From positions 1 through 35,997 of the forward strand of contig CAZAWP010000001.1 in the NCBI GenBank assembly GCA_964488855.1: a DNA stretch of 35,997 bases, in the 5' to 3' direction. A model generated the notes under the pieces. That model was not told the DNA's origin and did not search any database. It saw only the letters and a program-made list of their open reading frames with translations. Origin of the DNA: an uncultured Sangeribacter sp. (GTDB taxonomy: Bacteria; Bacteroidota; Bacteroidia; Bacteroidales; Muribaculaceae). Both the position numbers and the translations under genes were made by a program. Shown here piece by piece: positions 1 to 35,997 of this stretch. The first letter of the stretch is position 1, and each line of letters opens with the position of its first letter.

Positions 1-2
1 TT

Positions 3-104
3 GAGCAAAAGGAGCTCCGCATCCTCAACAACGAGCAGTCGAGCTTCACCGCAGCACAGGACGTCCTCGACGCCTACTATGCTTCGCTGCGCGGGGAGAA
101 ATGA
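3..104 (+). CDS. meaB: 3' end of host gene, probably methylmalonyl-CoA mutase-associated GTPase MeaB (partial)
   Basis: Frame 3 reads EQKELRILNNEQSSFTAAQDVLDAYYASLRGEK* (TGA 102-104), resembling the MeaB/ArgK C-terminal helix; only 33 aa visible. Confidence 0.5.
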   Translation, partial: EQKELRILNNEQSSFTAAQDVLDAYYASLRGEK

Positions 105-151
105 GGATTTTGTAAATTTTTGTTAAATTTCCAATAAAAATCGGCTTCAGA

Positions 152-183
152 TTTGGCAGTTTGAGAAATTCTCACTACTTTTG
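152..183 (+). promoter_or_regulatory. Bacteroidetes sigma-A promoter of the tRNA gene
   Basis: TTTG (152-155) - 20 nt - TACTTTTG (176-183) matches the -33/-7 consensus. Confidence 0.75.
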
Positions 184-243
184 CATCGCATTTCCGGCAA
201 GCGGCAGCCGTAAAGCTGTAAGTCTTGCACGGGATAATGTAAA

Positions 244-331
244 GGAGAGGTGGCAGAGTGGTCGATCGCGGCGGTCTTGAAAACCGTTGAGGGTAACACC
301 TCCGGGGGTTCGAATCCCTCCCTCTCCGCCA
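244..331 (+). tRNA. tRNA-Ser(TGA)
   Basis: GGAGAGG/CCTCTCC acceptor stem, anticodon arm GCGGT-CT-TGA-AA-ACCGT, long variable arm, GGTTCGAATCC T-arm, encoded CCA. Confidence 0.97.
313..331 (+). repeat. attL (tRNA 3' end)
   Basis: AATCCCTCCCTCTCCGCCA matches 34636-34654 AATCCCTGTCTCTCCGCCA at 17/19; the last 10 bp are identical. Confidence 0.9.
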
Positions 332-332
332 G

Positions 333-356
333 AAAGCCCTGAATTTCAGGGCTTTT
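333..356 (+). terminator. Phage-supplied terminator hairpin after the tRNA
   Basis: AAAGCCCTGA-ATT-TCAGGGCTTT followed by T; a second hairpin GAGGGAGGGAT...ATCCCTCCCTT lies at ~366-400. Confidence 0.7.
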
Positions 357-471
357 GCTATTTTAGAGGGAGGGATCGGCCCAAGCCAATCCCTCCCTTT
401 CCGCAAAATCTCGCCTAACTAATTGATTATCAATTATTTAGGCGGTTATTTTTTAAAGACAGTCGTAAACC

Positions 472-499
472 GGGACGTTTTTGGGACGTTTTTGGGACG
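472..499. repeat. 11-bp tandem repeat, probable integrase arm or excisionase binding sites
   Basis: GGGACGTTTTT x2 plus GGGACG, ~140 bp inside attL. Confidence 0.5.
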
Positions 500-589
500 C
501 AGACTTGCAAAAATAACCTCCTGAAAGGGGCGCTTCTGAGATCATATCATTTATGTTTAATTGTAATCCATGATGAATAAATTTCAATC

Positions 590-1858
590 ATGGATAAAAA
601 AAATTTGTCCAGCCTCAAAGCGTGTTTCACTGTATTAGGGTATACGATACCCGTTGTGCATCAGGGCAATAACCCGTACATTGATTTTTATTACCTGAGT
701 CGAATCACCCGAACCAAGAAACGCAAAAAAATTATGCTGCCGGGTATCCTTAACAGGCTCAAAAAATCGGGAAGAAAGCGAGACGCAACGCGGATGATAA
801 ATCAGTTCATTTCTGATCTGACCGCTAAACTTGAGGCCGGATGGCGTCCCGATGAAGATTACACCACTTTGCCGGTAAAATCCGGCGTTGAAATTACATC
901 AACAAAAATTGACGAATCTGTTACTGTTTCTTTGAGTGATATGCAACCCGCGGAACCGGCACAGCCGGCAAACCGCCAAAAACTTGCAGACCTGTTCGAC
1001 CGCTTCATTTTATCTTGCGGCAAGAAATTACGGCCAAAGTCCCTGAAGTGTTATGAGAGCGGTGTGAACGTCTTGCGCCGGTATAACGACGAGCTCGACG
1101 AACCGATCGTCTATGTCGATCAATTCACCCGGGAATATATTGCAACGTTCCTTGAGCATATATACCTTGACCGCAACAGTAATGCCAGGACCCGAAACAA
1201 TTATCTCGGAATCTGCTCCGCATTCGGCACCTACCTCGAAGAGAAGGGACTGGTCGAGGTTAATCCGACTTTAAAGATCTCAAAACTTGTACCCCCTCCC
1301 AAACGCCGGCAACCACTCACCGAAGAGATGCTCAAGGAGCTGCACGATTTTCTATCAGAGCATGACCCCTACTTCCTGCTTGCCTGTCAGATGCAATATT
1401 ACACCTTGATCAGACCCAACGAGCTTGCACATATTCGCCTTAGCGACATCTCTCTCAAGGATCAGACGGTGACTGTTACCGCCGAGGTGTCCAAAAACAA
1501 GCGCGGTGCCAAGGTCGGATTATCCGCCGAGGTAATCCACCTCATGCTGGATCTGGGAGTCCTTGACAATCCCCCGGGATGTTACCTCTTCAGCAAGGAC
1601 TTCCGCCCCGGTGTGGACTTGCAAAGTCCCGACATCTTTAACAAACGCTGGTGCAAGTGGCGCGCCCGCCTGAAGTGGTCGCCGGATTATAAATTCTACA
1701 GCCTGAAAGATTCCGGAATCCGCGACCTTGCCAACTCCGAGGGCATAGTGATCGCCCGAGACCAGGCCCGACATACCGATATTGCCACTACCAACAAGTA
1801 TTTAGGTCAGATCTCGGGTGCACACGAAGAGACCAAGAAATTTAAAGGGTTTCTATGA
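590..1858 (+). CDS. int: Tyrosine recombinase / phage integrase
   Basis: SAM-like core-binding region (NARTRNNYL), IRPNEL, SKNK, FYSLKDSG, QARH...TTNKY; adjacent to attL. Confidence 0.93.
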   Translation: MDKKNLSSLKACFTVLGYTIPVVHQGNNPYIDFYYLSRITRTKKRKKIMLPGILNRLKKSGRKRDATRMINQFISDLTAKLEAGWRPDEDYTTLPVKSGVEITSTKIDESVTVSLSDMQPAEPAQPANRQKLADLFDRFILSCGKKLRPKSLKCYESGVNVLRRYNDELDEPIVYVDQFTREYIATFLEHIYLDRNSNARTRNNYLGICSAFGTYLEEKGLVEVNPTLKISKLVPPPKRRQPLTEEMLKELHDFLSEHDPYFLLACQMQYYTLIRPNELAHIRLSDISLKDQTVTVTAEVSKNKRGAKVGLSAEVIHLMLDLGVLDNPPGCYLFSKDFRPGVDLQSPDIFNKRWCKWRARLKWSPDYKFYSLKDSGIRDLANSEGIVIARDQARHTDIATTNKYLGQISGAHEETKKFKGFL

Positions 1859-3689
1859 CCCGATAAAATTCGCCCGAGATGGTGCGGTTCCTTTCGGTGC
1901 CTCCGAGCTGAGTGCTGATCTTGGAGCATACATAAAGGGCGCCGTCGATGAGATAGAGGCGGCGGGGATCCGGTACCATGGTCAGCGTGTCCGGCAGCCA
2001 CGAGAATTTATATTTTAACCTGTTGTCGATAGCCACCCCCGACCTTAACGGGGTGGCTTTATTGTATGCGTTGAGGCGTAGGGAGTGGTCACATCGGCGG
2101 ACGGTACCGTCGGCATCAAAGAAGTACTCCGAGACAGCCGGCACACTGTCGGCGGCGTTGTCTGCCACCTGTTCCGGACTGAATAACCCGACATATATCG
2201 TCGAGTAGTATGCTGGGGTCTTGTCACTATACTCACTCTTCTGGATGGCGAGTGCTATCGGGGTCTGCTCCTCGACATCGAGATCAACATCGGCGGCGGT
2301 GTTGTCATCAGAGGGCACGGTTCCGGACATCTCGTTATATGATCCGAAAGAGAGCACCGGGAAAGACTTCGGCAGATACCGGGTCTGACTGTCGAATTTA
2401 TGGACGGCAAACGGTACCGGCACGATATTGATTTCTATATCCGGACAGCCGTTGTCCTCCTCATGAGCGGCACCGTAGGCATATCGAGGTCCGAAAGGGT
2501 TCACCTCTACCGGTGAATATACATAGACCTTATTTTTTTGAGACACCACATCCTGAATCCGGAAGGTGTAATAAGTATCGAGGTCGCGGATGTAGAAAAT
2601 CTTATAAACCGACATCTGTGTGTTGTATGGATCCCGGTGGTCGCTTATCCACTTCGATAGATAGACCTGTCGGGCGTATTCGACAAGTCTGTCTATCGAG
2701 GGGAGCTCCATTATATCGCGGTCAAAACGTTTGAGCGCCCAGGGGCAATTATAAAATGCCGTGGTGTCAGAACCCTCGATATTATAGCCGAGGTTGGAGG
2801 AGTCTATAAAATCGACCGAGGACTCCCCGTCTTCGTCTATATTGGTCTCCGCGGTGTAATCCTCGATAACATTCGATAGACGTACCGCCTCGGAGACCTG
2901 CGGCATGGTCTCGATGGTGGCGGTTCCGGCACGGACATCGAGGTTAAACTGCATCCCGGTCAATAGTTCGAGCTGATAGAAAAACTCATTTACCGACCAG
3001 TCCGGGAGACAGCGGGCGATGCTTTTAAGGTTCCACCCATACGGGAGGGTATTGCAACACAGCAGCCACCGCCACTTGTCGTCTGCCTCCCATGCCCTGA
3101 AGTCGGGTTCCATACCCACAGCCCTGCATATCCTCTCAGCCAAAGGGAGCATATAGATCATATACGAGAAACCGGGGAGATTCTGGCGGTCTGTCAGGTC
3201 GTTCTGAAGGTTGGCAGACTCGGCGTTTATCCATGGTAACGCCACAAAGGGTTTGTCGCCGGGATTGTCACCGGGTTCTATCACCTCCGAGGCATCGCAA
3301 TTAGCCGGCGACGCGTTTACCGGATATGTCCCGAGGTTAAGCTCGTTGATCTTGGTCTCGTTGAGGATGTCGGTGCGATACTGCTCGGATCTGCCGGAGA
3401 GGAACTGTACCTTTACCGACTGGCGGGACACCGCGGCGATGGTCAGGATTCCGGAGAGGTAGATGGCACCGTCTGAAATCTCACAGTTAAACACCCGGTC
3501 ACTTAGCTCGATACCGGGGAGAAATATCGGGCCGAAGATCCGGAGATTTTCGGGGCAACCCTTAAGGGGTAACTCTATCTCGAACGAGTACCCGCCCCCG
3601 CTGTCGGTAAAAAGAGGGTTCTCGAAATTCATATCTATGCGGGTAGACTCGGGCAATACCGCCGGAGTCCCGTTAATGGTCATGATCAT
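1842..3689 (-). CDS. Minor tail / baseplate protein
   Basis: 615 aa, overlaps the tape-measure stop (ATGA); N-terminus FENPLF...GYSFEIELP is typical of Bacteroidetes phage tail proteins. Confidence 0.65.
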   Translation of the reverse strand: MIMTINGTPAVLPESTRIDMNFENPLFTDSGGGYSFEIELPLKGCPENLRIFGPIFLPGIELSDRVFNCEISDGAIYLSGILTIAAVSRQSVKVQFLSGRSEQYRTDILNETKINELNLGTYPVNASPANCDASEVIEPGDNPGDKPFVALPWINAESANLQNDLTDRQNLPGFSYMIYMLPLAERICRAVGMEPDFRAWEADDKWRWLLCCNTLPYGWNLKSIARCLPDWSVNEFFYQLELLTGMQFNLDVRAGTATIETMPQVSEAVRLSNVIEDYTAETNIDEDGESSVDFIDSSNLGYNIEGSDTTAFYNCPWALKRFDRDIMELPSIDRLVEYARQVYLSKWISDHRDPYNTQMSVYKIFYIRDLDTYYTFRIQDVVSQKNKVYVYSPVEVNPFGPRYAYGAAHEEDNGCPDIEINIVPVPFAVHKFDSQTRYLPKSFPVLSFGSYNEMSGTVPSDDNTAADVDLDVEEQTPIALAIQKSEYSDKTPAYYSTIYVGLFSPEQVADNAADSVPAVSEYFFDADGTVRRCDHSLRLNAYNKATPLRSGVAIDNRLKYKFSWLPDTLTMVPDPRRLYLIDGALYVCSKISTQLGGTERNRTISGEFYRVIETL

Positions 3690-6600
3690 CTTTTCTGACG
3701 GTTTTTGTTACTGATTAATCGGGAGTATCTGTCAAAGGCCTGTTTCATCCCCGTAGGACCGGTTACATCATTGACGGTCACAAAGGGTTCGTCGAGGCGT
3801 TCCGACAGTCTGGACATAACGGATTCAAGGCGGTTGAACACATCAGAGCCACCATCGGGCGCGGTCATTACCGGATAATTGTCCGTTTCGGGGGTATTTC
3901 TTCCGGAAGAACCGGTGTAAGGAGCATTGAGGCGCGCCGACACATCACCCCGCGTAATAGCCGGGAGGGTGTTTGTGCGTTGTGCATATTCGAGGATGTC
4001 GATAAGGGGCCGCGTCGCCGGATTATTGACGAGCTTCTGCGATGCCACCCATTCGCCGGCATGGACGATGCCTGCGGGTTCGTTGACCCTACCTTTGCGA
4101 GTAAAACCACCGACAGCGTAACCGGTGACCTCGGCGGCCTGCTGCTGTTTCTTGATGGTGGCTATCTGGATGGCGCCGGCAGCCACGGCGGCAGCTGCTG
4201 CAATCGGTGCAAGTATCAGACCGGCGAGACCACCGACAGACAGAGCCGCCGAGTATGCCTGTACGGCACTCTGAGCGGTCGTGGCAATGGCGAGAGCCGT
4301 CTGAAGGGCGAACTGCTTACGGCTCTGCTCCGCCTTGATTTTGGCGATCTCCTTCTCACGCTGCTTCTCGATACGTTTGAGTTCGACGGAGTTGCCCTCG
4401 GCAAGTTCCGACTGCTTCTTATACCGTTTCTCAAGACGGGCGATCTCTAACTCATTACAGGCCTCGGCATACTGAGAGAAACTCTGCATGGCTGACTGCA
4501 TCACTGCCACGGCAGCTGTCAGGGCATTTGCGACAGCGCCGGCGACCCCCTCCCCTCCTTCCTTTATTTTTTTGAAGACATCGACAAAGGAGGTATAGAG
4601 CGCCACGATCTGATCATTCCCCTTGGACGCATCCGGATTGAGGGCATCCTGATAATATTTTTTAATCCGCGCCGCCATCTCCTTATGCTTCTTCTCGTCG
4701 ATGACACCACCGGCAAGAAGGGAGTCGTTAAAATCGAGGTCACGTTTCATGTCCCGGCGAACCTTGTCGCGGTCCTTTTTGTCCTTGGCAGCGTCGGGCA
4801 GGTACGACTCTATGAGTTTGGCGCGTGCCGTGGCTCCTTGTGCATCGGTTAGACCATGTTCACCGCCGATCATCGCCATAAGTGTCTCAAGATCCTTGTT
4901 AAGTTGCGCGATGGTAGCCGAGGGGTCATCGACAGCGCCGGCACCGGATGGCAGCAGTGATTTTATAAGATCCTTTACAGCCTGGTTGCGAACCTCCTCG
5001 ACCTTCTCCTTGTCCAGACCCATAGCCTCGGCACTGTCAAAGGTGTCGAGGAGCTTCTTTAATTCGTCGTTGAAGTCAGGGGTACTGTATTTTTTCATTA
5101 TCGAGGTTGCCGAGTCGTAAATCTTCTTTGCCTGTTCGACATCAAAATCACCCTTGATCTTCTGAAGCTCGACTTGCAATTTATGATACTCCTCGGTACC
5201 CTCCCTGCCAAGTTTCTTGAGCAATGCCATCTTGTCGGCTATCGCCTGAAGTTTGACCTCGTGCTCCTTTGAGGCAAGTTCATCGACAGCGCCGGAGGAG
5301 TAGATATCCTTTTTGAGGTCCCGGATCTTCTCCTCAGCTTCTCGGTCAATCTTATCGGCACCGAGCTTGTAGGCGGTATCATCCTTTTTTATGAGGAGTT
5401 CCTCGACCTTTTTCGTGGACTCCTGAAATTGAGTGCTATCTTTTTCACCGACTGACTTGAGATATTCGGCACGGTCCTTATGGTAGTCGATCTCGGTCTG
5501 AAGTTTCTGCTCGTTATACTTCTCCCAGTCTAACAGACCCTCCCGGTGCTGTCGGAGGTTCTCAGCCTGTTCGGCAGTATAGGCAGCCTTCATGGCAGCG
5601 AGCCGCGCCTTTACGGCCTTACTCAACTCCTTTTCAGACGGAGAGGGGGTATATCCACCACCCCCGAGATCATCCACCGTACTGTCCGGATCTGTAGCCG
5701 GAGCATTGTCGATTATGTATTGAGCATTTGTGGCGGCAAGACCCTCCTGACGCTTCTTTAGTTCATCTATACGCGGTTTATATTTACTTTCTATTATATC
5801 CAGATTTCGTTGAGCCCACAGATATGATGGATCATTTTCACGAGGTATTCCCATTTGTTCGCCTCTTGTCATTGCTTCCCATTTTGCCCCGATCCAATAC
5901 TCAGCTTCTTTTTCGTACTCAGCCTGAAGATCCTGTATCTCCTTCTCAAGGTCGGCGATCATCTGTTTGCGACCCTCGGCGCGGGCTGCATCGAGGATAC
6001 TGTCACGGAGGCGGTTGTAGGCGTCGGCAGCTTTGCCGGCAAGGATCTCCTCCTTGCTAAGGTTTTTGAATACCTGAGGATATTTAGCCTGTAGACGGTC
6101 TACCGCCTTGATGCGTTCATCCTGAGCTAATGTCTGGTCCTGCGTCTTCTTATAGAGCTGGTCTAACATCGAGAGTTCCTCGGCACAATTGGCGCGCGCC
6201 TGAGCTTCGAGACGGTTAAGGGCCTGCCTCTGTTCCTCGGCTGCCTTACGCGCCTCCTTCATCCGGTTTGCCATCACGTATATCGCGGAGGCGACGGCGA
6301 GGATCAGACCCGCCCAGTGAGTGAACTTCATAGCCTGCATCGACTTGCGCCAGCGCTCCTGCATGGTATAATTGACCTGCAAACCGTTGGTGAAGTAATT
6401 GACGGCCTGGGTGAGCGGCAGTATCAGCAGTCTTAACACCGGCAAAATACCTTTACCCACCCCGAGGGCACTGTTCCACAGGATAGTGGCATTTTTTGCA
6501 ACTGTCAGCCGGATAGTGTGGAGATTGAGGGCCGCGGTAAAGAGTCCGACGGCCGCGGTGACGGCTATTATCTCCTTGCGGTACTTGATGATGAAGTCCA

Positions 6601-8068
6601 CCACGGTCACAAGAGCGCTGTATGCGGTTACGGTGCCACGGGTCATCGCCTCGACGGCGGAGAGAAGTTTTTTACCGAGTTCGACGGTGAGCTCGTGCAT
6701 GGTGTTTTTGGTCTTGTCGAGTCGGGCCTGGACGGTATTATTCTGCACGGCAGCCTCCTTGTCAATGGATACAGCCTCGGCAAAGGCGACATTTGCCGCC
6801 TCCTGCTGCTGTCTGACCTCGTCTATATGGTTGGCAAGGGTCGCTAACGTCTTGACCGAATTTGAACCCTTTTCTCCCATATCCTTAAACATCGGGGAGA
6901 GCACATCCATCTTGCCCGCCTTGTTGAGGGTCGCCAGAAACTCGATGAGGGCACCGTTCATGTCGGTCTTGACCTGTTCGGCAAACTTCTTTGCATCCAG
7001 CCCGGCAACACGGGCATATTTCGCCGGATCCTGATAAAGTCTTACTATCACTTGCGACAGTGCGGTCGATGATGCCTCTACGTTCTGATTATTGCTGTCG
7101 AGGACGGCACCGAATGCCATGATCTGCGGGATCGTCATGTTTGCCTGAGCACCGACACCACCCAGCCGGGAGGTGAACTCGGTGAGATACGGGGCGGAGG
7201 CCTTACAGTTCTGCGACAGTTCATTTACCACCGAACCGACAGAGAGGAGCGCCTTTTCGGTTCCGAGACGGGATTCGTCGCCGAAGATTCCGGCGAGCTT
7301 CGAGAGTGTGAGGGTGGCACCCTCGCCGAGGTCGTCGAGGGCGACATTTACCTTGTCGGCAGCTCGTACGTAGCCGAGGATCTCACCCTCGGTGGTCATG
7401 CCGAGTCTGCCGGCCTCCTGAGCGTATTTGTTCAACTCTTCCCGGGAGTGGCGGGTGTCGATCTTCTTAAATTCCTCGTTGAGGCGCTCCACCTGTTCGG
7501 TGGCCATGCCGGTGTACTTGGAGACGTTAGCCTCCTCCTGCTGCATGGCGGCATAGACATCGACGGCGCGGCGTGCCTGTGTCACCCAGATGGTGACGGC
7601 TGCCACGGCTGCCATGATGCCGCCCCAGCATTTATTCCATATCTGTGTCAGTGAACCGGTACCCTGTTGCTGGTGACGTATCGAGGCGTTTACACGGTCG
7701 ATCTCCTGCTGTACGCGGCGGATACGGGCGGTGTGTTCGTCCCATGCCTTGGTGCCGCGCTGTATGCCGTTGAGCTGGTTCTTGAGTGTCCGGAGAGCCT
7801 TGTTGAGCTCGCGGGGCGAGGCTGTATCGAGATGCCGGAGGGTGTTTTCGAGGGTCACGGTCTGCGAGCGCATGTTGCTGATGGTGGAGCGGACGGACTG
7901 GAGCTCGTTGTTTAGCCGGCGAACAGCCTTCGGGTCGCCCGCCTGTTGAGCGGCATGCAACTGCTGCTCGAGACGCTTTGCCTCTCCTTCGAGCTGCTGA
8001 AGTATCTTTGAGGCCTGACGACCGTTGATCTGTAGGTTGGTCGTGGCGGTGGTGGTGTAGTTTGCCAT
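3686..8068 (-). CDS. Tail tape measure protein
   Basis: ~1460 aa, coiled-coil and Ala-rich with TP901-like core and C-terminal YAVGGFT...AGIVHAGEWV motif; probable start MANYTTT (ATG 8068, A-rich leader) rather than 8107. Confidence 0.9.
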   Translation of the reverse strand: MANYTTTATTNLQINGRQASKILQQLEGEAKRLEQQLHAAQQAGDPKAVRRLNNELQSVRSTISNMRSQTVTLENTLRHLDTASPRELNKALRTLKNQLNGIQRGTKAWDEHTARIRRVQQEIDRVNASIRHQQQGTGSLTQIWNKCWGGIMAAVAAVTIWVTQARRAVDVYAAMQQEEANVSKYTGMATEQVERLNEEFKKIDTRHSREELNKYAQEAGRLGMTTEGEILGYVRAADKVNVALDDLGEGATLTLSKLAGIFGDESRLGTEKALLSVGSVVNELSQNCKASAPYLTEFTSRLGGVGAQANMTIPQIMAFGAVLDSNNQNVEASSTALSQVIVRLYQDPAKYARVAGLDAKKFAEQVKTDMNGALIEFLATLNKAGKMDVLSPMFKDMGEKGSNSVKTLATLANHIDEVRQQQEAANVAFAEAVSIDKEAAVQNNTVQARLDKTKNTMHELTVELGKKLLSAVEAMTRGTVTAYSALVTVVDFIIKYRKEIIAVTAAVGLFTAALNLHTIRLTVAKNATILWNSALGVGKGILPVLRLLILPLTQAVNYFTNGLQVNYTMQERWRKSMQAMKFTHWAGLILAVASAIYVMANRMKEARKAAEEQRQALNRLEAQARANCAEELSMLDQLYKKTQDQTLAQDERIKAVDRLQAKYPQVFKNLSKEEILAGKAADAYNRLRDSILDAARAEGRKQMIADLEKEIQDLQAEYEKEAEYWIGAKWEAMTRGEQMGIPRENDPSYLWAQRNLDIIESKYKPRIDELKKRQEGLAATNAQYIIDNAPATDPDSTVDDLGGGGYTPSPSEKELSKAVKARLAAMKAAYTAEQAENLRQHREGLLDWEKYNEQKLQTEIDYHKDRAEYLKSVGEKDSTQFQESTKKVEELLIKKDDTAYKLGADKIDREAEEKIRDLKKDIYSSGAVDELASKEHEVKLQAIADKMALLKKLGREGTEEYHKLQVELQKIKGDFDVEQAKKIYDSATSIMKKYSTPDFNDELKKLLDTFDSAEAMGLDKEKVEEVRNQAVKDLIKSLLPSGAGAVDDPSATIAQLNKDLETLMAMIGGEHGLTDAQGATARAKLIESYLPDAAKDKKDRDKVRRDMKRDLDFNDSLLAGGVIDEKKHKEMAARIKKYYQDALNPDASKGNDQIVALYTSFVDVFKKIKEGGEGVAGAVANALTAAVAVMQSAMQSFSQYAEACNELEIARLEKRYKKQSELAEGNSVELKRIEKQREKEIAKIKAEQSRKQFALQTALAIATTAQSAVQAYSAALSVGGLAGLILAPIAAAAAVAAGAIQIATIKKQQQAAEVTGYAVGGFTRKGRVNEPAGIVHAGEWVASQKLVNNPATRPLIDILEYAQRTNTLPAITRGDVSARLNAPYTGSSGRNTPETDNYPVMTAPDGGSDVFNRLESVMSRLSERLDEPFVTVNDVTGPTGMKQAFDRYSRLISNKNRQKR

Positions 8069-8147
8069 ATAAATAATTTGTGAGCTGCGGGCCTCACAGA
8101 CCCGCATGAGGAAAGATTACACCGCAAATAAAACACCCGCCGCCGCA

Positions 8148-8185
8148 AATAAAAAAGACGTCCGACCCTCACGAGCCGGACATCC
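8148..8185 (-). terminator. Intrinsic terminator, copy 1 of a perfect 38-bp direct repeat
   Basis: Minus strand GGATGTCCGGCTC-GTGA-GGGTCGGACGTC-TTTTTT; identical to 8735-8772. Confidence 0.8.
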
Positions 8186-8238
8186 CAAATCAAATCTTTG
8201 ATATGAAATATAAATGCTTCAGCAAAACACAGGAGGCC

Positions 8239-8649
8239 TCAGCATAGATCTACAGCAGCCAAGTCGGCTGCGAGCGTTTTAAGACCTTTGCGGATCTTGT
8301 CGACGGTCTTCTCGGAGGGGTGACGGTAACCGGTGGCGTATTGCGACAGCTGTGCCGCCGAGACCCCGGTGAGATTGGCGAGACCCTTGAAGGTCAGCAG
8401 ATGACCGTAATACGACAGGAACGACGGCACATCGTAGGCGAACTTAAAAGAAGCCTCGGTAAACGGAATACCCTGCTTGGCAAAATCCTCTCTAAAGGCC
8501 TCATAAACTCTATACCATTCATCTATAGCCTCCTTGGCAGTTCTACCCTCTCCCATCGGACTATAATTAAGATCATTCTCTTCAGGACAAAGAGAATAAG
8601 ATCCATCCGCCTCTTTATAAACATATACTTTTATTTCTTTCATGGACAT
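8239..8649 (-). CDS. hicB: HicB-like antitoxin with C-terminal XRE HTH (no hicA present)
   Basis: N-terminal ...DGSYS...GEGRTAKEAI... HicB-like fold; C-terminal GLANLTGVSAAQLSQYATG HTH; upstream inverted repeat TGCTATTT-N4-AAATAGCA (~8675-8694). Confidence 0.75.
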   Translation of the reverse strand: MSMKEIKVYVYKEADGSYSLCPEENDLNYSPMGEGRTAKEAIDEWYRVYEAFREDFAKQGIPFTEASFKFAYDVPSFLSYYGHLLTFKGLANLTGVSAAQLSQYATGYRHPSEKTVDKIRKGLKTLAADLAAVDLC

Positions 8650-8734
8650 GCTGTTAAAACAATCTCTAAAATAATGCTATTTTTTGAAATAGCAAAATAA
8701 ATTGAGAAAATAATTAATATTTTTTTGGTGTTGG

Positions 8735-8772
8735 AATAAAAAAGACGTCCGACCCTCACGAGCCGGACATCC
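8735..8772 (-). terminator. Intrinsic terminator, copy 2 of the 38-bp direct repeat
   Basis: Same hairpin and U-tract as 8148-8185; ends the 10203-8806 operon. Confidence 0.8.
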
Positions 8773-8805
8773 AGAAAATTTCAATCATGAATGTAAAAAT
8801 GTCGC

Positions 8806-9204
8806 TTATGGTTCCGGAGCGGTGTCCGGGTCATCGCCGGTGTCCTCGGAATCCTCGCAGGGGTCGAAGTCTTCGTCCTCGTCCTCATCAGCGCCGTCGT
8901 GCCGTTTGAGGGGGGCATTACATGCCGCATCCGCAGAAATCTGAAAGCGGATTGCCTCCTCGCCAACCTGCTGGAGATGTTTGCCAAAGGCGATGAGTGC
9001 CTGAGGGTCATTGGGTAGTTCGAAGCACGTAAGTCCGTATCGGGGATTATCGCCGATGCAGAGGGCAAATTCGTCAGGACCGCCGGGAGTCTCCAAATAC
9101 TCCACTTGAATGGTGGTATTGTTGATGGACATAACAGAGACGCGGACAGGATAATCAGTGTCCTGGAAAGATATTATCTTGTTAGAAGATTCTGAAATAA
9201 GCAT
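8806..9204 (-). CDS. Hypothetical protein with very acidic C-terminal tail
   Basis: 132 aa, A-rich start, tail DGADEDEDEDFDPCEDSEDTGDDPD. Confidence 0.75.
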   Translation of the reverse strand: MLISESSNKIISFQDTDYPVRVSVMSINNTTIQVEYLETPGGPDEFALCIGDNPRYGLTCFELPNDPQALIAFGKHLQQVGEEAIRFQISADAACNAPLKRHDGADEDEDEDFDPCEDSEDTGDDPDTAPEP

Positions 9205-9214
9205 AATATTATTT

Positions 9215-9580
9215 TTAGGGGATTAAAGGTAAATGTTTATTAAGAACATCGTCAATAGACACGTATTGATCAACAGTCTCTATCTCGATTGAAAAATATA
9301 GTTTTTGTATGACTTTGGAAAATATAGACAGCGAAATTGCCCCTATATTGTATATACCTTTGTCATCTCGTAGCCATACAATCTTTGTTGGAAGAGTCCC
9401 GGGATATTTTGCGTCTATGGCGGCTGCAATCTCCTCCATCCTGTTAATCACCTTTAATGTGACACTCTTGCCATGAATCACCAGTCCTTTCAGTCCGAGA
9501 GCCATCTGTGCAAGTTCTTTCCCTTTATCGGATTCTTTGGCAGTTTTGTGTATCCTTACCTCGTATATGTATTTTATCAT
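9215..9580 (-). CDS. Hypothetical protein, paralog of 9592-9960
   Basis: Shares KGK.L..MAL, IHG.S...K..NRM..IAA..D.KYP.T.PT and C-terminal ID..L.K..PL.P with its neighbour. Confidence 0.8.
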   Translation of the reverse strand: MIKYIYEVRIHKTAKESDKGKELAQMALGLKGLVIHGKSVTLKVINRMEEIAAAIDAKYPGTLPTKIVWLRDDKGIYNIGAISLSIFSKVIQKLYFSIEIETVDQYVSIDDVLNKHLPLIP

Positions 9581-9591
9581 AAAACAGATTT

Positions 9592-9960
9592 TTAAGGGTT
9601 AAGGGGGATAAATTTATCTAATATCTCGTCGATTACCGCATCATGTGCGACAGTGTTGAACGTAATGCGGAAATATTCTTTATCGAGAGAGCGGGTGCCA
9701 TTTTCGGACGCAGGGCATGCCGTTATCTGTCCGTTCCCCTCGTTGTCGATATGGCAATCAATAAAGGTCGGACGTGTACGGGGATATTTGACATCAAGCT
9801 GAGCTGCAATCATACGCATTCGGTTCGCTATCTTTATTGCGGAACTGTATCCATGAATAAGAACTCGGTCAAATTGAAGAGCCATCGTCTGAAGAGCCTT
9901 GCCTTTTGCTGTTTTCCCGGCAGTTGAGAATGTTGTTACCGGGTGAAAGAATTTCATCAT
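9592..9960 (-). CDS. Hypothetical protein, paralog of 9215-9580
   Basis: Same motifs as its paralog; near-identical start region TAAAAATCT.TTTTATGAT. Confidence 0.8.
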   Translation of the reverse strand: MMKFFHPVTTFSTAGKTAKGKALQTMALQFDRVLIHGYSSAIKIANRMRMIAAQLDVKYPRTRPTFIDCHIDNEGNGQITACPASENGTRSLDKEYFRITFNTVAHDAVIDEILDKFIPLNP

Positions 9961-9978
9961 AAAATAGATTTTTAAAGG

Positions 9979-10203
9979 TTAGATTTCGGTTGAGAGGGTT
10001 GTGAGGAGGAGGAGGGCTGCGAGGTGGTTGAGCGCGTCGATGCCGGAGGCTATGCCGGCGAGGGCGAGGACGAGGGCGGCGGCATATAGCGCCGGGGCAT
10101 GGCGGCGGATGGCGGCGCGGCAGCGGTTACGGACGATGCGGTAAAAATCGCGGATTGGTTCAACGCCGGCAGCGCCGACGGTCTTTAGATAAGTTGCCTT
10201 CAT
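9979..10203 (-). CDS. Small hydrophobic protein (74 aa), first gene under C4/CI-like antisense control
   Basis: Start MKATYLKT (ATG 10203); basic N-terminus and hydrophobic C-terminal helices. Confidence 0.65.
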   Translation of the reverse strand: MKATYLKTVGAAGVEPIRDFYRIVRNRCRAAIRRHAPALYAAALVLALAGIASGIDALNHLAALLLLTTLSTEI

Positions 10204-10238
10204 TGTTGTAGATGTTTTGGCATTACAGACAGAAAAAC

Positions 10239-10313
10239 GGCTGTCATATCCCGTTCGCCAAAACATCTACAAGGTTTCCTCCGCAGAGCAAAAATTGTGT
10301 GGATATGACAGCC
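10239..10313 (-). ncRNA. P4-CI / P1-C4-like antisense RNA
   Basis: 13-bp closing stem (10239-10251 / 10301-10313) enclosing two segments complementary to the transcript 5' leader (10391-10400, 10415-10427) and to the start region of the next ORF (10206-10221). Confidence 0.7.
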
Positions 10314-10431
10314 TTTATGAATTACAGCTGATATGTATGTGAGGAGTCGGGCATAAAAAAAGCCCGAGCAGATTCGAGCATTTATCCGAATGCTCCGCGG
10401 TTACGGGATACCCCGTAGATGATTGGCACCA

Positions 10432-10463
10432 CAAAAGTACATAATAATTTTTAATTATGCAAA
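10432..10463 (-). promoter_or_regulatory. Sigma-A promoter of the antisense-RNA / small-ORF operon
   Basis: Minus strand TTTG (10463-10460) - 20 nt - TACTTTTG (10439-10432). Confidence 0.75.
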
Positions 10464-10471
10464 TAAAAAAT

Positions 10472-10618
10472 AAAAAACCCCCGCCAGTCCGGCGAGGGCT
10501 ACCGCTCTAAGTGAAATGGATTGCTAAATCATACAAGACGCAGAGCGGTCAGTTCCGAACCGAGGTTTAATCCTCGGTGTTATCAGCGACTTAACCCGGC
10601 AATCTTGCGAGTGCCGGC
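10472..10618 (-). ncRNA. Candidate ~150-nt structured small RNA
   Basis: TATATTTG -7 box at 10631-10624; hairpins at 10596-10617, 10559-10578 and 10501-10549; terminator 10478-10498 with U6; no ORF. Confidence 0.55.
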
Positions 10619-10854
10619 ACCGGCAAATATAGCGATTTTAAGCGATTTTTCACCGTAAAAAATCGGGTTTTCATGCGGTTTGTAAAGGGTTGAGGATGTT
10701 TAACGCCTGATTTTTAGGGGTTTGGGAGGTAAAAATAAAAAAATTGGTTAATGTTTGCCGTTAAAGAGCCCCCGACCACCCTGTCAGGGGGTCGGTTCAC
10801 CGCCCCTTTTTTCGGCGGAATATGCAAGACCCTGCACCAACAGCCGGGTAATAC

Positions 10855-11116
10855 AAAAAACAAGACCGAGGCTCTCACGAGTCCCGGTCTTCGTCACTAA
10901 TATGCAAAATGTTTACGTCGTTGCAATCCACCCGCACATCACTGCGAGGGATAGATTAAGGAGTATGCCCTAACCTATTAATTCACTAACCTGTTAAGAC
11001 ATTGTCTATTTGTATACGAGAATATCTGCAAAATCTAACGGATGCCACAGCATCCGGGATAAACTATACATAACATTATGAAACGATGTAATAATTCATC
11101 TGGCACTGACTTATTA
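10855..11116 (-). ncRNA. Candidate small-RNA array: three anti-start-codon segments, each followed by a hairpin
   Basis: TATATTTG -7 box at 11129-11122; hairpins at 11039-11056, 10925-10957 (GTGA loop) and 10862-10891 (GTGA loop, U-tract); no credible ORF. Confidence 0.6.
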
Positions 11117-11196
11117 CACTGCAAATATAATACATATCTGTAAAATAATTGCAATTCTGCATAAACAAATTTTACATAAACATGAATTTTACTAAT

Positions 11197-11739
11197 TCAA
11201 TTGCTATTGGTGTGGCGTCGGTTGTCGAGGTAGAGGATGAGGGCGATCAGGGCAATGGAGAAGAAGAATGCCCATAGGGAGCGGGTTGTGTCGGTGTCGC
11301 GGCGGGTGTCGGTGTCGTCGATGGCTGCCGCCGATGAAGATGCAACCGTCGATAATCCGGAGACGGCAACGGAGTCGGTAGCAACCGCCGAGACGGCAGC
11401 CATCGAGCCACTGAGAGCCTCTGTGGAGCCTTTTCTGCCTGCTGCCTTAATCTCGGTTGAACGTCGATACGTGCCGGCGCTGTCGCGGCTCTCGTTAATG
11501 AGGATGTGTAACGTTGTCACCGCCGAATCGGCACGGGTCAGAGCCGTAGTGGTCACAACCGTATCGAGGCGGGCGGTGGTTATATGTGTCATGGAATCCA
11601 CCACAAGCGCCGTAGAGGCTTGTGCGGTCGCGGATGAGTGATTGACCGTGTGCACGGTCTTCGGGCTGCATGAACAGCCACACGCCAAAAACAGGGCACT
11701 CAGCAGCAGTATGCAAAGGATCTTGATAAAAATTTTCAT
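11197..11739 (-). CDS. Spanin-like lipoprotein (possible unimolecular spanin)
   Basis: Start MKIFIKILCILLLSALFLACGC (signal peptide II-like), Thr/Ser-rich middle, C-terminal TM helix LWAFFFSIALIALILYL; follows the endolysin. Confidence 0.65.
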   Translation of the reverse strand: MKIFIKILCILLLSALFLACGCSCSPKTVHTVNHSSATAQASTALVVDSMTHITTARLDTVVTTTALTRADSAVTTLHILINESRDSAGTYRRSTEIKAAGRKGSTEALSGSMAAVSAVATDSVAVSGLSTVASSSAAAIDDTDTRRDTDTTRSLWAFFFSIALIALILYLDNRRHTNSN

Positions 11740-11755
11740 ATCGATGTGACGAAGG

Positions 11756-12163
11756 TTAAAGGATCTGACATTTGAGGTTGCTGAGGTCATAGGAGATATG
11801 CACCCAGGTGGCACCCTGTTTATTGGTCTCCCAGATAAGTTGTGTCCACTTGAGGGGAAGTGTCTTTATAAAATTATACAACTTGCGGTTAGCCTCGGGG
11901 GTGTTCTTCTTGGTGACGAGGTCGGCAGCCATACCTTTGAGGTGATGGGAGGTCTTGACGCCGCCGACGGCACGGTTTAGAACCGGCGAGCGGTAGCCGC
12001 TGGTGACTATCAGCGGGGCACCCCACGCCTGACGGACCGGGTTAAGGAGGTTGTTAATGAGGATGGCGAGGTTTTTCTTCTCGATCTCGCCGGGTGTATT
12101 GTTGATCTTGTCGCGGACCGCCCTCGCCGAGAACGTCATCTCCGCCATAGTAAAATAACTCAT
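11756..12163 (-). CDS. Endolysin, peptidase M15 family
   Basis: SGYRS...N..VGG..TSHH..G.AAD and WVHISY zinc-peptidase motifs. Confidence 0.9.
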   Translation of the reverse strand: MSYFTMAEMTFSARAVRDKINNTPGEIEKKNLAILINNLLNPVRQAWGAPLIVTSGYRSPVLNRAVGGVKTSHHLKGMAADLVTKKNTPEANRKLYNFIKTLPLKWTQLIWETNKQGATWVHISYDLSNLKCQIL

Positions 12164-12187
12164 ATCATTAAATTTTTAATCGTCGGT

Positions 12188-12523
12188 TTATTTCTGAAGG
12201 TTTTGCTTCGCCAGTTGTTTACACTCCTCGCGATACGCCATATACTCCTCGTATTCGAGGTCAGCTTTCATGTCGGCGGGGTCGGCAAAATGGTTGTTGA
12301 TAAGGGCAATTTCAGCCGAGTGGCTGTACTTGCGCCCGATCAGTCTGTCGACTTCGGCACCGTACTCCTCCTCGGAGTATGCCGGTTCCTCGTCCACCTC
12401 CTCGAACGATTCGGGGGTATCATCCGGCAGCACCGTGCCGCGCTTGATGTAAGATTTTTTACCGAGGCGGTGTATAAGCTTACCCTCGGTACTGTAAACC
12501 TGTCTATTTTTTATATTAATCAT
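12188..12523 (-). CDS. Hypothetical protein, possible tail-fibre assembly factor
   Basis: Start MINIKNRQ (ATG 12523) overlaps the tail-fibre stop; C-terminal EYEEYMAYREECK motif. Confidence 0.6.
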   Translation of the reverse strand: MINIKNRQVYSTEGKLIHRLGKKSYIKRGTVLPDDTPESFEEVDEEPAYSEEEYGAEVDRLIGRKYSHSAEIALINNHFADPADMKADLEYEEYMAYREECKQLAKQNLQK

Positions 12524-14490
12524 ATTGTTGCAAATGTTATGTTTTTGGCAAGACCGGCCTCCATTACCTGATACCACTCTTCATTGTCCTCGTCCGTAAG
12601 TTTGGCATAGACATCGGGATGTACGGTTATGGTTATCTCCTTGGTATTGGTTGCATATTGAATCAGAAATTCAAAAGTTTCTTTATCGAGGAGAGGCGAC
12701 CATCGGAGATTCAAGTCTGCTGCTATTTTTTTTATTTCAAGGTGTTCGAGTACCTTGCAATTACTAAACATGTTGAGGTCGTTGGCAGAATTGGAAAGAT
12801 AATTGAGGCCGTATACCCTTCTTAAATTGGTACAGCCATAAAATGCCTGCATGGTAGTATTTGCATTAGCATGCAGAACTATCGGCAAATTTATAACCTC
12901 GATAACCGTGTTAGCCTGTGCCAGTCTCGAAATATCAACACTAATCCACGAAGTCCCGTAAGGGATATTTGTCCGGATCCGCAAACGGTTTTGGGCAAAC
13001 ATCTCCGACCAGTTAGTACCCTTATGATAGGCAACAAAACTATATAGCGCCTCCTCGTATGTCAGCCATAGACCATTGAGGTAATAAGGGCGGATACAGC
13101 CGTCCTCCTCGATATGGGAGTGGTCTAACGCACCGTAATTTTTTACAGCAGCTAACCACATATCGTCAAACAATGCCCGTTTGGCAAGAACTGCCTCGAC
13201 GGCGGCGGTCGTGGCGGCGGTCGTGGCTGTCTCAGCCTCGGTCTTTAACTCGGCGAACTCGGTGACGCGGGCGGTCTCAGCAGCAGCTACAGCCCGGTCG
13301 GTGGCAGTCAGGATGTCGAGGACTTCCTGCCAGCTGTCTACCTCCTTAAGAGCTATGTCAATATCGGTGCGGGCACTGTCGGCTGTCTGAGCGGACGCGG
13401 TGACGGTTCGCTCCGCATCATCCACGCGCCGGGTGATTTCAGTACAGAACTTATCAAAATCCTCGTGGTTGGTCACACTGATCGGGGCACCCATCCACAT
13501 GTCCTTCCCATCGAGGAGCCCGAGCTTGCGCGCGTCCACATTCTCGACGATAAGGCGCGTCGTAGCGTTATCGGGGCTCTTGTCACAATACGCCGGAGAC
13601 CAGTCCTTAACACTGTCACCACCGATACAAAGATTATTATTGTCCATCTGACAGATGCGGAAATATTGCGGATCCTTCGGGTGCTGAAGGATACCTACGG
13701 GCGTTGCCTGTTTCCGGTCATCGGTCAATTCTATGCGGTAGGCACCAAACTTGACATATTGGTCATGTCGGTTCTTCATCAGGAAGTAGGTATTACCCTC
13801 AAACGGCTCGATAGTCCAGATGGCGGCGTCTGCCTCGTTAGTACGGTAACCCATACCGACGGACGACTGACCGGGATGGAATCCGAAACCGAGCCAGAAA
13901 CCGTCAGCAGTCCGGAAACGCAGACGCATCTCCCCTTTTATGTTTTCAGCCTTTTCAATCTCTTTTTGAAATGCGAGGTGCATACCGGCAACGACCTTAA
14001 AATCCGCATCCAGTTGATCGACGGTGTCGCCAAACTTTGCAGCTTCGTCGACCGCGGGTTGTGCCAATTCCTTCTTCTGAGCTGCTGTCAGATCCGCAAA
14101 GAGGAACGGCTCACCCTGGATGCCTTGCGGTCCCTTCAGCAGTGGGTAGGCGACGCGGAAGGGGGCGGTGTCGGGGAGGATGGTGTCGGTCTCGGTCAGG
14201 GTGATGCCGGTGTCGATGATGCGGGTCATGCGGTGACCGCCCGACATCAGGGCAGTCACCTCGGCTGTGAGCTTGCCGGGACGGAGTCCGTGGCGGTTGG
14301 CTGTCACTGTCAGGATGTCACCCGACAACTCACAGTTGCGCTCCGTATCCGAGGAGAAGCGCTCCGCGACAAACTTGCCCGCACCGCCGGCACTGAGCAC
14401 CACACGGATATAAAAGTCGTCGAGGTTAAGACCGTTGCCGAGGATGTCGGTAAGGTTGAACTCAAGACGTATCGAATCTTTGTAATACAT
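12520..14490 (-). CDS. Tail fibre / receptor-binding protein
   Basis: N-terminal baseplate-anchor-like region, short GPQGIQGEP, beta-trefoil-like middle, Ala/Thr coil, C-terminal LRR-like repeats (AFYGCTNLRRV, MFSNCKVLEHL). Confidence 0.7.
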   Translation of the reverse strand: MYYKDSIRLEFNLTDILGNGLNLDDFYIRVVLSAGGAGKFVAERFSSDTERNCELSGDILTVTANRHGLRPGKLTAEVTALMSGGHRMTRIIDTGITLTETDTILPDTAPFRVAYPLLKGPQGIQGEPFLFADLTAAQKKELAQPAVDEAAKFGDTVDQLDADFKVVAGMHLAFQKEIEKAENIKGEMRLRFRTADGFWLGFGFHPGQSSVGMGYRTNEADAAIWTIEPFEGNTYFLMKNRHDQYVKFGAYRIELTDDRKQATPVGILQHPKDPQYFRICQMDNNNLCIGGDSVKDWSPAYCDKSPDNATTRLIVENVDARKLGLLDGKDMWMGAPISVTNHEDFDKFCTEITRRVDDAERTVTASAQTADSARTDIDIALKEVDSWQEVLDILTATDRAVAAAETARVTEFAELKTEAETATTAATTAAVEAVLAKRALFDDMWLAAVKNYGALDHSHIEEDGCIRPYYLNGLWLTYEEALYSFVAYHKGTNWSEMFAQNRLRIRTNIPYGTSWISVDISRLAQANTVIEVINLPIVLHANANTTMQAFYGCTNLRRVYGLNYLSNSANDLNMFSNCKVLEHLEIKKIAADLNLRWSPLLDKETFEFLIQYATNTKEITITVHPDVYAKLTDEDNEEWYQVMEAGLAKNITFATI

Positions 14491-14501
14491 GGCTATAAAA
14501 T

Positions 14502-14729
14502 TTAATCAGGGTCTTCAGAGCGGGTCTCACTCTTTGACGAGTAATGATACTTGAGGCCGAACACAGCGCCGGCAAAGGTCATGATCTCACCAAACGAGAT
14601 CAATACCGAGTTATGTATCTCGCCGGGTGGTGGTACGATAAAACCGGCTATGAGCAGCGCACAGCCGACGCCGATGACTACCACCGCCGACCAGAGCTGT
14701 ACCGAGTGTTTATGTTTTACGATATTCAT
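14502..14729 (-). CDS. Putative holin
   Basis: 75 aa with two TM helices separated by PPPGEI and a charged C-terminus. Confidence 0.6.
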   Translation of the reverse strand: MNIVKHKHSVQLWSAVVVIGVGCALLIAGFIVPPPGEIHNSVLISFGEIMTFAGAVFGLKYHYSSKSETRSEDPD

Positions 14730-14753
14730 GAGGGAGAGAGGTTAAGAGGGTTA

Positions 14754-16001
14754 TCAATTGGTTATGAATGCCGGACAGTCACCCGACGAAATCACGGACC
14801 CCGAGCAACCGGGTGCCACAAAGACACCCTTGCAGTTCGGGAGGATCCGTATGTCGGTACATCCGGTATGGATATAGACATCAGAGCACGGTCCCTCGAT
14901 AAAGATACCGTCGAGGGGACCGATGCCGGGACACTTGCAATTTGTGATCTCCTCATAATTTCCGGTGCCGCCGAAGAGCTTGCCGGCTTTTGCAGCTATC
15001 GAGATGAAGTCGAACGCTGCCGAATTGCCGTTATGATCCTCCAGATATGAGATATACCCTTTGCCGTCGGGGGTGGAGTCGGGGCGCTCGTTGTCGTTAT
15101 CGAGGCTATAACGTACATCCCAGCGGGCGAACTGAGCAGCCGCAAACACATCAGATCCTATCACCTTGGCAGTACTGTAAAAGGCATCGGAGGCGGCAGC
15201 CGTCAAAAGCAGCTTCATCTGATGGCTACGGTAAATACCCAACAGCGGGGAAGAGACCGTAGACTCGAAATCGGCGAGGATATACTGTCTACCCGGCACA
15301 AGGCGGAAACCGTCGCGCATCTGCTTTAGTTCCGTCCAGGTGTATTCATCCGGTTTGCTGACAATATCGGCGACGCTTCGCAGATATGCCAACGGTCGAG
15401 AACCCTGCCGGCTCTTGGTAAAGTAGATATAGGGAGTGTCTCCGCCGTCGAGCCATAGAGGAGGCGTTACATCGCCGAATCCTGCCGGGGATGCAGATCC
15501 GCCCTCGACGGTGTAGAAGTGTCGCTCAGACTCCACCCAGTAGAGGCCATCGGGGACTCCCTGAAGGTTTGTGAGGTTCGACACATATCCGTTAAACCGG
15601 TTGGCGTAGGCGGCGCGCTCACACGACTTCAGGGACTCCTCAACAGCGTCGAGGGTCGTGAGGAACTGTTTAAAGTCGAGTTGATTGTCCTCATCGGTAA
15701 GCATGTTATAGAGTTCGGTGAACTTGCTTACAAATGTCGGGTTTAGTTTAAGATTAAGACCGGAGATCTCCGAGGACATGCCGGAGCAGATGGTGGCTAA
15801 TTCATCGACGCACTTGCGCACCGAGTTTATGGTAGCCGCCACCATCGAGGGCGTGACACTGTGACGCGCCACCGACTCCGATAGGTTGTCGATCATTGCC
15901 TCCGACTCATGGAGGCCGTCACGCACTGTATCAAAGGTTGTCACCATCGCACCCGAGAGCCCGGGCTGAGGGGTGGTAGGTGTTGCACTTGTTGTACTCA
16001 T
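14754..16001 (-). CDS. Virion structural protein (tail-associated, hypothetical)
   Basis: 415 aa in the late operon with an A-rich start; C-terminal beta-helix-like repeats. Confidence 0.55.
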   Translation of the reverse strand: MSTTSATPTTPQPGLSGAMVTTFDTVRDGLHESEAMIDNLSESVARHSVTPSMVAATINSVRKCVDELATICSGMSSEISGLNLKLNPTFVSKFTELYNMLTDEDNQLDFKQFLTTLDAVEESLKSCERAAYANRFNGYVSNLTNLQGVPDGLYWVESERHFYTVEGGSASPAGFGDVTPPLWLDGGDTPYIYFTKSRQGSRPLAYLRSVADIVSKPDEYTWTELKQMRDGFRLVPGRQYILADFESTVSSPLLGIYRSHQMKLLLTAAASDAFYSTAKVIGSDVFAAAQFARWDVRYSLDNDNERPDSTPDGKGYISYLEDHNGNSAAFDFISIAAKAGKLFGGTGNYEEITNCKCPGIGPLDGIFIEGPCSDVYIHTGCTDIRILPNCKGVFVAPGCSGSVISSGDCPAFITN

Positions 16002-16011
16002 AATTTTATTT

Positions 16012-16431
16012 TTAGGGGTTATTCTGTTTGAAGGAGAGCACCGTGGACATCACGGCGCAAAACTGACGCCCGAGTGATTCAGCCATAAAGTCGCGTATAT
16101 TCATCATCGACGAATAATATTTCGGCGAGAACCAGCGGCGGGCTTCACGCACCTTGTCCCTGCCGATGTCGCCGCCGTTGCCTCGGGCGACCTCGCGACC
16201 CGTGCCGTAGTCCTGATATAGACCGTACTCGTTAAACTCCCAGCTTACAGCCATCGTAACCGCATCGCTGTCGGCGTTTGCCGACTTGATGGCGAGTGAT
16301 TTGAAGAGGGCGTATGTGTCATACACCCGGAGTTTAAGAATCCGTTCGTACCAGATGTCGAGCATCGTCTGATTGAATGCCGCAAAATACTTGAGGCGCT
16401 CGTTAATCTGTTTGGGTGTCTGTCCATTCAT
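16012..16431 (-). CDS. Putative neck / tail-completion protein
   Basis: YG.Y.DYGTG and RRWF motifs resembling HK97 gp10-like proteins; probable start MNGQTP (16431). Confidence 0.55.
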   Translation of the reverse strand: MNGQTPKQINERLKYFAAFNQTMLDIWYERILKLRVYDTYALFKSLAIKSANADSDAVTMAVSWEFNEYGLYQDYGTGREVARGNGGDIGRDKVREARRWFSPKYYSSMMNIRDFMAESLGRQFCAVMSTVLSFKQNNP

Positions 16432-16909
16432 CGGCGTTATACTGGAGGTCAAAGGGTGCCGAGGGCATCAGCTGGAAGAAGGCACAGCTGCCGCCGGTGG
16501 CGAAATGGCGCGGTACCTCGTGGAAGGAGATCTCCTCGGGAAGATAGATGCCGTAGGAGATCTTGAGGCGTTCACGCTCGCGGATCAGCCGGGAGAGGAA
16601 CTGGCGGAAGATACCGCGCATGATCGACATAGCCTCGACACGCAGCTCGGGACGGTCAGCATGGCGCATAAACATGTAGACGGTCTTGGCATATCGGTAC
16701 GACGGGGTATTGAGCAGCGAGGCAGCCCCGTCGCTGGTATCATCGACGGCTATGATATTGACGGTGGTCAGGGCATTGGAGACACTGTCGGCAAAACCCT
16801 GGAGACCGGAGACAACACCAAATTCAAAACCGTAGTCGCGGCATGTCCTGTTTATGGTGACGAGATGCCGGAAGTAATCCGACGCATCCCAGTTATTTTC
16901 TTTTTCCAT
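16403..16909 (-). CDS. Putative tail terminator / neck protein
   Basis: 168 aa, tightly packed in the late operon; function inferred from position only. Confidence 0.5.
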   Translation of the reverse strand: MEKENNWDASDYFRHLVTINRTCRDYGFEFGVVSGLQGFADSVSNALTTVNIIAVDDTSDGAASLLNTPSYRYAKTVYMFMRHADRPELRVEAMSIMRGIFRQFLSRLIRERERLKISYGIYLPEEISFHEVPRHFATGGSCAFFQLMPSAPFDLQYNADEWTDTQTD

Positions 16910-16912
16910 AGG

Positions 16913-17644
16913 CTATTTTTTGTCAGCCTCGGCAAACTCGCGCGCCTTGGCATTGAGTTCGGTGAGGGCTCGGTGTGTATCGCATTCGAGAACCGCCGTC
17001 TCCTTGGTGACATCACCGCCGGAGAGAAGACGTATTATCGAGTTACAGGCATCGCGCACCTCCTGAGCACTTATCTCCCTGCCACCGGTTCCGGCGGGGA
17101 ACAAATCCGGATACAGCCGCTGGAGGTAGATCTTGACCGAAATAAACCAGAGGAGGAGGGCGCGCAATTCCCAAGGTTTAATTTTTTTCGCCTTGGGAAC
17201 GAGTACCGACGCCATAGACCGGAGGTGTGACACCTCGCCGGTCAGTACAACCCCCTGATACCAGTTATCCGCCTCGATATAGGTCTTGAGTGGAACGTCG
17301 AAGAGTTCCGCATCCGGAGGAGTTCTCCCGGCAATGCGGTCAGGACGGCACGGGATAACCGGCGGTTCGTTGATCCATGCCACGGCATCGAGCCCGCCGG
17401 CAAGGTCGGTGGTGCTTATATCCCTGCGGGTGCCTGTCCTTAGTTCCTCGACGACCGCAATCTTGCCGGAATCGACGTAACCGCATAGTTTCAGCCCCGC
17501 CAGGACGAGGAAGACAATAAGAGGTTTATCCTCGTCGGGGATATTGTCATCGACCAATATCGAGCAGACCCGCTCCCACTGTTTCTGTGTAAGCTGGTGC
17601 CATCCGGAGGGAACGGTAACAGCGAGTATGTTATCTTTTACCAT
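16913..17644 (-). CDS. Hypothetical phage protein (possible tail assembly chaperone)
   Basis: 243 aa; N-terminal VP.GW..LT and C-terminal LSGGDVTK motifs of Bacteroidetes prophage late genes. Confidence 0.6.
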   Translation of the reverse strand: MVKDNILAVTVPSGWHQLTQKQWERVCSILVDDNIPDEDKPLIVFLVLAGLKLCGYVDSGKIAVVEELRTGTRRDISTTDLAGGLDAVAWINEPPVIPCRPDRIAGRTPPDAELFDVPLKTYIEADNWYQGVVLTGEVSHLRSMASVLVPKAKKIKPWELRALLLWFISVKIYLQRLYPDLFPAGTGGREISAQEVRDACNSIIRLLSGGDVTKETAVLECDTHRALTELNAKAREFAEADKK

Positions 17645-17654
17645 GGTAAAAAAT

Positions 17655-18473
17655 TTAAAAGAAATATCCGCCGGAGTTCTGACGGTTACGGTAATACACC
17701 GGATTCACAAAACGGCGGCAAGTGGTGGAGTTGTGCCACTCGGGGAAGACCCCCGGGTTATTCTTGATAATATCGAGCAGAGAGTAGACCACCGACTGAG
17801 CGGGGAACTTGCCCGACTTGCGCCACCCGGTGATGACTGTCCGGATATGCTCCGCCATCACTCCCCTACCCGGTTTGTCTTCCGGATCCACGCCCGCCTC
17901 GTATGCCAAGGCGGTCATTAACTCATGAGAGAAATAATCACCGCCGAGGATGGTTTCGCATAGCTTATAATCCGGCAGCCGGTCAAAGTAATCATCGAGG
18001 GGAGTCCCCACCTGTATGAGGTCAGGTTTCCAAAACAGTGAGGACACAAACTTTTTGGCCGCCGGTGTCTGTTTCCACCCATCGACGAGGATAAGGCGAT
18101 CAAGAATCGAATTTACCGCACCATTCTCGGTATCTGCCAGCGAGCGCATGAGAGCCTCGGTGCGTTGCGCCGATGCCGGCGACATCTGGTCGGAGTCGTG
18201 GACGGCAAACCCCGCCGGGGTCAGGATAATATCGAGAGCCGGCAATGCCTGACGGAGGGCGCGCGCCGCAATAAAAACCCTCATGGTCTTCAGGAGCGGT
18301 TCCGGGAGGGTGTCCACGACTTCACGAGGACACAGGTTGTCGAGGAGGTAACCTGTGGCAGTGTCGATATAGGTCGCCGTCTTATCGAAGACCGAGGTCT
18401 CGCCGATGGACGGTGTGATCACATTGGGAAGCAGAAAGGTAAAATCTGCGGGGGTGACAAGTAAACAGGTCAT
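17655..18473 (-). CDS. Putative head-tail adaptor (DUF6712-like)
   Basis: 272 aa; LP.LD..LTP.GFAV...PAS and C-terminal YRN......GYFF motifs. Confidence 0.55.
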   Translation of the reverse strand: MTCLLVTPADFTFLLPNVITPSIGETSVFDKTATYIDTATGYLLDNLCPREVVDTLPEPLLKTMRVFIAARALRQALPALDIILTPAGFAVHDSDQMSPASAQRTEALMRSLADTENGAVNSILDRLILVDGWKQTPAAKKFVSSLFWKPDLIQVGTPLDDYFDRLPDYKLCETILGGDYFSHELMTALAYEAGVDPEDKPGRGVMAEHIRTVITGWRKSGKFPAQSVVYSLLDIIKNNPGVFPEWHNSTTCRRFVNPVYYRNRQNSGGYFF

Positions 18474-18700
18474 AAATAAACTTCTATTTGGTTAATCGAA
18501 TGTATCAGGACATCACGCATACAGCGTATCTGACCCGAAGACTTGCATTTTATACGGCGGGTCCCGGCCTCGCGGTCATACTTGAGGGGGACGGCATCCG
18601 GAACCCGGATGATCTTCCCCTCCTTGGTCCAGAAGACGAGGTCTATAAGCTCGTGGCGGTCCAGGATCTCACGGGCCTGACTGATGTGCATGGAGGTCAT
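18470..18700 (-). CDS. Hypothetical phage protein (76 aa)
   Basis: 4-nt start/stop overlaps with both neighbours. Confidence 0.65.
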   Translation of the reverse strand: MTSMHISQAREILDRHELIDLVFWTKEGKIIRVPDAVPLKYDREAGTRRIKCKSSGQIRCMRDVLIHSINQIEVYL

Positions 18701-19731
18701 AGGAACACGGTATTAAAGGTGTCGTTAAAGACACTGTTAGAATCCGGATTGCCTCCGATGGAGTCCCGGCGCTCGCGGTATGTGAGCTGCACGGTTATGT
18801 ACTCGGTGGAGTCATCGGAATACTCAGCCTCAAAAGATACGGGGACAATCTCGCGGAAATTCCGCATACCTTCGGGCGACAGGTCGTCGGCTATGCTGAT
18901 GATGCCCTGAGTGGTGGCATATCGTAGCGTCTGAAGATGTGCCTCATCCGGAACCTCAAGCATGAGTACGCCGGTGGTTTCATCCTTTTGGGATACCGGC
19001 AGACGGTAGCCGGCAACGGTGGCAACGTCTCCGGAGGTCTTGAGCTTGGCAAGATCGTAACCGTACAAATAGAGGATCTCACGGACACCGAAGGGATTTG
19101 TTACCATGAGGGCGACATCGAGCATGTCGGAGAACCAGTATGAGCGTCGCCGCTCCCCGTCGGTAATGACCGCGTATGCCGGATTCTTTGCAGCCGGTCC
19201 ACTCCCGGAGAAGTCTATCTCTACGGTAGGTATACCCCGGTATAGATACAGATCTTCACCCTCCCCGATTTTAATACCTTTCCGGTTACCGTCGGCATAA
19301 TTGATTACCATGGCGGGGCATGTATTCAGAGGAAACATAGACAGGTAATCGAAACCACCCGGGGGGATTTCCTTATCCTCGATGAGAGAGAGGAAATTTT
19401 CGTTTAACCATCCTTCCCCTCCCTGCTCGATATGCACGGAGGATCTCAAAACCTCAAGATCTACACCGGCGCTCTCAGAACCGACACGAAAACGGATCTC
19501 CAGCCTTTCACGGGCGCGGTCACGCACCTCAAGCATTGCCACGATCAATTCGCGGATGTCAAGGTCAATGGCACCATTATAGAGATAAACCTGCCGGGAA
19601 ACGCTTTTGTCATCGCCGGTGGTAACTGTCATCACTACAGACGAGCGATCAGAGACGAGGTGTATTACCGGGATCTCAGGGACCGTGAATATACGGTCAT
19701 GTATGTCGGGGAAATTGGTTATCTGTATCAT
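18697..19731 (-). CDS. Hypothetical virion protein
   Basis: 344 aa, directly downstream of a late-promoter motif; ends VFNDTFNTVF. Confidence 0.65.
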   Translation of the reverse strand: MIQITNFPDIHDRIFTVPEIPVIHLVSDRSSVVMTVTTGDDKSVSRQVYLYNGAIDLDIRELIVAMLEVRDRARERLEIRFRVGSESAGVDLEVLRSSVHIEQGGEGWLNENFLSLIEDKEIPPGGFDYLSMFPLNTCPAMVINYADGNRKGIKIGEGEDLYLYRGIPTVEIDFSGSGPAAKNPAYAVITDGERRRSYWFSDMLDVALMVTNPFGVREILYLYGYDLAKLKTSGDVATVAGYRLPVSQKDETTGVLMLEVPDEAHLQTLRYATTQGIISIADDLSPEGMRNFREIVPVSFEAEYSDDSTEYITVQLTYRERRDSIGGNPDSNSVFNDTFNTVFL

Positions 19732-19770
19732 GGCTGCAAGATAATATTAAGCGTATCCAATAAAAAAGAC
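19732..19770 (-). promoter_or_regulatory. Phage late-promoter motif
   Basis: GTCTTTTTTATTGGATACGCTTAATATTATCTTGCAGCC-ATG; close match to 26545-26583. Confidence 0.6.
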
Positions 19771-19774
19771 AGCA

Positions 19775-21391
19775 TCAGCCGAAGGAGGGCACGAACGGGA
19801 CCACTGTTGCGGCGGGTTGTGTAAGGCAGCCGATGGCGAGGGTGTCAAAGGCATCGGTAATATCGGTGCGGTGCTCCAACAGTGACTCCTCGGTCTCGGG
19901 TTTCTTCTCCTTGCTCTTATCCTTCTTGAAACCATTGCGGCCACGCTCTACCTCGGCGCGCTGCATGGCTATGATCAGGGCATCGCAGCCGATACGGTTG
20001 AAGTACGGTGTCAGGGATTGACGGGACTGGAATGCCTCGTTGATTAATAGATATTTCTGGTGGTGCTGCATCGGCACACCGAGGTAGACCTGTCGGACGG
20101 TCCACCCGTGGCGCTTGAAGGCTGTCATGATGATGGAGTGAGGTGTCGAGTTATTGTAAGAGTTGCGCCCCAATGCCGTGGCATCGTAATAGAAGATTAC
20201 GGTCTTATTGCGGTGGTGACGGTAATACTTGCAAAAATCGGCTATAAGTTCCGGTAATTTGCGGTCAAACTTGACAAAGAATGCACGCAGCACGTTTAAC
20301 CGCGAATTGAGGGAGTCGGGTTGTCCGGACACCAGACAGTTTATATTTGCATTGTAGTCCATGCCGATACATATCGGTTTATCCGGATTGACATCAGAGT
20401 CGGCGCGCGAATCATCCACGCCGGAGACGAGACCCTGCATGAAGCGCTCCTCAAGATACGACACATCGGAGGCATCATAAAAAAGGGACTCCCGGAGTGT
20501 CGAATAAAAACCGTCGCGGGCTATACCAATACGCTTGCATAATATCGAGGTCTGAAAGGTCTTGGGAGTCAAATCCCGTTTCATCTGCCGGATGTAATCC
20601 TCCCCAAGGAGCTGGAGGTTCTCGATGGTCGAGAACTCGGCGTAAAAGGTGGCAAGAGAGCGCATCTGATTGAGCCGGAGGTCGTGTGCCTTGATACGTC
20701 TCAACAGTTCGGGGGTCGGTCGCTCCTTGTACAGTTGTGCCAGTCTCCACTCCTCGTATACGGTCGCCTTGATCATGTCGATTAGTTCCGGGTTCATGTC
20801 ATCGGCATAACGTAGGAACCACGACCCGCGCTGTGTCTGCGGCATATCGGATAGAATGAGCTTGGAGTTCCAGCATGATTTGTTCTCAAAGAAGGCACGC
20901 GAACCACCCAGCGCCGGAAAGGTCTCGTTATGGAGCTTCTCATAGTCGATAAAGCGTGCCTCGTCGATGAGGAGCCACGACAGTGTCAGGGAGTTGGCGG
21001 CATACGGGCGATCCTGCGAGAGCATGATGGCGACCGAACCATTCCAGAAGGATATTACATGCTCGTTAGCCTGAGGGGGTACGTATGGTGTGGCAAAATC
21101 CGCCGGCGGTTTCTGACCGATGACATAATGCAGATCCTTTTTGTATCCCATCCCGTCGAGTGCTGCCACCACCCCGGGGATGGTGTTTGTCAGACCGTGT
21201 TTGAAGGTAGGCACGACGATGCCACCCGAGGAGCGGGGCATACGTGTCACCATCCTCAGGACATACGGCGCCGATATGCCGTGTGTCTTGCCGGTTCGGC
21301 GACCTGCCACGATCACGGTGTTACGCGCTGCTATGAGCTGTGTGAGCTGCTGCACGCGGTTAAAGTACAGTTGGCGGGGTGGCTGATTCAT
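19775..21391 (-). CDS. terL: Terminase large subunit
   Basis: Walker A AGRRTGKT, Walker B WLLIDEA, nuclease CIGMDYN and C-terminal TDITDAFD. Confidence 0.9.
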   Translation of the reverse strand: MNQPPRQLYFNRVQQLTQLIAARNTVIVAGRRTGKTHGISAPYVLRMVTRMPRSSGGIVVPTFKHGLTNTIPGVVAALDGMGYKKDLHYVIGQKPPADFATPYVPPQANEHVISFWNGSVAIMLSQDRPYAANSLTLSWLLIDEARFIDYEKLHNETFPALGGSRAFFENKSCWNSKLILSDMPQTQRGSWFLRYADDMNPELIDMIKATVYEEWRLAQLYKERPTPELLRRIKAHDLRLNQMRSLATFYAEFSTIENLQLLGEDYIRQMKRDLTPKTFQTSILCKRIGIARDGFYSTLRESLFYDASDVSYLEERFMQGLVSGVDDSRADSDVNPDKPICIGMDYNANINCLVSGQPDSLNSRLNVLRAFFVKFDRKLPELIADFCKYYRHHRNKTVIFYYDATALGRNSYNNSTPHSIIMTAFKRHGWTVRQVYLGVPMQHHQKYLLINEAFQSRQSLTPYFNRIGCDALIIAMQRAEVERGRNGFKKDKSKEKKPETEESLLEHRTDITDAFDTLAIGCLTQPAATVVPFVPSFG

Positions 21392-21983
21392 CTTTTATCA
21401 ATTGTTCGACATCTATATCCTCAAACTCCACGATCTCGGCACCGGTAGACTCCTTGGAGAGCTCCTCGAGCAATTTCTTTTGACGAGCCTCAAGGTTCTT
21501 TATAGGCTCGATACCGAGCACACGCGGGTCCATGGTCGGCACGAAAGGTTGCACCATGATGGCGCGGAAGAGCTCCTCACGGTCTGCATTCTCCTCCTTC
21601 TCAAGCGAGTTATAACGGGCGTAGGCAGCGGCAGCGTTTGCCATCTCCTTAAAATTTCCCTTCTCCTTGGCGCGGTTGTAGGTCTCCAATATCATCTCGT
21701 TAAAGCGCCACTGGTGAAACTCCTTGGAAGATTTGCCAAGAGTCGGCAGCAGCGCCTTGAGGATATGAAGCTCGCTATATGCCACGGGGCGCGACATAGA
21801 GAACCGGTTTAAATGCTCGGCGACAAAATCTTTGTCGGACACCGTAGGGTTGGCGATAATGTATTGGTGCATCTCGCGTACCCTCATGATCTTGCCGACC
21901 ATGGGTGCCGGATACTTGGTCTGAAGATCCTTTATGTCGGTATACAGGTCGAGGGAGCATGCCTCCAGTCCGGAGATATTCAT
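21360..21983 (-). CDS. Putative terminase small subunit
   Basis: 207 aa, helical, directly upstream of and overlapping terL. Confidence 0.5.
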   Translation of the reverse strand: MNISGLEACSLDLYTDIKDLQTKYPAPMVGKIMRVREMHQYIIANPTVSDKDFVAEHLNRFSMSRPVAYSELHILKALLPTLGKSSKEFHQWRFNEMILETYNRAKEKGNFKEMANAAAAYARYNSLEKEENADREELFRAIMVQPFVPTMDPRVLGIEPIKNLEARQKKLLEELSKESTGAEIVEFEDIDVEQLIKDESATPPTVL

Positions 21984-23287
21984 AGTGTCGAGGTTTCTAC
22001 GTCCTTATGTTTGTCGAGGGTGGTAAGCTGGATGATTGGTATCTCGGGCACGACACCGGACCAGCGGTTGAACCGGCACAATATCCGGAAGGGTCGGAGC
22101 AATATGTCATGATACGGGCGCTGCATGGCTTGCCCGATGGTAAAGAGCTCGCGTTTGTCAGATCCGGAGTTGTTGGACTGCGATTTGCCGGGGACGGAGC
22201 CGACGAGGTTCGGGTGAACCCTCATGACAAAGCAGATCATATTTACCGCCTCCTGAATATCGGTGGACCAGTCTCCACCCTCCTTGCTCCCCTCGATACG
22301 TGTAATCCGGATGTCATGTGTCTCGCGACCGTCGGGGGTGACATAGAATTGCGAAAACCAGACCTTGCCGGAGTTCTCGGCACCGGTGACAAAGTCGATG
22401 ATATTCTTTTTCTCCTCTGTCATCACCTTGCGCTGGTCGTCGATGCCGGTTATGCCGCGGATGTCAAACAGCTGCTCCCAGTAGTGCTCTGAAATCTCGA
22501 TATGATATTTTATAGGGGCGGAGTTGCGAAGCTTCGCCTCCTTGGCTATCGAGATGAGCTGTTTGATGTCATACCATTTGTCAAGAAATAGAGACCCGTA
22601 CCCCGGTATCGGGTAATAGGTGGAGTCAGCCTTAGGCATCCGGCAGACCATGGCAAAGCGACCGTCCTGCATCTTGGCTCGTTCCGACAGGTCGGAGAAG
22701 GTACCATCCGGAGACAGAAGGGGCAAGACCTCAACCTCGTCAATGCTTGCCGGGGTGCCGCGTCGCCAATCAGCATAAAAGATATGGCGGATCCTGCCGG
22801 AGTCGTCGGACTTCTCAAAACGGCAATAAAGAGGCTCGCGGCGCTCGACAGAGACTATACGGCCACCCACAACACAAAACACCACGACGGCAAAGTTCCA
22901 ATATCGGAAGTCGGTGCATAATCCCATAAAGAGTTGTCCGAGGTCGCAATCGAGGGTGAAGGTATCTACACTTTCACGCACATGCAGCGGGGTAGCCGAG
23001 ACATCGAACTTCAGGCCGCCGGCATAACACAGCTCGGACGAGACATCCTGACACGCCGACATGGTGCCGTCGCGGTCAATGAGTTCAAGTATCCGATAAG
23101 GCATCTGATTGTCGGCACCCCAGGGCATATATAGATACTCCCCGACGGGCAACCCGGAGAGTTCCTTATCCTCCCTGAAGACCTTGTCTGCTGACCGGTA
23201 TGTAATCAGGGCGAGGCCTCCCTTGCCGGGAATGTCCAATATCTCGGGACTCATGGCAAACCGGTTTTTAATCTTCATCTCTTCCAT
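21980..23287 (-). CDS. Portal protein
   Basis: YMPWG.DN..P, YYP.P.Y, FVTGAENSGK and VHPNLVG motifs of PBSX-like portals; probable start 23287. Confidence 0.8.
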   Translation of the reverse strand: MEEMKIKNRFAMSPEILDIPGKGGLALITYRSADKVFREDKELSGLPVGEYLYMPWGADNQMPYRILELIDRDGTMSACQDVSSELCYAGGLKFDVSATPLHVRESVDTFTLDCDLGQLFMGLCTDFRYWNFAVVVFCVVGGRIVSVERREPLYCRFEKSDDSGRIRHIFYADWRRGTPASIDEVEVLPLLSPDGTFSDLSERAKMQDGRFAMVCRMPKADSTYYPIPGYGSLFLDKWYDIKQLISIAKEAKLRNSAPIKYHIEISEHYWEQLFDIRGITGIDDQRKVMTEEKKNIIDFVTGAENSGKVWFSQFYVTPDGRETHDIRITRIEGSKEGGDWSTDIQEAVNMICFVMRVHPNLVGSVPGKSQSNNSGSDKRELFTIGQAMQRPYHDILLRPFRILCRFNRWSGVVPEIPIIQLTTLDKHKDVETSTL

Positions 23288-23789
23288 AGGTGTCGTATTT
23301 CTTCCAGTTGGCACGATACTTCTTGTCGGTGGCTGCCAGCAGCTCGGTTAATTCGCAAAAATCGGCGGCAGCACATGAGGTGTTTTTGCGCGCCAGCACC
23401 ATCAATTCAGCATGATAGTTGCGCATTTTGGCACGAAGGTCAGCCTGCTCGACATATATCGCCTTGACCTCCTCGGGGAGGGTGTCATGGTCGGCACGTT
23501 TGCCGGTGGTATAGCTCTCATCGGCACCGTGGTTATATTTGCCGGCGATACGCTCGACCTTCTTTGCTGCCTGCTGCTTGAGGCGTGCCTGATCCGGAGC
23601 AGTCCGGAAATTAAAATATTTCTTGAGCTGGCGGGTGATAAACTCGCGGTGACGCTCAAGGTCACGACATAGCATGTCGTACTGGATGCGGTTGCGGGTG
23701 AGCTGCAATAACAGCGCGGCACCGGCGGCAAGGTCGCGGTCTTCAGCCGGGGTCTCTATCCATTGGCGTAGGGTGTCGTTAAATTCCAT
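23268..23789 (-). CDS. Hypothetical phage protein
   Basis: Start MEFNDTLRQW (23789); GKRADHD.LP motif. Confidence 0.65.
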   Translation of the reverse strand: MEFNDTLRQWIETPAEDRDLAAGAALLLQLTRNRIQYDMLCRDLERHREFITRQLKKYFNFRTAPDQARLKQQAAKKVERIAGKYNHGADESYTTGKRADHDTLPEEVKAIYVEQADLRAKMRNYHAELMVLARKNTSCAAADFCELTELLAATDKKYRANWKKYDTYGRDED

Positions 23790-23801
23790 AGTCAGGGGAT
23801 T

Positions 23802-23849
23802 AAAAAAAAGAGGTTCCGGCTTCCCGGTCAAACGGGATACACCGGAACC
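23802..23849 (-). terminator. Intrinsic terminator after the capsid/tail-tube genes
   Basis: GGTTCCGG...TCCCG-loop-CGGGA..CCGGAACC followed by TC and T8. Confidence 0.75.
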
Positions 23850-23900
23850 ATCGAGGAGAGTAATAACAATAACAACAGCAATCGAAAAAGCAAACGCGGT

Positions 23901-24473
23901 TTATGCTGTCTCGGCGAGGTCGATCTCACCATCCTCGGTGACGATCTTGCCGTGATAGAAGGGGGCTGCCGTCGGCATGGTTACCTCGGCATTGATGGTG
24001 GTGGACACCGCCGATGTGGGAGAGTCGCCACAATCCTGAGCGACCGTACACTTGGAGATCAAATCCTCTGATCCTACCCAGCGGTATTCACCCGCCATGG
24101 TCGGCACAAGGAAATGACAGTTAGTGTTGTTGATATATGCCGATGATGCGGTAGCCTCGGCACCGACACCCGGATGGACAGCCACGAGCTTGACGAGCTG
24201 CGAAACTGAGGGGTATTCACCCTGCGAATCTGCCGAGAGTTTAGACTTCTCGGGCAAAATGTCGATATAACGCCATTTCTCATCAGCGGCGAGCTCGAAG
24301 GATCCGACAAGGTCGGCACCCGTCACGCGCCCCTCAGTATCGCGGGGATACTGAGGATATTTGACGATAGAGGAATCGGCGAGGTAATATATACGGCGGC
24401 GCATTCCGGGTGTCTGGGTTTTACCCTCACACCATCCCAGCGACTTCTGTATTCCTGAACATGTTTTAGACAT
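23901..24473 (-). CDS. Putative major tail tube protein
   Basis: 190 aa directly after the major capsid gene; N-terminal C...C.....PG motif, beta-rich. Confidence 0.55.
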   Translation of the reverse strand: MSKTCSGIQKSLGWCEGKTQTPGMRRRIYYLADSSIVKYPQYPRDTEGRVTGADLVGSFELAADEKWRYIDILPEKSKLSADSQGEYPSVSQLVKLVAVHPGVGAEATASSAYINNTNCHFLVPTMAGEYRWVGSEDLISKCTVAQDCGDSPTSAVSTTINAEVTMPTAAPFYHGKIVTEDGEIDLAETA

Positions 24474-24508
24474 AACACGAAATTTTAATTATTAAAAACC
24501 GGATTGAA

Positions 24509-25474
24509 TCACTCGCCGGGAAGCTCGACGAGGAAGAACTGCGAGGGGTCAAGGGTCTCGTAGTCGGTACCCCAGAAAGAGTCCATCTCGTATGTGAGGG
24601 TACGGGGTTCGTACTTATTGACATCGACGCGCTCCTGGTCAGACATCTGGTCGCAACCGATAAGCATTTCCTCTTTGGTGGCGATCTGAATAAACTTTGA
24701 CCCTGCCTTTGAGGGGAGGGGCACGAACTGCAAGCGCTTGTTTGAACCCTCGACGTAGTCCTGTTCAAACTTGCTGTTATACGAGATACCGCCGTGGGTG
24801 AGCATATAACTTTTGTTATAGGCGTCTACGATCTCCTGAGAACAGAACACATACGCCTGCTGAGCGCGGAGCTTGGGCGACAGTTTGGCGAGGATGTCAG
24901 TAAACACATCGTATGCGTTGTCAGCCGTGATCTCTTCGGTAAGTTTGAGGTAATTACCTTTGTCGGCTGAGATATTACCCGCCTTGATCTCGGTGGCTGC
25001 CACGGTATCCCAACCGTTAAATGCCTCCTTGGTGGTTTCACCGTCGGCATCATATTCGGAGTCGAAGAGATGGAGGAAGAGTTCCTCGCCGGCATTCTTG
25101 GCGATCAGTCCGAGCATCTCCTTTGCCGTGGGAGTGGTGGCGAGGGCATCGCCGCCGGCCTGAGCTGCACGGTGACCGATGATGGTCTGAATTGCCTCGT
25201 TGGGATCGAAGTCGAGGGTAATGAAGCTCGGGAATGTTTCGAGCGTACGGAAGTTGATGTTGAGGTTACCCTTCTTGCGTGCCTTTGAGGGGCTGAACTG
25301 TGCATTTGTCGAGGTCTTGCCTACGCGCTCCTTATATCGTACACCCAGACGGAGGGAGACGAAGGGGAACATGGCAGACAGACCATAGAAGGGGATGTGG
25401 ACGAACTCCTGGCGGTACTGGATGGCGGCATCCTTGAGGTCCTGGAGTGTCAGGTTTGTGGTGATTGATGACAT
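24509..25474 (-). CDS. Major capsid protein
   Basis: 321 aa directly after the protease/scaffold gene; FNGWDT motif and HK97-like size. Confidence 0.75.
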   Translation of the reverse strand: MSSITTNLTLQDLKDAAIQYRQEFVHIPFYGLSAMFPFVSLRLGVRYKERVGKTSTNAQFSPSKARKKGNLNINFRTLETFPSFITLDFDPNEAIQTIIGHRAAQAGGDALATTPTAKEMLGLIAKNAGEELFLHLFDSEYDADGETTKEAFNGWDTVAATEIKAGNISADKGNYLKLTEEITADNAYDVFTDILAKLSPKLRAQQAYVFCSQEIVDAYNKSYMLTHGGISYNSKFEQDYVEGSNKRLQFVPLPSKAGSKFIQIATKEEMLIGCDQMSDQERVDVNKYEPRTLTYEMDSFWGTDYETLDPSQFFLVELPGE

Positions 25475-25496
25475 AGAGGAGAGAAATTAAAATTGG

Positions 25497-25566
25497 TTTT
25501 ACGGAAGTTCACGTATTTCGCGAAATTTCACGGACTTTTACGGAACTTCACGGACTTTTACGGTAG
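25497..25566. repeat. ~7 copies of a ~10-bp repeat (TTYACGGAMY-like)
   Basis: ttttacggaa gttcacgtat ttcgcgaaat ttcacggact tttacggaac ttcacggact tttacggtag, between the protease stop and the capsid start. Confidence 0.8.
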
Positions 25567-26544
25567 TTTGTCAAAGAGCTCTTTTGAAGCAGCAAAGGTG
25601 TCAAGTCCTTTAGCGTTGGTGGCGGGTTTGGAACTGATGACCTGCTTGCGAGGTTTTGCGCCTTCAGCAGCTCCGTTATTTTCAGGGGTTGCAGATGTGT
25701 CACCGGCATCGGCTGCGGGTGAAGACAGGCGCTGTTCGAGGGCTGCCACTCGTTGCTCAAGAGAGGGAGTTTCCACTGCTGCTGCCTCAGGAGTCGTAAC
25801 AGCCTCGGGGACCGGTGCCGGGGTCGTTACCTCCTCGGAGGTTGTCTCGGGGGTTTTGGGTTCTTTGTCCATATTGAATTTTTTAAAGAATTTGGATAGC
25901 TCGTTTTTGACCGTGTCGATGATGCGGTCTACAGATCCGGTGCGGACTGCCGGGATTTTCGGCAGATCCATCGCCATACACAGTGCCTCGGCCTGTGCCT
26001 GCGTGATAGGTGCCGGCTCCCCGTCGGACTCGATGGCATCGACAAAACCCCACTCAAGAGCCTCCTCGGCGGTGATCCAGTCATCTTTTGCCATCAGCTT
26101 CAGGATCTCCTTTTCATCTTTGCCGGTCTTATTGACATAGACGGAGGCGATGACCTTGTCGAGATCCTCAAGGTGTGCGGCTGTCTTCTTGAGGTCTTTT
26201 ATAAACTTGTCGATCTCGGCGGCATTCATCAGGGAGAACACGTCGATGGTGTTTAAGGAGTTGTGGACGCAGAAGAAGCCGGCGGGGTCGATGGTGACCT
26301 TCTTGGCTCCGAGGGCTACTATGGTGGCAGCACTCGCATTGTATGACACGAGGTGTACCGACACATTACCATGGTTACGGAAACTATCCATGATACGGAG
26401 GGCAGACCCTGCATAGCCCCCAAGGGAGGCGATACGTACACACACCTCCTCGTCTTGATGCTGAGAGAGGATGTAATCGACATAATCGGGGTCGAAGTTG
26501 GAGTAACCGACAGTGCCGGTCAGGGTGAGGTGATACTGTTTCAT
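25558..26544 (-). CDS. Clp-type head maturation protease with C-terminal scaffold region
   Basis: IASLGG, NASAAT, CVHN and WITAEEALEWGFVD S14 peptidase motifs; start MKQYHL (ATG 26544). Confidence 0.9.
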   Translation of the reverse strand: MKQYHLTLTGTVGYSNFDPDYVDYILSQHQDEEVCVRIASLGGYAGSALRIMDSFRNHGNVSVHLVSYNASAATIVALGAKKVTIDPAGFFCVHNSLNTIDVFSLMNAAEIDKFIKDLKKTAAHLEDLDKVIASVYVNKTGKDEKEILKLMAKDDWITAEEALEWGFVDAIESDGEPAPITQAQAEALCMAMDLPKIPAVRTGSVDRIIDTVKNELSKFFKKFNMDKEPKTPETTSEEVTTPAPVPEAVTTPEAAAVETPSLEQRVAALEQRLSSPAADAGDTSATPENNGAAEGAKPRKQVISSKPATNAKGLDTFAASKELFDKLP

Positions 26545-26583
26545 ACCGCAAGTATAATAGCCGGTATCCAAAATAAAAAAGAC
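26545..26583 (-). promoter_or_regulatory. Phage late-promoter motif
   Basis: GTCTTTTTTATTTTGGATACCGGCTATTATACTTGCGGT-ATG. Confidence 0.6.
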
Positions 26584-26585
26584 TC

Positions 26586-27005
26586 TCAGACGATGATCAC
26601 CCTCTTGGGAGCGCCCTGCCAGTTCAACGAATATGAGGAGGCGGTGGCATCACCTGCCGGAGGATTTACCTCCTCCCCTCCCGTCACCTTGCACACCGGT
26701 GGAGTGACGGATCCGACCAGATAGCACACCCCGGAGACAAACTCCACCACAAACACCGGATGTTTATCCGCCGGCATGGGTACGTAGGTCTTGAAATTTA
26801 CGGAGCATGTATCGACCTGCCTGAATCCGTCGTAGTCCTTTGAGACCTTAAACGCCGAGCACTCGAACGCCCCGATATCCCGGAGCGATTTGCGCGTTAC
26901 ACGGTATATCAGTTTTGAACCGAAATAGGAGAAAGAAGTTTTATTTGGATCTGTCACCATCGAGATCCTTTTCACTCCCGGATAATTCTGCTGACTTGCA
27001 TTCAT
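26586..27005 (-). CDS. Hypothetical phage protein
   Basis: 139 aa, overlapping the upstream ORF. Confidence 0.6.
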   Translation of the reverse strand: MNASQQNYPGVKRISMVTDPNKTSFSYFGSKLIYRVTRKSLRDIGAFECSAFKVSKDYDGFRQVDTCSVNFKTYVPMPADKHPVFVVEFVSGVCYLVGSVTPPVCKVTGGEEVNPPAGDATASSYSLNWQGAPKRVIIV

Positions 27006-27474
27006 TGGTTATTCTTTTGCGGCGCGCATTGAGATACTGGATGCGTAACCGGCGGTATCTCTTTACGAGCGTGTTAAAATTAGTTTCGGTGTCCTCTATG
27101 CCCCGCGAGTCCATAAATGATTCTATCAATATCTTTTGTGATGACCCTATTACCCCGCATTTATGCAAAGTAGTGAACAGGTCCACGTCAAAACGGGCGC
27201 GGATGGCATCCATCAGAGCCTCGGTCGCCTTGGGTGAAAAATAATTTTGTATCCACGGTTTCACCCCCGGGGTATGAGGGATGATCACGGCAAGGTCTCC
27301 CGGATCCGGCAACTTCGGGGTGTCGTTGGCACGGGGCGATCGCACGAACTGCTGCACGATCTTTGATTCTATCGACCCCTTGAAGAGCCTTACCGGTTCG
27401 ACACCTCCCATCGAATTGACAAACCATTGCCGGAGGTAGGGTTCCATTTTGAGATATATGTAATTTTCATTCAT
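26941..27474 (-). CDS. Hypothetical protein, candidate late-gene regulator
   Basis: 177 aa with basic C-terminal helix (TLVKRYRRLR), located between the origin and the head genes; function inferred from position. Confidence 0.55.
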   Translation of the reverse strand: MNENYIYLKMEPYLRQWFVNSMGGVEPVRLFKGSIESKIVQQFVRSPRANDTPKLPDPGDLAVIIPHTPGVKPWIQNYFSPKATEALMDAIRARFDVDLFTTLHKCGVIGSSQKILIESFMDSRGIEDTETNFNTLVKRYRRLRIQYLNARRKRITNECKSAELSGSEKDLDGDRSK

Positions 27475-27665
27475 GTTTGCGGTTGCAGTTTGAAATCATT
27501 CTAAATAAGGAATTTTCAATTAAATATACAAAAAAAATGGCAATTTTACAATTTATTTAACTGATTATTAATGTATTAATTGGTAAAATCACGTAAAAAA
27601 GGGTCGGGCAGAAAAATAGGGGTCAAAAATTTTTTGCACTCAGATGTCTATTTAGAAACGCATTT

Positions 27666-27887
27666 AAGTGTGCTAACTGTGCTACCGTATGTAACTTATT
27701 ATCATACAGCTATTTAAGTAGCACAATCAGGGGTGTGCTATCGGTTGTGCTGAAGTGTGCTGAAGTGTGCTAAGCACAGTTAGCACACCCTTAGCACACC
27801 TTTAGCACACTTCAAATTGCGGGAAGTGTGCTATAATAAATGTAATACTTTTAATCATTTACACAGCAATAGCACAGTAGCACACTT
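27666..27887. repeat. Iteron cluster, probable phage replication origin
   Basis: 7 x TGTGCT and 7 x AGCACA arranged roughly symmetrically about ~27772, with AT-rich flanks. Confidence 0.75.
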
Positions 27888-28044
27888 ATTATGCCGCTTT
27901 ATTTAGATAAAAATAAAAGAATAATATATAAAAATATTTATCTATCCGCGCAGCGAAAAATTTTTAACCGACATTCCCCGAAAAAATAAGGCAAGGAAAT
28001 GGTGCGGTCGAATGCCATCGACGCCCCGCATAAAGACCCCTCCA

Positions 28045-28884
28045 TCAAGAACCGGAATCCCCGGCGGCGTGATTAAGTTCATTTATTATCTCGCGTTCAT
28101 AATCGGTCAGAGTCCATGTAATAGTTTTCTTCGCCTTTTCGGCTGCTGCTTTCTCGGCTGCTGCCTTCTCGGCTGCTACCTTCTCGGCTGCTGCCTTCTC
28201 GGCTGCTGCCTTCTCGGATATTAACCACCCTCCACCATAAAGCTCCTTGCCTGCGGTCTTCATGCTCGACAGATGCCGGATAAAACGAGCCTCCTTTTTT
28301 GGGATCCGGAAGGATAGCCCGTTTTTTGCGCCCGACTGAAGACGGGCCGAAGTTATGACTGTATCAGGAATATCATAAGAGGGGGTCTCTACCGTTTTCT
28401 TTTGAACCTCTTTCAGGCTTCGTGTCAGATCCCCGGCGACCCATACCCGGGTGCCGTCGCAATCAAGATTGGTGACGAATGAGGTCGGAACCTTAGCTCC
28501 GTTTTCGTATTCAATCGGTCCTCCGCACACTATACAAGTCACATCCCTACAACTGGAACAGCTGCCGACGGTAAGGGTCGGAGCAAATAGGAAGAACCGG
28601 ATACCGCGACCGATATAATGATCTAAGATTTTTGAGAGTATCGAGAAGGGAGGGTTATCGAGGACTATGCACCCGGGTGGGTAATCATAATTTTCATAGT
28701 CACCACCGGGATAGAACGGGCGGACTACCGGGACACCCTCCAAACTGCAAATATTATCATTTACCCATTCCCTGATGGCATCATATACCCGGGGAGGTGT
28801 ATAACAATCATCGGTGGTCTTCTTGGGTTTGAATTTATCGACAAACCCCTCATAATCTTCTAACTTTTCTTTCTTTGAACTCAT
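28045..28884 (-). CDS. DNA adenine methyltransferase-like protein with C-terminal AAAEK repeats
   Basis: DDCYTP and DNPPFS motifs; probable start MSSKKEK (28884). Confidence 0.65.
   Translation of the reverse strand: MSSKKEKLEDYEGFVDKFKPKKTTDDCYTPPRVYDAIREWVNDNICSLEGVPVVRPFYPGGDYENYDYPPGCIVLDNPPFSILSKILDHYIGRGIRFFLFAPTLTVGSCSSCRDVTCIVCGGPIEYENGAKVPTSFVTNLDCDGTRVWVAGDLTRSLKEVQKKTVETPSYDIPDTVITSARLQSGAKNGLSFRIPKKEARFIRHLSSMKTAGKELYGGGWLISEKAAAEKAAAEKVAAEKAAAEKAAAEKAKKTITWTLTDYEREIINELNHAAGDSGS
28133..28217. repeat. 15-bp coding tandem repeat (EKAAA)
   Basis: GGCTGCTGCCTTCTC-like unit x5 plus a partial copy. Confidence 0.9.
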
Positions 28885-29009
28885 GGCTAAAAATTTTATG
28901 AATCCAAAGAAAAACACCGCTCCCCTCCCTGCAAAAGACACCGCGCCGATGACATAGACGCGACTGCCTTGGAAGATAATTAATCAAGCATACGCGGCAC
29001 AAAATAAAT

Positions 29010-29054
29010 GAAAAATAGAAGCGCGATTGATGGCAGTACATCAATCGCGCTTCT
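29010..29054 (-). terminator. Terminator of the DUF5053 cassette
   Basis: Perfect 16-bp stem (29017-29032 / 29039-29054) followed by ATTTTT on the minus strand. Confidence 0.75.
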
Positions 29055-29090
29055 CATCGGATTATATTAAGTGAGTGATGAAAATACTAA

Positions 29091-29429
29091 TTACAGATTA
29101 TCCGATAAAATCTGTATTTCGTAGGCTATAGTATCGAGAGCGTCTTTTAATTTTTGTCTTTCTTTCGGTGTGAAATCATCCGGCTTGCCATTCCGGATGT
29201 CATGGTTAATCTTGTGGCATAACCAGGACCGTGATTTTCCGAAGAACCGGTCAGCAATGTAGGATATTTTAAGCACCTTGAGAATGTCCTGCTCCTTTAA
29301 CTCGAAGACCGCCTTATCCGCTGGGATACCATCTCTTTTTATGCGTGCAAGAACCTCATCGGCATACCGCTGGCCCTCCTCCGATTGAGCACGTTCAATA
29401 ATCTCGTCAATTAATTCTTTATTTTCCAT
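29091..29429 (-). CDS. DUF5053-like HTH protein (putative antitoxin/regulator)
   Basis: ISYIA..FFGKSRSWL..KIN....NGK...FT..E...LK.AL motif. Confidence 0.75.
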   Translation of the reverse strand: MENKELIDEIIERAQSEEGQRYADEVLARIKRDGIPADKAVFELKEQDILKVLKISYIADRFFGKSRSWLCHKINHDIRNGKPDDFTPKERQKLKDALDTIAYEIQILSDNL

Positions 29430-29481
29430 ATCATTTAATTTTAATTAACCGCTCCCCCCGGAGGGGGAGGGTTAGTGTTGA

Positions 29482-29622
29482 TTAGACTTGTGTCAGCTCT
29501 TTGACTATTGCTCTGATGTAGTCTCTGAGGATTCTTTTGTCGCTTTTGTCTGTCATAGTCTTAAACTTTAACAGCAGTGCAACCACCTCGATAATTCTGA
29601 TTTTTAATTTTTCATCACTCAT
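29482..29622 (-). CDS. Unannotated 46-aa ORF (putative toxin/partner of DUF5053)
   Basis: MSDEKLKIRIIEVVALLLKFKTMTDKSDKRILRDYIRAIVKELTQV*; A-rich start downstream of a consensus promoter. Confidence 0.6.
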   Translation of the reverse strand: MSDEKLKIRIIEVVALLLKFKTMTDKSDKRILRDYIRAIVKELTQV

Positions 29623-29680
29623 GATTTGTGAATTTTAAATTAATAATTAGGTCTATTAACTCTCTGTCTTAATGACATTA

Positions 29681-29712
29681 CAAATATAATCAACATTTGT
29701 TGATTATACAAA
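29681..29712 (-). promoter_or_regulatory. Sigma-A promoter with overlapping palindromic operator
   Basis: TTTG (29712-29709) - 20 nt - TATATTTG (29688-29681); perfect inverted repeat TATAATCAACA-TT-TGTTGATTATA at 29685-29708. Confidence 0.75.
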
Positions 29713-29750
29713 TATTTTGGTAATTATTTTCATTTTTTTCTTTATATTTC

Positions 29751-29790
29751 AAAAAAATGACCGCCCCGGTTGGATATTGCCGGGACGGTC
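29751..29790 (-). terminator. Terminator after the serine recombinase
   Basis: GACCGTCCCGG-loop-CCGGGGCGGTC followed by A and T7. Confidence 0.7.
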
Positions 29791-29862
29791 TTGCTCTAAT
29801 TATGTAAAATATAAAATTATATATTGCTTATATAAAAGTTTTGTTCTACCCTTTACCCTGGG

Positions 29863-30723
29863 TTATTTACGTTTCTTGATTTTTAATTGACCATGTTTGC
29901 GATAGAGATTGTTAAACGAATTATCGCAATATATGGTGTCATAAACCTGTTCATAAGTGTATTCCGGGAATTGCTCTGCTATCTGAGGGATGGTGAGATC
30001 ACATTCTATTAGATACCCGAGTTTTCTTCTGTCAATATCTTTTATTACTTCATAATCCCCATCTTTATAGCTGGATGGACGCGGTCTCTTGTCTAACCGT
30101 TCAATATACGCCGAATATTTTACACCCCACCGATGAAGCCATCTCTGTAAAGTATTGCGGTCTACTCCGAAGTTTTGAGCTAAACGCCTTTCCGGGACAC
30201 CCCATTTAAACTGCTCTATTACTTGATCTTTTTTCTCACTCAGATCAGTTATGGGGGCCGAAGCTAAAATCCCCGGTGGTCTACCAAGCAATATACCCTG
30301 TTTCACTCTTAATCTCAACCCCTCTTTAGTACGTTGCCGGATCATCTGACGCTCGATCTCAGCCGAAAGACCAAAGGCAAAGGCAAGAACCTTGCTCTGT
30401 ATATCATCACCCAAAACAAAGCGGTCCTTGACTGTATATATTATACATCCCCGTTCCATGCAAAAATGCAGAATATCCATTACCATGTACAAGTCACGGC
30501 CTAAGCGACTGATTTCCGAACTTATAATGATGTCCTCTTTTTGTACAATCTTGAGCAACGGTCCAAGATTGCGTTTATCGGGATTCTTGCCACCACTCAC
30601 CCCCTCGTCTGTGATATATCTGTCGATAGTCCACCCTTTATCTTTTGCAAACTGGTCGACTCCTTGTTTCTGGGAGTTCACATCCTGATCATCGGAACTT
30701 ACCCTTAAATATCCGTATATCAT
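29863..30723 (-). CDS. Serine recombinase (resolvase/invertase family) with extended HTH C-terminus
   Basis: MIYGYLRVSS..Q, SEISRLGR, AEIER..IRQRTKEGL, LGRP, followed by two HTH-like segments. Confidence 0.9.
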   Translation of the reverse strand: MIYGYLRVSSDDQDVNSQKQGVDQFAKDKGWTIDRYITDEGVSGGKNPDKRNLGPLLKIVQKEDIIISSEISRLGRDLYMVMDILHFCMERGCIIYTVKDRFVLGDDIQSKVLAFAFGLSAEIERQMIRQRTKEGLRLRVKQGILLGRPPGILASAPITDLSEKKDQVIEQFKWGVPERRLAQNFGVDRNTLQRWLHRWGVKYSAYIERLDKRPRPSSYKDGDYEVIKDIDRRKLGYLIECDLTIPQIAEQFPEYTYEQVYDTIYCDNSFNNLYRKHGQLKIKKRK

Positions 30724-30762
30724 GTGTTGAAACTAACGTTGTAACCTTAAAATGTTTTAACC

Positions 30763-33700
30763 TTAAAAAATACTTTTTGGAAAATCGGCGGTCTTCAGAT
30801 CTTCGGTGGAGGCGACGACTATAAAGGTCTTGCCGTTGGTGACATCTCGCTCCCCGATGAATATCGGTTTATCTTTCTTGCCGAAGGCTTGCCACGCATC
30901 ATAGTCCAGACCGTCTTTGTTTTTCTTGCCGGGATTAAAATGCAGATTGCGATATTCGCAATATGCCAATAATTTATCCTTGAAGTTATATGCGGTGATA
31001 TACTTGAGTTGTCCCGGGTACTCATGGTGAAAGTTGTCAAACGCCTCTTTGCGCTCGATCTTGACATTACGGTGCCCTGCCGAGGGGTCAAAGTAACCAT
31101 CCGCCCATTCGAGGAAGGTGTCTCCCATGGTCTGACGCAGTATGCGGGCGCGGATATTATCCTGAGGTGGATGGATGATGCCTCCCTTCTTCTCCCATTT
31201 GTCACGCTTACACCGTAGATAGAGCATGACACATTCAGCCATAAAGTTGTCAAAGAGATTCCACTGGTACTCATCCCAGTCGTCAAATAATTTATGGTCA
31301 AATTCCATCTCGGGGGTATAATCGTAATTGTAATAACTCGAAAAAGCGAGCAGCTCTAAGCGGTCTTTTGTCGAGTCATCCATGTCGCTTATCGAGAAAT
31401 TAGTGGTTATTACAATCTTTGGCGCTTCACTGAATGGGATACTAAATATTGCACCCTGCTTGATATTGACAGACATGTCGCCGGTGAGATCTGTATAGAG
31501 CCTCTTAATCGGGAAATTTGGTTCTATGTCATCAAAAAATATATTGCGGGTGGTGGTTCTGACTGTTGAATACATAAACTTAGTATCCAACTGCTTGCCT
31601 CCTACATACAATTGCTCGGTAATATATTTAAGCGATGATGCGAATATGGATTTGCCCGATCGACCGTTAGCCTTGAATGTCTCGGAGATCCTGCCGTCGG
31701 TCAATATTATTGCCTTTGCCTCCGTCGGGTCTTTGTAATCTGTCAAAAGATACCCCAGGGCTGTCATCTTGGAGGCGAGGTGCCGGAGGAGTTTGTTGCG
31801 CTGGTCGGCTGTCAATGCCGGCGGATTATCATCACCACCCTTCTGCCAATAATTGCAAGAATTGACAATGTAATCAAGGAACTCACAGTTCTCACCCTCC
31901 TCGGTGGCATAGATGGTAAAATTACCCTCCGCGTCTTTCTCAAATGTCTTGATAATCGGCACCCGGGTGAAGTTGCGTTTGATAATCCGCGATTCCCATA
32001 CGGGGCCGATGACAGGACCGCAGACAATCTCGTCGGCGGTAATCCGGATTTGAACATTACTGTAATGTCGTTGCTGGTAATCCGGCTCGTAAAAGTTGAA
32101 GTTATCCGGAAGCTGTGCCATACCCTCCAAAAATGTCTCGTTGATGATAGTGCCGATTCTTGATAATATGTGGTTTATCACTAACGTATCACCCTCCGCA
32201 TACGTACGGACGAAATCTCTTACAAAATTTCTGACCTTAAACACGGGGCATGTCTCGACGACCCCGTTCTCGATACGGCAGACCTTAAAAGAATCATCCC
32301 CGGTTTCCCGGGTCTGTATAATCCTGAAGCCGTTGCTGTCAAGAAATTTATAAAGAGCCTCGTACATGATGGTTACGGACTTCTCCCCGCTCTCCTTCTC
32401 GGTAACGACCCATATCGGATCTTTGAGGGATACGGACTTCGGGATGAGTTCGCCGCTGTCGCTGCGAACATACTTCACCCGGTTAAACATCAGCTCCGTA
32501 AAATCCTTGATACGGTCGCGGTGTTTCTCAAAGAAGTCTTTTGGAGACTTCAGAGACCAAAGGTCGTAAATCTGGAAATCCGACAGTGAAGACAGCTTAT
32601 GGAACGAGGCATATACACCCTGACCGTTATGCGTCTTCATGGCTTGGCGTATATCCTCGATCAGCTCGTCTTCATGACAATTGAGGGTACCGCATAAAAG
32701 GTCGTCGATGCCCTTGTCGCCGGCTGCGTTATGGTTGATATGACCGCACCATACATCTATAGACAAATCAGAGTTGTGGAGGGTCTCGATATACGTCTTG
32801 AACTTGATGGCAGCACCGGCGAACTGACGAGGGCGCGCGTCGATAGATTTACGGGGGTCTATCTCCCGGGAGAGGTTATCCCAGTCGGCATCAAACAACA
32901 ATACGATGTTGCGGACCTTACAGGTTCTTGCTAAAATCTGAAGGTCGTGGATAAGTCCGGAATCCTTATTGCCGATATTATAAATGCCCTGGATTGCTAT
33001 GGAGTCGATGCCATGCTTACAGGCCTTCTCCGCTTTTTTCTCCCCCTCCTGGATAAACAGCGTCTCGATGGTTTCCTCTCTCTTGAACTTAGACCGGATA
33101 GACTGCGGAAAATAAAAGCGGGCTTCCGCTCCCCGAGGTGATTCATACTTTATAGGTTTGCCGCTTTTGTCCTTATGGAAATCCGGGAATGACCACCTGA
33201 CACGCACCAGATCCCGGGGAGCCTTGCCATTCCCGGGGGTGTACTTCATCGGCAGACCGTAGAGGTCATAATAGTAGATGAGCATATCATCGTCGGTGGT
33301 GTTGTAGACGTTGGACCGCTTACCACCCCGGCGGAATGTCGGCAACATCTCGACACCATGAGAGGTCTGCACCTCCGCCATGATGTCCTCGACGGTCAGA
33401 CCGGATAGACTCAGCTGCTTCTCACAAAACGACATCTCTCCTACCGCATCGGCAGCCTTCTCACTCTGAGGGACGAGCTGGTAACCGCACTTGGAGGCAA
33501 CCGTCTCAAGAGCCTCGGTAAATTTGGTGCCGGCATAGTGCATCTCGGCGGCAATGGCACCGTTAAGGCTGAAACCACACTCAAAACACTTCGCCAGATC
33601 CTTGGTAGTAGTATGAGTTATCTTGAGACCTTTTCTTTTACCATTGGCTCCACACGCCGGACACTTGGCATAGTACTCACTGCCATATCGCGTCTGATCC

Positions 33701-33774
33701 GGTATATGGTCGCGAATATCAGCCTGCCGGCGAACCTGTTCTATGTCGTACTCGCTGTATTTTGTATAGTTCAT
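30763..33774 (-). CDS. Primase-helicase replication protein
   Basis: N-terminal zinc finger (CPAC...CFEC), TOPRIM (QEGEKKA, FDAD, KGIDD), P-loop NGRSGKS and FFDD. Confidence 0.88.
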   Translation of the reverse strand: MNYTKYSEYDIEQVRRQADIRDHIPDQTRYGSEYYAKCPACGANGKRKGLKITHTTTKDLAKCFECGFSLNGAIAAEMHYAGTKFTEALETVASKCGYQLVPQSEKAADAVGEMSFCEKQLSLSGLTVEDIMAEVQTSHGVEMLPTFRRGGKRSNVYNTTDDDMLIYYYDLYGLPMKYTPGNGKAPRDLVRVRWSFPDFHKDKSGKPIKYESPRGAEARFYFPQSIRSKFKREETIETLFIQEGEKKAEKACKHGIDSIAIQGIYNIGNKDSGLIHDLQILARTCKVRNIVLLFDADWDNLSREIDPRKSIDARPRQFAGAAIKFKTYIETLHNSDLSIDVWCGHINHNAAGDKGIDDLLCGTLNCHEDELIEDIRQAMKTHNGQGVYASFHKLSSLSDFQIYDLWSLKSPKDFFEKHRDRIKDFTELMFNRVKYVRSDSGELIPKSVSLKDPIWVVTEKESGEKSVTIMYEALYKFLDSNGFRIIQTRETGDDSFKVCRIENGVVETCPVFKVRNFVRDFVRTYAEGDTLVINHILSRIGTIINETFLEGMAQLPDNFNFYEPDYQQRHYSNVQIRITADEIVCGPVIGPVWESRIIKRNFTRVPIIKTFEKDAEGNFTIYATEEGENCEFLDYIVNSCNYWQKGGDDNPPALTADQRNKLLRHLASKMTALGYLLTDYKDPTEAKAIILTDGRISETFKANGRSGKSIFASSLKYITEQLYVGGKQLDTKFMYSTVRTTTRNIFFDDIEPNFPIKRLYTDLTGDMSVNIKQGAIFSIPFSEAPKIVITTNFSISDMDDSTKDRLELLAFSSYYNYDYTPEMEFDHKLFDDWDEYQWNLFDNFMAECVMLYLRCKRDKWEKKGGIIHPPQDNIRARILRQTMGDTFLEWADGYFDPSAGHRNVKIERKEAFDNFHHEYPGQLKYITAYNFKDKLLAYCEYRNLHFNPGKKNKDGLDYDAWQAFGKKDKPIFIGERDVTNGKTFIVVASTEDLKTADFPKSIF

Positions 33775-33790
33775 ATATTACCCCCCCCGA

Positions 33791-33982
33791 TCATAGCCCA
33801 TAATTTACAAGAATTTTACTGATTTTACGGCGCTTCTCGTATGGAATTTTAGTTCTTCCTGCTCTCCAGTTTTGGACTACTCCCCCGGATACTTTAGTTG
33901 CCTGTGCAAGGTCTATGATAACTTGCTTCCGTGTTTCTGTATCAAGGTTCTTTAAATTAATTAAACGATTTTTAATTCTCAT
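33791..33982 (-). CDS. Cro-like HTH protein
   Basis: 63 aa, LAQATKVSGGVVQNWRAG HTH; divergent from the CI-like gene. Confidence 0.7.
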   Translation of the reverse strand: MRIKNRLINLKNLDTETRKQVIIDLAQATKVSGGVVQNWRAGRTKIPYEKRRKISKILVNYGL

Positions 33983-34009
33983 ATACGTATAATATTTTAA
34001 ATAAATTAT

Positions 34010-34071
34010 TATATTTGTGGCGCAAAACAGTTACATATCTGTAACTCGTCACGTTTACGTTTGCAAATATA
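34010..34071. promoter_or_regulatory. Lysis/lysogeny switch: face-to-face promoters and operator
   Basis: TATATTTG on + (34010-34017) and on - (34071-34064); palindrome AGTTACA-TATC-TGTAACT (34029-34046) between them. Confidence 0.65.
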
Positions 34072-34092
34072 TATATTCATCATTAATAATTA

Positions 34093-34521
34093 ATGTTTAT
34101 GTCAAATTCATTAACATTCATTAACAAAATAGATTCGGGTAAATTCTTTAGTCAGAAGATTAAAGAACTTAAAGTCACAAGAAAGGAGCTTAGCAGTAGA
34201 CTAAATATTTCTCCTTCCGGAGTAACACGCATTCTAAATACGGAGAATATAACCATTAATCATTTCATCGAGGTTTGTAATGCTTTGGGTATTAATCCTA
34301 TAGAAATATTTAAAAACTCCGGAGAAGAGGGGAAGGTCTCAATAGGCAATGTTAAGCAGCACAATTATTCCGGTTCCAACAATGTCAATATCTCATCTGC
34401 ATCGCTTGACTTATTAGTAAATCAGTTAGCGGAAAAGGATAAATTAATTTCTGAAAAAGATAACATGATCGCCGAGAAAGAACGTTTCATTCAACATTTA
34501 TTGAGCGTAAAGTCAATTTAA
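34093..34521 (+). CDS. CI-like XRE-family repressor
   Basis: TRKELSSRLNISPSGVTRIL HTH and C-terminal coiled coil EKDKLISEKD; no peptidase domain. Confidence 0.8.
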   Translation: MFMSNSLTFINKIDSGKFFSQKIKELKVTRKELSSRLNISPSGVTRILNTENITINHFIEVCNALGINPIEIFKNSGEEGKVSIGNVKQHNYSGSNNVNISSASLDLLVNQLAEKDKLISEKDNMIAEKERFIQHLLSVKSI

Positions 34522-34635
34522 TTTAACACATATGTGTTGTAAAATCTTAATCCAATCTCATAATTAACAATCATTTAGCAACAAATTGGATTACAATTTT
34601 TCATGAATTAGAGACACTTTTGCACATATATGCAA

Positions 34636-34654
34636 AATCCCTGTCTCTCCGCCA
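34636..34654 (+). repeat. attR
   Basis: AATCCCTGTCTCTCCGCCA, duplicating the tRNA-Ser 3' end. Confidence 0.9.
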
Positions 34655-34658
34655 ACAA

Positions 34659-34700
34659 TAAATCCGCTGTAACTCACAAAGTTACGGCGGATTTAATTTT
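34659..34700 (+). terminator. Hairpin terminator displaced from the tRNA by integration
   Basis: TAAATCCGCTGTAACT-CACAA-AGTTACGGCGGATTTA followed by ATTTTT. Confidence 0.7.
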
Positions 34701-34794
34701 ATACCCCTCCACTACTTTTACAACTTACGCCCCTATCCCTTCTAAAAATCAAGCACTGTATTTTTGTCTTGCGTCGGATACACCCTCCTTCTAA

Positions 34795-35490
34795 TTACTT
34801 TATTATTATCCAACGACCGCCATTCTTATCGCCTTCGCGTATTAAAACTCCTGACACTTGTAATTTTGCAATGTCTCGTTCGATGGTTCTATCCGATACT
34901 GACAACTTCTCTGAAAGTTGCACTGCGGTAATAAATGGATCGCTCTTGATGATTTCAAGTATTGCATTGTACCTTTCAGCAATTTTTTTCTGAGTCGTGG
35001 TTAATGCATTCTTTCCGACATTCTTTCCGACATCGCTTCCGACATCGCTTCCGACATTATCTACGCCACTATCTACGCCATTATCTACGCCACTATCTCC
35101 GACATTATCTACGCCACTATCTCCGACATTTTCTCCGACATTTTTATTAAGTCGCTTAAAGACTGTACGTTCTATTAATATTTGGACACCGCCAAAATGA
35201 TCTACGACAGTGGGTATTGGCAGCCCTTTATTCTTGAAGCCCGTGTATATCTTATTATAGCCCCGTCCCCAAGTGTCAATAAATCCTGCCTTAAACATTG
35301 CCCCGGCAATCTTAGGATTACGAGGTCTCGACGGATGGTTGGCATATAATGTATCAGCCGTATAGCCTTCAGGAAGACTACCGTCATTCCATATTTCTAT
35401 TCGGTCATCATATACGTGCATTTGAATTGCCGGTCCCATATAATTTTTATGAGCAATCGCATTATAGACTATTTCTCGCAATGCTTCCAT
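34795..35490 (-). pseudogene. 5'-truncated HATPase_c_4 + HTH protein ('RecG C-terminal'-like regulator)
   Basis: Begins mid-domain at IP(M)EALREIVYNAIAH with an in-frame stop five codons upstream; PRNP.IA and GRGY motifs; C-terminal HTH. Confidence 0.65.
35007..35142. repeat. 12-bp coding tandem repeat (~11 units)
   Basis: CATTCTTTCCGA / CATCGCTTCCGA / CAYTATCTACGC variants encoding NVG[EDKS] / SGVD tetrapeptides. Confidence 0.9.
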
Positions 35491-35519
35491 AGGAATTATG
35501 ACTTATAGGTCAAAATTAT

Positions 35520-35765
35520 ATGGCAACAATACAATCAGTATCCGCAGTCAAGCAGCGAGGCGGCAAATTTGCATTGAGAATTGCCATAAACGACGGCATG
35601 TCAATGATGCTACCGATGGATAGTCAGGATGAAAGCCATTACCGCACACTATCACCGAACGATACTCAAGACTTCCTCAATAATCTTGCCGTCCATTACC
35701 TTATTCGAGAAGATACCGGGTCAATCATTCAGCGTATCCGAAAGACAACAAAGGATCAAACATGA
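35520..35765 (+). CDS. Hypothetical protein or gene fragment
   Basis: 81 aa with an A-rich start (CAAAATTATATGGCA); no family recognised. Confidence 0.4.
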   Translation: MATIQSVSAVKQRGGKFALRIAINDGMSMMLPMDSQDESHYRTLSPNDTQDFLNNLAVHYLIREDTGSIIQRIRKTTKDQT

Positions 35766-35997
35766 TACTGTGTGCTCCTATAATTCAAAGATGACACAGC
35801 AGGTGATAAAAACCTTACACCAAGCATTAAATAAAAAAGTGAGAAAAACTTATTAAAATAGTCGTAGACTATTACACAACGAAAATATTTTTTGTAATTT
35901 TGCAAACGCATATCGTCTGCGGAGTCCCGATATGGGGTTACGAGGCGGGTGCAGACATGTTATACAGAGCGTTTATCCGCGCTTATTCTTGACGGTT

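Follow-up and report, generated by a model that had tools for sequence, protein, structure and literature searches.

The CI RNA of bacteriophage P4 is an antisense immunity RNA comparable to the c4 RNA of phages P1 and P7. The immI region of P1 and P7 consists of the c4 antisense RNA, icd and ant (PMC8198154, PMC12197685), and in the available text on P1 the c4 RNA is described as needed for repression of icd and ant (PMC8198154). In phage lambda, sib lowers Int post-transcriptionally early in infection and prevents premature integration; according to the accessible part of the report it acts in cis, from a position downstream of int on the same transcript (PMC5300877). OppZ and CarZ of Vibrio cholerae are sRNAs derived from operon 3'UTRs, which inhibit translation by base pairing; as far as the available text describes them, the transcripts from which they derive are also their targets, and they are released by RNase E cleavage (PMC7398697). 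GibS and FopS of Bacteroides thetaiotaomicron repress by pairing across the start codon (PMC7366714, PMC11697453), and the accessible text on FopS describes 14 members (nine intergenic, four antisense and one 3'UTR-derived) that use one fixed R1 seed against many host targets (PMC11697453).

The locus analyzed here, from a prophage of an uncultured Sangeribacter sp. (Muribaculaceae), resembles immI of P1/P7 and CI of P4 in that a leader antisense to the start region of the first gene is followed by a small hydrophobic gene, but it differs from immI in that the leader has no Rfam match and the operon no match to an antirepressor family; the available parts of the immI descriptions (PMC8198154, PMC12197685) mention no anti-integrase 3' end. 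Whereas sib acts in cis, the predicted pairing here is in trans, at the int start, with an RNA from the opposite strand. As in OppZ and CarZ, a coding operon contains the seed and the terminator in its 3'UTR, no internal promoter was found and the target-specific complementarity is conserved, but the predicted target is another, convergent gene at a distance of 1-15 kb. GibS and FopS, from the same phylum, share with our locus a single-stranded (here predicted) AU-rich anti-start-codon seed followed by an intrinsic terminator; in contrast to the fixed R1 seed, the segment beside the terminator is phage-specific and directed against one phage gene. Membership in the FopS/GibS R1-seed family was rejected: only the UUCAU core is shared with the 5' sequence in primers AWO-241/AWO-881, and the 16-nt R1 pattern, with up to 2 mismatches allowed, has no match on contig C1. 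The RRM domain (PF00076), the domain of the protein RbpB that binds RNAs of this family, was not found in the assembly, whose completeness of 73% means that absence is not implied. A literature search, with subscription journals largely outside it, found no published phage 3'UTR RNA directed against an integrase start, and the word "integrase" does not occur in a 2025 review of phage sRNAs.

The prophage and the match to the integrase start

The window, i.e. the whole stretch of DNA that was analyzed (35,997 nt), is contig C1 of a 2.2-Mb assembly (73% complete) and contains a prophage integrated at a tRNA-Ser(TGA) gene (Table 1). The primase, head, terminase, lysis and tape-measure genes are encoded on the minus strand and directed towards int, and the related loci are almost all from Bacteroidales. 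Several further elements were observed: three short direct repeats on the plus strand between attL and int (472-499), which resemble integrase arm-type sites; a serine resolvase/invertase gene adjoining the primase (29863-30723, minus strand); a cluster of short GTGCT/AGCAC repeats (27640-27900), which may be a replication origin; and, outside attR, a RecG-C/HTH gene (34795-35490, minus strand) with a region of 12-nt tandem repeats at 35007-35141. Gene starts show an A-rich pattern with no G-rich Shine-Dalgarno signal, a pattern known for Bacteroidota from the accessible part of the literature (PMC7366714).

Table 1. Positions of the features of the window discussed in the text.
Feature	Position	Strand	Remarks
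tRNA-Ser(TGA) gene, integration site	244..331	+	10-nt att core 322-331, repeated at 34645-34654 (attR)
Target: int translation-initiation region and first codons	579..602	+	AUG predicted inside 5'UTR hairpin
Tyrosine integrase gene (int), 422 aa	590..1858	+	phrog_1; PF00589, PF13102
Exact duplicate of the 38-nt terminator	8148..8185	-	Ends HTH gene 8649-8239; 5' neighbour is a different anti-AUG segment, with no int match
3'UTR with seed and terminator, 71 nt	8735..8805	-	Follows 132-aa ORF 9204-8806
Intrinsic terminator	8735..8772	-	13-bp stem 8743-8772, GUGA tetraloop 8756-8759, U tract; predicted protected RNA 3' end
Anti-integrase seed (predicted)	8776..8799	-	17-bp core 8776-8792 (14 Watson-Crick, one G-U, 2 Watson-Crick), 2 mismatches, 5 pairs
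Last operon gene, 132 aa, acidic tail	8806..9204	-	No family match; 3'UTR is the seed/terminator module
Gene for 121-aa paralogue of the following entry, 40% identical	9215..9580	-	
Gene for 121-aa protein	9592..9957	-	No clear fold match (best Z 5.0)
First operon gene, 74 aa, hydrophobic C-terminus	9979..10203	-	No family match
c4/CI-like leader	10204..10431	-	5' box 10427-10415; terminator-like attenuator ~10379-10349
Leader hairpin	10313-10238	-	Carries antisense 10272-10257; target 10221-10206 just before first AUG
Bacteroidota primary-sigma promoter (predicted)	10432..10463	-	TTTG 10463-10460, TAnnTTTG 10439-10432; consensus as given in the available text of PMC7366714

The first-pass annotation of this DNA had reported that plus-strand positions 8776-8789 are identical to 579-592, across the int ATG at 590, and this was confirmed base for base. 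The pairing is also as it described, with 14 Watson-Crick pairs, a G-U pair at int 593, two more pairs (17 altogether), two mismatches and five pairs at 598-602, and the GUGA-loop terminator with its 13 pairs and U tract indeed lies directly 3' of the seed on the minus strand. The seed thus described spans positions -11 to +13 of int around the AUG. The module (the seed and the terminator) is located on the strand opposite to int, ~6.9 kb beyond the int stop, with the seed ~8 kb from the int start. The seed is predicted to be mostly unpaired, with one weak 4-bp stem. No TAnnTTTG box was found on the minus strand within 260 nt upstream of the 3'UTR module, so the RNA is likely to be derived from the 3'UTR and not separately promoted.

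Ranking of the seed against the host and phage gene starts, which had been proposed as a check, placed int first among 1407 called starts, with a duplex energy of -22.3 kcal/mol against -20.1 for the runner-up; int is also the sole start among 2914 with an ATG-anchored run of 14 nt matching the seed; 11- to 14-mers ending in the int ATG have just two occurrences in the 2.2-Mb assembly. The start of the 177-aa ORF at 27474, named earlier as a weaker alternative target, proved far weaker (-14.2 vs -22.3 kcal/mol for int) and was rejected. A plus-strand gene start at 8787 was likewise rejected, as its frame has 40 codons and overlaps the 132-aa ORF; the corresponding frames in relatives have 5 to 157 codons. 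Autoregulation of the operon's own genes was also discarded, since starts in the window other than int score at most 11.3, vs 17.3. The predicted net binding after subtraction of opening costs is -3.5 kcal/mol here (with an assumed 70-nt leader) and -1.8 to -13.8 kcal/mol across the seven clearest cases described below; it is weak because the int leader is folded, and the pairing may therefore need a chaperone or co-transcriptional access. The caution of the first-pass annotation about chance was justified for the match taken singly, as the window contains 17 exact repeats of at least 14 nt, so that a lone 14-mer is at the chance level; it is the comparative tests that exclude chance.

Comparative analysis of integrase loci

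Searches with int peptides revealed no close relatives of the prophage in viral or metagenome contigs, and the exact terminator was not found in viral contigs or in 200 genomes of the genus. The discovery set was assembled from 20 loci of the genus and 240 loci from viral, metagenome and genome collections (261 including the window), of which 216 have an int start candidate; 129 of these are unique and 121 have at least 300 nt downstream. Most discovery loci reach 10 kb past int and two strong modules were found at 12.7 and 14.7 kb, so the measured prevalence is a lower bound.

Of the 121 loci, 10 have a terminator-adjacent match (score of at least 13) to their own int start, compared with 3 of the 1472 other genes in these loci (Fisher p = 1e-9, with kinship ignored). 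The longest copies of the own int start adjoin an opposite-strand terminator (L005, 19 nt; L017, 18 nt; L009, 18 nt; L343, 16 nt; L003, 16 nt; the window, 14 nt; L205, 14 nt; L201, 14 nt); in L002 the match is 27 nt long and includes four G-U-type changes as well as two mismatches. Among the 38 strong copies of int starts (score of at least 12), 10 of the 25 in the int-strand orientation are located beside an opposite-strand terminator, vs none of the 13 in the other orientation. All 10 terminator-adjacent copies have G(U/C)GA in the terminator loop.

The seeds differ from one another, each tracking its own int start (window, L002, L003, L005, L009, L017, L343). The covariation of the guide with the int start in related prophages, which the first-pass annotation had put forward as a check, is thereby found in seven prophages with different terminator-adjacent segments. 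The integrases of the seven clearest cases are 30-61% identical, and the module label needs 7 changes on the integrase tree (calculated by a quick method from 92 of 129 rows, with the window on a long branch). When all 129 int starts were ranked by duplex energy, the own int was first in six of the seven clearest cases and third in L002. In eight further modules of the common A-rich type the own int ranks 9-93 of 129, because many int starts share this type; many such modules fit the int starts of other phages no worse than their own. A 15x15 matrix of seeds and int starts is biased by the way of choosing its rows. Changes compatible with G-U pairing show no significant bias (16 vs 18 when counted over fixed windows and 10 vs 5 when counted over the cores); G-U bias was therefore rejected as proof of RNA pairing, and RNA pairing is not proven over DNA identity.

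A held-out set was collected by a family-wide search, with 52 new stretches yielding 50 int starts, 37 of them new. Under a loose rule, modules were found in 5 of 37 loci (L399, L403, L407 with two copies, L411 and L416, the last of which is doubtful), compared with 15 of 328 control genes (p = 0.04), several of the 15 control matches being duplicated gene starts with weak hairpins. Under a rule that combines G(U/C)GA with dG of -15 or lower, derived from the discovery set and applied after the hits had been seen, the counts are 4 of 37 vs 1 of 328 (p = 4e-4). L424 and L427 are additional gapped or weak cases. The orientation is again one-sided: 6 of 9 held-out copies in the antisense-making orientation lie beside a terminator, vs 0 of 6 in the opposite one. 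Finally, 83 segments from 61 of 166 loci were selected blind to int, by the sole criterion that a G(U/C)GA terminator located downstream of int follows on their 3' side. Ten of them share a common substring of at least 13 nt with the own int start, vs 2.1 expected from the int starts of other phages, in a comparison in which kin are not independent and shared int starts raise rather than lower the null. The own int is strictly at rank 1 in 5 cases (~0.5 expected), and none of 5000 label permutations reached 10 own-int matches. Judged by these comparisons, the match is real and selected.

The module is patchy, i.e. missing from most of the relatives examined by sequence. It was not found in L004, L007, L012 and L013 (at best partial in L013) over ~32-40 kb each, in L001 (the sister of L003), in the leader operons L372 and L373, or in three Porphyromonas phage records (two covered completely and one in part). 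In L006 and L007 the GUGA terminator is accompanied by an anti-AUG segment, but this segment has no match to the int of its own locus. The expectation that complementarity to int is kept wherever homologous prophages keep the hairpin was thus borne out in part: it stands for the seven covarying prophages and fails for many relatives, in which the GUGA terminator or the leader operon is retained and int is not matched.

The parent operon and its leader

The C4-like control of the operon, suggested earlier, is real as an architecture, with a promoter, a three-box leader, an antisense/target pair and compensatory changes. The leader is strongly folded (z -4.96), and the interior of its hairpin carries a 16-nt antisense to the region preceding the first AUG. 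The same layout with a different antisense/target pair (13-20 nt) was identified in nine of 14 other module loci (L002, L003, L005, L009, L014, L017, L212, L233, L324), and the flanking stem of the leader is conserved, with compensatory changes. A profile of the leader has matches in 21 of 129 discovery loci, all of them on the strand that converges on int, and a single match in the window's assembly. The Rfam search reported only the tRNA above the gathering threshold in the window, and within 7900-11300 it gave no C4-type match at E values up to 10.

For the four operon proteins no Pfam, PHROG or NCBIfam match, no antirepressor family match and no solved homologue were found. The protein encoded at 9592-9957 has 71 homologue clusters among the matches listed (one being its own), none of which has a Pfam assignment or a name. 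In the Bacteroides-type cassettes the last gene encodes a predicted winged helix (pLDDT 81; FurB DNA-binding domain, Z 8.2, rmsd 3.2, 73 residues aligned), and no homologue of this family was detected in the window's operon. Excisionases are winged helices.

In the seven clearest cases 7-43 nt separate the module from the last stop codon of a leader operon, at a distance of 1.2 to 14.7 kb from int. To judge from gene order, the module is usually found at the end of a mobile operon that begins with a c4/CI-like three-box leader, although leader and module are only loosely associated: among nine discovery leader loci found independently of int matching, L338 has the module, L013 has it in part and seven have none, and among the 11 held-out leader loci 3-4 have the module and 7 or 8 do not. 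A second leader operon with a near-identical module (L376:10097, L376:10692-10920; G002:C7) lies 28 kb from the L005 int, before another tape-measure gene, and possibly reflects tandem prophages. Complementarity, terminator, 3'UTR position, orientation, three-box leader and covariation of the seed with the int start are established at the level of sequence.

Between the lysis gene and the tape-measure gene of the window (8100-11200, minus strand) there are five terminator-like hairpins on the same strand, which implies that the tail genes need antitermination or a promoter of their own. The terminator of the 3'UTR module is duplicated exactly over 38 nt (Table 1), which was overlooked in the first-pass annotation. 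The two identical terminators flank the HTH gene 8239-8649 (minus strand, 136 aa), an arrangement that suggests a cassette insertion or a terminator duplication. Pfam assigns only HTH_3 to this gene, which we take to be HicB-like by motif, and there is no hicA beside it. The segment adjoining the second terminator matches the start of an unrelated hicA gene (from locus L009) over 15 nt; an anti-hicA role of this segment was rejected, as tblastn found no hicA in the assembly and five other HicB-like loci have no such segment.

Alternative explanations

The second terminator bears on a reading in which the module is a generic 3' end of Bacteroidota transcripts, with a U-rich anti-AUG segment that serves as a FopS/GibS-like broad seed or as a protein-binding site, and the int match is its best fit by chance. 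TCATA occurs within ~75 nt upstream of 23 of 57 GUGA terminators of Bacteroidota phages, vs 4.9 in shuffled sequences; just one of 34 anti-AUG guides (the int guide of the window) has a convincing target in its own locus, leaving 33 with none; and the remaining two GUGA terminators of the window are also preceded by anti-AUG segments, of which that of the second terminator fits the foreign hicA start. C-GUGA-G terminators with an anti-AUG segment and no matching real gene on the opposite strand were observed in IMG/VR loci L023-L128, at 10860-10895 of the window and on host contigs C115 and C175. To judge by their sequences, anti-AUG segments before C-GUGA-G terminators may represent a widespread type of 3'UTR seed or else a site bound by a protein. 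However, a generic end does not predict the specificity for the own int (10 matches vs 2.1 expected in the int-blind test, five strict first ranks, 10/121 vs 3/1472 in the discovery set), nor that int starts quite unlike one another are matched over 16-19 nt, and we regard it as an unlikely explanation of the int match.

The remaining readings accept the match and assign it another role. The two copies could act as DNA, by binding one phage protein (e.g. the winged-helix protein of the operon in relatives, or Int), or be remnants of recombination, with the terminator incidental. They are direct repeats on the DNA, the absence of a significant G-U bias is compatible with this reading, and the predicted winged helix encoded at the end of the Bacteroides-type cassettes (best Z 8.2) would be a candidate for the binding protein. 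Yet an operator needs neither a fixed orientation nor a terminator, whereas the copy is centred on the AUG, always in the antisense-making orientation and directly 5' of a terminator (10/25 vs 0/13 and 6/9 vs 0/6); moreover, the window's operon has no detected homologue of the winged-helix family, and the arm-like short direct repeats are located elsewhere, at 472-499. A role at the DNA level thus appears very improbable. Alternatively, the RNA may pair with the int mRNA but with an outcome other than simple repression coupled to the c4-like operon, as a late-phase signal produced by read-through from the structural operon, a trigger of int mRNA cleavage or a means of remodelling the int leader hairpin. 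The terminator is located just past the int stop, on the convergent strand, in L343, L205, L233, L201, L017 and L399; in L135, L316, L201, L407 and L411 the module is present but no leader match was obtained in the stretch covered; and the seed overlaps the 3' arm of the conserved int 5'UTR hairpin. Such outcomes seem quite improbable to us, as in every case the AUG itself lies within the seed, which would hardly be expected of activation, and most strong cases are found at the end of a leader operon.

Proposed function

Considering the complementarity and its covariation, we propose that the antisense RNA at the 3' end of the operon likely pairs with the int mRNA in trans and would block translation of Int while the operon is on. 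From the arrangement of the locus we infer its transcription, the pairing, the loss of Int translation, the timing and a processed sRNA of ~60-70 nt. Transcription from the promoter would either stop in the leader or continue to 8735. By analogy with c4 in P1, the internal antisense RNA of the leader would shut the operon in the lysogen. With the operon open, either directly upon infection or at the time of lytic commitment, its 3' end (whole or trimmed to ~60-70 nt) would cover the A-rich initiation region and the AUG of int; repression is the likely sign of the effect, since GibS and FopS repress by pairing over an A-rich region and the AUG. Int would be kept low until the leader clamps down, and integration would be delayed or prevented, which is the job of sib in lambda; once immunity is set, the anti-int end would disappear, Int would rise and integration would follow. 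Transcripts reading through from the late operon could have this 3' end as well, most obviously in relatives whose terminator follows closely upon the int stop, on the strand opposite to int.

A hairpin in the int 5'UTR, upstream of or over the AUG, is conserved with varying sequence in L005, L009, L017, L343, L205, L233, L212, L135, L324 and the window (530-600). According to this structure prediction, int translation is probably also damped in cis.

Taken further, the mobile transcript of a family of temperate Bacteroidales phages may carry two antisense switches in series, a c4-like lock at its 5' end that would determine if the operon is expressed and a phage-specific anti-integrase seed at its 3' end that would silence Int during such expression; together they would form an all-RNA timer of integration, with the GUGA-terminator end as a reusable scaffold on which the seed is retuned to new start codons. 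We advance this model tentatively, with confidence just short of even.

Little is known about the timing of integration in temperate phages of the dominant gut Bacteroidales. The circuit proposed here, in which the end of an early operon would control the integrase in trans and in an allele-specific manner, would be a different solution from that of sib in lambda. Seed/target pairs that occur naturally in several phages can serve directly as controls of specificity, and the enrichment of anti-AUG segments before GUGA terminators suggests that there are many more 3'UTR regulators in the phylum.

Follow-up and report, generated by a model that had tools for sequence, protein, structure and literature searches.

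A prophage-borne candidate anti-start-codon RNA that combines a host-like seed with a predicted anti-repressor seed

A non-coding unit on the minus strand of the window (the whole 35,997-nt stretch of DNA that was analysed) is likely to specify a real regulatory RNA that is probably expressed. Two of its segments are complementary to translation starts: one closely resembles the seed of a genus-wide host sRNA candidate, and the other is predicted to pair with the start of the repressor gene of the prophage in which the unit resides. The best reading is that the closest type of RNA is the anti-start-codon sRNA exemplified by GibS and FopS, in this case carried by a prophage. The more complete proposal, a two-seed anti-start sRNA in which a host-derived seed and an anti-repressor seed act through the full mechanism described below, is tentative, and we give it somewhat less than an even chance.

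The unit within the prophage

The genome from which the window comes (G000) is 73% complete; the window corresponds to its contig C1 and represents a temperate prophage, with genes for an integrase, a tape measure protein, an M15 endolysin, a terminase, a Clp-type head protease, a primase and an HTH repressor. A 19-nt near-repeat, present at 313-331 (the 3' end of a tRNA-Ser(TGA) gene) and at 34636-34654, probably marks the attachment sites. The nearest endolysins are 60-63% identical, and the nearest endolysin loci are Muribaculaceae records, which points to this family. The unit is located in the interval that separates the lysis genes from the tape measure gene, and the cargo of this interval varies among the related prophages listed, a subset of 18.

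An initial annotation had described a non-coding minus-strand unit of about 260 nt with its own -7 box and terminator. This outline stands: the box is found at 11129-11122, the unit measures ~263 nt and it ends in a U-tailed GTGA terminator. Its features, all on the minus strand, are the following.

11122..11129, minus strand: -7 box of the Bacteroidota housekeeping type (TAnnTTTG), with no clear -33 box
11088..11117, minus strand: 5' leader hairpin with a 7-bp base stem, abutting seed 1
11062..11087, minus strand: seed 1, an anti-start segment that equals the genus-wide host sRNA seed in 23/26 columns
11039..11056, minus strand: hairpin 1, 7 bp with a TGTG loop, terminator-like with a weak U tail
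10951..11000, minus strand: segment 2 and an 11-bp hairpin, with the CAT of 10965 in the loop; its predicted pairings are at chance level
10931..10950, minus strand: hairpin 2, GTGA loop
10889..10921, minus strand: seed 3, complementary over 12 bp and 9 bp to the start and leader of the prophage repressor gene
10855..10891, minus strand: intrinsic terminator with a cGTGAg loop and a U tract

By analogy with the FopS-10 primers (PMC11697453, supplement 4), transcription of the unit would start near 11117. The 262-nt minus-strand RNA has a predicted fold of -79.3 kcal/mol (z -3.91), a value that is reached by 1/200 shuffles; the plus strand folds at -64.8, and the number of G-U pairs is 14 on the minus strand versus 6 on the plus strand. 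The 3' arm of hairpin 2 has an alternative pairing with seed 3 through a G-U-rich stem. Some 170 nt and several hairpins separate seed 1 from the terminator, and the weak U tail of hairpin 1 might give rise to a short RNA that carries seed 1 only. Within the unit there is no ATG-initiated ORF of more than 23 aa; a small ORF or type I toxin was rejected, the frames being just 21-23 aa long and non-hydrophobic.

The initial annotation divided the unit into three modules, each consisting of the reverse complement of a Bacteroidetes-style translation start and a hairpin. The three ATG contexts it named, at 11078, 10965 and 10902, are present as described, and the same is true of the hairpin loops (TGTG at 11056-11039, GTGA at 10950-10931 and GTGA in the terminator at 10891-10855). 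We scored the ATG contexts with a start matrix trained on our own gene calls (1540 predicted ATG starts). The context at 11078 indeed looks like a start (65th percentile), whereas those at 10902 (13th) and 10965 (4th) do not; in module 3 the ATG at 10909 provides a better anti-start register. Guides followed by hairpins do exist here, but they do not form three equivalent modules, and the 11-bp hairpin at 10978-10951 had been missed.

It is unlikely that the unit is a modular array of three guide RNAs, each with a hairpin of its own, from which processing would release units for the silencing of host or competitor mRNAs. U-rich segments do alternate with hairpins, seed 1 outperforms shuffles at host starts (see below), and seed 3 pairs with the start of a host exported protein (-18.9); moreover, targets may be missing from view, since the target screen covered the phage itself and a 73%-complete host genome. 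However, segment 2, whose ATG context ranks at the 4th percentile, pairs at the level of its shuffles both with host starts (12/25) and with phage starts (228/500), and as a guide it is unsupported. In relatives, segments 2 and 3 are matched at control level only: segment 2 in 1/100 genomes versus 2 control matches, and segment 3 in 5/100 genomes (7 matches) versus 11 control matches. The hairpins are not repeats of each other, and an array with a constant hairpin and variable guides was not found. Likewise, nothing CRISPR-like was detected, as judged from direct-repeat families in the unit (the 20 largest listed) and from searches for homologous arrays. The proposal of a three-guide cassette directed against host or competitor mRNAs is not supported: segment 2 stays at shuffle level, and segment 3 finds its best-supported partner in the repressor of the phage itself.

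No homolog of the unit was detected by DNA comparison in 100 relatives (matches occurred only outside 10855-11129), in 40 related prophage stretches plus 80 terminase-anchored viral loci, in 160 endolysin-anchored loci, with the host sRNA profile over 2.8 Mb of phage loci, in the INPHARED phages, or with a promoter-plus-seed pattern in IMG/VR. This lack of homologs, and hence of covariation, counts against the two-seed proposal. The Rfam 15 covariance models gave no credible match at 10855-11129, and in the open-access literature searched we found neither a functional sRNA in Bacteroidales prophages nor a Muribaculaceae precedent.

Seed 1 and the host sRNA candidate

A fuzzy search of G000 yielded five non-phage near-identical copies of the seed 1 segment, each of which is followed by a GTGA hairpin. 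These belong to a larger family of host loci.

G000, C38:10829-10920, C68, C86, C92 and C107; L146-L175, L414 and L415: copies of the host sRNA candidate, with a GNRA-type terminator

The 17-nt seed pattern occurs in 116/121 genomes of the genus, versus 2 matches for the reversed-pattern control, and the extended form of the host seed in 1/250 other genomes of the order. Among the matches listed (30 loci), all 33 copies have a downstream hairpin, and the host copies share a 50-nt conserved body and a terminator-like hairpin. An ECF sigma gene adjoins at least 7/30 of the host loci. One locus consists of three copies in tandem; tandem copies are found in G496 and, by coordinates, also in G537 and G015. 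A GAAC-N17-TGTT-type promoter, of the ECF kind, precedes 31/39 host copies, and no such promoter was found at the phage unit (score -4.6 versus a training median of 23). The same motif also scores upstream of thiol peroxidase-, AhpC-, nitroreductase- and lipoprotein-like genes of G000 (named by eye), a gene set that suggests an oxidative or envelope stress regulon. The identity of the host ECF sigma factor with SigP or EcfO was considered and not established. None of 8 host loci matched an Rfam family at gathering score, and neither Rfam nor the literature searched contained a match for the candidate. Whatever the phage unit does, the host family represents a genus-wide, multi-copy, ECF-sigma-linked candidate for a stress sRNA, with predicted exported-protein targets.

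Seed 1 is very likely truly related to this host seed. The two agree in 23/26 columns, one host copy shares the A variant of the phage seed, and one host subtype has a leader hairpin directly before the seed of which the first and last 4 nt are the same as in the phage leader. A generic start would lie within 1 mismatch of the host 17-mer with a probability of 4e-6, and the closest of 1716 predicted starts differs from it at 3 positions or more. Of the six near-match loci that were fetched, three turned out to be ordinary gene starts, showing that 17-mer matches by chance are possible at true starts. The host profile matches the unit with an E-value of 0.0088 in the window and 0.54 genome-wide (not significant), and the match covers positions 3-24 of 56; the second conserved block and the adjacent terminator of the host family were not found at the phage unit. 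An exact search of IMG/VR with the seed gave 58 matches, 57 of which were judged coding or unrelated and one of which (L229) is a full host-type copy. A metagenome scan returned 5 matches, all of the host leader-hairpin subtype; the pattern used was derived from L414, so these matches are not independent.

Predicted targets were scored with a simple nearest-neighbour duplex model against 1709 predicted starts, which came from a simple in-house caller run on the 73%-complete genome, and signal peptides were assigned by a heuristic predictor. The host seed outperforms 25/25 shuffles at host starts, and 33/50 of its top targets are signal-peptide-like versus a 35% background (p 4e-6). Its best predicted target in G000 is a GtrA-family gene (C67:1486). 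The initial annotation had left it to shuffled controls whether the guides score better than chance at host start codons. Seed 1 does: the top-20 mean is reached by 0/25 plain and 1/120 core-fixed shuffles. Segment 2 (12/25) and segment 3 (9/25) do not. Seed 1 and the host seed have 12/50 top targets in common; exported proteins are not enriched among the top 50 of seed 1 (21/50, p 0.17), and its best pairing is weaker (-21.6 versus -29.6).

No specific host target of seed 1 emerges from these scores. Its best target is mmdA, a methylmalonyl-CoA decarboxylase alpha-type gene (Pfam carboxyl transferase) that presumably forms part of an operon; its score is reached by 9/120 core-fixed shuffles. 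As a conserved target mmdA was rejected, because among 30 orthologous leaders the match is found only in G000, and in the 29 relatives the gene ranks 43rd or lower. The start of the head protease gene, suggested as a partner of module 1 by 2/100 shuffles, was rejected at rank 72/286.

The weaker pairing of a host-like seed, which moreover is partly folded away in the phage RNA, could also fit a decoy whose effect would be to sequester an RNA-binding protein or to disturb the host sRNA, without pairing to mRNA. A precedent for this is VpdS of phage VP882, for which the available part of a review reports competition with host sRNAs over Hfq (PMC12197685). Direct sponge pairing is excluded because seed 1 has the same polarity as the host sRNA. 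As regards a protein to be titrated, a search of 31 genus genomes for RRM-1 (PF00076)/RbpB proteins gave 0/31, with B. thetaiotaomicron positive as a control. Nor was a strong plus-strand promoter box (TAnnTTTGC) found near the unit. With these points against it we consider a decoy very improbable.

Seed 3, the lysogeny genes and the sister modules

The prophage contains three further segments with a hairpin, at 8.2, 8.8 and 29.0 kb. These and the two predicted targets in lysogeny genes are listed here.

34074..34104, plus strand: start codons and leader of the repressor gene, an XRE/HTH gene at 34093-34521, with which seed 3 is predicted to pair
575..600, plus strand: start region of the integrase gene, with which the 8.8 kb module is predicted to pair
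8735..8803, minus strand: sister module, an anti-start segment and a GTGA terminator; the best partner is the integrase start
8148..8220, minus strand: sister module 3' of a HicB-like gene; the segment resembles the complement of hicA-type starts
29020..29090, minus strand: sister module 3' of a DUF5053 gene; it complements the start of a 46-aa gene just upstream (29622)

Upstream of the repressor gene there is a separate -7 box, at 34056, that belongs to it. In the predicted duplex with seed 3, a 12-bp helix covers two in-frame start codons and a 9-bp helix is formed on the leader. The initial annotation had seen no convincing phage target for the three modules of the unit, which in view of these 12 + 9 bp with the phage's own repressor start is probably wrong for module 3. 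The best score of seed 3 among 35 phage starts is reached by 5/500 shuffles, with segment boundaries chosen by hand and seven segments tested. We also ran the screen in reverse, with the 35 phage starts against 206 of the phage's own non-coding windows and 100 shuffles each. Only two starts gave pairings reached by 0/100 shuffles: that of the integrase gene, whose partner is the 8.8 kb module, and that of the repressor gene, whose partner is module 3. Both partner segments lie directly 5' of GTGA terminators, and in none of 12 other prophages does the best site equal either pair (0/12). With the whole unit RNA, the repressor start is the best of 37 tested (-17.6). When folding is counted, the repressor ranks 5/387 for module 3, and the integrase pair of the 8.8 kb module ranks 42/387. 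Self-targeting as a general prophage pattern was rejected: in related prophages, 1/10 repressor starts (a weak site) and 0/9 integrase starts beat all controls. The integrase leader (560-600) contains a 9-bp inverted repeat that could hide the start codon; the predicted pairing of the 8.8 kb module involves the loop and 3' arm of this repeat.

These results bear on the view that the unit is a fragment of a captured host sRNA gene, surrounded by ordinary terminators in a hot spot for cargo and undergoing decay, and that the repressor match is a chance product of AU-rich sequence. In line with decay are the variation of the lysis-to-tape-measure interval among related prophages (among the matches listed), a neighbouring hicAB module without hicA, and the fact that the unit is a singleton. 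In addition, anti-start segments 5' of GYGA-loop terminators are common in G000 (8/31 versus 14/232 for other terminators, p 0.0015); 5/8 of the GYGA cases are phage or paralog copies, so not all are independent and the enrichment is overstated. Clearly, the combination of a seed and a GYGA terminator is not unique to this phage. However, the promoter box and terminator of the unit are intact, its fold is stable (z -3.9) and its G-U pairs are strand-biased. Moreover, the two lysogeny genes are the top two of 35 in an unbiased screen, and among 382 AT-rich starts the 33-nt seed 3 scores best with the repressor. Decay with a chance match is, in our judgement, fairly unlikely.

Seed 3 has three partners of nearly equal score (-19.2, -19.1 and -18.9): besides the repressor start these are the start of a spanin-like lipoprotein gene (-19.2) and that of the host exported protein (-18.9). 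The spanin-like start, at 11739, is the top of 1709 starts; "spanin-like" is inferred from gene position and a lipobox-like motif, with no Pfam or PHROG match. No minus-strand terminator-like site was seen between 12300 and 11056, that is, from the lysis genes to the unit. The unit might accordingly be the 3' end of the lysis operon mRNA, in which seed 3 folds back in cis on the spanin-like gene start and so stops leaky lysis. Such control is known from hok-type type I toxin mRNAs, in which a 3' segment pairs with the translation start on the same transcript. The sister modules at 29.0 and 8.2 kb would fit in-cis fold-back in the manner of hok. At 29.0 kb, the score of the segment with the start of the upstream 46-aa gene, on the same transcript, is reached by 3/500 shuffles. 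For the 8.2 kb segment no phage target was found (201/500 shuffles), and it resembles the complement of the hicA starts in L126 and L336. For the unit itself, however, fold-back is quite unlikely: the spanin-like start is not significant in the reverse screen (25/100), and the internal promoter box and the host-like seed 1 would be left unexplained.

The neighbourhood of the 8.2 kb module (8239-8735) contains an orphan HicB-like gene with an operator-like palindrome that matches the hicAB modules of L336 and L126; its promoter box and hicA appear to have been deleted. In L126 (13230-13260) the terminator is closely preceded, in the 3' region of hicB, by 13 nt that perfectly complement the hicA leader of that module. 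This is one of the points in line with fold-back and possibly reflects fold-back control in type II toxin-antitoxin modules.

The initial annotation had reported the same guide-plus-hairpin geometry at 8.2, 8.8 and 29.0 kb, with targets inside the window for two of the three. Predicted partners are indeed present for the 8.8 kb module (integrase start) and the 29.0 kb module (46-aa gene at 29622). As to the geometry, one and the same 38-nt hairpin occurs at 8.2 and 8.8 kb, but the hairpin at 29.0 kb has no GTGA loop.

Related systems and possible mode of action

The closest parallels come from B. thetaiotaomicron. According to the part of the GibS study available (PMC7366714), this sRNA uses AU-rich single-stranded seeds over start codons, has two seeds (R1 and R2) and is driven by the non-canonical promoter PM2, which is described with TGTT in the -10 element in the accessible text of PMC12596196. 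The unit resembles GibS in having two AU-rich predicted anti-start seeds in one RNA, and the PM2 -10 element resembles the promoter of the host sRNA family. The unit differs from what is given there for GibS in its seed, its location in a prophage, its length of ~263 nt, its housekeeping-type box and the fact that one seed is aimed at a phage gene.

FopS, as far as described in the available part of PMC11697453, is a multi-copy host family with an anti-start 5' seed, an intrinsic terminator and a housekeeping promoter, for which spread by phages has been suggested and of which a copy is reported in a Caudovirales phage; the lineage is stated to lack Hfq. The unit shares the anti-start 5' seed, the intrinsic terminator and the TAnnTTTG promoter (the -33 box not being clear) with the FopS described there, but contains several structured domains, whereas FopS has one seed and one hairpin. 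This FopS plan, a 5' seed directly followed by one terminator hairpin, is seen in the modules at 8.2 and 8.8 kb.

The likeness to the RbpB-bound FopS RNAs, drawn in the initial annotation, holds for the architecture only. That the unit is a phage-borne member of this family is extremely improbable, even with a similar plan of U-rich 5' seed and terminator, the reported phage copy and a FopS-like copy in G000 (C125). The FopS R1 pattern, taken from the primers in the paper, has no match in the window at <=2 mismatches, which on the criterion of the seed refutes membership; an exact R1 match is present elsewhere in G000, at C125. The predicted targets overlap with those of the host FopS copy in 1/50 cases, and the absence of RRM-1 proteins from the genus sample argues against binding of the unit RNA by RbpB. 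FopS-like copies were seen at G000:C125:5945-6001 and L342:6548-6563, in Muribaculaceae-type genomes, with an R1 seed that has one A>G change.

Prophage sRNAs that act on the host envelope or on superinfection are reviewed in PMC12197685, and in the part available include IpeX (OmpC), STnc6030, sas and the OOP/aQ antisense RNAs. The unit is like these in being a prophage RNA for which lower translation of host surface proteins or phage switch genes is predicted. OOP, aQ, sas and STnc6030 are tabulated there as cis-encoded; unlike these, the anti-repressor segment is located 23 kb from its target and the anti-integrase segment 8 kb. The accessible text of that review contains no Bacteroidota example ("Bacteroid": 0 occurrences).

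If the unit is indeed a two-seed anti-start sRNA, it may work as follows. Seed 1, transcribed from a housekeeping promoter, would cover the start codons of some host mRNAs regardless of stress. Since the predicted targets of the host seed are mainly exported proteins, the unit would dampen their translation. Seed 3 and the 8.8 kb module would lower translation of two lysogeny genes, those of the repressor and the integrase. One can speculate that weak termination at hairpin 1 and the masking of seed 3 by G-U pairing leave mostly seed-1 activity in the lysogen, and that during lytic growth seed 3 might be supplied by read-through from the lysis operon.

How such an RNA arose is a matter on which we are more hesitant. 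It is conceivable, though on balance doubtful, that the phage captured the seed of a host stress sRNA, rewired it to a housekeeping promoter and fused it to an anti-repressor seed. Together with the anti-integrase module this would add to the lysis-lysogeny switch a layer of RNA control in trans, for which a seed and a GTGA terminator serve as a reusable part. With a captured seed, the housekeeping-driven seed 1 would keep exported or surface proteins at a low level in the lysogen. If true, this would be a case of sRNA mimicry, in which a phage borrows a host regulatory seed. It would also be trans-encoded antisense control of a repressor and an integrase in a lineage without Hfq, and in which no RbpB-type protein was found.

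Finally, three other non-coding stretches of the prophage deserve mention. A strongly structured leader with internal complementary repeats (10200-10450) lies 5' of four small genes and has homologs in the related prophages L138, L139, L126, L140, L134, L094 and L132; near-identical leaders are common to three genes downstream of it. We take this arrangement to be reminiscent of the P1 C4 / P4 CI antisense immunity regions. Next to it, at 10470-10631, is a separate short promoter-to-terminator unit (box at 10631, terminator at 10500-10476), of which ~80 nt also adjoin the lysis genes in another prophage (G030:C24, L421). At 27690-27890, direct and inverted short repeats are clustered in a 570-nt non-coding gap, which is possibly a replication origin or a packaging site.
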